Part shown: positions 1-64,000 of the stretch, piece by piece
How the letters are laid out: each line of letters starts with the position of its first letter
How positions within the stretch are numbered: the first letter of the stretch is position 1
NCBI GenBank assembly: GCA_965248755.1
Contig: OZ252149.1
Span: 2,272,001-2,336,000, forward strand
DNA: 64,000 bases
From: Candidatus Latescibacterota bacterium
GTDB lineage: Bacteria; Latescibacterota; CBDEFO01
Direction of reading: 5' to 3'
Position numbers and translations under genes: made by a program
Notes under the pieces: generated by a model
What the model was told of the DNA's origin: nothing
The model's database searches: none
The model's input: the letters and a program-made list of their open reading frames with translations, nothing else

Positions 1-477
1 AGATTTGACTTACATGAAACAGAGGAAAAGGGTTGGATTCGTGGGAGAGTTGATTATTACAGGAACCATCCCGTGTGTATTCCTGAATTAAGAGAGTTCT
101 TTAACGAACAGCGTCAGAAGTATGTAGCGTCCCTTGACGAACTGCGGTAGTGCTTGTGAAGCGGCTGCTGGAATACCGCATAAAGCCTGCGAAGTTTGCG
201 GAGAACCGCAAAGACTACAAAACGGCCAACGAAATCATAGGGGATGCTACTCCAGTTCTCGTGAACGCCGAGGTTGAAGACACTGGACAGTATACAAAAG
301 ATGGTGGTGAAGTTCCGAGTCGATCTCGTACAACAAAAGGGATGCTTCAGCCAAATCAAGGCCACAAAAAATACGGTCTGAGCCACAGCCCGCCGCCTGT
401 TGTTAGTGTGATCGTTCCGCCGCCTTCTGGAGCATAGACCCCCACCTTGGCCAAGTGTTCGTTGAGAGAGGTTCACT

Positions 478-590
478 ACTTATCGTACGGTGGTTCGGTA
501 AGATCAGATCCGCAGATTCCGATTCCAGGTGCTCTGTATATAACTCCCGAAAGTTACCGTGTATAAGACCGCTGTTGTCGGGAAGTTCCG
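478..590 (-). pseudogene. DNA amino-methyltransferase N-terminal remnant
   Basis: Minus strand reads DNSGLIHGNFRELYTEHLESESADLI and, after a frameshift, TEPPYDK; resembles the LIHGD...DLILTDPPY start of N4/N6 MTases. Confidence 0.45.
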
Positions 591-1303
591 TTTCCTAGGT
601 TACCTCTTCTACCTACTCCCGCTCGGCGGTTCTTTCTTCCTCCTTCACCTTAAGCAGCACATCCTTCGTACAGGGATGTTCTGCTTTGACCGCTCTTCTT
701 CCACTAATTCTTCGATGACATCGCGGTTGTCAGTGAGGTATGGGGCGTGGTGAGATTACTTTTGGGTGATACCTATCTCAACAAGAGGGATAGCTGATTC
801 AGAAAGGGTCCTACTGGGGAAACCTTATGCGGGGAACCCCGGTTCTACTAAGGAGCGTATGGTCGGAAACTGGAGGTTACGGCGGGCTGCTGTCCGCATC
901 GCGTGCCCTTTTCAACCGTTGGGTCGGACTGTACGACAAGGAAGGTTACGACGTTGCGTCCGTCTTACGCGCGATGATAGACAAGGACAAAGCGACTTCA
1001 GCTCGGGGCCGGCGAGTATTCACCCGGGCCAGATAGGACCGGTCGTGTGTGTGATCCACCTGTACAAGATCGCGCAGAGAATAGAGGGCAGGCAAGTATC
1101 CGCAGAATGGCCACGCTTCGCCCGAGCGAGATGCAGACAATCTGGCTCGGTTCTTGCCCCTCTATTGCAAGCCCAGGACGACCCGGAACACTGCGTGCCC
1201 GGATTCGAGGCCGGTAATATGCGTACAACTTTAGGGACTTCCAGAAGATTTTGATGAGGCTGAGTTCGTCGTCAGTTGAAAAAGCTGATATACGGAGAGC
1301 ACT

Positions 1304-2251
1304 GTGAGTCACTACGACGACATACGCAACCGAATTCACCGTCAGATGGTGCCCTTGCCCATTCTGTATCACGACGATTACTCGATCGACCATGCCGGCC
1401 TGGCCAAATATGTCTGCTGGCAGCTAGAGAACGACACCAAGAATTTTTGTCTGACTTTCATGTACAGCCAGCTCGATTTCGTGACCCCTCACGAGATTGT
1501 GGATGTGACGCGCACAGTGTTGGAGGTCGTGCGTGATGACGCGCTGTTTATCTCCTGCACTGGCGGGGGACCCGTGCACGTTGCGATCGAGACGGTCCAG
1601 GCGTTCGAAAAGCTCGGTGCGCATGCTGCTTTCGTACATCTGCCCGAACACTGTCTGCAAACTTCCTCCCGTTGCGGTGAACTCTACGTGCAATACATTC
1701 GCGCCGTGGCCAGAGAAACCGAAATCCCCCTTCTGGCAGTGGCCCTGCCGGTACCCTGGACTTCCCCCCCACAGATCATGCTCCCCGTTCAGCTCCTCGA
1801 AGATCTTTGCCAGGAGGAACAGTTCATCGGGATCAAGGACGACATTTACGTGCTGGCCAATCGGATGGAACTGGTCCGCAGGTTCTCTGGACGCATGGGC
1901 ATCACCGGCGGTGGAATTTTCACTCACTACATCTTCTTCCACCACTGGCCCAACCAGGGTGAATTTTCCGGACTCTTCAACCCCAAGCGCTGCCAGAGTA
2001 TGTTCGAGTTGCTCGATGAGAACAACTATTTGGAGGTGCTCCAGATGATAGAAGAGGATCAACAATGTGGCTTCTCTCCGCCAAACATCCATGGGATGGC
2101 ACGCAATCAGGTCGTGGTGTACGGAATGGGCTTTGCCGAGACGTACCTTATGCGTCCCCCGATTGCCTCAGCCACCGAAGAACAGGCGAAGGCCGTCATT
2201 AGACACATGCGCCAGACGCCGACACTTTTTGAGCGCGTGGCCGCCCGATAG
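1304..2251 (+). CDS. Dihydrodipicolinate synthase (DapA)-family lyase, divergent
   Basis: P..Y.DDYSIDHAGL start, FIGIKDD Schiff-base lysine motif, 315 aa. Confidence 0.75.
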   Translation: MSHYDDIRNRIHRQMVPLPILYHDDYSIDHAGLAKYVCWQLENDTKNFCLTFMYSQLDFVTPHEIVDVTRTVLEVVRDDALFISCTGGGPVHVAIETVQAFEKLGAHAAFVHLPEHCLQTSSRCGELYVQYIRAVARETEIPLLAVALPVPWTSPPQIMLPVQLLEDLCQEEQFIGIKDDIYVLANRMELVRRFSGRMGITGGGIFTHYIFFHHWPNQGEFSGLFNPKRCQSMFELLDENNYLEVLQMIEEDQQCGFSPPNIHGMARNQVVVYGMGFAETYLMRPPIASATEEQAKAVIRHMRQTPTLFERVAAR

Positions 2252-2584
2252 ACTCAAGCGGGGACCAGCAGCTACGGCATCAGCAAGAGTTGGTTGACCC
2301 AGATTTCACCCTCGACAGCAGGGAGGGGTCCCTCCACGTCGATAATACACTCTGGCACGGAGGTCGCACCCTACACTCACCCTCCGGTCCAATACCACCA
2401 AAGAGCACACCCAGCCTCTGGATCCAAGGCAAATGCACGAAACCTCATACCTGCCGCACCAGCCACGTTAGTGTCTGCAAATTCGAGGGAGTACCACTTT
2501 TCCCTTGAATACGGAACCTGATTTCCGTACCTTCTAGGTGTGAAACCTCAAAAGACCTTAATCCACCACCAACCAGGAGATAGA

Positions 2585-3340
2585 ATGAAGCTCAGGCCCA
2601 ACCGCATCAAACACAAGCTGGCCGAGGGCGGCACCGCCTTCATAGTCTGCGGCATCACCCACCCTGACGACATCGACGCCTTTGGCCCTGTCGGATTCGA
2701 CGGCGTGTGGCTGGAAGGGGAACACGGAGCCGCAGGCCCGGAGGAGCTGGGAAATCTGACCCGCGCCTGCGATATCTGGAGCATGACTTCGGTGGTACGC
2801 GTCAACCGGAACGACCAGGCCCTCATCTACCAAACCCTCGACTGCGGAGCCCAGGCGATTGTAGTGCCGCACGTGAACACCAGGGAGGAAGCCCAAAACG
2901 TGGTGGATGGCGGCAAGTTCGCCCCTATCGGCCATCGCGGCATGTACACCAGCCGACAGGGCTATGGCGTCCCAGATTATTTCCAGGTAGCCAACGACGA
3001 AAGCCTGTTGATCATCCTGATCGAGGACATAGCCGCGGTCCGCAACCTGGATGAGATCCTGACGGTAGACCACGTTGACGTGTTCTTCGTAGCGCCCTCC
3101 GACCTGGCCACATCCATGGGCCATATAGACAACAGCCAGCACCCGGACGTGCAGAAAACAATTGACGACAGCCTAGCCCGCATTCAGAAAGCCGGCGGCG
3201 TTGCCGGTTACGTTGCCACAAACGAAACGGTTGAAAAGTACGCCGCAGCGGGCGTCCGCTTTTTCCTGACCCGCATCGACTCCTGGATCGCCGCCGGGGC
3301 CGCCGAATTCATACGCCGCGCCGAGAATGGAAGGAGGTAA
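2585..3340 (+). CDS. HpcH/HpaI aldolase family
   Basis: GFDGVWLEGEHG, LDCGAQAIVVPHV, FFVAPSDL motifs; AGGAGA RBS before ATG 2585. Confidence 0.9.
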   Translation: MKLRPNRIKHKLAEGGTAFIVCGITHPDDIDAFGPVGFDGVWLEGEHGAAGPEELGNLTRACDIWSMTSVVRVNRNDQALIYQTLDCGAQAIVVPHVNTREEAQNVVDGGKFAPIGHRGMYTSRQGYGVPDYFQVANDESLLIILIEDIAAVRNLDEILTVDHVDVFFVAPSDLATSMGHIDNSQHPDVQKTIDDSLARIQKAGGVAGYVATNETVEKYAAAGVRFFLTRIDSWIAAGAAEFIRRAENGRR

Positions 3341-3342
3341 AA

Positions 3343-4218
3343 ATGAAAAACACAACTGTAAAAATCGAACCGGAAGAGGAAATCAGCTTCATGCACATTG
3401 ACCGGACCGACTTCGATTCCTTTACCCTGGCCCAGCGCATCCGCCACCTAGAGGTGGAGGGCTACGTTGCCCTTCCCGACGTGCTCGACGCCTCACAGAT
3501 TAAAAGACTCAAGGCCGAACTGTCCGACGTACCCATGCAGCACAAGGACTACAGCGAGGCGCAGACCTATGCTATGGAACCTCAGTGGCTGAGTCGCGCC
3601 GCGGCCGAACTTATCGCGCACCCGCCCGTCATCGAGTTTTTCGAGGCCCTGATGGGACCGGACGTCGTGTTCACGCACGGGCTCTTTACCCGCACTCTCT
3701 CCGGCTCTCCGGGCATCTCCATCCACACCGACGGCCAGCCCTTCGGCTCGTCCATCTTTGGCTATGAAGGCAGCTCGCCGCGCCTGTTGAGGGTACTCTA
3801 CTACCTCGATGATCTGATCCCTGAACGGGCGCCTTTCCGGCTCATACCCCGCTCGCACCTGTCCTTCCACGCCGAAGCCAACCCATACCGGCGCTACAAG
3901 TCGCATCCTCAGGAGATCACCCTGTGCATGAAGGCCGGTTCAGCCGTCATCGTTCCAGTGACCCTGTTCCACGGCACACATCCCAACAGGGACACGGTGC
4001 CCCGGGAGTTGATTCAATTCGGCTACCGGCCGGCCTGGGCAGGACCGATCCAGCCCATGGAGGAGTGGGACCCAGCACTGGTGGAGGCTGCGCCCGCAGC
4101 AGCCAAACCCTTCCTGCAGAGCCTCAACACCACCGGCAAGGAGTGGGAACAGCCGCACAAGCCCGAGGGCATGACAACAGAGGCGCCGGGGATCAATCCG
4201 GACCGCTGGGGGAATTGA
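3343..4218 (+). CDS. Phytanoyl-CoA dioxygenase (PhyH) family
   Basis: HTD and distal FHG iron ligands, LIPRSH motif; GGAGG RBS. Confidence 0.85.
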   Translation: MKNTTVKIEPEEEISFMHIDRTDFDSFTLAQRIRHLEVEGYVALPDVLDASQIKRLKAELSDVPMQHKDYSEAQTYAMEPQWLSRAAAELIAHPPVIEFFEALMGPDVVFTHGLFTRTLSGSPGISIHTDGQPFGSSIFGYEGSSPRLLRVLYYLDDLIPERAPFRLIPRSHLSFHAEANPYRRYKSHPQEITLCMKAGSAVIVPVTLFHGTHPNRDTVPRELIQFGYRPAWAGPIQPMEEWDPALVEAAPAAAKPFLQSLNTTGKEWEQPHKPEGMTTEAPGINPDRWGN

Positions 4219-4523
4219 GCGCCGGGGAGCTGGAAGGAGCCTTCCGGGGAGGAAAGCTTCCACGAAGCGTCAGAAGACAAAATCAGGTGATGCAGGGTAC
4301 TGCCGCGTGGTTGTAGTACAAGGCGATACTGGTTCCTCTCAATGGTCGGCGCGGGACGAGTCGCTGACGTCGGCACATCGGATCAGGGTTTGAGCCATAG
4401 TCTCTTGATTCCAGGCTCACTTAACCCGTCCGCCGGTCACAAGTGCCGCGGCGACCCCCACGCGCAATTGCCGGTTGCAACCAATCATGGGGGATTTGAA
4501 AAATGTGCGAAGGCAAATTATTA

Positions 4524-5255
4524 ATGGATAGAGTAGCGCTCGTCACAGGCGCTACCCGGGGCATGGGGAGACACATTGCTTTAGCGCTGGCGAAAGAGGG
4601 AGCACAGGTAGCCATCAACGATTTGGAAGAAGAAAAGATAAGACAGGCAGCAGAAGAAATCGGTCCATCGGCGCTACCTTTCCAGGTTGATGTTAGCAAT
4701 TATGGCCAAGTTGAGAAAATGGTAAGGGAGATAGAAGAAAAATTCCACCGCATAGATATTCTGGTCAACAATGCAGGTGTATTGAGACCAACAGAATTTG
4801 ACCAGATTGATGAGGAGGAATGGGATTATGTATTGGATGTTAATCTCAAAGGCGTCTTTATCGTCTCACGGCTGGTCGTTCCCATAATGAAGAAAAGGAG
4901 ATATGGAAAGATCGTGAGTACGTCTTCGCTGGCAGGTAAGACAGTGAGCGATCTGGGAGGAGCACATTACACCGCTTCCAAGGCCGGGGTTTTGGGCTTG
5001 ACCAGACATATGGCGAAAGAGTTAGGTCCTTTTGGGATAAATGTTAATGCTATCTGCCCGGGCATGATTGATACCGAGATGGCCAGAGAAAACTCCTCAC
5101 AAGAACAACTGGAAGCTTACGCCAGGAGCTATCCTCTTCCAAGATTGGGGACACCAGAAGATGTGGCCCGCCTGGTGTTGTTCCTGGTCTCTGACCAGTC
5201 TTCTTACATCACCGGTGCCGCTGTAGACATAAATGGCGGAGATTTGATGATCTAA
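4524..5255 (+). CDS. Short-chain dehydrogenase/reductase
   Basis: TGATRGMG, NNAG, YTASK motifs. Confidence 0.92.
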   Translation: MDRVALVTGATRGMGRHIALALAKEGAQVAINDLEEEKIRQAAEEIGPSALPFQVDVSNYGQVEKMVREIEEKFHRIDILVNNAGVLRPTEFDQIDEEEWDYVLDVNLKGVFIVSRLVVPIMKKRRYGKIVSTSSLAGKTVSDLGGAHYTASKAGVLGLTRHMAKELGPFGINVNAICPGMIDTEMARENSSQEQLEAYARSYPLPRLGTPEDVARLVLFLVSDQSSYITGAAVDINGGDLMI

Positions 5256-5282
5256 CCCGATTAATTCATAAACTTGATGGAA

Positions 5283-5403
5283 GTCATTGCGAGGAGCAAA
5301 GCGACGAAGCAATCTCAAGGTTTTATAGTGGTCTCCTATGAGAGCCGGAGAGTATTACATCTACCACATAATCGAGATTGCTTCGCCTCCGGCTCGCAAT
5401 GAC
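5283..5403. repeat. Palindromic REP/RPE-like element
   Basis: GTCATTGCGAG...GAAGCAATCTC paired with GAGATTGCTTC...CTCGCAATGAC. Confidence 0.7.
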
Positions 5404-5541
5404 ACCGAAGATGGTTAAACGGCATAACTATAATCTAATACAATCCCTTAATTAATACACAGCCTTTTTTTGTGAATTATTCGGGCTACTACGATCAAGG
5501 ACAGTTTATCAGATACGATGGAATAGGAAGGGAGACGCCTT

Positions 5542-5889
5542 GTGATACTTCGCGGCCACCATAACATCGAAGAACAACTGGGAGATAGCAGCCACGGCGG
5601 TTCGGGGAAATTCGCGGTTCGGACCCTGTTGGAAGAGGAGTTCCAGAGTAACCTAGCCTATGTCAGGGAACTCGTGTTGAAACCTAATTCCTCAATCGGG
5701 ATTCACGAACACCAGGGAGATGAAGAGATCTACTATATTGTCTCCGGACAGGGGCTTATGACAGTGGACAATGAGAAGCGCAATGTCAAGCCTGGAGACG
5801 TGATTCTGACTAAATCAGGAAGCAGTCATGGGCTGTTGAACGAAGGCAATGAAGACCTCAAGATATTTGTTGCTTGCGCGAAACTGTAG
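5542..5889 (+). CDS. Cupin domain protein
   Basis: GIHEHQGDEEIYYIVSGQG and SHGL cupin motifs. Confidence 0.9.
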   Translation: MILRGHHNIEEQLGDSSHGGSGKFAVRTLLEEEFQSNLAYVRELVLKPNSSIGIHEHQGDEEIYYIVSGQGLMTVDNEKRNVKPGDVILTKSGSSHGLLNEGNEDLKIFVACAKL

Positions 5890-6282
5890 CAGCTCTATAC
5901 TCGGCACCGCTCAAATGACGGCCTGCAAGCCGTTGAACAGAAAGAAGAAGGAGAGGTAAGACCTTGGTATTATCGAGTGGGCCTACTTCCTGCTGACAAA
6001 CAGTTACGGAGGCACGACCAGTACGACCCCTTTATCAGTAACGTTTTACAAAACAACAGTTTATGTATTTGACCCCGTACTAGTCGTACTAGTCGTACTT
6101 GCAAAAAGCAGATGGGAAGATGGCAGGGGCGAGCCAAAGGGATTAAGAAAACGACATTGAAAGTGTTTCTCAAAAGGAGGAAAAGATGGATGTTGAAGCC
6201 CTGCTTACAGTCAAACAGGGAACCAAGTTCTTAAGAAAGGCACGCGTTTCATGCAACAAAACCTATTCGAGGTGCAGATACC

Positions 6283-7872
6283 ATGAGTGAGAGACACGAA
6301 ATCATGTTCGAGACGGATGGTCGTCACTCAAGCGTCTACCTATACGAACCTCCGATGGGCGTGAGGCAGTACGTGGAGCCTATAGACGAGGTCCTGGATC
6401 TGGGCATCGATACCATCAGCTACGTGGTGGGAGATTGCAGCGTGCTGCTCTACGACACCAAGGTAGGCGAGCGATGGGGGCACAACGTTGACCTGGCCAA
6501 CCATGAAGTCTATTACAAAGCCGCCCAGAACTGCGAGGCCATGATCAAGAGCGGCTACGACCCACTCATGGTCGTCTGCGAGCATGCCCATAAGCGGGAC
6601 CTCAAGTTTCTACCCCATCTCCTTCTGAATATGTCTCACGTAGACCACGATCGGGTAACCAGCTGCCGCGTCGCTGACTTTACCACTGAGCACCCTGAGT
6701 GGCAGGTCGGTGAGGAACTCGACTACCCCGAAGCAGAATTCGACCAACCAAGCCGCCTGTCGTACACCGTGCCCGAGGTTCGGGAAAACCGGATGGCGGT
6801 CATCCGAGAACTGCTAGGCGACTACCCGACCGACGGTATTGAGATTAACTTCCATGACTACGCACCCTTCATAGCCCGCAGGGAAGTGGCCGAGCACACC
6901 GACACCGTGACCGACTGGGTGCGGCAGATCAGCCAGGCTTGCGACGAGGCCGCCCGGACACAGGGCCGGCAGAAGCGGCTGGTGGCCCGAATCTCCGCGA
7001 CCCTGGAGGGCAGCAGGCTTATTGGCCACGATGTCGAAACGTGGGTAAAGGAAGGGCTGGTAGACACTATTGTGGCGATGACGGTCGGCGGCGACTTCTC
7101 CAGCGAGACGGCGCGGCTTCGGGAGATCGTAACGCTCGCAGAGGACACGGGCATACCAGTTATTGCCGGTCTGGACAGCGTCGGTCAGGAGCAGACGGCA
7201 GAGGTGCATCGCGCCGCCGTCGTCAATGCCTACAACGCTGGTGTGCAGGGCATTCTCTATCATCGGTACTATCCGCCGCCACATCGCTACCCGTACACGA
7301 CCCAAGACACGGACCGCCTTCGCTACCTCGCCTACCCGGACGTTGTGGCACACAAAGACAAGACCTTCCACGTAGGACCTGGAGCAGACCGACCTAAAGC
7401 CGCCACATATGGCCTCACAGAACAGCTACCGCAGGAGCTAAAGGTCGGTGATCGGGGTAAGGAGATCACCATTGACGTGGCCGACGACATCGCCTCCAAG
7501 CAGGCAGCAGGCGAGTTATGGCGCTGCGAGCTACGGATCATGCTACACGAAATGCTTCGCGCCGATGAGGTACGAATGTACTGGAACGGCGCAGTGGTGC
7601 CGGAGGATCGGATTCGCAAGGTGGACTGGGTGTTCCAGATGCGGCCAAGCGCGGGCGTACGGGGCTACCGTCTCCATGTCGATCTAACGGACGGATTGCT
7701 GCCAAACAAGGACACCAACAGGCTGCGCGTCGACCTGCTGAAGAAGGACGAGACGCTCATCCACCCGATCTCGATCACCGACGTGGACGTGCTGGTTGAG
7801 TACCTGCCACACCGCAACGCTCTCCGCAACGACGAGACATATGCGGGTGCAGCAGTGACTTTCACGCCGTAG
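6283..7872 (+). CDS. Glycoside hydrolase-like (GHL10/DUF187-type) TIM-barrel protein
   Basis: EHPEW, LSYTVPEVRE...RELLGDYPTDGIEINF pattern. Confidence 0.6.
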   Translation: MSERHEIMFETDGRHSSVYLYEPPMGVRQYVEPIDEVLDLGIDTISYVVGDCSVLLYDTKVGERWGHNVDLANHEVYYKAAQNCEAMIKSGYDPLMVVCEHAHKRDLKFLPHLLLNMSHVDHDRVTSCRVADFTTEHPEWQVGEELDYPEAEFDQPSRLSYTVPEVRENRMAVIRELLGDYPTDGIEINFHDYAPFIARREVAEHTDTVTDWVRQISQACDEAARTQGRQKRLVARISATLEGSRLIGHDVETWVKEGLVDTIVAMTVGGDFSSETARLREIVTLAEDTGIPVIAGLDSVGQEQTAEVHRAAVVNAYNAGVQGILYHRYYPPPHRYPYTTQDTDRLRYLAYPDVVAHKDKTFHVGPGADRPKAATYGLTEQLPQELKVGDRGKEITIDVADDIASKQAAGELWRCELRIMLHEMLRADEVRMYWNGAVVPEDRIRKVDWVFQMRPSAGVRGYRLHVDLTDGLLPNKDTNRLRVDLLKKDETLIHPISITDVDVLVEYLPHRNALRNDETYAGAAVTFTP

Positions 7873-8030
7873 AATGCTGGAAACTCCGTTGGAGCCGCGT
7901 TCCGCATACCGCATAATCGCGGTGCGCTAAGGGCGTAAAGCAGGGCTGGATGCCGTCTGATGCGATAGAGGGTATTCGGATTCAGACTTACATTGTCGAG
8001 TCCTGAGCAGCTATCACTAAGGAGAAACAA

Positions 8031-9845
8031 ATGCCCTATGTAACAACTTTGCTCGTTCTATTGCAAGCTTCCTTCGCAGCCGCTGCTCCCAGAGGGGTCA
8101 GAATTAGTCAATTAGGGGACTGGGATATCGTCATTGCTAAGGATGCCATTCCCAGCGAGGGATATGCAGCCAAGGAGTTCCAGAATTTCTTGAAGCAAGC
8201 CACTGACATTCATCTGCCCATCGTCACTTCGGTGGATAAGGGAAGTAATTTTCATATCTATATCGGAAGCGGCACATCGATGAAATCCAGCCCGGTTGGA
8301 TTTGATGTTCAGGATTTCGGACCGGAAGATCTGCGGATTATCGTTAGCAAGAAGAATATTGCAATTGCCGGGGGCCAGCCCAGAGGAACGCTGTACGGCG
8401 TCTATACGTTTCTTGAAGATTACCTGGGCGTGCGTTTCCTGTCTCAGGACCACACGTATGTGCCTCGTGCAAAGAAACGAGCCATGATCAGCCAAGTGGA
8501 TCGGTCGTATAATCCTCCAATGTCATACCGCTTTAGCGCGTATAAGGTAAACGCGGATCATCCCGAGTTTGCGGCCAGGTTGCGCTGTAATACAGTAACA
8601 CATGACCCCATGCTTGGCGGCACAAGTGATATTATGCTTTTCGGCCATAGCTTCTACCGGCAGGTTCCCTGGAGGGAATACTCGAAGTCAAACCCGGAAT
8701 ATTTTGGCATGCGTGACGATAAGTACATCACCGAAGAAAAAGATGCTCAACTGTGTCTGTCGCATCCCGAAGTGCTTAAAATTGTCACTCAGGCTGTACT
8801 CGACGAGCTTGCGGCTAATCCCGACCAGAAGAGCATCGCCGTTAGCCAAAACGACGGGGGACACAAATGTCGCTGCCCGAAATGTGAGTTAACAGATCAG
8901 CGCGAAGAATCGGGCATGGGGACTCTCTTGCTTTTCGTGAACGCAGTGGCTAAAGAGGTGGCGAAGAAATATCCGGACGTGAAAATCGGCACGCTCGCAT
9001 ACAAGTATTCGCAGAAACCGCCAAAGACAATTAAGGCGCATCCCAATGTAATCGTTCAACTGACGACTCATGATTGCAGCGTAACGGATCTGATTGAAAC
9101 GTCCACGTATTCGGAAAGCGTGAAATTCCGTCAGGACTTAGAGGGCTGGGGTCGAATCTGCGATTATATCAACCTCTGGTATTACAATACCAATTTTGCG
9201 ATATATCAGTTGCCGATACCCAATATGCGCGTTGTTGAGCCAAACATTCGTTATTTTCTGGATAATGGCGTTAAGGGCATCTTTATGCAGGCGGTATATA
9301 ATGCGCCGCAGTCCGGGCTTTCTGATCTGAAGAACTATATGACCAGCCGATTACTGTGGGATCCCAATGAAGATAGCAACAAAGTGATGGACGAGTTTCT
9401 GGATATGCACTACGGCAAGGCCGGTCGCCCGATTCGAAGGTTCATAGATCGTTTACACGAGAGTGCGGAAGAAAAGGGCATACAGTATGGGTGGTCGGGT
9501 ATAGGCGAGAATTTCGGGATTGATGCATCGGTCGTTCGTGCTGGCGTGCAGGCTTTAGATGAGGCTTTTGCATTGACCGATGATCCGACAATTCGTGCTC
9601 GTCTTGAGAAGGCCTCGATTGCCATCCACGCTGCAGCTATGAGCGAGGCCCTTCCCTGGGCATGGTCCGGAAAGGATGGAAAGGTCCCTCCTGACATTGC
9701 TGCACGCACCCGTCCACATTTCAGAGAGTTCTTCAGATTGTGCCAGAAGTACGGCATAACGATGTGGAATGAAGCTGTGCCTATGGATGAGATGTATTAC
9801 TTCCTGAAGGTGGATTTTGGCATGAAGCGCGATGAGCCCTGGTGA
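8031..9845 (+). CDS. Secreted DUF4838-type protein
   Basis: Signal peptide; RGTLYGVYTFLEDYLGVRF, QLCLSHPEV, SQNDG..CRCPKC motifs. Confidence 0.8.
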   Translation: MPYVTTLLVLLQASFAAAAPRGVRISQLGDWDIVIAKDAIPSEGYAAKEFQNFLKQATDIHLPIVTSVDKGSNFHIYIGSGTSMKSSPVGFDVQDFGPEDLRIIVSKKNIAIAGGQPRGTLYGVYTFLEDYLGVRFLSQDHTYVPRAKKRAMISQVDRSYNPPMSYRFSAYKVNADHPEFAARLRCNTVTHDPMLGGTSDIMLFGHSFYRQVPWREYSKSNPEYFGMRDDKYITEEKDAQLCLSHPEVLKIVTQAVLDELAANPDQKSIAVSQNDGGHKCRCPKCELTDQREESGMGTLLLFVNAVAKEVAKKYPDVKIGTLAYKYSQKPPKTIKAHPNVIVQLTTHDCSVTDLIETSTYSESVKFRQDLEGWGRICDYINLWYYNTNFAIYQLPIPNMRVVEPNIRYFLDNGVKGIFMQAVYNAPQSGLSDLKNYMTSRLLWDPNEDSNKVMDEFLDMHYGKAGRPIRRFIDRLHESAEEKGIQYGWSGIGENFGIDASVVRAGVQALDEAFALTDDPTIRARLEKASIAIHAAAMSEALPWAWSGKDGKVPPDIAARTRPHFREFFRLCQKYGITMWNEAVPMDEMYYFLKVDFGMKRDEPW

Positions 9846-10261
9846 GAGAGAGTATGTTTAGGCACGAACAGAAGCGCACTTCGAGATTTTCGGCTACGTC
9901 ATGATGCGCCAATGCTACTCGCCGTTGAGATCGAGGTGCTCGGCCGGGAATTCCAGTCCATTATCTCCTAGCACCTGAACAAGCCCGATCTAGTCCAGAT
10001 ATGGTCTTGCGTGATTGACTTGGCCCTGGAGCATCCAGAGTTGATCGAAATGTTCGTTGAAGACGATCACATGTTCCACGTGATCGAAACGCTGCTGGGA
10101 TCGGACTTCGTCTGGTGTGGGGCCAACATGCAAGCCGTTTAATAGAATAGTAGGGGCGGGAGTATTATGCACAATTCACACACAGATTTGGCAATCGTAC
10201 CTGGCAATCCCCGATTGACTCTATCGGGGGTCGGGCGGTACAGCGTTAGGAGGTATGACAA

Positions 10262-11017
10262 ATGAGTTCATTCGGGAAGATAGCCATCGTTACGGGAGCG
10301 GGAACCGGTATTGGCAGGCGAACGACTCTCGCTCTTCTGCAGGAGGGGTATTCCGTTGCACTGGCTGGACGCCGCATGGAGCCCTTAGAGACAACTGCGG
10401 CAGAAGCAGAGCCGTCTGGATCGAAAACACTGGTTGTTCCTACGGACGTGACAGACCCCGCCTCCGTTCGAGCCTTGTTCACCAAGACGAAGGAGACCTT
10501 TGGCCGGCTCGACGTGCTGTTTAACAACGCGGGGATCGGAGCGGGGGGACCCCTGGAAGATCTGACCTACGAGAAATGGAAATCCGTCGTGGACACCAAC
10601 CTGACCGGCACATTTCTGTGTACGCAGGAAGCGTTCAAGATCATGAAGAGTCAGAAACCCAGGGGCGGGCGCATCATCAATAACGGCTCCATATCGGCTC
10701 ACGTACCACGTCCCAACGCTGCGCCCTATACGACCGCTAAGCACGGCGTGACAGGTCTTACTAAGTCGACCGCTTTAGAGGGACGCCAGTACGATATTGC
10801 CTGCGGCCAGATAGACATTGGCAACGCCGAGACTCAGATGACCGACGGAATGCAAGACGGCGTTCCGCAGGCCAATGGATCACTCAAGGTTGAACCTACT
10901 ATGGACGCAGATCATGTAGCGCGCGCAGTGGTGTACATGGCCAATCTCCCTTTGGACGCCAACGTGCCATTTATGACCATCATGGCGACCAAGATGCCCT
11001 ACATCGGGCGAGGCTGA
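10262..11017 (+). CDS. Short-chain dehydrogenase/reductase
   Basis: [27 protein letters not shown]. Confidence 0.92.
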
Positions 11018-11544
11018 TCCTCGATCCCCCCCCGATAGATTCAATCGGGGACTCAATCGGAGACAAGCGTTGAGGAGGGTTATAAACTGAGCTACTGCTG
11101 AAGCGCTTCCGCTCTCCAAAGGGGAGCGCAAAGATTGGTTTTTTGAACTCTTATAGATGAGGTCTATTGTACAACAAGAATGTTTTTTGAAAAGTCATTG
11201 TAACACAGGAGCTTGGGAGAAGCTTCAAAATTGTCCAATATTGTGCTTCAAGCTTTTGATTTCTTACTGGTTCATAACAAATACCTCTACTATTACGGAA
11301 TACGTCTAATATAATAAGGGTAATCTCTGGGGTAGCGGTGCTGGTCGCTATCTCCTATCTGACATGAGAGGACTTTAACTTTCCGCATTTACTTTCAGCG
11401 GGGATACGGTTCTTTATATCGCTGTCGGATGTCCTTATACTCAACGTCGGAGATAACTTTCTTATTCTTCTCGTATTCCACAGTCTCGACCGAGGTACCC
11501 TGGATTTCATCTCGCTCAGACGGTCCTTGCGGTTGATACGGCTT

Positions 11545-13101
11545 TCAGTCGTGGGCTGGGGCCATGCGCCATGCCTCGAAGGATTCGAAGTTTGTGCCTC
11601 CGCCACGGGAGAAGAGGCGCACGCCCAGGCTGTCGGGGTGGGTCGGGTAGATCCGCTGCGTGATGCACTGGCGTCCGTTCGCAAACACCTCCAGAACCGA
11701 CCGGTCTAGGAAGATGCGGAGCTTGAGTGGCTCTCCGGCAGCCAGGTCAAACGGAGCCTCCTGGGCCTGGACAACCCTCGCCTCTTCAGGCAACCGTTCG
11801 AGCGCCTGTGAGTTGCGGTAGTGGTTGTATCGGATGCCCTTATCCAGAGTCGATTGGCTTATGTCCACTTTCAGCTTCCCGGCAGACGCATTGTACACAA
11901 CAGCCGTCTGCTCTGCGCCGTCGGGAGAGCATCGCACCTTCACACCGAATTCTTGGGCGTCCTCCGGTTCCATCTCCACCGCCAATTCCAGGCAGTCGCC
12001 TCGGACATCGTCCACGACCAGCTCTGAATCAGCTGTCAGTCGCATTTCCCGGCAAACACTGGGATTCATCCGGAGCACCTCCAGTTCGGGCGCCGGCTCA
12101 ATGCGCAACGTGCCGTCCTTGTCCAACCGGAGAATCCTCGGCAGCGTCATCACCCCGGACCAGCCCGACGCTCGTTCCCTTTCGGGATCTCGAAGCTCGC
12201 GTATCCAGTCAAAGAAAATACGGCGTCCCTTCCCGTCCAATAACGTTCTGGGACCACCAAGTTGACCGCCGGGCCAACTCATCCAGCCATGGCTTTCCGG
12301 GGAGTACCGACTGCCCTCCAACCGCCCGAGATAGTACTGAGTAGTCTGCAGATGACTCGTAAACAGCAGCATGTGCCTGTCTCCCAATGGGAAGAAATCA
12401 GGCACAGCGCAGTCCTCGTCGGCTTCGGTCCACCGCCGCTCCGATTGGTAAAAGGGCCCGACGTACTCCCAGTGGACCAGATCCGGTGATTTGAACAGGG
12501 ACGTCCCATCGCCCTGGACGCCCGGAATACGATTGCCAATAAGCGCATAATAGTTTTCACCGTCCACCCACGCGCACGGATCGAAAACTTTGTACTTCCC
12601 GTGGCCGGGGTCACCCGGCTTCGGCACCCGAATCACCGGGTTGGCCGGGTGCTTGGTCCAGCTAATTAACGTGTCGTCGTGGCTTGTGGCGATACACGTC
12701 CCTTCGGGTATTCCATGGTAGATAACGGTCGGAACGCCTTCTCTGTTCACGAATGCCCCCCCGCTGTAACAACCATCGCGATCAGGTCCATCGAGTGTCG
12801 GCGTAAGCGCGATGGGATGTTGGACCCAGTGCACCAGATCCACGCTGGAGGCATGTCCCCACTGTATCCATTTCCAGTAGCCGCCCTCGGGGTTGTGCTG
12901 GTAGAAGATATGGTATCGGCCTTTCCAGAAGATCGCCCCATTGATGTCATTCATCCAGGCCCACAGCGGCATGAAATGATACCCCGGCCTATGGGGATCA
13001 CGGTAGAATCCTTCTTTCAACTCCTGGGCAGAGCCGATCAGTTTTTCCTTCCGCTGGATTTCGGCCTCGAAGTCCATTGAGTGTTTCTCCCCTTTTGCCA
13101 T
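11545..13101 (-). CDS. Glycoside hydrolase family 32 (beta-fructofuranosidase-like)
   Basis: WMNDING, YHIFYQHNP, WGHASSVDLVHW, FDP, DC.VPDFF and C-terminal DRSVLEVF motifs. Confidence 0.9.
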   Translation of the reverse strand: MAKGEKHSMDFEAEIQRKEKLIGSAQELKEGFYRDPHRPGYHFMPLWAWMNDINGAIFWKGRYHIFYQHNPEGGYWKWIQWGHASSVDLVHWVQHPIALTPTLDGPDRDGCYSGGAFVNREGVPTVIYHGIPEGTCIATSHDDTLISWTKHPANPVIRVPKPGDPGHGKYKVFDPCAWVDGENYYALIGNRIPGVQGDGTSLFKSPDLVHWEYVGPFYQSERRWTEADEDCAVPDFFPLGDRHMLLFTSHLQTTQYYLGRLEGSRYSPESHGWMSWPGGQLGGPRTLLDGKGRRIFFDWIRELRDPERERASGWSGVMTLPRILRLDKDGTLRIEPAPELEVLRMNPSVCREMRLTADSELVVDDVRGDCLELAVEMEPEDAQEFGVKVRCSPDGAEQTAVVYNASAGKLKVDISQSTLDKGIRYNHYRNSQALERLPEEARVVQAQEAPFDLAAGEPLKLRIFLDRSVLEVFANGRQCITQRIYPTHPDSLGVRLFSRGGGTNFESFEAWRMAPAHD

Positions 13102-13409
13102 ACTCCTGTCCTAGTAAGTCGTAACGAAAGTCTCAGTTGCTGCGCCCGTGGGTGCATACGATCCTGGCTGCTCCTTTCCGCTTTACTTTCCTTATCGTAC
13201 CTGCCAATAGATAACTGGCCTTTGGTTTCAGATTCAGAGATGTCCGTCTCCCCACGAACTCAGAAAGTATCGCCTTATCGGTCTCCAGAAAGGTAATATC
13301 CAAACTACCGATGAACTGGCCCAGAACGTTTTGAGTTACCTAAGTAATCGGAGCTGATGTCTGCTCATTAAAGGCGGAGTTGGAAACTCCTTGTTATCCA
13401 CAGTTTCAT

Positions 13410-14219
13410 TCACAAATTACTATAAGGGAACTCAACATCCACATATTCAACGGGCACTCCCGGGAATATCCCTCCAAGGTATACCGCCATTTCCTGCATG
13501 CCTGGCTTCTCTGAAGTGGCATGATTGACTATGAGAACAGGTATGCCTAAATCTACAGCCCAAAGACCTCCATCCCAGAAGTTCATGCCATCATCGGTTG
13601 CCAGAATAAGGTCGGCATTCAGCTCATACATAGTCGGCAGACGGGTAACAGCCCCTGTGCCGACAGCCATACGACTGACCCGTTTCTGCCTGTCACCGAA
13701 TATGAGCACCGTATCTTGTCCAAGGCTCCTCACTCTCTGGAGAACATGCTGGGCCGCCTCCTCCACGGTCATATTCCCCAACAAGCAGATCTTGTAGTAG
13801 GATTCCGATGGACGCGGCTCCGTCTCGAAACCCAGAAAAGCAGCCCATGTATCGGGGATTCCCACGTCCGGCATAAGGGTCCATGTGTCGTGACAAAGCA
13901 TCAAAGTAATGTCCAGATCGTCGAGCAACTGCCTCTTTGCTCTTGCGAGTTGATCTGTTGAGGGGCTTCCGTGGTAATTATCGATTGCCGATTTCGCCCT
14001 GGCAAGCATAAGATGGTAGAACGCGGGTTGATGGCTGATGAACACGTTGAGTCCCTTGTCAGAGGCCTGCTTCAAAGCGGAATTAGTTGGACTCCAGGCC
14101 GTCGCGATCCCCTTTACTTCCGCATCTGGATCCCCGTGCAGGAACTGGTCATTCGTGTTATCCCAGTCCACCCAGGTTCCGACCTCCTGAAAGTGCTCCA
14201 TAATTTCCTTAGCTTTCAT
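13410..14219 (-). CDS. Nif3-like dinuclear metal protein, copy 1
   Basis: GDPDAEVKGIATAW, ISH, HD, NHATSE motifs. Confidence 0.8.
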   Translation of the reverse strand: MKAKEIMEHFQEVGTWVDWDNTNDQFLHGDPDAEVKGIATAWSPTNSALKQASDKGLNVFISHQPAFYHLMLARAKSAIDNYHGSPSTDQLARAKRQLLDDLDITLMLCHDTWTLMPDVGIPDTWAAFLGFETEPRPSESYYKICLLGNMTVEEAAQHVLQRVRSLGQDTVLIFGDRQKRVSRMAVGTGAVTRLPTMYELNADLILATDDGMNFWDGGLWAVDLGIPVLIVNHATSEKPGMQEMAVYLGGIFPGVPVEYVDVEFPYSNL

Positions 14220-14439
14220 TGGACTTCTCCTTATCTAAGCCGTAATGAATTCTCCGATCTTTCCATTGCAGTGTTAATATCCCAAGATAGATCTCTCTGC
14301 GTGAAAGTCGGTCGCCAGAAATGTAATACTAAAATTACTGATGAACTGGCCCAGAACGTTTTGAGTTACCTAAGTAATCGGAGCTGATGTCTGCTCATTA
14401 AAGGCAGAGTTGGAGACTCATTTTTGTCGAGAGTTTCGC

Positions 14440-15228
14440 TCATAAACTACTATAAGGGAACCCAACATCCACATACTCAACACGTAATCCCGGGAATATC
14501 CTTCTAAGGTATGGTGCCATCTCCTGCATACCCGGCTTCTCTGCAGTGGCATGATTGACTATGAGAACAGGTATCCCCAAATCCGCAGCCCAAAGACCTC
14601 CGCTTTGCCATCCACCCCAGAATCTCATGCCATCATCGGTTGCCAGAAGAAGGTCGGCGTTCAGCTCATACATACTCGGCAGATGGGTAATGGCCCCTGT
14701 GCCGACAGCCATGCGACTGATTCGTTTCTTCCTGTCACCGAATATGAGCACCGTATCTTGTCCAAGGCTCCTCACTTTCTGGAGAACACGCTGCGCTGCC
14801 TCCTCCACGGTCATATCGCCCAACAAGCAGATCTTGTAGTAGGAGTCCGATGGACGCGGCTCCATCTCGAAACCGAAAAGAGCTGCCCACGTATCGGGGA
14901 TTCCCACTTCCGACATAAGGTCCCACAGGTCGTGACAACGCATCATTGTAATGTTTAGCTCATCCAGCAACTGCCTCTTCTCCCTTACCAATCGATCCGC
15001 TGAGGGGGTTCCCTGGTAACCGTGGTAGAACGCCGGTTCATGGGTGATAAACACGTTGAGCCCTTTATCAGAGGCCTCCTTCAAAGCAGCATTAGTTGGG
15101 CTCCAGACCGTTGCAACCCCTTCTACTTCCGCGTCCGGATCGCCGTGCAGGAACTGGTCACCCGTGTTCTCCCAATCCACCCAGGTTCCGATCTCCTGAA
15201 AATGCTCCAGAATCTCCTTAGCTTTCAT
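14440..15228 (-). CDS. Nif3-like dinuclear metal protein, copy 2
   Basis: ITHEP, HD, NHATAE motifs; close paralog of copy 1. Confidence 0.82.
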   Translation of the reverse strand: MKAKEILEHFQEIGTWVDWENTGDQFLHGDPDAEVEGVATVWSPTNAALKEASDKGLNVFITHEPAFYHGYQGTPSADRLVREKRQLLDELNITMMRCHDLWDLMSEVGIPDTWAALFGFEMEPRPSDSYYKICLLGDMTVEEAAQRVLQKVRSLGQDTVLIFGDRKKRISRMAVGTGAITHLPSMYELNADLLLATDDGMRFWGGWQSGGLWAADLGIPVLIVNHATAEKPGMQEMAPYLRRIFPGLRVEYVDVGFPYSSL

Positions 15229-16066
15229 TGTATTTTTCCTCTCTAAAGGAATACAGTTTTGGAAAAACTAAATCTGCAGCAGCGGAAGTTTTCCTTTTCC
15301 AATCAGGTAATCCGAATTCTAACACATTTTCTCCCTGCGGTCAACAAAAATCTTGACTCTTCCTTGATCCTTCTGGACTTCTGGCACATATCTCCCGGCA
15401 CTCCGGCGTGTCACGGTTGTCCCAGTACACCGTCTCTTCTATGGGAGCGTCGTAGACAAGGGCGATCAGACGATCCATATCCTTGCTGGGCCACTAAGAT
15501 GCCCAGATCCATTTTGGATCTTCGAAAAAATAGGTCCTACAGACTGTAGTGACCGTATCGGCATATCTTGATCTAAAAGCTGCGTGGCGAAGGTGCGCTG
15601 CTGGTCTCAATGAGAAAAGCTTGTTATCCTTCTGCCCAGAAGCTCACGGAGGATTGAATACACAGCCCGTCAGACATCATCACGATCTATTCCTTTTGAT
15701 TATTACAAGGGTGCTTATCTTAGACAAGCTGAATAGTGTGAAAATGTCTTGAACTGAGAAGTTTTCATTGACTTCCACTATTTGCTTATGTATCTTCCCT
15801 CCTGATGAACATATGACCTTGTATCCTTCTTTTCGTAACATATGCTATACATACTCTGTATTAGCTGCACATAGTTCGTCTGAAGCAAGGAAGTCCCTGA
15901 AATGAGACAGAACGGTTCATATACTGTCTGACACGATTAGTCTCTTTGCGTCTGATTGGCTGTATACAAGTTTTGCTGGGACCAACTGACTCTTGTCCTG
16001 GGGATATTCCCAGAATTGTGAAATGGTGGAGAGGCAGAGAGATAAGGTCTTCTATGGAGGTATGTC

Positions 16067-18040
16067 ATGAACAGCAACAACTCGAAACCCGCATCGCGGC
16101 GTGGCCTGGTTGAGCACATTCGTCAGACAATACCGTCGTTTGACGTCCCGTCCTACGGCGGGCGTTCTTACGAGGTAATGGCACCCGACACGCTCGACAT
16201 CCAGCAGCGCATCGCCCTGGCGGTCAACGGCCTGACCGGTCCAACGGACCCCGATAAGGACTACCTGCTTTACTTCCGCGTCAACTTCCGCTCGAATCCG
16301 CCGAGCATGTCGCATGGGCCTTCGGATATCTGTCAAATCAAGTTTATGGAATCGTTGCCGCTGATGCGGTTGGCCAGCGGAGCCGCCCTCAACGACCGCG
16401 TTGATCCGGTATGGATGAAGACAGCGCTGGGGATGATCGGCCCAGATGGTCTGGTCTATTGGCCAACTTTTCCATGGAGTAGATACCCAGACTGGTGTGA
16501 GCCATGTCCCAAGGGAGCCAAACACTATTCGGTGGCGATGTTTTGCGGCAGGATGATTGGTGCTATGACAATTTACATGCTGCGCGATTCCTCTGGCCCT
16601 TGGGAGAAAGAGATTCAGAAGGTTGTCCATGGCCTGCGGAGTATCGCAATCCAGAAAGATGACTATGCCTTCTTCCCTCAGGGCGGGTTTTCTCCCGGTA
16701 CGCGGCGGGTGCGCGAGGCCTCGCTGCCTTTGGGTGTATGGGCCAGTCTGGTCGGCTGGACCATACACGGGTTGGCACAATATCACCGCGTAAGCGGTTT
16801 CGAACCAGCGGTAGACCTGGCCAGCAGGCTGACCCGTTACCTCGTCCATCACGGCCGGTACTATGGGCCTGACGGCGAATTCCTACCCAATTACGGCGGG
16901 CAAGGAGAGATGGACGAAGGATGGGCCCGCGACAGCCAAGGCTTCAACCCGGGCCCGCCGCCGGTTAACAACCTGATTCATTTCCAGCATCACATGGTGC
17001 CGCTGCTGGGCACGCTGGATCATGCACTGGCAGTGGGCGACGCTAATCTGGCGGATTTTGTGCGACACTCATTCGAATGGGCCAGGACCAAAGGCAATGC
17101 TCTGTTGGGCTATTTCCCCGAGAACATAGACAACTACGCGGAGCTTGAGACCTCCGAACTTTGCGAGGTGGCGGGGATGATCGGCTTGGCGCTGAAACTC
17201 AGCGCCGCCGGCCTCGGCGATTACTGGGACGATGCCGACCGCTGGATCCGCAATATGTTCGCCGAAGGGCAGCTACTTCGACCGGAATGGGTTTACCACA
17301 GTGCCGAAGGGGGAATGGTCACCAGCAAGACCCGGATTCCACCCTCGGCCATGGGCGAAGGAATTAGTGACATCGATACCAGTCGCGAGGACCCTAAGGC
17401 TCCCGCACCCATGTCGATCTTATCCGATACCTGTGATCGTGTGCCCGAGCGCAACGTTGGAGCCTTTGCGGGTTGGCCGACCGCTAACGACTGGTTTATC
17501 GGACACGGCTCGGGAATCATGCACTGCTGCACCGGCAACGCCACCCGCGCCCTCTACTACATCTGGGAGCACATGCTCACCTATGATCGAGGCACACTCA
17601 CCGTGAACCTGCTCTTGAATCGTCCGTCCAAGTGGGCCGACGTGCATAGCCATATTCCGTATACCGGTCAGGTGGACATCGTCGTCAAGCGGGCGTGCAA
17701 AGAGTTGCGCGTCCGAATCCCTGAATGGGTAACTCCCCAGCAGGTATCGTCCAAGATCAACGGCAAGAAACGCCAGCTCAACTGGGACAAGAGATATGCC
17801 CTTGTGGGGCCGGTTGCCGGGAAGGACGAGGTGACGATGTCGTTCCCGATCTCAGAACGTAGAAGGGAAACTGATATCGAGTGCCAGCACTACCACTTAA
17901 TCACACGTGGCAACGAGGTGGTGGACATCTACCCTCGCGGTCGGTTTTGCCCACTCTACCAGCGGGATTATTACCGAACTGACACAACCCGATGGAAGAA
18001 GGTTCAGCGGTTCGTCTCAAATGAATCGATAGCATGGTAA
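16067..18040 (+). CDS. GH127/GH146-like (alpha/alpha)6 glycoside hydrolase
   Basis: SELCEV and MHCCTGN Cys motifs, LRVRIPEW beta-sandwich tail; GGAGG RBS. Confidence 0.65.
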   Translation: MNSNNSKPASRRGLVEHIRQTIPSFDVPSYGGRSYEVMAPDTLDIQQRIALAVNGLTGPTDPDKDYLLYFRVNFRSNPPSMSHGPSDICQIKFMESLPLMRLASGAALNDRVDPVWMKTALGMIGPDGLVYWPTFPWSRYPDWCEPCPKGAKHYSVAMFCGRMIGAMTIYMLRDSSGPWEKEIQKVVHGLRSIAIQKDDYAFFPQGGFSPGTRRVREASLPLGVWASLVGWTIHGLAQYHRVSGFEPAVDLASRLTRYLVHHGRYYGPDGEFLPNYGGQGEMDEGWARDSQGFNPGPPPVNNLIHFQHHMVPLLGTLDHALAVGDANLADFVRHSFEWARTKGNALLGYFPENIDNYAELETSELCEVAGMIGLALKLSAAGLGDYWDDADRWIRNMFAEGQLLRPEWVYHSAEGGMVTSKTRIPPSAMGEGISDIDTSREDPKAPAPMSILSDTCDRVPERNVGAFAGWPTANDWFIGHGSGIMHCCTGNATRALYYIWEHMLTYDRGTLTVNLLLNRPSKWADVHSHIPYTGQVDIVVKRACKELRVRIPEWVTPQQVSSKINGKKRQLNWDKRYALVGPVAGKDEVTMSFPISERRRETDIECQHYHLITRGNEVVDIYPRGRFCPLYQRDYYRTDTTRWKKVQRFVSNESIAW

Positions 18041-18699
18041 TGCGCACGTATTTGGTTTTCAGATTACGGAGATGGAGAATAATCGTGGATTCCGAACATG
18101 CCAGGCCTATCAAAGGATATGTGGCCGATCATTCAGTCTATGCTTGTGGGATTCGACCTACATAGGGTAACAGCCACGTACGAATCGTCTGTTATGCTCC
18201 AAGTGGGTAATTCCAACGCCTGGCTGCCGATTACGCCCTGGAATTGCAGACAGGGTGTATTGACTTTCATCTTGCTTCGTGTTATTCTATAGAATCGCTG
18301 CTTGTTCCAGTAGAAATTCAGCGGAAGTTGATAGAAAAGGCAAGGACAAAATTGCTCATGCATATTCAGCTTTTTCGGAAGCTCTGCCCTAGCAGGAGCC
18401 AAGCAATGTATCAAGACCGAGCAGGACTGGCTCAGCCTCGGATTAACAACTGAATGACCCTGTTCTCCGCAATTCTCTATTGACATGCGCTATTTTATCT
18501 CTATCTTCTCACCAAACTATCCACAAGCTGCCTTTGTACCTGTACACCAGAATATAAGACCCGCGTCTCTGCCCTAACATAAGGGTAAATTAGGTGAAAC
18601 ACTTCGTGGCTTGTTGCCACATTTCCCCTTCCACCGCGGCTTGGGTTCGCACCTATATAGAATAGTAGACACAAGAACAGACAGAGGAGAAAATACCCT

Positions 18700-19569
18700 A
18701 TGTTATATTCACCTGTTGTGATCTCTACATGGGACTTCGGTAAAGCGGCAAACGAAGACGCAATGAAGGTACTCTTGCAGGGAAGGAGCGCACTGGACGC
18801 CGTAGAGGAAGGGATATGGGTGGCAGAGGCCGACCCTTCAAATTCCACCGTGGGATTTGCCGGGACTCCCAACGAAGAAGGCGTGGTGCAAGTAGACGCA
18901 GCGATCATGTGGGGTCCGGGTAAGAAGGCGGGCAGTGTCGCTTGTCTGGAGAATATCCTGCACCCCATCTCCGTGGCCAGGAGAGTGATGGAGGAATCGC
19001 GCCACGTAATGTTAGTCGGAGAGGGAGCTCTGAAATTTGCTCTTTCAAAGGGATTCGAAAAGTGGAATCTGACGACAGAGGAGACCAGACGTAAGTGGCA
19101 GGAGTGGAAAAAGGAGCAGGAAGTAAAGAGCCAAGGTCACGATACGATCGGGATGGTAGCGCGGGATCAAAACGGAGACCTTGCTGTGGGCTGCTCGACA
19201 AGCGGCGCTGGATACAAGGAGCCGGGCAGGGTGGGAGACTCCCCCTTAATAGGATCGGGTCTCTATGTGGATAACGACGTGGGCGGAGCATCCGCCACAG
19301 GTCTCGGTGAGGACATTATGAGGTACTGCTCAAGCTTTATGGTAGTGGAGAATATGCGAAATGGAATGCATCCCGAACAGGCGTGCAAAGCTTTATTAAG
19401 GAGGATACTTGAGGAAGACCCGGAAAATAACAAGAATATGTGGATAGCGTTGGTGGCTCTGAACAAACAGGGCGAATACGGAGCTGCAGTTATGCACAAA
19501 GGGTTCCCATTTGCCGTTTTCGCTGACGGAGTAAACGTGGTGAAAGAGGGCGCCTATGTCGCGGAATAG
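18700..19569 (+). CDS. N(4)-(beta-N-acetylglucosaminyl)-L-asparaginase
   Basis: HDTIG autoproteolysis motif, GRVGDSP, ATGLGE. Confidence 0.9.
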   Translation: MLYSPVVISTWDFGKAANEDAMKVLLQGRSALDAVEEGIWVAEADPSNSTVGFAGTPNEEGVVQVDAAIMWGPGKKAGSVACLENILHPISVARRVMEESRHVMLVGEGALKFALSKGFEKWNLTTEETRRKWQEWKKEQEVKSQGHDTIGMVARDQNGDLAVGCSTSGAGYKEPGRVGDSPLIGSGLYVDNDVGGASATGLGEDIMRYCSSFMVVENMRNGMHPEQACKALLRRILEEDPENNKNMWIALVALNKQGEYGAAVMHKGFPFAVFADGVNVVKEGAYVAE

Positions 19570-20312
19570 TAAGTATAAGGTTCAAGGATGGCAAGAAACG
19601 GACTGTCCCCGCTATGATGATTTTTAGAGCGATCTGCGTCATCTAATCGATACACGCAGGAGCTGGACCTTTTGTGTTAGCAGACAGAGCGGGGCACTCA
19701 AAGGGAAGGTACTAAGCAACCTGATGGCCAAAGTAGGTAGATTAGGTTGCACATGTGCAATCGGAGAGTGGACAAGCTCTATCTTCCGACACGAGATTGT
19801 TACTACGGCTGTCGCATCTGCTATGATCTTACCAATACCTCCTGCCAGCAAAGCCTCAAACTGTATTCCCATGTATAAGCGCCTTTCCGAACGGACAGCA
19901 CAGCCACTCGAAATAATAAGGCATATTCTGGGAAGATAGCAGCGAGCCTGGAGGAAGAGACGTTCCGTGATGAGAGCCTTCTCCGTTTCACAGACAACAC
20001 AAAACAAACAGAAAACCCACTATTTCCGAAAGGTTGTGGAAGACTACGGGTGGCTTTGGCCGGCCCGCAAGCCGGAGACCAACTCTGACTGCATCGGTAT
20101 ACCTAAGACGGACCCACCAGGCCGGCAGGTGCCTGGCGACTCGAAAGCGCCGCCCAGGGGTTCCCTGTGGAAAACAGATGTTTCGAAGATCAAGTCGAAG
20201 CGTGCAGCCTGATGGTACCAGCGAACGACGGCTACGTGCGGATCGCAATTCAAAGCGCCGGGCGCGCAGTGCTGCCACGTAACCAGATAACGATCGATCA
20301 CTTCCGGAAGAT

Positions 20313-21509
20313 TCACTGATCGACGATCTCGACCTCCAGCGGATGGAAAAGCCGTTGTGCCGTATCTTCAACCGGGGCCAGCATCTTCTCCGGACGTCCC
20401 TCGGAGTCCTCGGCAAGCAGGAACGGTAGCCAGGCCTCCCTTTCGAAGTACACGTTGCCAGCCGGGACGAGCGTTTCAGAATCATCCCTGGGCCAGACCA
20501 AGACCCTTGCCCAGTAGGCGTAATTGTCGTATCGAGTGATTTGCATTCTATAGTCGCGCAGGGTCGCTTCCGTCCCGCTGGGTCCCTTGTTCTCAACTTT
20601 CAGGCGTATGGTCGCCATACCGTGACCAGTTTTGGGGTTATAAAACGCCAACCAGTCGTCGTCCGGCAGGGACGGAAACTCCATTTCCTCTGCGGCTGGA
20701 ATCTCAGCCGCGTGGATCTTTCCTTGTCGATCCTTGCGCGCCACATGGGTGAACAGATCCGGGGAGAAAACCTGTTCGCCGTTGCGAAGAACCTCGAGCG
20801 TCAGAGGTTGCTTCATCGTCGTCTTGGACTGCATGATCACATACGGCTCGGTGGCTGAAAACCAGTAGCGCAGATCGACGTCGATCTCGGGGTATTTCTG
20901 CATATCACCCTTGCGCCGCGTCTCGAACACGAGCTCCCCGCGCCACTCCTTCAGACCCGGGGGTGGATCCCACTGGTATGTATGCAACCACCCGCGGTCC
21001 GCCTTCACCCCCGGGTTCCAATGGACCGTGCCGATCGAATTGAAAAACTCCGGCTTTCCGTGCAAGGTGATGCGGTCGAAGTTGCCGCTCGGGGCCTTGA
21101 GCTTGGCCTCGTAGAAGGCGTTAGTGATCGAGACATCCTCTTGCTTGGCCGTATCGCCCTCGATCTTCAGGGGTCGTTCTGGTGCTTGGGTCTTTCCGGG
21201 AACGATGCGATAGACGCGGCTATGCGTCGCTGCTATATTCACCGGGAACCAGATCGCTCGCTCTTCTCCGTCGCCCACCACCTGTGATGCGACAGGGTCT
21301 CCGTCCTCCTCCCGAACCATCAGCGGTCCCTCCGCTTTCACCGGCACGCTGACCAGCTCTCCGCTGCGCTCCAGGCCGTGCGGCTCATGGACCCGAACGA
21401 CCGTGCCCTCCTCATCACATCCCAACAGACCGATTACCGCGGCAAGCGCGCCGAAAAGACATCCAGGCTTCGCACCGTGTAAAAAGGGCTTTCTCCAGAT
21501 TCTCGTCAT
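20313..21509 (-). CDS. Hypothetical lipoprotein
   Basis: LLGC lipobox after hydrophobic stretch, GGAG RBS, 398 aa. Confidence 0.65.
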   Translation of the reverse strand: MTRIWRKPFLHGAKPGCLFGALAAVIGLLGCDEEGTVVRVHEPHGLERSGELVSVPVKAEGPLMVREEDGDPVASQVVGDGEERAIWFPVNIAATHSRVYRIVPGKTQAPERPLKIEGDTAKQEDVSITNAFYEAKLKAPSGNFDRITLHGKPEFFNSIGTVHWNPGVKADRGWLHTYQWDPPPGLKEWRGELVFETRRKGDMQKYPEIDVDLRYWFSATEPYVIMQSKTTMKQPLTLEVLRNGEQVFSPDLFTHVARKDRQGKIHAAEIPAAEEMEFPSLPDDDWLAFYNPKTGHGMATIRLKVENKGPSGTEATLRDYRMQITRYDNYAYWARVLVWPRDDSETLVPAGNVYFEREAWLPFLLAEDSEGRPEKMLAPVEDTAQRLFHPLEVEIVDQ

Positions 21510-22279
21510 ATCTTGTGCTCCTTTCAGTCAGGTAGCAGAAGCATACTCGATTAGTGGCTTCGCGACCCAGACGTTATGCAATTGGGCATCAATGATATGC
21601 AGCTTGTCATCACGCTCGATGCGGATGACTCAAGGATGCGCATCAGTATGAGAAATCACAGCCTCTGCTCCAGTTACGGCAAGGTCGTTCACAAGATGAT
21701 AGTTGTAGACTACCTGGCCGTCGGCGTTTTATTAGACAGCAGAGTTGGGCGACCCATCAAACACGACGAATACACGTCCTGCCGCGACAGGTGGTATTCT
21801 GAGTCTTTAAGTTGCTGCCTGTGCATATTTCCTACTTTAGAATGGGAAGTTCATTTCCTGGTTACTTCAATTTAGGCGAGGCAATAGTTTAGCACCTGTT
21901 TCTGAAGTTACTCTATATCTGGTGTTTTAGCTACAATGGTGCACTATATATAGAACCTAATAAAGACTAAACAGAAAAGCAAGGAAAAAACGCGTGTTGT
22001 CTGAAAATGGATATCTTAACAAGAACAAGCCCCGTGAACATCGCACAGGGCTTGTTTGTATCTGAAAATATAACCACTATATAGAATTAAGTCAAGGGAA
22101 CAGGGTGGAAGAAAGGATGTGCTATTCACCTAGACGAGATGTCTATGCGTCTTCATCGTGAAATACTGCAGGGAGATTAGAGAGGCTTTGGTCCTAATAC
22201 GAAATAGATTTATGTCACCAATCTGTCACCACAATAACAACGGGCTACGACTCAATCTTTGTAACTCATTAGTTATTTA

Positions 22280-22358
22280 TGGTGGGCAGTACTGGATTTG
22301 AACCAGTGACCTCCTGCTTGTAAGGCAGGCGCTCTAAACCAGACTGAGCTAACCGCCC
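22280..22358 (-). tRNA. tRNA-Val (TAC)
   Basis: GGGCGGTTAGCTCAG...CCTGCCTTACAAGCAGG...GGTTCAAATCC...CTGCCCACCA; cloverleaf with encoded CCA. Confidence 0.96.
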
Positions 22359-22786
22359 ACTCTCCTGTAGATTGTGTTGTGACCGCTCCCACGAAATAAT
22401 TTCGTGGACTTTTAGCCTAAAGTCTGAGTGTGCGTGTCCAGACGCAGACAGAACAGAGAGTTCAGGCCCAACTTCCGGAGGTAATATAATTAATTACTCA
22501 CCAGTTGTCAACACATAAAAGCGATTTATGCTCCGCATAAACCCTGTAGCTTTTTTGAGGGGTTCTGTAAGCTGTAAAGTCAAGGATCATCTTATGTTTC
22601 TTGTTATGAATAAGACAAAAGGGATATATCTGTTTCCACTATTACCCTGTAAAATGTGGCAGAAAAACTACTTGATTTTCGTATGAAAGGAATATATATT
22701 GTTTTCCAGTGAGATTATTAGCCGGTTCGACTATAAACCAGACGTTCAATTTTTTTCTGACAATTAGCTTATTTTGAGGAGGAAAT

Positions 22787-23890
22787 ATGCCAGGTGTAGA
22801 AAATGAGATATTAGGTATAGACAAGATGGAAATAGACACTCCAGCTCTTCTTTTGGATTTGGATTTATTCGAAAGCAATATCAAAAAGATGGCCGATTTT
22901 CTAAGGGCATCAGGATGTTCTCTCAGACCTCATTTCAAAGCCCACAGAACACCTGAGATATCTAAAAGGCAATTTGAGGCCGGAGCCATAGGCGTAACCT
23001 GCGCAAAATTAGCAGAAGCAGAGCTTATAGCAGAGTGCGGTATGGATGACATCCTGATTGCTAACGAGATTGCAGGAGAAAAAAAATGGAGGCGTCTGGC
23101 TAAGTTGGCTGGCCAAGTCGATGTATCTGTCGGAGTCGATAGCTTCGAGGCTGTAAATGAAATATCAAAGACTGCAGTTGAGGAAGGTACACAGGTGGGA
23201 CTGGTCGTGGACGTGGATATAGGTATGGAGAGGTGCGGAGTCCTTCCAGGTGAGCCCGCGTTGGACCTTGCAAGGTTTGTGTGCGAAAGGAAAGGAGTCA
23301 GGCTCAAAGGGGTGATGGGATATGAATCTCACGTAGTCTTGCTGCCCAGAGGGAAGGAGAAAGAGAAAAAAGTTAAAGAGTCAATAACGCTACTGATCGA
23401 CACTGCGGAACTGATAAGGTCCGACGGCATAGACGTAGAGATCGTAAGTTGCGGAGGGACAGGCACATACTATATTTCAGGTACCTTACCGGGGGTAACC
23501 GAGCTCCAGTGTGGAACATATTGTATATGCGACGTTGTATTCTGGGAGATAGACACCGGATTTGAGATGTCTATGACCGTCCTTTCAACGATTATATCGA
23601 GACCTTCAAAAGATAGGGCAATTCTGGACGCCGGCAGAAAATCTTTGCACCTGTCAAAGTCGGCATCTCTGATTAAAGACGTAGAGGGCGCTCAAGAGAT
23701 CTACAAGAGCGCAGAACACGGTATTTTAACGTTGGAAGGTGCAGCACAGGATTTGAAGATAGCGGATAAGATTGAATTATATCCCCACTATGCGGACGGA
23801 ACTGTCAATTTACACGACAGATTCTATTGCATCAGAGACGGCAAGTTAGAAGATATATGGGAGATCAGCGGAAGAGACAAAAGCAGGTAA
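22787..23890 (+). CDS. DSD1/D-threonine aldolase family PLP enzyme
   Basis: DTPALLLD, LRPHFKAH, GGTGT, SAEHG motifs. Confidence 0.9.
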   Translation: MPGVENEILGIDKMEIDTPALLLDLDLFESNIKKMADFLRASGCSLRPHFKAHRTPEISKRQFEAGAIGVTCAKLAEAELIAECGMDDILIANEIAGEKKWRRLAKLAGQVDVSVGVDSFEAVNEISKTAVEEGTQVGLVVDVDIGMERCGVLPGEPALDLARFVCERKGVRLKGVMGYESHVVLLPRGKEKEKKVKESITLLIDTAELIRSDGIDVEIVSCGGTGTYYISGTLPGVTELQCGTYCICDVVFWEIDTGFEMSMTVLSTIISRPSKDRAILDAGRKSLHLSKSASLIKDVEGAQEIYKSAEHGILTLEGAAQDLKIADKIELYPHYADGTVNLHDRFYCIRDGKLEDIWEISGRDKSR

Positions 23891-24014
23891 CCATCTGAAA
23901 TTATACAGGATCTACATTGTTCGTGAACCGAGCTTGTAGGCAACGAGCGTGTCAGCGTTTAGCTGATAGTTGACCTCTTTCTGATAGAATGAGTCTTAAC
24001 GGTTAAAATTATAT

Positions 24015-24045
24015 TAAACCATTTCGCCTTGCTATGCGTCTAAAA
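24015..24045 (+). promoter_or_regulatory. Putative ECF-type promoter
   Basis: TAAAC-N17-CGTCTAA about 70 nt upstream of a Spy/CpxP-like gene. Confidence 0.4.
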
Positions 24046-24115
24046 TAGGTGAAAGTAGGAGCGCTCTCTACATACTGTAGCTGTATAAAACTCACAAAAC
24101 AAGGAGGAAAAACCG

Positions 24116-25531
24116 ATGCTCAGACGTATTTTCACCTTCGGATTTCTTGCAGTAGGGCTTTTTGTTCTCTACGGATGCGGCCAGGACACAACCGGTATCC
24201 CCACCGGCGCCAGCACAGGATTAGAGAACATAAGCAACTCAGCGCTTACGGGTGATCTCGATGCCGCAGATCCCGCCGGACGCCCAATTATAGATGGCGA
24301 GGCAGAGGGACGTTGGGAGCGTATAGCTGCTTCTCTCGGCCTTTCCGAGGAACAACTGGAGGCCATCAAGCAGATCAGAGAAACGAGCCAACAAGAGGTG
24401 AAGGCTCTCATTCAGCAAAATAAGGACAGCGGAGTGCCTCGTGACCAGATCAAAGAGGCTGTGGAAGAACTCCTCCAGAAAGAAAGAGAACAGATAGTGG
24501 CCCTTCTGAACGAAGAGCAAGGCGCCCAATTTACAGAGCTCATCGAGAGAATAAGACAAGGACGACGTGAACACACAAAGGAAAAAGGACGACCAAAGAG
24601 ACATCCCCTATTAAGGGCCATCAACGCTGTCCATCCTACAGATGAACAACTGGAGGATATAAAACAGATATTGGAAGACCAGAAACACCAGATAATGGCC
24701 TTGAGAGAAGAGTTCGGATCAGATAACGTTGACAAAGACGCCTTCAGAGCCCAAATAAAAGACATCGAACAGGCCGCACTGGAGAACATTCTGGGCATAC
24801 TCGACGAAGAGCAAGGCGCCCAATTGACACAACTCATTGAGAGAATAAGACAAGGACGACGTGAACACACTAAAGAAGAAGGACGACCAAAGAGACACCC
24901 CCTATTAAGGGCCATCAACGCTGTCCATCCTACAGATGAACAACTGGAGGATATAAAACAGATATTGGAAGACCAGAAACACCAGATAATGGCCTTGAGA
25001 GAAGAGTTCGGATCAGATAACGTTGACAAAGACGCCTTCAGAGCCCAAATAAAAGACATCGAACAGGCCGCACTGGAGAACATTCTGGGCATACTCGACG
25101 AAGAGCAAGGCGCCCAATTGACACAACTCATTGAGAGAATAAGACAAGGACGACGTGAACACACTAAAGAAGAAGGACGACCAAAGAGACATCCCCTATT
25201 AAGGGCCATCAACGCTGTCCATCCTACAGATGAACAACTGGAGGATATAAAACAGATATTGGAAGACCAGAAACACCAGATAATGGCCTTGAGAGAAGAG
25301 TTCGGATCAGATGACGTTGACAAAAACGCCTTCAGAGCCCAAATAAAAGAGATCCAACAGGCCACACTGCAAAACATACTCGACATACTTGACGAAGAGC
25401 AAGGCGCCCAATTGACCGAACTCTTCCAGGGGCCCAGGGAGTCCAGAGAGAGAATGAGACGAAGGCACGGCGAGCATATGGGGGATCTCGTACAGGGTCA
25501 TAGAACAGCAGGAAGTACGCTTTCAAGATAA
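24116..25531 (+). CDS. Spy/CpxP-like repeat lipoprotein
   Basis: LYGC lipobox; L(S/N/D)EEQ and PTDEQ motifs; three near-identical 98-aa repeats. Confidence 0.75.
   Translation: MLRRIFTFGFLAVGLFVLYGCGQDTTGIPTGASTGLENISNSALTGDLDAADPAGRPIIDGEAEGRWERIAASLGLSEEQLEAIKQIRETSQQEVKALIQQNKDSGVPRDQIKEAVEELLQKEREQIVALLNEEQGAQFTELIERIRQGRREHTKEKGRPKRHPLLRAINAVHPTDEQLEDIKQILEDQKHQIMALREEFGSDNVDKDAFRAQIKDIEQAALENILGILDEEQGAQLTQLIERIRQGRREHTKEEGRPKRHPLLRAINAVHPTDEQLEDIKQILEDQKHQIMALREEFGSDNVDKDAFRAQIKDIEQAALENILGILDEEQGAQLTQLIERIRQGRREHTKEEGRPKRHPLLRAINAVHPTDEQLEDIKQILEDQKHQIMALREEFGSDDVDKNAFRAQIKEIQQATLQNILDILDEEQGAQLTELFQGPRESRERMRRRHGEHMGDLVQGHRTAGSTLSR
24511..25415 (+). repeat. 294-bp tandem repeat, ~3 copies, in frame
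   Basis: CGAAGAGCAAGGCGCCCAAT at 24511, 24805, 25099, 25393. Confidence 0.95.
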
Positions 25532-25726
25532 CCCGTGATTAAGTCAATAGGGATCTAAACGTCCATCAGGTCGAATTTACAGATGTTAGATCCCTTTTTT
25601 TCTCTTTCTCCAAGAAAGTCAAATCTACGCTGACAAAGCGTATAACGATTTTGCCTTTGAAGATCTGTTCGAAGAAGCCGCATAATCATCGGCCTCTGTC
25701 TGAGGCTAAAAACTAAGGAGGACATC

Positions 25727-26215
25727 ATGAATAGCACCTCTTTTGTAAACCGCTTAGCCCAAATGGGTGCCTTCATCTTTCTCCTCAGCGTCCTGGCGAC
25801 CTCGCTGGTTTACGGACAAGGCAACGCACGTGCACGACGCGACACCACCGACAAAGTTACTGATAGAATCATGTCCAGGATGAAAGAGCAGCTCAAGCTC
25901 ACCGAAGATCAGGAGGACAAGGTTCTTCAAATTCTTAAAGAACAGGGCCAGAAGCGGCAAGAGATCCTAAAGAAAGCTCGGAAACAGGGCCGCCAGGGCA
26001 TGAGCGGGTTAAGGGATGAGATGGAGAAGATTCAGAAGGAAACCGGCGAGCGGCTTGAGAAGATCCTTACCGAAGATCAGATGAAAGAGTACAGGAAGAA
26101 CCAGGCGGAGATACAGGAGAAAAGGCAGAAAAGGCGTGAAGAAATGGGTCGACGTCAGGAAGGACGTCGACGTCAGTCCAGTCGGAAAGCTGGCGGCAGA
26201 TCAAGAGCCAGATGA
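25727..26215 (+). CDS. Secreted Spy/CpxP-like (LTxxQ) protein
   Basis: Signal peptide; LKLTEDQ and ILTEDQ motifs; AGGAGG RBS. Confidence 0.75.
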   Translation: MNSTSFVNRLAQMGAFIFLLSVLATSLVYGQGNARARRDTTDKVTDRIMSRMKEQLKLTEDQEDKVLQILKEQGQKRQEILKKARKQGRQGMSGLRDEMEKIQKETGERLEKILTEDQMKEYRKNQAEIQEKRQKRREEMGRRQEGRRRQSSRKAGGRSRAR

Positions 26216-26568
26216 AGTAGGCTTCCCCGACGACCGCTTGCCCTCGTCCCACAATGAAGACATCGAGTTGAAGACGATTAGACGAGCTGAGGCGTGAGTG
26301 AGGATTTGTGTGACGTCAGAACGGCACGGAGCTGAAGACCATGCCCCGTATCACAGTTTAGTACCCGAAGATATGGGACATCAACCCCACGTAGAAGTAG
26401 GAATCGATTGACCCCGCCCGTACAAAAGGAAGCGTTGGAAGGATGCGTAGGAGATGGAGATAAGGCGTATCGTTCCGATAATCTATGGCCTGCTGTTACT
26501 GGCTTCCATAGGCTGCTCGGCTGGGTACAGCGGTGGTCTCGGCGCCTACGGCGCCGGGAGAAGAGGTG

Positions 26569-26691
26569 CTCACTGGGGCCTTTGAAGATGACCGGAAGGT
26601 TGCGCTCTTCACAGAGTTGACGTACACGCTCGCGCCAGCCGCCGTGGATGTGCCCGGCCAGGTAGACGAGCGGGGAATCAGAACGAGCCAT
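26569..26691 (-). pseudogene. YtoQ-family N-terminal fragment
   Basis: VYLAGHIHGGWRE...LPVIFKGPSEH, then abrupt junction with the duplicated segment. Confidence 0.6.
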
Positions 26692-27259
26692 TTTCATTCC
26701 TTATCTGAGTATAAGAATAGACAGTTTTATTCACACGCTGTTTCTTTGTATTTCCTGTGACTGCCTGCTTTAGTTAGAGGGATTCTGACCGTGCAGACTG
26801 CGCCGAGCAATAGGCAGCCTCCAGAACTCCTCTTGCTGTGGCAGGGCTCCTGGAGCCGCCTACGACCCGAGTCCCTGAGGTGGAGCGATAAATGTCCCCT
26901 TTTCAGGCCTCTCGCGTCTGAGGTCTTTGCTATTTTCACTTTTGGTTAGATTATCCATCTCCTTCTCCTTGTGGTCTTCTCTCTCTCCTTAAGGAAGTAT
27001 GTCCGTAATATAGCGTTTACGGACATACTTAAGCCTTCAGCTCCGGGGAGGGATTGAAAAAATACTTGAGGCTCCCCTCAGATACATACCACTTAGTCCC
27101 TATCTTTTGTCCCTTGATCCTACTTTGTTGAATATACCTGCGAAGGGTAACGGGGTTATGTCGAAAATCTTAGAGAGCTCCAAGATTGAATAGAGCTTCA
27201 TTTCTCCTACCGTGATCGGCATAGTTACTCATCTCGCTTTATCACATGGCTTCTGGGGT

Positions 27260-27598
27260 TCACCGCATCAATATCAGCTTCCGCGTCAGCGCAATTCCAT
27301 CCGCCTCCATCCGATAGAGATAGTATCCGCTGGCAAGGCTCTTTTCATTGTCATCTTTGCCATCCCACACTACAGAATAGCTACCGGCTGGTCTGTGTCC
27401 ACCCACTAACGTTACTACCTTCTGCCCGATTAGATTGAAGACAGATATATTGATGTGGCCTCCAACAGGAAGATCGTAATGGATCACAGTCTCAGGATTG
27501 AACGGATTGGAGTAGTTATGACTGAGCCGATACACTGTGGGTGGCTCAGACTCAACTCCCTCGATGCGTACCGGTATCCTCCCTTCGTTCAGCGACAC
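27260..27598 (-). pseudogene. Orphan FlgD/T9SS-type C-terminal sorting domain
   Basis: NYSNPFNPETVIHYDLP...VWDGKD...ASGYYLYRM with no N-terminal body. Confidence 0.75.
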
Positions 27599-27685
27599 GC
27601 TCCAGCCTCAGGGTTCTCAGGAGGAGATGACTCAGGAGACGACCACCGTAGAACATTATGGAGAAGTGTACCCCCTCATATACCA

Positions 27686-29114
27686 TCAGGACACCGGAGG
27701 CCTGCGCTGTATCCATGGCCTCGCGCGCTCAAAGGCGGCCGACGCGGCCAGGACCGTCTCCTCGCCAGCCTTTCTCCCCACGATGTGAAGACCGATGGGC
27801 AGGCCGTCACATGAGAAGCCTGCGGGGACGGTGGCGGCGGTGTGTCCGATAATGTTGATTGGTAATGTGAACGCGCCGTTCCAGTACTGGTCGGGGTAGG
27901 CTGTTTTACCCGACATTTGACCAGGAAACTCGCCATTGGGGAAGGCCGGGAAGCACGCTGTCGGCGAAAGCAAGAGGTAGTATTTCTCGAACAGGTCGGT
28001 CATACGGGCTTTCAAACGGTCGATCAGACCGAGCGTTCTGGCGTATTCGGCCGCAGTTACCTGTGCTCCCCGTTCAATGAAGAACCGGGCAAAATCGGTC
28101 AATTGGTCTCTGTGCATCTCCAGATACGCGCCGTAGACGGCATACGAGTCCGCTGCTAGAATGGTCCCGAAGGTGTCGTATGGAGGGTCCAACACCAGGT
28201 CTGACTCCTCGACGTGGCAGCCCAGTTCCTCGAACACTTGGCCCGCCGTCAAGGTTACGTCCAAAACCTCGGGGTCCACATCCGCAAACCCGAAGTCCGG
28301 GCTCCAGGCGATGCGCAGACCCGCGATCTCCTGGTCTACTGCGGCGACGAAATCGGGTGGAACTTCCCGGAGTGAAATGGGGTCTCTCGGGTCGTACCCG
28401 GCAAGAGTCTGGAGCAGTAGGGCCGAGTCCCGCACGGTGCGGCTAAGGGGCCCGTTCTGGGAGAATATGTTGGGCATCGGATGGCCTTCCTGGCCAGTGT
28501 AGCCTGATACTCTGCCCTGTGTGGGCTTGATACCGTAGATGCCGCAGAAGTTGGCAGGTATGCGGATGGACCCTCCACACCATCACTACCGGTGGCCAGG
28601 GGACACAAGTAGGCGGCCACCGCCGCCGCACTGCCGCCGCTGGGGACCCTCCCGGCGTATAAGCTGGTGTTCCAGGGGTTGCATCCAGGGTCGCCCAGTC
28701 GGTTCTCACTGGTGCCGACCATGCCGAACTCCGGAACGTTGGTTTTGCCCAAGATGATGGCCCCGGCATCCCGTACCCGCTCCACCACGGCTGCATCCCT
28801 CTCCGGTATCCGGTCCTTGAAGACCAGCGAGCCCGAGGTCGTCCGTACACCCCTGGTCATTTGAGTGTCCTTGATCGAGATGGGCAGTCCGTGTAGCGCC
28901 CCCAGCTCGTCACCGCGGATTACCGTCTCCTCAGCAGCCTTGGCCGTCTCCATCGCCTCGTCGTGGGTCAAGAGAAGGAACGAGTTCAGCTGTGAGTCCA
29001 GTCTATCGATGCGTCTGAAGTACAGCTCAGTCAACTCCACCGGGGAAATCTGTTTTGTTGAGATAAGCTCCAAGAGATCGGTCGCTGAAACGAAAGCAAC
29101 TCTTCGTTTACCAT
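27686..29114 (-). pseudogene. Amidase (GatA-like signature family), frameshifted
   Basis: PISIKD, GKTNVPEFG, GGS, LPIGLHIVG pieces spread over different frames; shifts near 29097 and 28570-28650. Confidence 0.85.
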
Positions 29115-29421
29115 GATATCTCCTCTCTTCACGTTTGGTGGAGGCATCTACGTCGTCGATGACAGCGAGTGTATCCACCTCAAAGGCTTTGGCCACCTGG
29201 CGCAAAACCGGGGACTTCCTGAACGGCATCGTGCCTTCGTACGGAGTCCCAGTGACGGTTGTTGCGCTGAAGCTCTTATCCTGGCGGACGCTCACGGCAA
29301 GCTCCGGCGTCCCGGCCGGGTTGGCGGGATTGCTGCACGGCGCATCGTGACAGGCACCCAGTACGGCATTAATATGTCGGCCTTGCTGTAGACTTTAATA
29401 GGCAGGTGGAGGCCGGCCTTC

Positions 29422-30651
29422 TCACGGCTGTGCAGCCTTGGTCCGCCCGTCCGTCAACCCTTTGTCGTAGCTCGGCCGAAGCAGCTCCGTGAGGACAGCT
29501 GGGAGTTCGCCCCGCTGCGCCTTCAGAGCCCATACCGGCGGGACGGAGTGCGGTGGCTGGGCGTGACCGCTCATGCCGTCCACTTTCTTGTAGCAGTAGA
29601 GCGAGCACCAGCGGGTAGGCCAGCCCAAGGCTTTGGGAGCCACCGCATGCGCGGCGTGCGACAGGCAGCAGACGACCGAGCCCGGCTCAAGCGAGAGGTG
29701 TTCAATTTGAAGCGGCTCGGATGTGACGGGATGCACCCGCCCAGCCAGCCAGCCCCGCCGCATCTCTTCGTCGTCGGCAGCCCGGCACCCCGCCGGATCG
29801 CGAAAGAGATGGCTGCCCCGAACGATTTTCAAGCCCCCGTCTAAGCCGGCTTCGAAGCCTTGAGGGTAACAGAGCGTGAGGTTTGAATTCGACTGCGCCT
29901 GGTACTCCGACAAGGAAGCGACGCCGCAGTTGTCCGTCCCACCGCCGATTTTGTGACTGTGCCATGCGCCGCCAGGATAGCCGGCCGGCCTCATCAACAG
30001 CTGGTTGTAGTCGAAATAGATGTCGTTGCAGCCGAGGCACATCCGCTGCAGTTGGTGCATCTGTGGGTGTATGAGCACGTTCATAAAGAACTCGACGTGC
30101 CCCGCCGGGAAATACTCGGCGAAAACACTGGGCTGCCGTAGCGTCTTCACACCCGCATTATCGTCCGACTGCGGCACCCTCTGGCTTCCTCCGAGCGCGT
30201 TGTTGATCTCATCTGCGGTGAGAGATTTTGTCGGCGGCGTTCGGCCGAGGCCATGCCAGTCGATCTCCCCCCAGTCCGACGTCAGCAGCGTGTCGTTGAG
30301 CTGCTGGCCGTATTTCAGCGCTGCCATCCACTCCTAGACGGCTTTCGGTGTCATGACCCCTCTAAGGACAGCGTATCCATCCCTGAGAAAGCTTGCGTGG
30401 TCGAATTGCGCAGCAACCGCCGACATGTCGAATATATCCTCGTGATTCGCTTCTAACCGGTCCCAGTCGTTGCGAGACCACTGCACGGGGGATTGCTCGT
30501 TGGCCAAAAAGCCTGGGCGGGTGGCCTGCGCGAGTTCGCTGCTTGGGCGCAGCAGAAGCCTGGCTAACGTCGGGTCTAACACTTCGGGGGCGAGAAGCGG
30601 GTTCTGTGGCATTGCGGGAGCACGTTTAGGACACGATACACTTTCCTTCAT
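29422..30651 (-). pseudogene. PhyH-like dioxygenase with in-frame TAG
   Basis: FLRDGYAVLRGV, TAG at 30334-30336, then same frame continues (WHSH, IVRGSH, HAAHAV). Confidence 0.7.
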
Positions 30652-31152
30652 AGCAGGACTCTCTTCTTTCGAGCTGGCAGTCACTTTTGTCTAACGACTT
30701 ATATAACGAACTTTTTCTTGACTTGTAACGGCTGATAATCGAAATATTTCGTTTAAGTTTAACACTGACGTGAACCCCAAAGACTGGACAAATGACTTAG
30801 CAAGTTTTATAATCATGTAAGAGTTCAAACTCGAGTGTGTACTGGATGTGTTGATTGGGTCGGGTATTCGAAGGCCAGTGGGAGGGAAAACAAAGCAATG
30901 TTGGTCTTTGGCACAGAGGGGTGTGTGTACGAACTTCGGTATTACACCGAAATGGATAAATTGTAAAACTATCCAAGTGCACCTTTTAGACTGCTCTAAG
31001 CTCCTAATCCTGCCAGTTAAAAATGACGCCCAACATCGACTTCTCCCGGCGGTAGGCCATCTCGGTATAGTGGAAGCGGTGTGTGATCAAGCGTATGGGC
31101 TCCAGGCGATCCTCTTCCAGCCTGGCTCTTGACGCTACTTGTCACCGTCCAG

Positions 31153-32800
31153 TTATCTGTTCTGCAGGATGATCGGCTGGCTTTCCACCTCTGAGAACGA
31201 AACCGATGTTTCTAATGTCTCGTATTGACCGCTGTACCGCTTGTAGGCTCGCAAGGTCACCTGCTCCGGCGCGGGCGCTTCGACCGACCAGTGAAAGAAT
31301 CCGCGGGGGTCGGTGTGGCAGTGCCAGAGATTCAGCAAGACGCAGACGCCGCCGATAGTTTTACCGCGCTCATCCACGACCTTTCCGCGCACGAGCCGCC
31401 CCGGCTTGAGCCTGAAGTCCTGCGGCCTGGCTTCTGGCTCTACCTTGATGTGACGTTGCTCTGGGGCGAAACCCTCGGCTTCAACGGTCAGGACATATTC
31501 GCCGAGTTTGACGGACTCGAACCGTAACTCTCCCTCAGCATCCGTCTGCACTGTTGGATAGCCGTTCTCCTTTCGGATAGATCTGTATCCCAGTGCCGGA
31601 GAGCCGATGGTAAGTGGGGTTGCTTTCCAGGGTCCCAATTTGGTGGGGTGCTCCAGCCAATCGTCGGCCGTATATCGGTTGGGGCCTAGTTCGAACCAAG
31701 GCGCCCGCCACCTGCGCAAGTCCTTCACCCGCCACTCGGCCGGTCAGAGTGACGTGCGCAGGCGAGACCATGATCCTTTCAACAGATAGCGGCCACACCT
31801 TCACACCGTCCTTGTCGCTTCCGATAGCGACCAACTTGTTGGGGCCGACTTTGATCATATCAAACTGACCCGTAATGAAAGGATCGGGCAGATGGGAAAA
31901 GCTGACGCGGTCGCGCCATGTACGCCCGTCGTCCGTGCTGAAGGCGATATGAAACCCCGGCCGACCGTATTGACAGGCCACCACACCGTTGTCCAGCGCG
32001 GCCAGCGTTAGCGAGATGTTCATCAGGTGCGGCTGGGTAGTTACCGGTTTCGTCCATGTCACTCCCAGATCGTCGGACCAGCACACCGCCATGGGCTTGT
32101 ATTCGCTAGGTAAGTGCGAATATTGCGTACGCAGCATCGCCACCATCTTTCCATTGGGCAACAGCGTGATGCTGGGTTCGCCGGCGCCGCAATATTGGCC
32201 AGGAAGCTCCGGGTGCGGATCTACCGGCACATAAGCAATCGAGGCGTAGAACTCCCAGGTGCGTCCCTGATCTGTTGACCGGACGAGAATCGCCCGATGG
32301 ATATTTTCGCTGTCGCCTTTGAAGTCTCCGTTCGGAAGCTGCACCATCTTGCCCTTTGAGAGGCCGGGGTTTTTGACGTCCAGAGAGGTCGGGCTGGCGT
32401 TGGGTAGGTGGATCTGGACGCGTTCGAACTCCCAGGTCATCATATCGTCCGCAATGCGAACGAACATGACGTCGTACCAGCCTTCTTTGGCACTGGCCGA
32501 GGGCTGCAGATCGTCCATCGGCATGATGACGCCGCCGTCGCGAAGTATGCCACTGTTCTGGCCTCCGCCCAGCTCAGGTGGAGAATCCATCTCCTGACTC
32601 CACGTCAGCCCGCTATCGGTGGAGATCCGGTAAAACGCAGGCCGCGTACCGGGCTTTGGATAGAACGCCGCCACGACGCCCGTTCGCGACACCATCACAG
32701 ACGCCGTGTTCTGATTAACTAGATCGATGAGCTTGGTGGCTCGCCGACGGTGATCTTGAGGATCTCGGTCTCTTCCGCTGCCGCAGACTTTTCGGCACAA
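31153..32800 (-). pseudogene. BNR/sialidase-like protein with carboxypeptidase-regulatory-like domain, frameshifted
   Basis: Asp-boxes STDSGLTW, STDQGRTW, SDDLGVTW, STDDGRTW; C-terminal half in another frame from ~31730. Confidence 0.75.
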
Positions 32801-33339
32801 CCAGCATCACGCACAACGCCCGCGAGGCAAAACATATATAGTTATTACACAAAGACAATCCCATTCCATGTCGATTCCTTTCACACTTGAAAATTAGGCC
32901 AATAAACTTGTATCACACTCACATACGAATTGCCCGGGGTAGAAAATCCTCACCTGTCTACTTTACAGTAGAGATTTTCACCAGGCATAGAAGGTCCGCC
33001 TTCTCTCAGAACATAGATCCATTGAAAAACCCGCGGTATCGTTGGAATTTTGTTGCCGTCTCCATCTTTTCCACGAGGACCGTCGATGCTTGGGCGTAAA
33101 GTCGGTCTGGCAACGCATATCCCCACAGGTCATGGCGGGATATACCTCCACCAACAGAATCAGGTGTTGCGCATCATCCCGGCCTACTCTTACGGCAAAC
33201 GCCAGCGAACCACTTCACAATTGAAGAGTTTTCCCGATTCTCCTTCGTCAGGCCGCCAATAGGAATAACTGGTCACAAGAGTCCCGTCGTCGAGCTCGAC
33301 AGTGTTGCCGAAACCATGGCCCAAGCAGATGTTGCCCAT

Positions 33340-33429
33340 GCGGGCCTTTTCCTGGCCTCGGTGGAAACCGATTTTATTGCGGGTGTTGCACTACCCATAG
33401 ATGGCGGTATGACTTTTCGAATGGGTTAA
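33340..33429 (+). pseudogene. SDR C-terminal fragment
   Basis: AGLFLASVETDFIAGVALPIDGGMTFRMG-stop. Confidence 0.6.
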
Positions 33430-33726
33430 CCAGAAATTATTTGTTCAATACTGATTAAGTCCAAAGGGTCGAAATAAGACACAACACATGGCGAGGTAGT
33501 TGTGTGGCCGGGACGTGTATTGTCTCAGTAGGGTTTTGGGATCGTACGCAAGGGACCGCTAGAGCCGAGGACGTTCAAGATGGCAGGCGCCCATTAGAAA
33601 GTTATATAAACCGATTCAAACGCCAGAAGGGCGATCATATTTGACCTACATTGAGGTCCAGCGATCTATCAGCGCTAAGTGTTATCCCCCAATAGAATTG
33701 GAAACCGTTCCGTTTGAAGCTGGCAC

Positions 33727-34554
33727 CTAGAATTGGATCGCCTTAAATTCTTTCATTTGTTCTGTGATAGCGATTTCCGTAGGCAAGCGCTCCATGCTGG
33801 AGGCGCCATAGAATCCATGTACCCCTTCGGTGTTTTTTAAGACGTATTCGGCATCATCTGGCATGGAAATTGGACCACCATGACAAAGGCACACAACATC
33901 CGGATTCACTCGTTTGGCGGCGTCGCAAAGTTCCTGTACCTTGCTCGGCGCTTCTTCCAGAGTCAACGCAGTGCTCGCACCGATTGAACCTTTAGTGGTC
34001 AAGCCCATGTGTGCCACCACGACATCTGCATTAGCTTCGGCCATAGCCTTGGCTTCATCAACATTGAAAATATAGGGCGTAGTAAATAGATTCAGTTGGT
34101 TGGCTTGGCGAATCATATCGACCTCAAGGCCGAATCCCATTCCGGTTTCTTCCAAATTTTGTCGGAACATCCCGTCGCAAAGCCCCACCGTAGGGAAGTT
34201 CTGTACTCCTGAGAATCCGGCTTCGATAATCTGTTTGAGAAACACATCCATCATCCGAAAGGGGTCTGTTCCACAAACGCCAGCTAAAACAGGTGTGTTT
34301 TTCACCACGGGCAGTATTTCATGGGCCATTTCCATGACAATGGCATTGGCATCGCCGTAGGGCATACAACCCGCCAGGGAACCGTGACCACCCATCCGGA
34401 AACGTCCGGAGTTATAGATTACGATCAAGTCTACTCCGCCGGCCTCTTCGAATTTTGCGGAAATTCCAGCGCCTGCACCACCGCCGATTATGGGCACTCC
34501 CTTGTCTATACTCGCCCGAAGGCGATCAATTACTTGCTGTCTTGTAAACGCCAT
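33727..34554 (-). CDS. TIM-barrel (PEP hydrolase-like, Tm-1 C-terminal-like) protein
   Basis: [36 protein letters not shown]. Confidence 0.9.
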
Positions 34555-34578
34555 ACTCTTGCTCCATTCGATTGCTAA

Positions 34579-35802
34579 TCAAGCTCTGCCGGGAGGCATA
34601 AGCGCCAACAGCATGTCCACTGCCGTTTCTGCAAAGGCCGAATCATTAATATTTGCATCCAATTCCACCACTTCAATGTTCGGTCTGAGATTTTCTTTAA
34701 TCGCATCAAACATCGCTCGATCGGCTTCGGGTAACCAAAACTGATCCCCGTCGCTATCCAGTATAGACACCCCGCGGGTTGGCAAAAGAAAAGCTACCGG
34801 TCCTTGGGAAGCGTTGGCTTTCTCCGCGAAGATCTTCCCCATGGCTCTATTTTCCTCAACGTTGGTTCGCATCAATGTCACATTTGGATTCCATTGGTAG
34901 AGCTGTCGATTATTGTATTTTTCTGGGACCGATTCGATGGGCCCAAAGTTGGCCATGTCCACACATCCGGGGGCTATTAGATGAGGTATCCCGGCGCGGC
35001 CGGGCGCTGCCAGCCGGTCAGGGCCCGCACTAAAGACACCACCGCATATCTCATCAGCCCATTCTGTTGGAGTGATATCCAAAACGGCGTCGACATACCC
35101 ATCATCAACCAAACCTTCCATAGTCCGGCCGCCTGTACCGGTAGCGTGAAACACCAATACTTCATATCCTTTTTCGACCAGCGATTCGCGGCACATATTC
35201 ACGCAATCCGTGGTATTGCCGAACATACTGGCACAGACCACTGGCTTGGATTTTCCGCTGAGCGAATAATCCATTTTTGTCATACCACAGATAGCCCCGA
35301 CGGCTTCCTTAAAAACTTTCTCGCTGATCGGATTGATACCAGCGACATCAACAATTGAGGGAATCATGGTGATGTCCTTGACCCCCGTAATGATGGTGGT
35401 GTCACCTGCTGCCACGGTTGAGACCAAAACTTTGGGTGCGCCAATCGGCAAGGCTCGCATGGCACTTGAAATGACGCTGGTTCCACCGCTGCCACCCATA
35501 CCCAGCACCCCCTGAAACTTGCCTTCATCAAAATACTGCCTGGTCAGTGCGGCGGCTCCTTTGGCCATGGCTTCCATGGCTTTGCCCCGATCTTTGTCTT
35601 TCTGAAGTTTTGTGATATCCGTTCCGCCCGCTTTAGCAACCTGCGCATTGGGAATATCGGTTACAAACAAATCCGTATCACCTAAAACCCCGATGTTCAT
35701 TGTTAACACGCTACAGCCTTGGTCCTCGATTTGTTCTTTTACGAAGCAGTACTCCTCTCCTTTTACATCAAAAGCTCCAATGAGAAGAATGATCGTAGAC
35801 AT
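34579..35802 (-). CDS. UPF0261 / Tm-1-like ATP-binding domain protein
   Basis: GGSGGT, SIVDVAGIN, FHATGTGG, PGCVDMANF. Confidence 0.9.
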   Translation of the reverse strand: MSTIILLIGAFDVKGEEYCFVKEQIEDQGCSVLTMNIGVLGDTDLFVTDIPNAQVAKAGGTDITKLQKDKDRGKAMEAMAKGAAALTRQYFDEGKFQGVLGMGGSGGTSVISSAMRALPIGAPKVLVSTVAAGDTTIITGVKDITMIPSIVDVAGINPISEKVFKEAVGAICGMTKMDYSLSGKSKPVVCASMFGNTTDCVNMCRESLVEKGYEVLVFHATGTGGRTMEGLVDDGYVDAVLDITPTEWADEICGGVFSAGPDRLAAPGRAGIPHLIAPGCVDMANFGPIESVPEKYNNRQLYQWNPNVTLMRTNVEENRAMGKIFAEKANASQGPVAFLLPTRGVSILDSDGDQFWLPEADRAMFDAIKENLRPNIEVVELDANINDSAFAETAVDMLLALMPPGRA

Positions 35803-35840
35803 GATGAACTCCTTGAGTGGTGTACCGGGTGTTTACTTCG

Positions 35841-36470
35841 TCATCCGGGCGGGCCGGGCCCCAGGCCCATTTGATACTGGATCGCTCGGGATAGTTCACT
35901 TTCCGGATCATCCAGCTGCGTCGCGATGGAAAAATGGTTGTGGCCCAGCATCACCAGGACGTCAGGTGTCTCGCCGGAGTGAAACCAAGCTTCGGCGAGG
36001 TCATTTGACTGACGTAGATACTCTGGCCCTTCCGTCGCGCCAACTGGCAACAAAAGGGGTGAGAGACAGGTGCGCCGTTGTTTCATGGGGCTATTGCGTG
36101 CCGCGTCTTCCTCGCTGAGCTTGAGATCCTCGTTCAGAAAGCAGAGCCGGATGGGCTCGAGGTCATAAAGGTCGCTGATTCCACAACCGCCACAGATCGG
36201 CTGGACGGGCAACTCCGGGTCGAATGCGGGCCAGTCGGTCGCTATCATCATTGCAACGAGGTGCCCGCCTGCCGAGTGGCCCGAGACAAATATTTGTTCG
36301 CGGTTACCGCCGAAGCGATCTGCATTCCTCCAAATCCAAGCAAGCGCTACGCGGCACTGACGGACAAGTTCGTCAAAACTAACGTCTGGTACCAGAGCGT
36401 AGTTCACCACCACGGTGACGGCGCCGGTGTCATGGAGGCCGTATGCCACGTAGCTGAAGTTGTTCTTATG
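35841..36470 (-). pseudogene. Alpha/beta hydrolase (arylformamidase-like), 5' truncated
   Basis: GHSAGGHL nucleophile elbow and NHFS; HGG oxyanion segment missing. Confidence 0.7.
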
Positions 36471-37266
36471 CGGTGCGCCAATATCCCCCGCGGCCGATGG
36501 GAGTTCTGGTGTCAACCATGAAGACGTCATGCTCGAAATCAAATTCAAAGCCGTCTTCGGTTTCACGGCCGAGTACCGCACGAATTGCAGGGAAGATACA
36601 AAATAAGATAGCAGATGTCAATAAGAATCGGTGGTTGTCATAGGACCATTCAGTTCTCAGTTTGGAGGTGGGTGAGAATTGATAGGCCTCGATGGGTTGC
36701 TATGCTCCTACTTAAAAGCGCTTCTAAGAAAACTAAATATCCCTCAGTAATTTTGTCCGCTACTTTTCTACCAGCTTCTACTAAATTTCTACTGGAACAA
36801 GCCGAAACACCGTGAAAAACAAAGAAACATCGTAAAAGGTGAGAGGCTGTTAGCCTAAACAAAATAAAGAGTTAGGTAACAACACGAAACAGGAGGTAAA
36901 TCACTTAACTGACAGAAGATCACAGAAAGGACCGGGAGCAGATACAGGAGAAAAGACAGAAAAGGCGTGAGGAAATGGATCGACGTCAGTCCAGTCGGAA
37001 AACTGGCGGCAGATCAAGAGCCAGCTGAAGTAGGCTTCCCCGACGGCGGCTTGGCCTCGTCCCACAATGAAGACATCGAGTTGAAGACCATTAGACGAGC
37101 TGAGGTGTGAGTGAGCATTTGTGTGACGTCAGAACGGCACGGAGCTTAAGACCATGCCGCATATCACAGTTTAGTACCAGAAGATAGGGGACATCAACCT
37201 CACGAAGAAGTAGGAATGGAGTGACCCCGCCCGTACAAAGGGAAGCGTTGGAAGGAGATGTAACAG

Positions 37267-37743
37267 ATGGAGATAAGGCGTATTGTTCTGATAATCTGTG
37301 GCCTGCTCGTTCTGGCCTCCATAGGCTGCTCGGCGGCTAAAGCGGCGGGAGAAGAGGTGTTTCGGGGAATGGGCACATTTGATCAAGAGCGATTCGGGGC
37401 GATGCAGGCCCGGATGGAGGCCATGCGGGCCTTAGATATCGATTGGCTCTGGACACGACTTTCCTTCGCGCTGGAGCTGACAGAAGCGCAGGAGCAACAG
37501 GTCAGAGAGCTGCAGAAGGATCCGTGGGAGAGGCGGGAGCAGATGATGGCTGAGGCGGAAGAAAGTGGGGACGCGGACTGGGTGGCCATCGCCAACAAAT
37601 TCAGGGATATGAAGAAGAACGTGCAGGGGAAGCTGGAGGGGATCCTCACCTAGGAACAGCAGAGGCAGCTTGCAGATCTGGAGGAGCAACAGGAGGACCG
37701 GATGAGCCAGTTCCAAAGGCGAGATAGGGTTTCTCCATTCTGA
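37267..37743 (+). pseudogene. Spy/CpxP-like lipoprotein with in-frame TAG at 37651
   Basis: SIGC lipobox, LELTEAQ; GILT-stop-EQ interrupts the second LTxxQ motif and the frame continues to TGA 37743. Confidence 0.65.
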
Positions 37744-37863
37744 TGAAGGCAGGCAATCTCGGCGGGACGTGGAATCTTGACGTTGTACGGAGTGCTGCCT
37801 GTCGCCCTCTGTTACGCTGAGTGAGCCGGACATTAGAGCGCTTGCTACGATCCATCCAAACAA

Positions 37864-37890
37864 GAGCCCCCTACGTTTCGCAGGGGGCTC
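37864..37890 (-). terminator. Intrinsic terminator-like hairpin closing the array
   Basis: GAGCCCCCT/AGGGGGCTC stem followed by TTGTTT on the minus strand. Confidence 0.6.
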
Positions 37891-37898
37891 ATTATACC

Positions 37899-39165
37899 GG
37901 ACATCCCCGTTCACACCCGTTTAGCAGTTCACCTAATCTGTAAGACATACTACCCAGGGTTATTCAGTCTTCTCAGATGTTGCGATCCAACAAGTTCAGC
38001 ACTGCTTCAAGCTCAGCACTAGTTGCTGAATAACCCTGGGTGACATACATTCTACTTACCTCACGGATTATGCAACAGAGATGTCCTTAACAGAAGGCCT
38101 TCACTTCCTAAAGCGTCATTACCATCAACGCTGTTACCCGAATACAGGACATTCCCGTTCACACCCGTTTACCAGTTCACCTAATCTGTAAGACATACTA
38201 CCCAGGGTTATTCAGTCTTCTCAGATGTTGCGATCCAACAAGTTCAGCACTACCTCAAGTTCAGCACCGCGGCAAGTTCAGCACCGCTTGCTGAATAACC
38301 CTGGGTGACATACATTCTACTTACCTCCGGATTATGCAACAGAGATGTCCTTAACAGAAGGCCTTCACTTCCTAAAGCGTCATTACCATCAACGCTGTTA
38401 CCCGAATACAGGACATTCCCGTTCACACCCGTTTACCAGTTCACCTAATCTGTAAGACATACTACCCAGGGTTATTCAGTCTTCTCAGATGTTGCGATCC
38501 AACAAGTTCAGCACTACCTCAAGTTCAGCACCGCTTGCTGAATAACCCTGGGTGACATACATTCTGGTATCCTACCCTACTACAAGCTCTACAAGCTGAT
38601 TTCTAATCTAATCCTAAACGTAGGGCGAAGAATACCTTGAGTCGATCAGGTGTCGTATCGTCGTATGCAAAACTCACAATACGACACATCAGTAGTCCCA
38701 TGGACTGGACATTCTACTTACCTCCGGATTATGAAAGCAGTTCACCTAATCTGTAAGACATACTACCCAGGGTTATTCAGTCTTCTCTGATGTTGCGATC
38801 CAACAAGTTCAGCACTGCCTCAAGTTCATCACCGCGGCAAGTGTAGCACTACCTCAAGTTCATCACCGCGTCAAGTGTAGCACTGCTTCAAGTTCAGCAC
38901 TTGTTGCTGAATAACCCTGGATGACATAGATCCAGGTATCTTACCCTACAAGTCCTACAAGCTGATTTCTAATCTAATCCTAAACGTAGGGTGAAAAATA
39001 CCTTGCGTTGATCAGGTGTCGTATCGTCGTCTTCGAAACTCGCAATACGACACCTCAGTAGACGGGTGGACTGGACATACTACTTACCTCCGGATTATGA
39101 ACCAGGAATGTCCAACGAGAAGGCCTCTACTTCCTAAAGCGTCATTACCATCAACGCTGTTACCT
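37899..39165 (-). repeat. Modular non-coding array of hairpin units (candidate ncRNA array)
   Basis: Four copies of ACCCAGGGTTATTCAG...CTGAATAACCCTGGGT plus four other recurring stem-loop modules; no long ORF; strand inferred from the upstream gene and terminator. Confidence 0.9.
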
Positions 39166-39270
39166 GATATATTGGGCCTTCACTTAGATAGTCACATTAA
39201 ACCGTTAAATTCTTTCAAAAAAATTCATAAAATAACATATCCACGTACTAAGTCTTGGATATCAGTTGAG

Positions 39271-39798
39271 TTACAGATAATATTGCAGACCTGCTTTCAA
39301 AGCCTCCTTTTCAAATTTCTTCGTTGCCCTGGCTATCCACGTTGCTACAGTGCCTTCAGGCACCTTCATCTCCTCAGCTATCTCTCGGTAAGAAAGTTCA
39401 CGACATCGTAGTGTTAAGACTTCTGCCTCTTTCGGTTTCAGACGGGATAGAAGAATCTCTTGAACTAACGACTTCAGCTCATCTTTTTCAAGCAACCGAT
39501 CGGGTTGGTTGTCCTCATCGTCAGCGACATTATCATCCAGTTCGCAAAATCTGCCCTTGTTACGGTAAAGGTCCTTTGCTCCGTTTACGCACGCTGTTAT
39601 AAGGTAAGCTTCAAGATTCTGGATTTCTTCCAGATTTTTCTGAAGCGCATAGCAGATAACCTTTTGCGTTACCTCTCTTGCTTCATCATCAGTACTTGTG
39701 TATCCCCTTGTTATGTGGAAGAATTTGTCGAGGAACTCTCTGTCCTTGAGTAAGTCAGAGATGGACGGGGAGCCATTAGGTAGTGTCCGTCTCACCAT
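39271..39798 (-). CDS. ECF-type sigma-70 factor
   Basis: Region 2 (DEAREVTQ...AYLITACVNGAKDLYRN) and region 4 HTH (LSYREIAEEMKVPEGTVATWIARA); AAGGAG RBS before ATG 39798. Confidence 0.85.
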   Translation of the reverse strand: MVRRTLPNGSPSISDLLKDREFLDKFFHITRGYTSTDDEAREVTQKVICYALQKNLEEIQNLEAYLITACVNGAKDLYRNKGRFCELDDNVADDEDNQPDRLLEKDELKSLVQEILLSRLKPKEAEVLTLRCRELSYREIAEEMKVPEGTVATWIARATKKFEKEALKAGLQYYL

Positions 39799-39976
39799 TT
39801 CTTTCTCCTTTCGATGATGCCAAGCGTCTACAAAAGATGACTTTACGCAATTGGCAGCGTGGGTTTCAGAAAGGCGGGTACACAACAGTATACTCCCTTA
39901 TTAAACTTCCTACAAAACTAAACACATCATCAAGACATGGAGATTCCTTTATAATACAAAGAACAGATTTACGACT

Positions 39977-40585
39977 TTAACCTAATTCGGGATATTCTCT
40001 TCCCTCCCTAAGATCGTTTACAAATATCAGCAGATCGTGAGAATGCTCCTTCAAGTCCACAACTTGGTCGGGGAGTGTCGCCACCTGTGTATAACCTATA
40101 TCCAGGAACATCTGAATAGCCCCATGTTGTTCCACCATACACTCAGCCCTTAATCTGTCCAAGCCGGTGTGCATGGCTATTTCCGTCAACTCGCCCAAAA
40201 GCAGACCTGCTAGACCTCGGCGTCTGTAGTCAGGATGCACGACCGTCCGAACCTGTCCCGTGTGCCTCATCCAGCCCATCCTGTGATGATGCAGTGAAGC
40301 TTCCCCTATAATCTTCCTCTCAAGTTTTGCTACTAAAGGGATAACTCTACTTAGATCTACATTGGCGCACCATCCGTCAATGACAGACTCATCCGTCACA
40401 TCGTCCCTCAGGAACATCCTGTCCCTTGCCGGAATCTGGAGGAAGAATTGCATAAGTTCCTCCTTATCCCAGCTCTCCAATAACTTTATCGTAACTTCAG
40501 TACCGTCCTTCAAAGTCTCCACCTTCGGATATATATCCCCGAAGACTTCATCTAAATAGCTATCTGATAGAGTCTCCTGCAGCAT
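39977..40585 (-). CDS. GNAT acetyltransferase
   Basis: VVHPDYRRRGLAG acetyl-CoA motif; AGGAGG RBS. Confidence 0.88.
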   Translation of the reverse strand: MLQETLSDSYLDEVFGDIYPKVETLKDGTEVTIKLLESWDKEELMQFFLQIPARDRMFLRDDVTDESVIDGWCANVDLSRVIPLVAKLERKIIGEASLHHHRMGWMRHTGQVRTVVHPDYRRRGLAGLLLGELTEIAMHTGLDRLRAECMVEQHGAIQMFLDIGYTQVATLPDQVVDLKEHSHDLLIFVNDLREGREYPELG

Positions 40586-40719
40586 TTTGTCACCTCCTGG
40601 TTACTTGCGCTATAGTGGGTTTTAACACCCTAACAGTTTCTCTTAAGTGTCTTCCGTAATGGCCGAATTTTCCCGATCATCAAAGGAGATTTTGGTACGT
40701 TCCGTGGAAACTTCCTGAT

Positions 40720-41082
40720 CTACTCACAGGAAACTTCTATCTCCGCCGGCTCTCCTAACATAAAAAGAGCGACGATACTGCCTGTTAAGGAACTAATCGC
40801 TGTTTGAACGTCAACAACCTTGCGCCCCATAGTCTCCACGATCACATCTTCCAGATATTGGCGGGGACCCTCAAAAAGAAGCGCATTAAACTCCCTTAGG
40901 AGATTTTGGCCCTTCTGGCTTAAGGCCAGATGTTTTTCAGCAGGAGAGAGCATCTCTTTGAGATGGACGACGATCATATCCTCCTCTATCAGGACAGTTG
41001 CTTTCCTGGGGACTATTCCCATCTGTAATTCCTGAAATTTAGTGATCTCCTCACAAATAGCATCTTTAAGATCAGCGTTCAC
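40720..41082 (-). CDS. DUF2294 (MpsC/YbcI-like) protein
   Basis: FQELQMGIVP...LSPAEKHL...GQNLL pattern. Confidence 0.8.
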   Translation of the reverse strand: MNADLKDAICEEITKFQELQMGIVPRKATVLIEEDMIVVHLKEMLSPAEKHLALSQKGQNLLREFNALLFEGPRQYLEDVIVETMGRKVVDVQTAISSLTGSIVALFMLGEPAEIEVSCE

Positions 41083-41129
41083 GGTTTGTCCCTTTCTCTA
41101 ACAATAGATGAATACTCTATGACTGCTTC

Positions 41130-41393
41130 TTATTCAACTGCTATGCACGTTATCGTCTTTGTCACACCGGCAATGCTCCTCACCTGGGATGTAATCGCTT
41201 CTCCCAAGCCATTGCTGTCATCTGCCTGAATATGAGCCATAATATCGAAAGATTCCATTAGGGTAGTAAGATCCCGTAACCGTCCTTCTGCAGGGCCGAC
41301 AAATTTTATCCCTTCTATGTCGGAGAGCTCCTCCACGACATCTTCCACACTGTCGCCCGCCACATCTATCAGCACATAAGCTCTAACAGACAC
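41130..41393 (-). CDS. Lrp/AsnC ligand-binding (RAM) domain protein
   Basis: VRAYVLI...FDIMA...VRSIAGVTKTITCI; GGAGGTG RBS before GTG. Confidence 0.8.
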   Translation of the reverse strand: MSVRAYVLIDVAGDSVEDVVEELSDIEGIKFVGPAEGRLRDLTTLMESFDIMAHIQADDSNGLGEAITSQVRSIAGVTKTITCIAVE

Positions 41394-41431
41394 TATCTTA
41401 TCACCTCCTCCAAAAGATTTGTTTGTATAGC

Positions 41432-41512
41432 ACAAAAACAAAAAGCCGACGCAAAAAGACCCATATACTGGGCTCTGCGTCGGCATACTTTTCAACAAGC
41501 CATCTTTTTCAA
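41432..41512 (-). promoter_or_regulatory. Terminator/attenuator-like leader, copy B
   Basis: GCCGACGCA...TGCGTCGGC stem plus T tract between DUF2294 remnant and AsnC gene. Confidence 0.7.
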
Positions 41513-41576
41513 GAGTGCTATTTAACTAATCTGCCGAATTAAAACTGCTACCAATATACCGTATTTAAATTAATAT

Positions 41577-41830
41577 GTCAAGACTTTTTTGACGAAGTGC
41601 CCCCTTGAGGGAGCATTTCCTCAAGGCGCTTGTCCAGAATGAAAAGTATGACCCTCTCGCCTGTCCTCGTGCTGATGTCAGTATGAATGCTGGTGACTTT
41701 ACATCCAGATAAGGTTACAAATTACATCCTCCAAAAGCGGACGGGAGAACTCCATAAGCTGCATCTTGATCTCTTTGATCAATCCCGATCCTTTTGGACT
41801 CTCACCCAATTTTTGTTCAGCAGGCGTCAA
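41577..41830 (-). pseudogene. DUF2294 3' remnant
   Basis: Near copy of 44224-44472, lacks the 5' part, early stop at 41699. Confidence 0.8.
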
Positions 41831-42025
41831 AGGTCCAAGGATAACTCCCGCTAGACCATCTATCTGGCCGCTCTTTCTGGTTAGGTTTCTTTTCAGACTT
41901 TTCCCGAGGGCTTCTGACAGATCGTGAACAGGCGAGTCTATATGGTTAAGGTTGAAAACTTCGCCTACCAAATCTGAAGGAACTTCGAAAAAGGGCAAAA
42001 CGACGTCCCATTTTTTGGCAGTTTG

Positions 42026-43435
42026 TCATTCGAAGAAATCGTCTAACCAGCACGCCTCATCATTTAACGGAACGGTAAATATCTTTCCCACATCTTCTTC
42101 ATCTCTGCAGGAATGGTACTTAAGGATCAAATTTTCCTTTTCGTCTTGCACTATCGTGCCGAATATCTCAATCTTACCTGTATAATGCGACATCGCGTAT
42201 CTTACTGTCCTTGCCAGACCGCCTAGACCCTTCTTGGACTCCTCGAAGATTCTCAATCCTTCTGCTATCGGGACGCGGTAGTGCAAGCTCCCCTTTACGG
42301 GCCGCATCTGAAAGAGATAATACGGAGCGACCCCAGCATCTGCCAATCTCCTAAATAGCTCCCTCAGCACATCCGGATCATCGTTAATGCCTCTGTGCAA
42401 CACCGCCTGGTTGATAATGTGCGCACCTGCCTTAATGGCCTTATCTAAGCACTCCAGCGACTCCGCCGTCAGCTCCCTCGGATGATCGTAATGCGCGACT
42501 ATGTATATCCTCCTGTCCGGCAGACTATATCTCTTTATCAACTCCAGAAAACCATCGTCTAATATCCTGAAAGGATTAAACGCGGGCAGCTTTGTGCCGA
42601 GCCTTATGATCTTTATGTGGTCTACTGTACGCAACTGACTGAGAATAAAATCCAGCTTTTCGTTGACCAACATCAGAGGATCACCGCCCGTAATCAAGAC
42701 ATTATCTACCTCTCTATGTCTTCGCAAGTAGCCGAGAGTGCCTTCCCAATCGACACCTGTCTCTTGTTTTGATATAGACCCAGTAGTGAAGCGTTTTCTG
42801 AAGCAATATCTGCAGTAAGATGCGCAGACCGAAGTGGGCAAGAGCAAGACGGTATTTCTGTATTTGTGCTGCAACCCTCTTACTTGCACGTTATCTGCCT
42901 CTCCGCTGGTGTCATACTGGCCCCCTTCCCTAAGCTCATCGACTGAGGGTACGACTAATTTCTTCAGGGGATCGTCTGGATCGTGTGGATCGATGAGGTC
43001 AGCGTAGTATGGCGTAATGCCCATTTGAAACTTCCTAAGCACTATCGGTAGTTTCTCTTCTTCCTCTGGCGTCAGTGCTACATATTCTCGCAGTTTATCC
43101 ACAGTCCGTATGCTATCAATCAGTTCCTGTCTCCATCTTTCCACCTTTCGCGACGATCCCTCAGAAGCTACCTTGATGGCCCCTGGTTCCTCCATCGTCT
43201 CTCTGGATCCCGCCAGATGTAACACTTTTTCCAAAGAAGCTACAACCTTTCTGATAGGGCTGCCGAGGTCATTGCTGCTGGTCGATGAGCGCCTACTGAT
43301 AGAGTGTCTTCTTATGATATGTCGTAATTTCCTGCTCTTTCTCGGAGCCGAAGTCTTTCTTGAAGCCGAGGCTAGACCACCCTGGGGCCGCTCACCGATT
43401 TGAACACCTTCTTTTGCTTCATCTTCCCAAGTCAT
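42026..43435 (-). CDS. KamA-family radical SAM aminomutase-like protein
   Basis: GLQHKY, CASYCRYCFRKR, ITGGDPL, NQAVL..GIND, PYYLFQ. Confidence 0.9.
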   Translation of the reverse strand: MTWEDEAKEGVQIGERPQGGLASASRKTSAPRKSRKLRHIIRRHSISRRSSTSSNDLGSPIRKVVASLEKVLHLAGSRETMEEPGAIKVASEGSSRKVERWRQELIDSIRTVDKLREYVALTPEEEEKLPIVLRKFQMGITPYYADLIDPHDPDDPLKKLVVPSVDELREGGQYDTSGEADNVQVRGLQHKYRNTVLLLPTSVCASYCRYCFRKRFTTGSISKQETGVDWEGTLGYLRRHREVDNVLITGGDPLMLVNEKLDFILSQLRTVDHIKIIRLGTKLPAFNPFRILDDGFLELIKRYSLPDRRIYIVAHYDHPRELTAESLECLDKAIKAGAHIINQAVLHRGINDDPDVLRELFRRLADAGVAPYYLFQMRPVKGSLHYRVPIAEGLRIFEESKKGLGGLARTVRYAMSHYTGKIEIFGTIVQDEKENLILKYHSCRDEEDVGKIFTVPLNDEACWLDDFFE

Positions 43436-43777
43436 CGTATAATCCCTTTATGTCATTTGCGCACTCTTGCTCGTAGTACCAGTCATTGTCCCTGCTTGTG
43501 TCTTAGCTAATGCTGCCTGCAGGTCCGCGTCTGTCCCCTATCAAAACGCCAAGAGTGCCATTATTGCTGGTTTATAGTTCTATGCAACAGGTACTGAACC
43601 GTCCCCTAAGATCCTGTGCTACGCGACAGCGCCTCTACGTCTTTTCGTTTTGCTGCCTGTCTCCGGTACTCTCTGACGAGGTTGCTTTGGTCGTTGATGT
43701 CTTTGCCAGCGTGACAACTCGAAGCAATTTCACCGTTGTCTGAGTTATGATCCTTTACGGCCAGGTGCTCCCGACCT

Positions 43778-44041
43778 CTATTCGATTGCTATGCACGTTA
43801 TCGTCTTTGTCACCCCAGCAATGCTCCTCACCCGGGATGTGATCGCTTCTCCCAAGTCATTGCTGTCATCTGCCTGAATATGAGCCATAATATCGAACAA
43901 TTCCATTAGGGTAGTAAGATCCCGCAACCGTCCTGCTGCAGGGCCGACAAATCTTATCCCTTATATGTCGGAGAGCTCCTCTACGACATTTTCCACACTG
44001 TCGCCCGCCACATCTATCAACACATAAGCTCTAACGGACAG
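43778..44041 (-). pseudogene. Lrp/AsnC domain pseudogene
   Basis: Copy of 41130-41393 with start GTG changed to CTG and GAA changed to TAA at 43961-43963. Confidence 0.85.
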
Positions 44042-44079
44042 TATCTTATCACCTCCTCGAAAAGATCTGTTTGTACAGC

Positions 44080-44159
44080 ATAAAAATAAAAGCCGACGCC
44101 ACATACCCATCTACTGGGCTCTGCGTCGGCATACTTTTCAACAAGCCATGTTTTTCAAG
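44080..44159 (-). promoter_or_regulatory. Terminator/attenuator-like leader, copy A
   Basis: GCCGACGC...GCGTCGGC stem plus T tract downstream of intact DUF2294 gene. Confidence 0.7.
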
Positions 44160-44223
44160 AGTGCTATTTAACTCGTCTGCCGAATTAAAACTGTCACTAG
44201 TATACCGTATTTAAATTAATATG

Positions 44224-44631
44224 TCAAGACTTTTTTGACGAAGTGCCCCCTTGAGGGAGAATTTCCTCAAGGCGCTTGTCCAGAATGAAAAGTATGACCC
44301 TCTCGCCTGTCCTCGTGCTGATGTCAGTATGAATGCTGGTGACTTTACATCCAGTATGGGCGCAGATTATATCTTCCAAAAGTAGACGGGACGACTCCAT
44401 AAGCTGCATCTTAACCTCTTTGATCAATCCCGCTCCCTTTGGACTGTTACCCAATGTCTGTTCAGCAGGCGTAAGTGTTTCCTTCAGACGCACTAAGATC
44501 ATATCTTCGATAATATATGTCTTTGATTCTTTAGGACCTCTGCCCATGTGTTCTTTTTGAAATTTGATGATAGCCTTGCTTATCTCATCCTCCATCTGTC
44601 CCTTGGTCAAGTTGGCCATATCTGTCCTCAT
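44224..44631 (-). CDS. DUF2294 (MpsC/YbcI-like) protein
   Basis: TKGQMEDEIS...MGRGP...LTPAE...HTDISTRTGERVILF. Confidence 0.9.
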   Translation of the reverse strand: MRTDMANLTKGQMEDEISKAIIKFQKEHMGRGPKESKTYIIEDMILVRLKETLTPAEQTLGNSPKGAGLIKEVKMQLMESSRLLLEDIICAHTGCKVTSIHTDISTRTGERVILFILDKRLEEILPQGGTSSKKS

Positions 44632-45021
44632 CTGACCTTTCTATCCGCCTTGAATCCATCCTAAAGTAGGATCCACAAATCCAGATACTGTGATGAATTG
44701 CGTGCAAGACAAAAAATAGTAAAACCACAATCTATCGGTGAACAGGACATCGAAGCGAACGCTCCACAAATTGTCAAATATGCTTGGATAATATATTTAT
44801 CTGATAGGCAGAAGTCAAGTAAAAGCCAATTTTCCCCATTCCGTCGCGGTCTCTGATATCATCTCCTGAAATTTTCTATTCTGTCGGTCATAAAAAATGT
44901 GCGACGATGCCAGAAATTCTTAGTGCTTGATTTCTCAGATTTTTCAACTATACTATACTACTATACCCGGTGGCGGCAGCAATTGAAGTTCCTATTGGAC
45001 AGTATCCGAAGGAGACTTAAG

Positions 45022-46653
45022 ATGGATATAGAATTTCGTGATTTGGCATTGGAAATAATTGAAAGCTGGTGGGAGAGAAGCCCTGTATCTGCTACGTTCG
45101 AGGGTATACACAAATATGACTATACTTTAGATAGATTCGACGAGGAGACCCATACAAGTTTCACCGAGCAGCAGAGATCCTACCTTTCTGAACTGGAAGA
45201 GATTGATAGCCACACGCTATCGGAAGGGGACAGGATAGACTGTCAAATCCTTAAGAACACTATCAGATCTGAATTGAGTAAAGATGAAGAGATACAATCC
45301 CATCTGCGCAAAGCCAGCCTGTATCCTGAGATCGCCCTTTACGGCACATACATAATGATGCTGAGGAATTATGCTCCGTTATCCGATAGGATGGAAAATG
45401 TCTCAAAGAGGTTAGCTGAGGTTCCTCGCCTGTTGGAAGAGGGAGTAGAAAACCTGATCAAAGGAGAAAACATCCCCAGAATCTGGACAGAGGTCGCAAT
45501 CGAAGTGACGGAAGCCGGGAATGGATTTTGGGGAGAGTTCGTACCGAGGGAGGCCCATAAAGTTCCCGATTTGAAGGAAGATATACTAGACAACAATGCC
45601 AAAGCCCTCAAGGCCTTCGACCGCTATCTCCACTTCCTTAAAGACGAACTCTTGCCAGTCTCAAACGGACATTACGCCATCGGAGAGGAGATGTTCGACT
45701 TTCTCCTTGAAGTCCAGCACGGTCTGCCCTACACATCACAGGACCTCCTTAAGATAGGCACTGACATAATCGAAGGGACGACAAAGCAGCTTGAAGAGAC
45801 AGCGTCTTCGATAGATAGATCAAAACCCTGGCAACAAATCATTGAGGAGATGAAAGACTCGCATCCTCAAAAGGACAATCTGATCATAACTTACGTCCGG
45901 GCGATGGAGGAGGCACTGGTGTTCATCGGCAAAAGGAATCTGGTTACAGTGCCTGACGATCAATTTCTAGAGATAATCGAGACTCCTGCGTTCGAAAGGA
46001 CGACAGTCCCCTACGCAGCCTATGTGTCGCCTGCTCCCTTCGAAGAAGAACAGAAGGGATTCTTCTGGGTCACTCCTGTGGATGAGAACAAATCGCGCCA
46101 AGAGCAGGAAGAGCAGCTTAAGGGTCACTCCACATACCATATTCCGTTAGTCGCTCTCCACGAAGCCTATCCGGGACATCACCTGCAACTTGTCCTTTCG
46201 AACCGTCTCGAGTCGATAGTAAGAAGGCAAATCCAGACGAACGTCTTTGTCGAGGGCTGGGCGTTGTACTGCGAGGAGATGATGCACGAGCAGGGATTCT
46301 ACAGCGACCCTCGAGGAAAGCTATTGCAACTTAAAGATCGGTTGTGGCGAGGATGCAGAGTCGTCATAGACGTAAAGCTTCACAACAAGAGTATGACCTT
46401 CGACGAGGCAGTGGCTATGCTTGTGGAGATACCTAAACTCGAAAGGGTCAACGCCATAGCTGAAGTAAAACGGTACACGTACAGTCCGACACAGCCTATG
46501 AGCTACGCTATCGGCAAGCTCCAGATAATGCAGTTGAGAAATGCCTATAAAAAGATGATGGGTGATGACTTCAATTTAAAGGAGTTCCACGACACTCTTT
46601 TAGGATTCGGGGGGATTCCCATACAGTTCATCAGGGAAAGTATGAACCTTTAG
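45022..46653 (+). CDS. DUF885 family protein
   Basis: HEAYPGHHLQ, EGWALYCE, SYAIGK; AAGGAG RBS. Confidence 0.9.
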   Translation: MDIEFRDLALEIIESWWERSPVSATFEGIHKYDYTLDRFDEETHTSFTEQQRSYLSELEEIDSHTLSEGDRIDCQILKNTIRSELSKDEEIQSHLRKASLYPEIALYGTYIMMLRNYAPLSDRMENVSKRLAEVPRLLEEGVENLIKGENIPRIWTEVAIEVTEAGNGFWGEFVPREAHKVPDLKEDILDNNAKALKAFDRYLHFLKDELLPVSNGHYAIGEEMFDFLLEVQHGLPYTSQDLLKIGTDIIEGTTKQLEETASSIDRSKPWQQIIEEMKDSHPQKDNLIITYVRAMEEALVFIGKRNLVTVPDDQFLEIIETPAFERTTVPYAAYVSPAPFEEEQKGFFWVTPVDENKSRQEQEEQLKGHSTYHIPLVALHEAYPGHHLQLVLSNRLESIVRRQIQTNVFVEGWALYCEEMMHEQGFYSDPRGKLLQLKDRLWRGCRVVIDVKLHNKSMTFDEAVAMLVEIPKLERVNAIAEVKRYTYSPTQPMSYAIGKLQIMQLRNAYKKMMGDDFNLKEFHDTLLGFGGIPIQFIRESMNL

Positions 46654-46853
46654 AAACTAAGTAATGCATCAACATAGTCCGGACGAGATGACAAAGATCT
46701 ACAGTACTATACAGCAAACAGTGAGGAGAGGTGATGCCCCTGTCTACCTAGTTGAGGCAGCTGTCACGACAGATCTTTTAGCTTGACATTGTCTGCACTT
46801 AAGTCCATATTTTTGACCAAAAGTCAAATAGTAGTCCAATGAAGGAGGTTGAA

Positions 46854-48293
46854 ATGGGCCTGAGGTCCGCTGAGGAATACAAAGAGGGTCTAAGAGATGG
46901 TCGGGAGGTCTTCTTCAAAGGAGAAAAGGTCCAAGATGTGACCGCACATCCTGACATAGGCGTCGGTGTGGAGCACGTGTCTTTGGATTTTAAGTTAGCG
47001 CACAACCCTGAACACAGTGATCTGATGACTTACAAGATCCCAGAGACTGGAGAGCTGATAAGCCGCTATTTTAAGATTCCAAGAGATGCTGAGGATCTTC
47101 TAAACCGCCGTGAGATGATCGAAAGGAGCACCAGGCTATCTGGCGGTGTCGTGCTTTTGATCAAGGAGATAGGCACAGACGCTCTTTTTGCTCTTTCTGT
47201 GATCGCAAAGGAGATGGATGAAAAATTAGGGACAGACTACTCAGAGAGGGTAAGATCCTATCATGAGCACTGTCAGCATAACGACCTTTCCCTGGCTGTG
47301 GCGCAGACGGATGTCAAGGGCGACAGGAGTTTGATACCATCTCAGCAATCTCATCCTGACTATTACGTCAGAGTGGTCGAAAGAAGAGATGAAGGGATAA
47401 TAGTCAGAGGCGCTAAGGCTCACACGACGTGCGCTCCCTATGTAGATGAAATTATCGTGATTCCGACCAGAAATATGTCGCAGGAGGACAAGGATTACGC
47501 CATAGCCTTTGCTGTGCCCGCCAACGCAAAAGGCCTCAAGATGGTCGCAAGTTCCTTCGGTTCGACGTCTTCGAGCGCATTTCACAATCCGGTGAGTTTC
47601 TCTCACAGATTAACAGAGAGTCTGACCATCTTCGACGACGTGTTTGTGCCCTGGGACAGGGTCTTTATGAACGGAGAGTGGCAATTTGCAGGTGCCTTGG
47701 CCACATCCTTTGTAAAGTTTCATCGCTTCACGGCGATTTCCTACAAGCCTCCCCTGGGCGATCTTTTTATAGGCGCCGCAGCCTTAATAGCCCAATACAA
47801 CGGTGTGGATAGGGCAAGTCATATAAGAGAGAAGATAATGAGGTTGATAAACTTTACGGAGACGATCCGGGCTTTGAGCAAAGCGGCAGCGGTAGATCAC
47901 AAGATTACGGGCGACGGAATCGCCGTTCCCGACCCGATCGTAACCAATATAGCCAAGTTCAGGTTCGCAGGCGAATACCATCAGGCAGTGTCCTGGGTCC
48001 AGGACATAGCGGGTGGGCTAGTGGTAACAGGTCCCTCAGAGGAGGATATGAACAATCCTCAGACGAAGAGCTATATAGATAAGTACTTAGGAGGTAAGGA
48101 AGGGGTCTCCACAGAGGATAGGTTGAAGGCGTTCAATCTAATAAGGGACCTGACCGCTTCGGATTTCGGAGGCTACGGGGAGATCTTAGCCATACACGCG
48201 GAAGGATCGTTAGAGGCGCAGAAGATCACCATATACAGGGAGTACGATATAGAAAGATGTGTAAAATTGGCCAAGGAAGCAGCCAATATCTAA
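46854..48293 (+). CDS. 4-hydroxyphenylacetate 3-hydroxylase / 4-hydroxybutyryl-CoA dehydratase family flavoprotein
   Basis: AQTDVKGDRS, VRGAKAHTT, IFDDVFVPWDRVF, HAEGS. Confidence 0.85.
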   Translation: MGLRSAEEYKEGLRDGREVFFKGEKVQDVTAHPDIGVGVEHVSLDFKLAHNPEHSDLMTYKIPETGELISRYFKIPRDAEDLLNRREMIERSTRLSGGVVLLIKEIGTDALFALSVIAKEMDEKLGTDYSERVRSYHEHCQHNDLSLAVAQTDVKGDRSLIPSQQSHPDYYVRVVERRDEGIIVRGAKAHTTCAPYVDEIIVIPTRNMSQEDKDYAIAFAVPANAKGLKMVASSFGSTSSSAFHNPVSFSHRLTESLTIFDDVFVPWDRVFMNGEWQFAGALATSFVKFHRFTAISYKPPLGDLFIGAAALIAQYNGVDRASHIREKIMRLINFTETIRALSKAAAVDHKITGDGIAVPDPIVTNIAKFRFAGEYHQAVSWVQDIAGGLVVTGPSEEDMNNPQTKSYIDKYLGGKEGVSTEDRLKAFNLIRDLTASDFGGYGEILAIHAEGSLEAQKITIYREYDIERCVKLAKEAANI

Positions 48294-48489
48294 ATGAGTA
48301 GACCATAGTCAGTAGACAGGGAAAGACAAAAGAGCGGACAAATGTGGGAGGGACCTGCGTGCCAGTGGGCAGGGAAGTGTGGCAAGAAGTCCCCGATCCC
48401 CGATAGACTCAATCGGGGTCAGGCCACTAAGTGGCTCGCCCGTTCGGGAAAGAATTTGACTACTTTCGGGAAGAGAGGGGGAGAAACTA

Positions 48490-50316
48490 ATGTGTGGAAT
48501 TGTAGGATATATAGGGAAAGAAATGTCAGTGCCTGTCCTTTTAGAAAGTCTCAAGAGGTTGGAATACAGAGGCTACGACTCGGCTGGTCTTGCCCTTTCT
48601 GAAAATGGTGAGATAGTAACCATTAAGGCAGTAGGAAAAGTCCACGAATTGGAAAAGCTTTCAAAGGGCAGAAAATTGACGGGCACGTACGGGATAGCTC
48701 ATACAAGATGGGCTACGCACGGGGAACCTACGGAAAAGAACGCTCACCCGCATTTGGACTGTAACGCGGAGATAGCTGTAGTACACAATGGGATCGTGGA
48801 AAACTTTTTGGCGCTCAAGAAACTGCTTCAAGACGAAGGACATGTATTTTCGAGCGATACGGATACAGAGGTGCTGGCTCATCTGATAGAGAAGTACTAT
48901 CAAGGTGATCTCAAGGAGGCTGTGCGGTTTGCTCTGCACAATGTTGAGGGAACGTACGGAATAGCCGTAATATCGGCAAGATCTCCAGGACACATAATCG
49001 TGGCAAGGAACGGGAGTCCACTGGTTATAGGTATCGGAAATGGGGAGAATATAGTGGCATCTGATGTGTCGGCTATCCTGAGACACACAGATCAGGTCGT
49101 ATATCTGAACGACCAAGAGATAGGGGTCGTTGAGGAGGACTCGTTTCATATCTCCACACTCGACGAGGATGTGGTCTCTCCACAGGTGGAAAAGGTAGAT
49201 TGGGACCTTGACCTTATACAAAAGGGCGGATTTGAGCACTATATGCTCAAGGAGATATTCGAGCAGCCCGAATCCTTGAGCAATACCCTAAGGGGGCGGA
49301 TAGACAAACGCAAAGGGACCGCCCACCTGCAGGGCTTGGAGCTAAACAAGGAGAGACTGAGGGATGCCGACAGAATTATCCTGACCGCCTGCGGCACGGC
49401 CTGGCACGCAGCATTAGTCGGACGGTATATGATAGAGGAATTGACCCGCCGCCCTGTAGATGTAGAATACGCCTCAGAGATGCGCTACAGGAACCCGATA
49501 ATTACTTCAAACACGGTGGTATTTGCTATAAGTCAGTCGGGAGAAACAGCCGACACGTTAGCGGCGATGAGAGAAGCTCAATTGAGAGGAGCTGCGTGTC
49601 TGGGCATCTGCAATGTCGTGGGCAGTTCCATAGCAAGGGAGACCGACGGAGGTGTATTCCTGCACGCCGGACCAGAAATAGGCGTGGCATCTACCAAAGC
49701 TTTTACGTCCCAGGTGGCGGTCTTGGCTCTCCTTTCCGTCTTTTTAGGAAGGATGAGAGACCTTTCCTTGGAACAGGGAAGGGAGATAATGACAGCTTTG
49801 GAGATGATACCTGATAAGGTGGAGGAGATCCTTAAACTCGATACATATATAAGAGAGATAGCAGGGGAGTTCTATCGGTGGGAGAACGCTATCTATCTGG
49901 GACGATCCTACAATTTTCCTGTGGCATTGGAAGGTGCTCTAAAGCTCAAGGAGGTCTCCTACGTCCATGCTGAAGGCTATCCCGCAGCGGAGATGAAGCA
50001 CGGCCCCATAGCTTTGATAAACGACGGGATGCCGGTCGTCGTAATAGTTACAAAGGACAGCATATACAGCAAGGTGATGAGCAATATAAGGGAGGTTAAG
50101 GCCAGAAGAGGAAGGGTGATCGCGGTGGCAACCCGCGGGGACTCTGAGATAGAAAAGGAGTGCGATTACGTTATCCCCGTGCCAAAGACGTACGAGATTC
50201 TATCCCCGCTTCTGACTGCCATTCCGCTTCAACTTTTGGCATATCACGTAGCCGTACTGAGGGGATGCGATGTGGATCAGCCCAGAAACCTGGCAAAAAG
50301 TGTAACTGTAGAGTAG
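48490..50316 (+). CDS. glmS: Glutamine-fructose-6-phosphate aminotransferase
   Basis: MCGIVG start, HTRWATHG, SQSGETADT, PRNLAKSVTVE end. Confidence 0.98.
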   Translation: MCGIVGYIGKEMSVPVLLESLKRLEYRGYDSAGLALSENGEIVTIKAVGKVHELEKLSKGRKLTGTYGIAHTRWATHGEPTEKNAHPHLDCNAEIAVVHNGIVENFLALKKLLQDEGHVFSSDTDTEVLAHLIEKYYQGDLKEAVRFALHNVEGTYGIAVISARSPGHIIVARNGSPLVIGIGNGENIVASDVSAILRHTDQVVYLNDQEIGVVEEDSFHISTLDEDVVSPQVEKVDWDLDLIQKGGFEHYMLKEIFEQPESLSNTLRGRIDKRKGTAHLQGLELNKERLRDADRIILTACGTAWHAALVGRYMIEELTRRPVDVEYASEMRYRNPIITSNTVVFAISQSGETADTLAAMREAQLRGAACLGICNVVGSSIARETDGGVFLHAGPEIGVASTKAFTSQVAVLALLSVFLGRMRDLSLEQGREIMTALEMIPDKVEEILKLDTYIREIAGEFYRWENAIYLGRSYNFPVALEGALKLKEVSYVHAEGYPAAEMKHGPIALINDGMPVVVIVTKDSIYSKVMSNIREVKARRGRVIAVATRGDSEIEKECDYVIPVPKTYEILSPLLTAIPLQLLAYHVAVLRGCDVDQPRNLAKSVTVE

Positions 50317-50388
50317 GTATTGATCTGCGATTGAATCTATCGGGGATAGACTTAATAGAGAAGGCCTTGTAGACACAGGAGGGCCCAA

Positions 50389-51591
50389 GTGGCGACAGTC
50401 ACAGCGGATATCGAAAGGATCGAGAGAATCAAAAGGGTGTTGAAGGATAATCAACTCGACGGAATTGTGGTCAGAATACCTGAGAATATCCTCTATTTTA
50501 GCGGATATCTTCCGAGCATGGGAGTAAATAACCCCTGTGCTTTCGTGACTCAAGATGGGGACGTGAGCGTTATGGCGTCCTACGAAGATGAAATATTTGT
50601 AGAAGACAGCTGGGCAGACGATGTGAGACGCTATCCCGCTTTTCCTTTGGAGGGTGACGATCCTAAAGTAAGGATCACGGAGTTCATCAGGGATGAGGCG
50701 CATAAGCACGGCATCTCATCAGGGAGAATCGCTTACGAGGGGAGCTTCGAGGTTATCTCGACTCCGCTCTTCTGCGGCATCATAGCCGTGCCGTCCGTTG
50801 GCAACTTCTACAGTGAGATAAGTTTGGCGGTCCCCAACGCCCACTTAGTGGACGGAAGCGAGCTTATAATGGAGCTGAGGGGGGCCAAGACACCTTACGA
50901 GCTTGAGAAAATGAGGAAGACAGCCAAGATGACGGGAAAGGGGAACTTAGCGTGCAAAGAAAGACTCCATCCGGGGATGACTGAAGCGGAGATAGCCGTA
51001 GCTGTAGAATCGGCTATCACGCTGGGGGGCGCAGACATAGAAGGCGCCAAAAGGTGGAGAGGCTTCGCGCATGTAGCTACAGGCCAAAGGACAGGTACAG
51101 CCTGGAGCGTGATGTATTTCAACACACACAGGAAGGTGGAAGAATCGGACTTAGTCGTGATCGAACTGCACGGTATGTTAGATGGATACTGGTCTGACCT
51201 GACGCGTACCTACTCGGTTGGAAAACCGACCCAAAAACAAAGAGAAATATGGGAGGTAGTTGCCGAGGCTCAAAAGAAGGCGATGGAGGCGGACAAGCCG
51301 GGCGCTACAGGTCAAGAGGTAGACGCCGCTGCAAGGAAGGTGATCACGGAGGCGGGATACGGCGAATACTTCCCGCACCACACAGGACACGGAAGCGGCC
51401 TTAGGAGCCACGAACCTCCTTTCTTGCACCCTAACGTAGAGGGCGTAGTGCTGCCAGAGGGAGCATGCCACTCCTGCGAGCCGGGGATCTATATAAAAGA
51501 CCAAGGCATAGGCTTGAGGATTGAAGACATTGTGGAGACGACGCCCGATGGAGCCAAGTACCTGTGGGATCATGACAGGAATCTAGATTGA
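50389..51591 (+). CDS. M24 Xaa-Pro peptidase family
   Basis: GYWSDLTRT, HHTGHG, HEPP, EPGIY, GLRIED. Confidence 0.9.
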   Translation: MATVTADIERIERIKRVLKDNQLDGIVVRIPENILYFSGYLPSMGVNNPCAFVTQDGDVSVMASYEDEIFVEDSWADDVRRYPAFPLEGDDPKVRITEFIRDEAHKHGISSGRIAYEGSFEVISTPLFCGIIAVPSVGNFYSEISLAVPNAHLVDGSELIMELRGAKTPYELEKMRKTAKMTGKGNLACKERLHPGMTEAEIAVAVESAITLGGADIEGAKRWRGFAHVATGQRTGTAWSVMYFNTHRKVEESDLVVIELHGMLDGYWSDLTRTYSVGKPTQKQREIWEVVAEAQKKAMEADKPGATGQEVDAAARKVITEAGYGEYFPHHTGHGSGLRSHEPPFLHPNVEGVVLPEGACHSCEPGIYIKDQGIGLRIEDIVETTPDGAKYLWDHDRNLD

Positions 51592-51679
51592 TCTCATATA
51601 GCTTCAAGCGGGGAGAGATTCCATTTTTTCCCAAGAGTCCTCTTCCCCAAAGAACTCCCCATACCTTTTTGCGGGCCTA

Positions 51680-52684
51680 TTAAGCCGAAATTTCCTCAAC
51701 CTTTTGGCTCTCGTCGGCAAGGTCTCTTAAAGATAGATGCTCCTTCCAGAAGTAGAACAATCCCAAAAGTGTTATAACTGTTATCTGGATGGCGTGAAGG
51801 ACTATTGAGAATCCGAGTGCTAATTCTTTGGGGATGTCAAAAAGTCTCAGGCTCAGTATGCAGAAATACTGGAACGTACCCACAAACCCCGGGCCAGAGG
51901 GAATCACTATTCCGAGGCAGACGATAATCGTAATGACCAGTGCGGCATAGATGGGAAGATCCAAATCGAAGGCCGCAATAACACACTGAGCTATCAAGGC
52001 TACCGTAAACCACATCAGCACCGAAAGTAGAAAGGCTATAAGGAAGTTCCGTCCGTCCGCAAAGATCGTCAGGCCATCCGAAAATGACCTGAAGAATCGG
52101 ATAGTCCGCTCTGAAACGGCTTGGGGGAAGATTTTAAGAATGAAACTCATAGCCCTGAGAGTCTCGTCCCTCTTTATTGCCAGGAGAGTTATGAAAAAAA
52201 GAGACGCTACGTAGAAGATAAAAAAGCCGATACCCGTTCCTTTGAGAAATTGCGGAAGAGGGAAGGACAGAAGAACGATTGCAGCAAAGAAGAAAAGAGC
52301 AAGTCCGTCAAAGAGACGGTCCACCACGATCGTTGCTAATGAGGCACTTTTGCTCACGTTCTCGATCTTGGCTATGACGTAGGCTCTTACTATCTCTCCT
52401 AATCTTGCGGGAAGAACGTTGTTTGCACCAAAACCTATCATTGTAGCTGAAAAGAGTCTATGCGTCTTGATATCTTTTATAGAAGCAAATATGTACTTCC
52501 ACCTATAGGCTCTTATCCAAAACTCGATGACAATGAGGAATACCACCGGTGTAAGATAGATATACTCAGCTTGCTGAAGCAATTGTGTCAATCCCTCAAA
52601 ATCCACCTTGCGAAGCACGAGGATGACAAAGAGGGAGCTTAAAGCTGTTCCCAGAAGCACCTGCAGAATCGCTTTCCATTTCAT
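51680..52684 (-). CDS. Lysylphosphatidylglycerol synthase TM-domain / flippase-like membrane protein
   Basis: NNVLPARLGE, DRLFD, PSGPGFVG; multiple TM segments. Confidence 0.88.
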   Translation of the reverse strand: MKWKAILQVLLGTALSSLFVILVLRKVDFEGLTQLLQQAEYIYLTPVVFLIVIEFWIRAYRWKYIFASIKDIKTHRLFSATMIGFGANNVLPARLGEIVRAYVIAKIENVSKSASLATIVVDRLFDGLALFFFAAIVLLSFPLPQFLKGTGIGFFIFYVASLFFITLLAIKRDETLRAMSFILKIFPQAVSERTIRFFRSFSDGLTIFADGRNFLIAFLLSVLMWFTVALIAQCVIAAFDLDLPIYAALVITIIVCLGIVIPSGPGFVGTFQYFCILSLRLFDIPKELALGFSIVLHAIQITVITLLGLFYFWKEHLSLRDLADESQKVEEISA

Positions 52685-53066
52685 AGATGACCCCTGTTTA
52701 ATTCATCCCTTTAGGAAGGTACGCTTAGAAACTCAATATAATCAATGTTTCGTGTTCTATCAAGCGGATTTTGCAAACTTCATTGGAGCACGCAAAGAGA
52801 GAAAGAGTACACAAAGAGCAGGGTGGAGGAGTACAAGCTTAACAGCGAGGAGATCAAACTGCCGAAGATATAGGGTCTCTCAGCCTTACAAGGTACACAC
52901 AGAACGGCAAATGATCGCCGATTGAATCTATCGGGGATGAAAATTACATTGCCAAACTTTCACAGGGGTTATTGCCCCAGAAAAGTTCCTTGACACTGAA
53001 GCATATTAATATTAATTTAGTGTTCGAGGAAATTCCTAGTTCCTTCAACCAAAAAAGGAGATACTC

Positions 53067-53960
53067 TTGAACCGCATAACGCTGGTTATATGCATCCTGC
53101 TTTGCCCTGCCTTCGCTCTTGCCGGTTCTGGGGAGGTAAAGTATATCGCACTGGACGTAAGCGGGAGTATGAAAAAGGCTGAGCCAGCTTTGAAGGCAGC
53201 GCTTATTCAGTATATCCTGGACAGGGATCGTGGGGATAAAGTTGTGATTATTCCCTTTTCCACCTTTGCCGAAGATCCCATAGAAATAGCGGTCGAATCA
53301 GAAGGTGATAGAACTGAATTGGGATCAGCCCTTCAAAATCTAAAGTTCGAAGGCGAGTATACTAACTTCGATGAGGTGATAAAGGCGTGGAAGGCGCACC
53401 TTTGGGATTCTAAGGTTCAAGCCGAATCTGTCTTGGAAATATGGACGGACGGTAAATCCGATCCTTCCCCAGGTAAGGAACCTTTGGACCTTTCACAGAT
53501 CTCAGACCAATCTATCCAACACAAGGGATTTAAGATCTTTACTTTAACTAGCAAAGGTACAGAAGAACAAGACAGAAGCCCCGATGTAAAGCGCCAAGAG
53601 ATTACAGAGATTATAAAGTTTATTCAGGAGAAGTTGATGGACTATGAGAAGCACTTAGTAGAGGCTATGGAGTATGAACCTGAGGTAAGCGAGACAGAGG
53701 AAGGCGAAGTAGAAGACGAAAAGGAAGAGATATATGCGATAAGCGAAGTGGTGGGGGAGTCTATAGATAGGGATGAGAGGGATCAATTTGGACTCTTCGC
53801 TGAGTTTGAGGGGTTTGTGTCTGCTAGTTACTATAAGAAGAATGGATCGTACTACCTGGAGATCGTAACTGAGGATGAAGGTGGAAATAGAGCCTCGAAG
53901 CGAAAGAAGGTCGCAAAGGCGGGAATAGATTACGTTAAGTCGAAGATTGAAAAAGAATAG
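53067..53960 (+). CDS. Secreted VWA-domain protein
   Basis: Signal peptide; DVSGSM MIDAS and TDG motif. Confidence 0.75.
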   Translation: MNRITLVICILLCPAFALAGSGEVKYIALDVSGSMKKAEPALKAALIQYILDRDRGDKVVIIPFSTFAEDPIEIAVESEGDRTELGSALQNLKFEGEYTNFDEVIKAWKAHLWDSKVQAESVLEIWTDGKSDPSPGKEPLDLSQISDQSIQHKGFKIFTLTSKGTEEQDRSPDVKRQEITEIIKFIQEKLMDYEKHLVEAMEYEPEVSETEEGEVEDEKEEIYAISEVVGESIDRDERDQFGLFAEFEGFVSASYYKKNGSYYLEIVTEDEGGNRASKRKKVAKAGIDYVKSKIEKE

Positions 53961-54039
53961 GTCCCGGAGCCCCAATTGTCCCTGATAGATTCAATCGGGG
54001 ATGGGGTTCAATCGGGGATCTAGGGCAACGGGGGTCACT

Positions 54040-56127
54040 GTGAAAGAATATGGCAGCTCAGAGATCAGGAATGTGGGGTTGATAGGGCATGGGAGTGTGG
54101 GCAAGACGTCTCTTGCTGAGGCTATGCTGTTCACAGCAGGGGCGTCTAATCGTCTGGGCAAAGTGGATGACGGAACAACACTATCGGATTACAGCCAGGA
54201 TGAGATCGAAAGGAAAATTTCGATAAGTGCGTCGATGCTGCACTGTGAGCGGAACGGGAACAAGCTGAATATCATAGACACGCCGGGCTATGCCGATTTT
54301 ATAGGTGAGGTGGTGGGAGCACTCAGGGCTGTGGACGGGGCTGTACTGGTGATAAATGCCGTGTCCGGAATCGAAGTTGGGACCGAGAAGGTGTGGCAGT
54401 ACGCCAAAGACTACGGAATCGGCTGCCTGATCGTCCTGAATAGGATGGGCAAAGAAAATGCCGATTTTGAGGGAACATGCGACACAATTTCCAATAGGTT
54501 CGGAAGAGAGGCTATTCCCCTGCAGATCCCGCTAAATCCGGGAGATGGATTTAACGGTCTGGTGGATGTGCTTAAGATGAAGCTTTTAACGTATCCAGCA
54601 GACGGGAGTAAACAGGTCACAGAGGGTCATATACCCCCGGAATTGAAGGATAGGGCCTCAGAGTTCAGGGAGAAGTTGGTCGAGGCAGTGGCGGAAAGCG
54701 ATGATGATCTTTTAGAAAAGTATTTGGAAGAGACTGACCTGTCGGATGAGGAGCTGATCCTGGGACTCAGGAAGGGGATAGCCACCAGGAGTATCTTCCC
54801 TATTTTGTGCACAGACGCTTACACTAACGTAGGAACAAGTGCGCTTTTGGACATAATATCGGATTGCATGCCTTCCCCTGTGGACGTTGGGACTGTTACG
54901 GGCACCAGGCCAGGAACAGATGAGAATGCAGAGCTTGAAGCTTCGGAAAGTAGTCCACTGTCGTCTCTTCTGTTCAAGACTATGTCCGAACCTCACGTCG
55001 GTGAACTATCGTTAATAAGACTCTATTCGGGGACATTGAAATCGGGAGATGAGGTGTTGAATTCCTCAAAAGGTGTGGTTGAGAGGATCGGACAAATATA
55101 TAATCTGAACGGACGAGATAGAAACGAAATAGGAAATGTGACGTCGGGGGATATGATTGCACTGGTCAAGTTGAAGGACTCTCACACGGGTGATACTCTC
55201 TGCAACAGGGAATCTCCTGTGATCCTTCCAAAGATAGATCTTCCGGAGCCAGTGATAAATGAGGCTGTGGAACTCAAGTCTAAGGGGGATGAGCAAAAGA
55301 TTAGCGCTGGACTGTCCAGGCTGCACGAGGAAGATCCGACATTTGTGGCAAAATTCGAGCCTGAGCTCAGACAGATGATCGTATCGGGACAGGGAGAGTT
55401 ACATCTGGAAGTTGTCATAAACAAGCTGAAGCAGAAGTTCGGAGTCGACGTAACTCTTGTCGAGCCCAAGATCCCTTATCGGGAGACTATAACGGGTAAG
55501 TCTCAGGCTCAGCACAGATATAAGAAGCAATCCGGAGGGAGGGGTCAGTACGGCGACGTACATATAAGAATCGAACCCGTGGGAAGAGGCAAAGGGTTTG
55601 AGTTTGTGAATGAAATTAGGGGCGGAGCTATCCCTGCCAAGTATATACCCTCAGTGGAAAAAGGCATTGTGGAGGCTATGGGAAAGGGCATTTTGGCTGG
55701 ATATCCGGCAATTGATTTCAAGGTAGGGCTATACGACGGGACCTATCACTCTGTCGACTCGTCGGACCTGGCGTTCTCCCTGGCAGGATCGATGGCTTTC
55801 CAGGAGGCGTTTATGAGTGCAAAGCCGATTCTTCTGGAGCCCATCTACGACGTAGAGGTGACAGTACCTGAGGAATTTATGGGTGATGTGATGGGAGACC
55901 TATCCAGCAGAAGGGCCAAGATTCAGGGAATGGATACGAACGGTAATTTCCAGACTATCAGAGGACAGGTCCCCCTTGCGGAACTTTATAAGTATTCCAC
56001 CGCTTTAAGATCGATGACTCAAGGAAGGGGGCTCCACACAAGGATGTTCTCCCACTATGAGCCAGTGCCTCATGAATTAAGCGAAAAGGTGATAGCTGAC
56101 GCCAAAAGACAAAAGGAGGAGGGATAA
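54040..56127 (+). CDS. fusA: Elongation factor G-like protein (stand-alone EF-G paralog)
   Basis: GHGSVGKT, DTPGY, KKQSGGRGQYG, H.VDSS; not in an rpsL-rpsG operon. Confidence 0.88.
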   Translation: MKEYGSSEIRNVGLIGHGSVGKTSLAEAMLFTAGASNRLGKVDDGTTLSDYSQDEIERKISISASMLHCERNGNKLNIIDTPGYADFIGEVVGALRAVDGAVLVINAVSGIEVGTEKVWQYAKDYGIGCLIVLNRMGKENADFEGTCDTISNRFGREAIPLQIPLNPGDGFNGLVDVLKMKLLTYPADGSKQVTEGHIPPELKDRASEFREKLVEAVAESDDDLLEKYLEETDLSDEELILGLRKGIATRSIFPILCTDAYTNVGTSALLDIISDCMPSPVDVGTVTGTRPGTDENAELEASESSPLSSLLFKTMSEPHVGELSLIRLYSGTLKSGDEVLNSSKGVVERIGQIYNLNGRDRNEIGNVTSGDMIALVKLKDSHTGDTLCNRESPVILPKIDLPEPVINEAVELKSKGDEQKISAGLSRLHEEDPTFVAKFEPELRQMIVSGQGELHLEVVINKLKQKFGVDVTLVEPKIPYRETITGKSQAQHRYKKQSGGRGQYGDVHIRIEPVGRGKGFEFVNEIRGGAIPAKYIPSVEKGIVEAMGKGILAGYPAIDFKVGLYDGTYHSVDSSDLAFSLAGSMAFQEAFMSAKPILLEPIYDVEVTVPEEFMGDVMGDLSSRRAKIQGMDTNGNFQTIRGQVPLAELYKYSTALRSMTQGRGLHTRMFSHYEPVPHELSEKVIADAKRQKEEG

Positions 56128-56143
56128 GATTTTCCTCAGGTTC

Positions 56144-56749
56144 TTGGAGAAAGAGGCGGCGTTCGGTTACCCTGAGCGTCGCTTTTCTTTTGACAGCATA
56201 TTCAAGAAGAAAAGTACTGTGACATGTCCTATCATAATTGCAGACTATGATCCGCCGTGTCCGCTTCTGTACGAAGAACAAAAGGGCCGAATTCTTGGCG
56301 TAATCGGACATAGAGTCGTCGCCATCGAGCACATCGGAAGTACCGCAGTGCCCGGATTGGGAGCAAAGCCGACCATTGACATCATGGTCGGCCTCTCTCG
56401 GCTTGTCGATGCAAGGGAGTGTATTGAGCCGCTCCAGAGCATTGGCTATGAGTATGTCCCCGACTACGAAGATTCAATCCCCCCAAGGCGCTACTTCCGC
56501 AAGGGTCCCCCGGAAGCACGCACCACACATCATTTGCACATAGTTGAATTAACAAGTGATTTTCGGGAGCAGCACCTGCTGTTTCGCGACTTCTTGCGCG
56601 CTCACACCGAGGTAGCTCAGGAGTATTACAAATTGAAGGTGGAATTAGCTGATAAGTACCGTTTCAAAGGCCAAGCCTACACTGATGCCAAGACGCCGTT
56701 TATCGAATCTGTAATGGCCAAGGCCCGCGCTGAGAAAGAACAAGAGTAA
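56144..56749 (+). CDS. GrpB/UPF0157 family protein (start may lie further downstream)
   Basis: IEHIGSTAVPGLGAKPTIDI, LLFRDFLR, YTDAK. Confidence 0.88.
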   Translation: MEKEAAFGYPERRFSFDSIFKKKSTVTCPIIIADYDPPCPLLYEEQKGRILGVIGHRVVAIEHIGSTAVPGLGAKPTIDIMVGLSRLVDARECIEPLQSIGYEYVPDYEDSIPPRRYFRKGPPEARTTHHLHIVELTSDFREQHLLFRDFLRAHTEVAQEYYKLKVELADKYRFKGQAYTDAKTPFIESVMAKARAEKEQE

Positions 56750-57068
56750 ACGATGAATCCCTACATTGTGCAAGAGGTTAAATAAGCAAAAACAGATTGT
56801 ATTCCTTACGCCAGTTAAATAGTGACCCTAAGCCAGAATTTGATATTAGGAATTTCGCTTGCATGCAGTGGACTTTTGAACTAAATTTTATCTGGAAGAA
56901 TGTGACTGTCCTATGACCAGTCACACTTAACTAGACAGCATTGGACAGGAGAGGTAGTTCACCCTTGCCCCGATTGAATCTATTGGAGGTCGGGGGCCTG
57001 TATTCTGTCTACCGATCCCCGATTGAATCTATCGGGGACTGTCTGCTTGACTATTAGGAGGGTAGCAT

Positions 57069-57827
57069 ATGTCCGGACACTCAAAGTGGAGCACAATAAA
57101 GCGCAAAAAAGCCAAAGACGATGCACAAAAGGGAAAGATCTTCTCAAAACTTATAAAAGAAATAACAATAGCGGCTCGTCAGGAAGGAGGAGACCCCACA
57201 GGGAATCCAAGACTGAGGACGGCGATAGAGGCGGCAAAGAAGGCTAATATGCCACAGACAAATATCGAGAAGGCCATCAAGCGGGGGACCGGAGAAATTG
57301 AAGGGGTGTCTTACGAGGAGGTGGTGTACGAGGGATACGGTCCGGGCGGCGTGGCAGTCATTATTGAGGTGGTTACGGACAACAAAAACAGAGCTGTTGC
57401 AGATATAAGGCATATATTCACCAAGCACAACGGAAATTTGGGAGAGGCGGGATCTGTGTCCTGGGGATTCGAACAGAAAGGTCTGATCGTTGTGGAGAAG
57501 GATGGGCAAGACGAGGAAGACCTAATGATGATGATCATAGACCAAGGGGCTGATGACATTGTGGCGGTCGAGGACGCATTTGAGATTATGACCTCGTTTG
57601 AGGGCTTTGAGACCGTAAAGAAGGCACTGGAGCAGGAGAACGTAAATTACACTGACGCCGAGCTTGTAAGGAGTCCTCGAGCTACCGTAAAAGTGGAAGG
57701 AAAAGGGGCACAGCAGACTTTGAGATTGCTGGATGCCCTGGAGGAACACGACGACGTTCAGAGGGTGTTTTCTAATTTCGACATCGATGAGGAGGAATTG
57801 AAGACACTGGCTGATCGGGCTATTTAA
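57069..57827 (+). CDS. yebC: YebC/PmpR family protein
   Basis: MSGHSKWSTIK, YEGYGPGG, TDNKNR. Confidence 0.96.
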   Translation: MSGHSKWSTIKRKKAKDDAQKGKIFSKLIKEITIAARQEGGDPTGNPRLRTAIEAAKKANMPQTNIEKAIKRGTGEIEGVSYEEVVYEGYGPGGVAVIIEVVTDNKNRAVADIRHIFTKHNGNLGEAGSVSWGFEQKGLIVVEKDGQDEEDLMMMIIDQGADDIVAVEDAFEIMTSFEGFETVKKALEQENVNYTDAELVRSPRATVKVEGKGAQQTLRLLDALEEHDDVQRVFSNFDIDEEELKTLADRAI

Positions 57828-57845
57828 AGATCGGGAGCGACAGAT

Positions 57846-58340
57846 TTGAAAATCTTGGGAATCGATCCGGGTAGTGTGACGACTGGCTTCGGAATAATTG
57901 AATACTCAGAAAAGAACTACAGATTCATAAGCTGCGGGTCCGTACATACAAGCTCGAAGACTCCGTTTACACAAAGGCTGGGGAAAATATATTCTGATCT
58001 GATGGACGTTATAGTCGAGCTTAAACCTGATGAGGTTGCCGTGGAGGATGTGTTCTACAAAGATAATCCCAAAACGGCGCTGAAGATGGGCCACGCAAGG
58101 GGCGTGATCTTGCTTGCAGCGGTAAATTCTAAACTGCCTATCTCAGAATATACCCCAAGGGAGGTAAAAATGGCTGTCGTAGGGTCGGGAAGAGCGTCTA
58201 AGGAGCAGGTGCAGTTTATGATTATGAGCGTCCTGGGACTCCGGGAACTGCCAAAACCCCTGGACGCCTCGGACGCTTTAGCGGTGGCTCTGTGTCACGC
58301 TCACTCTTTGGACAGTAAGTTCAAAGGCTTGAACTTATGA
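57846..58340 (+). CDS. ruvC: Holliday junction resolvase
   Basis: ILGIDPG, DASDALAVALCH. Confidence 0.96.
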   Translation: MKILGIDPGSVTTGFGIIEYSEKNYRFISCGSVHTSSKTPFTQRLGKIYSDLMDVIVELKPDEVAVEDVFYKDNPKTALKMGHARGVILLAAVNSKLPISEYTPREVKMAVVGSGRASKEQVQFMIMSVLGLRELPKPLDASDALAVALCHAHSLDSKFKGLNL

Positions 58341-58936
58341 TCTCGTATTTAGAGGGGACACTTGCTGATAAGGATCCTACCGGTCTTGTGGTGGATGTTA
58401 AGGGTGTAGGCTTTCGGGTGAATATATCTCTTTCGTATTACGAGAAGCTGGGTGCCGTCGGGAGCCAGCTTAAGGTCCTCACATATCTTCACGTTAAGGC
58501 GGATGGGCTTGAGCTTTACGGTTTTAAGGATCAGGATGAAAGGGAGCTTTTCGAGACCCTGATCAAGGTGTCGGGAGTCGGTCCCAGGTTAGCTCAGACT
58601 GTTCTGTCCGGAATGTCGGTTGGGGATTTCAAGATGGCCGTGGCAAGAGAAGATATCCGGGCTATCACCTCTATTCAGGGTGTAGGGAAGAAGATGGGAC
58701 AAAGGCTTATTATGGAGCTGAAAGAGAGGTTCGGGAAGATTGATTTTGGAATCGATGCGCCGATTCTTTCAGACGTTCAGGGTGAAATAGGCCCTGAACA
58801 CGAGGCTCTGTTGGCTCTTAGGACACTGGGGATGGATGATATAGAGGCAAGACGCGCTGTGGCAAAGGTGATAAAAAAAAGTGGAAACAGGCTTTCTGTG
58901 CAACAGATCATCAAAGGGGTGCTGAGACAAACCTAA
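58337..58936 (+). CDS. ruvA: Holliday junction branch migration protein
   Basis: LIKVSGVGPRLA and GVGKK HhH motifs. Confidence 0.96.
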   Translation: MISYLEGTLADKDPTGLVVDVKGVGFRVNISLSYYEKLGAVGSQLKVLTYLHVKADGLELYGFKDQDERELFETLIKVSGVGPRLAQTVLSGMSVGDFKMAVAREDIRAITSIQGVGKKMGQRLIMELKERFGKIDFGIDAPILSDVQGEIGPEHEALLALRTLGMDDIEARRAVAKVIKKSGNRLSVQQIIKGVLRQT

Positions 58937-59210
58937 ATGGCATCGAGGAAGCCTGACGAAGTCATAAAGCACTCTGATGGAGGCAGAACTGAAATCAGGT
59001 GAAAGTGGAAATTAGGGAGAAAAGGGGAACGAAGTCGTATAAGGAAAAAGATAGATAAGAATGAAAAGACCAGGGAAACATGGCACGAACTCTTTGACAG
59101 TGAAGGCAATATTATCCATCAGGACCGGAAGTACCCCCGGAAGTACCCATAGAGCAAAGGTAAAATAGAAGAGGTTAAAAGATAATAGCCTCAGTGAGGC
59201 ACAAAAACTT

Positions 59211-60236
59211 ATGAACGAGCGTATGACTGCCCCAGATCCATTGGGCGACGATTTAGAGTTTGAAGAATCGCTTCGACCCGTAAGATTCGAGGACTTCCCG
59301 GGACAGCAGCAAGTAAAGGAGAATCTGAAAGTATACATCCAAGCGGCAAAGAAAAGAGGTGAAGCGCTAGACCATATCTTGCTTCACGGACCCCCTGGAT
59401 TGGGAAAGACCACCTTGGCGACTATCATAGCACACGAGATGGGCGTGAACTTCAAGCCATCCTCAGGGCCACTCTTTCAGTCACCTTTCGATCTTTCAGG
59501 AATCCTGACAAATTTGAACGACGGGGATATCCTGTTTATAGATGAAATCCACAGACTGAACAGGGCAGTGGAAGAGTACCTCTATCCCGCTATGGAGGAT
59601 TTTGTGATAGACATAATCATAGATCAGGGCCCGAGGGCTCGGTCTGTGAGGCTCAATCTGGACAAATTCACGATGGTGGGCGCCACGACAAGAATAGGTC
59701 TTTTGACTTCTCCTTTAAGGTCCCGGTTCGGGATCATGGAGCGAGTGAATTTCTACAGCGTGGATGAGTTGATTCGGATCGCCAAGAGATCTGCGAGGAT
59801 ATTGGGCGTCAAGATAGATGCTGAAGGAGCAGAAGAGATCGCAAAGAGATCCAGAGGAACTGCAAGGGTGGTAAACAGACTGTTGAGAAGAATAAGGGAT
59901 TTTGCCGAGGTAAAGGCGGATGGGGTTATAAACCTGGATGTGGCAAATGAGGCTTTGATAATGCTGAACGTGGACGAGGAGGGGTTGGATGAGATGGACA
60001 AGAAGATCCTTTTAGCCTTGATAGACAAGTTTGAGGGCGGACCCACAGGTCTGACGAATCTGGCGGCCGCTGTGGGCGAGGAGCCGGACACGATTGAGGA
60101 GGTATATGAACCCTATCTGATTCAGGAAGGTTACTTAGAACGGACCCCAAGAGGAAGGAAGGCTACCCTTCTGGCTTACAGGCACTTCGGGAAAAATAGG
60201 GCGGTAGACGATAAGAGCCAGATGACGCTGCTGTAA
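59211..60236 (+). CDS. ruvB: Holliday junction helicase
   Basis: [27 protein letters not shown]. Confidence 0.98.
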
Positions 60237-60254
60237 AGAAACCCAGGAGTTAAA

Positions 60255-60452
60255 ATGGCGTTAAATAAGGAACAGTCTAAGGCTTTAGCAGATAAGCTGA
60301 TGACTTTGGCAAATATCTCTGTAGGAGGTCTGGTCTTCGGAGCGCTTATATCGGCTAAGAAGGTCCAGATTCTATTCATAATAATCGGGATTGTTATCTA
60401 CATAGTACTGACTCTTGTAGGGCTACACTTACTTAAAGAAGAGGAGAACTGA
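60255..60452 (+). CDS. Small two-TM hypothetical protein
   Basis: AGGAG RBS; two hydrophobic segments. Confidence 0.55.
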   Translation: MALNKEQSKALADKLMTLANISVGGLVFGALISAKKVQILFIIIGIVIYIVLTLVGLHLLKEEEN

Positions 60453-60456
60453 CTGA

Positions 60457-60549
60457 TGTGGACTGCACTGCTCTTACTAATAGGGGTTACTATAGCCGCT
60501 GTTATGATCGCTCTACCCACTATTCTGTCGAAGTCAAGGAAGAAATAGC
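60457..60549 (+). CDS. Small membrane peptide
   Basis: GAGGAG RBS; MWTALLLLIGVTIAAVMIALPTILSKSRKK. Confidence 0.4.
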
Positions 60550-60667
60550 TATATAACTCGAAGAGAATCTACATTGATATTCCTATAAGTAGCTCGACAA
60601 AACTTGTCGCATATCTACAGTTAAATGAAAGTTCATTATTGATATTGATGTTTAGGAGTGCAATGTA

Positions 60668-61212
60668 ATGGTAATTCAAGAAAATCTGTTGGCTGGAGAG
60701 AACATCAGACTGACAGGTTTAAGAAAAAGTGATGTACCTACTATTCTTAAATGGAGAGAAGATACACGCTTTTTGCGATTATGGAATTCAGATCCATTGA
60801 TTGAGCGCAGCGAAGTAAGTCTCAATGAGTGGATTGATGAGGCAGGAAAGACTGACCGTGAACTTACGTTTGCCATAAGACTGCACAACCATGAGGAACT
60901 CATAGGAGTTATCGGGATAACGGGCATCGAGTGGCCTATTTGGGAATTGGCATTGGCGAACCGGAAAATTGGGGCAAAGGCTATGGTACAGAAGCCACAT
61001 ACCTTATCATTCAATATGCCTTCAACGAATTAAATCTCTACAGACTTCAATTAACGGTCTTTGAATATAACCCTCGTGCAATTGCCCTATTTGAAAAAGT
61101 AGGTTTTCAGAAAGAAGGGGTATTTAGAAAGTTTATAGAACGTGATGGACAGAGATACGATATGTATTTATATGGCCTATTGAGAGACGAATGGGAGCCT
61201 TTAAAATCTTGA
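60668..61212 (+). pseudogene. RimJ/RimL-type GNAT acetyltransferase, frameshifted near 60930
   Basis: N-half in 60668 frame; WGKGYGTEA...GFQKEG in 60931 frame. Confidence 0.8.
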
Positions 61213-61240
61213 AACTACGATGCTAAAACTATGAACCTTC

Positions 61241-61341
61241 ATTTAACAACTCCATACCCGCTACGTCGCTTCGCTCCTTGGCCCTGACGGGCAATGGCCT
61301 CGCACTGCTTAAGCCGTTCGGGTATTGGTCCAACGTTAGTA
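61241..61341 (+). other. attC-like site
   Basis: ATTTAAC ... GTTAGTA ends with inner ATACCCG/CGGGTAT arms, just after the GNAT gene. Confidence 0.5.
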
Positions 61342-61441
61342 GACAGGGCGCTTTACTCCCTTGTATGCTGTCTACTATTTTGGATCTCTATAATCTTGTC
61401 CAGACTATTTTGACCCGATACTTAAATTCAGAGGAAAAGTC

Positions 61442-62119
61442 GTGATAGTACTGGCTATTGAAACGGCGACGCCCATTTGCAGTGTGGCTCTTCTGGATGA
61501 GTCGAGGTTGATCGCAGAGCGTACATTGGACTCAGGGACGACTCACGCGGAGAGGTTGGCTTTGATGATAGAGTCTGTTTTGAAGGATGGAGATATATCT
61601 GCAGGCGACCTGAATGGGATAGCTATCTCCATAGGACCAGGGTCTTTTACAGGTTTGAGGATAGGTCTGAGCGTGGCTAAGGGGCTATGTTTTGGGTGCG
61701 GATGTCCACTTGTGGCTGTTTCGACCCTGGACGCCTTAGCGTGGAGGGTCCCTTTCTCGAGCTACCACGTGTGCCCGACTCTGGATGCGAGGAAGAAGGA
61801 GGTCTATGCCTGTCTTTACGAAGTGTCCAATGTGAGTCTGCGGAGGTTGTGGGAGCCTATTGTCGTTTCCCCTGACAATATGTTGAAGCGTATTGAGCGG
61901 CCCACGGTATTTTTGGGAAACGGAGCAAAGGTTTACAGGGATGAGATCGTATCGGCGTTGGGCAAAGATGCCCATTTTGCTCCGAAGGAGCTTTTCACGC
62001 CCTCTGCGGGCGCGGTGGCAAGATTGGGTCTTGAAAAGCTTGAAGCAGAAGAGGTAACTGATCTTTACAGCGTTCAGCCTGTTTATCTGAGGAAATCGGA
62101 GACCCAATTGGGTATCTAA
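61442..62119 (+). CDS. tsaB: t6A biosynthesis protein TsaB
   Basis: LAIETAT, GPGSFTGLRIG, DARKKEVY, PVYLR. Confidence 0.95.
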   Translation: MIVLAIETATPICSVALLDESRLIAERTLDSGTTHAERLALMIESVLKDGDISAGDLNGIAISIGPGSFTGLRIGLSVAKGLCFGCGCPLVAVSTLDALAWRVPFSSYHVCPTLDARKKEVYACLYEVSNVSLRRLWEPIVVSPDNMLKRIERPTVFLGNGAKVYRDEIVSALGKDAHFAPKELFTPSAGAVARLGLEKLEAEEVTDLYSVQPVYLRKSETQLGI

Positions 62120-62268
62120 GGATTTGTCAAAATAGTCGCGACAAGACTATAGAGATATAAGGTATCGACAGCATTAAGAGAGAGGCGGTCTGAGGGACGG
62201 CAGGAGGGGGGCCTGTCTACTCACTACTTATTTAGGTGCCCACGCTTTAGGATAGAGGTGAAATCTGC

Positions 62269-62674
62269 ATGTCTGATGCCGCCGCCAAATCTGATCGTCA
62301 AGATGAAAGTAAGTTGGGTTTTGAGGTTTTCAAGATTATCCCGATGGGGAAAAAGCATCTAGATGAGATTATGGTTATTGAAATGGATTCCTTCGGAAGT
62401 CCCTGGAGGGAAGACGATTTTAAACTGTTGTTAAAAGATAAGAACGTGTTGGCTGTTGTGGGAACGTTCAACAGGAACATCGCGGCGTACGCTGCGGGCC
62501 TCTTCGTAAACGATGAATTTCACCTGGCAAATTTCGCTGTCGCAAGAGACAAAAGGGGAAAGGGTCTTGGCAGCGCCCTTTTAGAGTGGATCTTAGAAAG
62601 GGTACAAAAAGAGGGATCCAAGATGGTGACTTTAGAGGTGAGGATGTCCAACGATAAAGCTACTTCTCTTTATA
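62269..62674 (+). pseudogene. rimI: Ribosomal protein S18 acetyltransferase, 3' end replaced by IS
   Basis: TLEVRMSNDKATSLY, then sequence switches to IS; expected GF...Y tail absent. Confidence 0.8.
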
Positions 62675-64000
62675 CCCCCATTCGCCATATTAGACCCGAA
62701 AAATGGTTGTCAAAGTCGCCAGAACATGTTATATTACAATAAATAAGACTCATAAATGGCGGATAAATATTGATCATCCAGAGGGTGAAAGAATGAAAGT
62801 AGGTTTTGATGGAGGAATAAAGCTTGAATTTCATGGTGCAAAGGTGACATCAAACGGTGGACTTCTTGCGTATCGTGACCTTGATTACGCACTGGGATTA
62901 TTTGATTCGGTATCAGCGGTTTTTACCGATAAACGCACAGGCCGTAATATCCAACATGATATATCTACTCTCCTGCGTCAATCGATATACAGCCGTCTTG
63001 CAGGATATGAAGATGTAAATGACGCCGAGCGATTATCCGTTGATCCCGTCATGCGAGCGATTACCGGAAAGAAGGACAAAGGCAGGCAAGCTGCCAGCTC
63101 CAACACGATAGGACGTTTTGAAACTGATATACTGACTCAGCATGACAATCTCAGAAACTTGTCAGATATCAATGGCAAGTGGGTTCAAAAAGCGATGAGT
63201 AAAACACAGCATCAACGAATCATTCTGGACATGGACAGTTCGGAGAGTCCGGTACATGGCCAGCAGGAAGGATCAGCTTACAACGGTCATTTCGGATGTA
63301 CCTGTTTTCATCCAGTGTTCTGCTTCAATCAGTTCGGGGATTGTGAAGGAGTCCTACTTCGCTCTGGTAATGTTCACAGTGCTGATCGTTGGAAGGAAGT
63401 TCTGGAACCGATCGTCAAGAGATACGAGAGCAAGAAGAATAGGAAATACTTTCGAGGCGATGCTGCATTCGCAAAGCCTGAGATTTATGATTATCTGGAG
63501 GGAAACGGCTATTTGTATGCCATTCGGCTTCCCGCAAATGAGATACTCTATGAAAAGATACGATACCTGCTGACTCGGCCAGTTGGACGACCGCCGAGGA
63601 AACCGATTGTATCGTTATATGAATTTCAATATAAAGCGGCCAGTTGGGATCAATCGAGGCGAGTGGTCGCCAAGGTTGAATGGCACCAAGGGGAGTTATT
63701 CCCAAGAGTGGGATTTATCGTGACCAACATGAGCGCCAAGCCAGAAGGCGTGGTACACTTCTACAATGGCCGTGGCAGAGCTGAGCAGTGGATTAAGGAG
63801 GGCAAGTATGCTCTGAACTGGACCCGACTCTCATGCAAGCGTTTCGTCTCCAATCAGGTGAGGCTCTGGCTGTTTGTTCTGGCTTACAACTTGGGCAACT
63901 TCCTGCGACGTTTTGTTCTTCCGAAGAAAATCAAACACTGGTCACTACGCAGCCTCCTCGTGAAATTTATCAAAATCGGAGCGAAGATTGTCAGACACAG
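62675..64000 (+). mobile_element. IS1380-family insertion sequence (runs off window); transposase from ~62793
   Basis: LEFHGAKVTSNGGLL, AGYEDVND, LDMDSSESPVHGQQEG, FRGDAAF, EQWIKEGK; left end begins CCCCC after TATA. Confidence 0.92.

Follow-up and report, generated by a model that had tools for sequence, protein, structure and literature searches.

What takes the place of an anti-sigma gene behind an ECF-type sigma factor that has none? In the window, a 64,000-nt stretch of the genome of a Candidatus Latescibacterota bacterium (G000:C1:2272001–2336000; positions below are those of the window unless a contig or locus label is given), the gene for a divergent ECF-type sigma factor is followed by an array of recurring inverted repeats. 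A preliminary description of this locus had proposed that the array yields several RNAs that bind, inhibit or direct the sigma factor. We find that it is a real, undescribed and genus-restricted tandem array of a structured unit, which is co-inherited with the divergent sigma gene and is separable from it. The source genome (G000) is a single contig of 4.54 Mb and is 98% complete; the only other genome of the genus (G001) is 96% complete. The stretch was also contained, in small shares, in metagenome runs, sponge, marine and vent samples among them.

The array is built from one duplicated and reshuffled unit

Read along the sigma strand (the minus strand of the window), the ~1.3-kb array consists of a single ~400-nt unit with the module order B-E-D-C-A-G-F, tandemly duplicated and reshuffled, and of a terminator (T) that stands once at the end. 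The first module begins 106 nt past the sigma stop, close to the distance first described, behind an AT-rich spacer (39165–39270) that has no significant fold and contains the TTTAA of an IS1182 junction in G001 (~39201; see below). The spacer is followed by unit 1 (38734–39164; B-E-D-C-A-G), in which hairpin A holds six copies of a 17-bp repeat (38804–38901), by unit 2 (38403–38733; E-D-C-A-G-F) and by unit 3 (38139–38402; B-E-A-G-F), from which D and C were deleted when a 7-nt microhomology at the end of E recombined with that at the end of C. Unit 4 (37891–38138; B-E-A-G-F) is a near-identical tandem copy of unit 3 (period 264/248). The array ends, as had been reported, in an intrinsic-terminator-like hairpin (37856–37890; hairpin with T-run at 37864–37890) whose T-run lies on the minus strand, i.e. 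the sigma strand. The window array thus has the order BEDCAG-EDCAGF-BEAGF-BEAGF-T; a second array in G000 reads BEDCAG-EDCAG-EDCAGF-T, and the array of G001 has a third order, BEDCAG-EDCAGF-BEDCAGF-T.

The hairpins of the preliminary description could be located, with some changes. The arms of stem A are perfect over 16 bp at 37952–38041, 38200–38306 and 38464–38553, and over 14 bp in the fourth copy (38765–38922). Hairpin D is present at 38639–38691 and 39005–39057, hairpin C at 38554–38638 and 38923–39004, and the window array has four copies of module E. Hairpin B also exists, but its core lies ~24 nt from where it had been placed (at 38112, 38376 and 39138) and folds no better than shuffles (z −0.8). 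All of the recurring modules are there, but as parts of one tandemly duplicated unit rather than as separate elements. Similarly, stems do vary less, as described, but the loops, which were said to vary, are mostly identical between copies; the variation sits in the number of 17-bp repeats and in a few hotspots.

The 17-bp repeat is arranged in tandem within hairpin A and contains a small dyad (AGT-N5-ACT). Across ten A hairpins its copy number ranges from 1 to 8, and the repeats are always inside the closing stem. When the non-coding gaps of G000 of at least 700 nt were ranked by internal repeat content, the two arrays came first and second of 379 (0.69 and 0.56; the next gap reached 0.36). 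One other gap (G000:C1:4502100–4503200) holds an AT-rich tandem duplication of ~590 bp, which is unrelated to the array save for one chance 11-mer.

The array is confined to one genus

G000 has two array loci, each behind a near-identical copy of the divergent ECF sigma gene, and no array modules were found in this genome outside the two arrays. The array is therefore not a dispersed MITE/REP family, and a MITE, REP or BIME origin was rejected. G000 also has an abundant family of small hairpins (the source of its top 14-mers), which is unrelated in sequence to the array. An assembly artefact is unlikely, given that G001 has a different module order and that an independent contig bridges the G001-type junction.

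By BLAST, 2 of 168 genomes of the phylum matched the array, and these were G000 and G001; the same two were the only matches of covariance models in sets of 146 and 40 genomes. There were no matches in plasmids or phages. Three pattern searches of viral contigs returned 0, 94 and 0 stretches, and BLAST of 80 of these 94 gave no match to the array. Searches of 58 and 66 loci with two covariance models (R1 and R2) gave no match; most of these loci were generic ECF loci outside the clade of this sigma factor, so that this result is not decisive on whether sigma and array occur together. One match 440 nt behind another ECF gene turned out to be coding sequence. Rfam has no family for the array and gave only sub-threshold miRNA and snoRNA matches; the C/D-box match, which is not conserved, goes back to GTGATGA variants found in 5 of ~40 repeats. 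No description of a sigma gene with such an array was found in the literature covered, including the available parts of PMC7776599 and PMC8309996, a coverage outside which most subscription papers fall. The words ‘sigma’ and ‘ECF’ are absent from the main text, as far as available, of a preprint (10.64898/2026.10.21.760802) whose cluster database could contain the element.

The array was duplicated with the sigma gene and outlasted it in the sister genome

The sigma gene ends a co-oriented row of genes on the minus strand: a KamA-family radical SAM protein (aminomutase-like; 42026–43435), an Lrp/AsnC ligand-binding-domain protein (41130–41498; the true start is probably internal), an MpsC/DUF2294-family protein (40720–41082), a GNAT acetyltransferase directly upstream of sigma (39977–40585) and the sigma factor itself (39271–39798). 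The presence of KamA-like and GNAT genes in one row with AsnC-like and MpsC genes (39977–43435) is reminiscent of ablA-ablB osmolyte operons. Of the MpsC matches in G000, five are full and two partial, and every one lies in the two cassettes. On the other side of the array, a convergent gene for a weakly Spy-like exported protein (37267–37653, plus strand) lies outside the duplicated cassette. This protein has 128 aa here, where it is ended by a TAG (37651–37653), and 143 aa in G001.

G000 has three copies of the sigma gene. The second, with its array, lies between two serine-recombinase genes; its companions there are a sigma2-like gene and a large ORF without a Pfam match that looks, by eye, primase-like. 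From the flanking recombinases and the accompanying genes, this cassette is probably cargo of an integrative element, into which array and terminator were duplicated together with sigma; homology between the two arrays stops ~14 nt past the terminator hairpin. The second-locus cassette is absent from G001. The third sigma copy arose from tandem amplification of AsnC-MpsC-GNAT-sigma; its last codon is joined to the next AsnC gene, and no array follows it directly.

In G001 the array is complete and at the same locus as in the window. However, ~1.7 kb between two TTTAA sites, comprising half of MpsC, GNAT and sigma, has been replaced by an IS1182-like element, and neither protein nor DNA searches found a close sigma in this genome. 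The deletion may be recent; it therefore shows that the array can persist without the sigma gene, not that the array never served it.

The sigma factor is divergent and has no adjacent anti-sigma gene

The 175-aa sigma factor matches Sigma70_r4_2 in Pfam (E 4.8e-12), and Sigma70_r2 only at E 0.0065, below the cut-off. It passes the cut-off of TIGR02937, and its fold matches ECF sigma factors. With a sigma2 domain (weak, below the Pfam cut-off), a sigma4 domain, no sigma3 and a length within ~200 aa, it has the make-up of an ECF (group 4) factor; neither terminus carries a regulatory extension. In region 2.2 the motif is EARE, compared with DAED or EAED in its four nearest relatives. According to the part of PMC8999054 that was available, the acidic DAED of region 2.2 serves core binding, and its loss lowers binding in another ECF group.

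By sequence, this sigma factor is nearly an orphan. The nearest relatives outside its own cluster of four are 35–42% identical and lie on short metagenome contigs, the four nearest on contigs of 1–6 kb. A search of the phylum matched 1 of 168 genomes at E 1e-15, there were no close matches in plasmids or phages, and scans of sigma-clade loci returned only generic sigma-like proteins or nothing. Upstream of the gene, AAC-N15-CGTA (39842–39868, minus strand) is a possible ECF-type promoter and a candidate for autoregulation; it is kept in all three sigma copies but is weak and near chance.

As first described, no anti-sigma gene lies downstream: there is no such ORF in the 1.4 kb behind the sigma stop. 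At three of the eight other sigma-like loci listed in G000, the sigma gene is followed by an ORF which begins, by eye, like a zinc-finger anti-sigma protein. The sigma copies differ by 12 non-synonymous and 10 synonymous codon changes. In the region-2.4 helix (39555–39582, codons 73–81, compared with G000:C1:2458538–2459062 and with P0153) the residues are G, R or T at position 73, Y or N at 78 and K, D or E at 81. Judged from sequence, these region-2.4 differences may shift −10 specificity.

Folding of the units and selection on the stems

Relative to shuffled sequences, the fold z-scores were −4.8 for hairpin A, −3.3 for D, −2.1 for C and −6.7 for the terminator; B, G-F and the spacer folded no better than shuffles. 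A single unit gave −4.1 in the sense and −5.0 in the antisense direction. In an alignment of eight units, 13 of 112 paired columns were variable, as against 33 of 139 unpaired columns (Fisher p 0.014, with units that are not independent). Covariation, which had been proposed as a check, was not above the control: both sides had changed in 1 of 56 pairs, a value reached by 126 of 500 shuffles, and the sequences are too close to give power. One-sided changes in stems were compatible with G-U pairing in about six cases, as against four A-C. Since the 13:3 count of G-T to A-C is non-independent and the background is 221:148, no strand asymmetry is established.

Between G000 and G001 the array diverges by 4.4%, the flanks by 0.5–2.7% and 4-fold sites by 4–8%. 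The array is therefore at the level of synonymous sites and above its flanks, i.e. there is no constraint at the sequence level. One unit has four private changes, each of which lengthens or restores a pairing; this was judged by eye and counts as one event. In unit 1 (38997–39051), two linked private changes keep a 7-bp pairing of the D loop with the sequence after D; this alternative pairing is possibly a pseudoknot or a switch, as judged from that single event. Taken together, selection on the array stems is weakly indicated. Antisense pairing of the array to the sigma mRNA was no better than in shuffles.

RNA-library contigs cover part of the array

That the array is transcribed, as the preliminary description supposed, is weakly indicated by RNA-library contigs from three runs (two samples, two studies), which cover 38335–39181. 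Because DNA can be present in RNA libraries, these contigs may derive from it, and they carry no information on strand, ends or level. One of these contigs joins modules in the G001-type order. The 155-nt RNA pieces in runs X17 and X18 may be amplified duplicates. No listed piece from the three runs lies over the sigma ORF, a contig gap that proves nothing.

The array does not belong to a tested RNA-guided or sponge family

We compared the array with known systems that place structured RNAs near a sigma gene or in tandem. At dCas12f-sigmaE loci, as set out in the available part of PMC13472631, an ECF sigma gene likewise has tandem, similar structured RNAs downstream at the same locus. In contrast to the ~400-nt array unit, however, the RNAs of those loci are guides of 85–105 nt that follow and bind dCas12f and carry a 14–16-nt guide. 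No Cas12f or TnpB, which had been described as absent nearby, is encoded in the genome: PF07282 had no match in G000, with control matches in 8 of 14. Nor is the array CRISPR-like, again as described, with no unique-spacer repeats, no Cas1 match in G000 and no PADLOC match among 12 proteins. No spacer-like or target-matching segment was found: for the seven variable segments of the window array, the longest matches elsewhere in the genome were 12–15 nt, the chance level, and a guide RNA was rejected.

Like TIGR arrays, as far as described in the part seen of PMC12045711, the array stands in tandem beside a gene and ends in an intrinsic terminator, and its 17-nt period is close to the 18-nt TIGR half-period. 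Unlike them, it lacks alternating repeats of 8–12 nt and variable 9-nt spacers, and its repeats are near-identical. The Nop domain (PF01798) had no match in G000, with a profile that may miss divergent Tas proteins.

The array shares with 6S, Ms1 and CoRP RNAs that it is a long structured non-coding element; CoRP, of 516 nt, is processed and genus-restricted (PMC11077062, part seen). Those RNAs are single-copy and bind core or primary-sigma holoenzyme, whereas the array is tandem, varies in copy number and lies behind an ECF gene. The array shows neither an RF00013 match nor the long, centrally bubbled duplex of 6S RNA, and it was rejected as a 6S RNA. However, Rfam found no 6S RNA in G000 and none over the cut-off in 40 genomes of the phylum, so that the 6S model is insensitive in this phylum.

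We also considered sponges and repeats without a sigma link. Sponge RNAs such as CsrB and RsmZ display a repeated motif on hairpins, with many GGA in loops; GGA is not enriched in the unit (8 against 8.7 expected) and a Csr/Rsm sponge was rejected. The single csrA of G000 adjoins fliW. The LDR toxin repeats of Escherichia coli are tandem structured units of several hundred bases, and intergenic VNTR loci have strain-variable repeat numbers. An LDR-like type I toxin-antitoxin was rejected, with three weakly hydrophobic ORFs, none shared between the arrays, and no conserved hydrophobic peptide ORF. Plain VNTRs lack the several long stems and the terminal terminator that the array has. A comparison by eye with IS200/IS605 ends, HEARO/omega RNA, attC, dif, LexA boxes and plasmid iterons showed that motif order or spacing does not fit. 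Among the RNA-guided and sponge families tested, none includes the array.

A proposed reading: the array as an amplified 3′-tail RNA

The reading that we tentatively favour, while holding it at somewhat under even chances, is that the array specifies an amplified, structured RNA at the 3′ end of the sigma operon, which binds proteins multivalently and is tuned through its copy number. A gene for a multi-hairpin RNA of ~400 nt would have been amplified in tandem and would make up the 3′ tail of the AsnC-MpsC-GNAT-sigma row; it would be transcribed in the same direction as sigma, up to a single intrinsic terminator. The number of domains and repeats displayed would change as units recombine unequally and the 17-bp repeat slips. 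The RNA would most likely be a stable multivalent protein-binding RNA (a sponge or scaffold), which would make the array a cassette output tuned by copy number. The link to sigma would be one of co-transcription and co-inheritance, not an obligate physical partnership.

This reading is suggested by the fact that one unit accounts for all three arrays. We also count for it the 17-bp repeats, which vary in number within the closing stem, the folding of a single unit, the lower variability of paired columns, the RNA-library contigs, the T-run of the terminator on the sigma strand and the end of the duplicate ~14 nt past it; the RNA strand, protein binding and any effect on the cell are what we infer. 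Against it count the covariation at control level, the one-sided stem changes, the divergence of the array and its absence outside the genus; no partner protein was found. If the array is a functional RNA, it would add a large structured RNA not described before, with a dose that recombination alters and that comparison of strains could follow. As the element is known from one genus and its link to sigma rests on adjacency and one co-duplication, its likely significance is moderate.

Possible alternatives: an unselected mosaic, or a decoy for the sigma factor

A possible alternative, which we nevertheless doubt, is a repeat mosaic not under selection: in a duplication-prone genome, slippage, unequal crossing-over and template switching would have amplified a 3′ spacer that contained a few inverted repeats, and it would be transcribed only as read-through. 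Template switching perfects inverted repeats without selection. The neutral rate of array divergence fits this alternative, as do the lack of a covariation signal, the confinement to one genus, the intact array left after sigma loss in G001 and a neighbourhood rich in microhomology junctions and tandem duplications (the 88-bp GNAT duplication and sigma/anti-sigma fusion described below). However, no other of the 379 gaps of G000 resembles the array, three different long stems and a terminator occur in one unit with stems less variable than loops, the duplicate ends just past the terminator, and the private changes seen in one unit, four in number, all favour pairing, as one event judged by eye.

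We consider it unlikely that RNA from the array stands in for an anti-sigma protein, i.e. as a multivalent promoter mimic or decoy that would bind the ECF sigma or its holoenzyme without a Cas-like adaptor in between, at a dose set by the number of repeats. In such an arrangement, the TGAAC-bearing 17-bp repeats and the ATGTC words would mimic the −35 and −10 elements of ECF promoters, inhibition would be tuned by the number of units and 17-bp repeats, and the G001 array would be a recent orphan of the IS1182 deletion. The sigma factor has neither an anti-sigma gene nor a regulatory extension, compared with anti-sigma-like ORFs at three of the eight other listed loci; array and sigma were moved jointly on one occasion; the most frequent 5-mers in the unit are TGAAC and ATGTC; and the sigma copies differ at region-2.4 positions 73, 78 and 81. 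In addition, by the part of PMC11077062 that was available, RNA polymerase is bound by a diverse set of structured RNAs, which can be limited to a single genus.

Against this, one of the three sigma copies has no directly following array and G001 has an array but no sigma, so that a sigma-plus-RNA system, if there is one, is not obligate; on these grounds, and with no target-matching segment and no covariation above the control, the proposal that array RNAs bind, inhibit or direct the sigma factor is not supported. A 5-mer seen four times arises in 62% of shuffles (p 0.08 for the 7-nt form), TGAAC and ATGTC are not spaced as in a promoter, the single AAC-N15-TGTC match, in module F, is no more than expected by chance, and the array has no 6S match. 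Sixteen ECF groups have no known regulator (PMC7826278, part seen), so that a missing anti-sigma gene needs no RNA explanation. Were the array to bind sigma directly, an ECF factor would have an RNA for its anti-sigma, which could help explain such groups; we found no case of this kind in the literature covered, most subscription papers being outside that coverage.

Less likely readings: a mini-ORF element or an array of DNA sites

Module E contains a 6-nt match to the 3′ end of 16S rRNA, followed by a 7-codon ORF that runs into hairpin D (MSSPPVY at 39055–39078 in unit 1, minus strand, with the 6-nt Shine-Dalgarno match upstream; MSSPWDY at 38689–38712 in unit 2). E-D could be an RNA toxin or translation-sensing element that stalls ribosomes or drains a tRNA like CreT and makes the cassette addictive, an explanation to which we give little credence. 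The order of Shine-Dalgarno sequence, mini-ORF and stable hairpin is that of CreT in the available parts of PMC8501985 and 10.64898/2026.06.02.729485. The 7-codon frame is kept in seven of the eight units, two consecutive proline codons occur in four of the eight, including the first unit of each array, codons 5–6 are the most variable window of the unit (six alleles in eight units), and one array copy is integrative-element cargo. However, a 6-nt Shine-Dalgarno match with ATG, noticed after the fact, occurs in 4.8% of shuffled units. The prolines are not beside the stop and are absent from half of the units, and the Shine-Dalgarno sequence is predicted to be partly paired. Unlike CreT, as far as those sources describe it, the array has no CRISPR-Cas or CreA, its codon pair is not conserved and it is embedded in a much larger repeated unit; the genome has no Cas1 and no antitoxin candidate was found.

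It is very improbable that a DNA-binding protein docks on the 17-bp repeats as iteron- or operator-like sites set between inverted repeats: the 17-bp repeats are oriented, vary in number and carry a small dyad, with an AT-rich tract at one end and inverted repeats that fold on either strand, but no replication or partition gene adjoins, one hairpin has a single repeat only, and the repeat is absent elsewhere in G000 at up to two mismatches, i.e. there is no regulon.

Rearrangements around the second array

At the second locus (L001), a 9-nt microhomology joins the beginning of an anti-sigma gene to the 3′-terminal 42 nt of a fourth copy of sigma (G000:C1:2449935–2450020; L001:4936–5021), depriving a canonical ECF paralogue of its anti-sigma. 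The 3′ ends of both GNAT copies of this locus carry an exact 88-bp tandem duplication (L001:6462–6636 and 13162–13336), by which the protein is lengthened from 202 to 231 aa. A non-autonomous IS1182 derivative of ~357 bp (e.g. L001:9178–9534) is scattered in many copies through G000 and G001, with at least 30 in G001.
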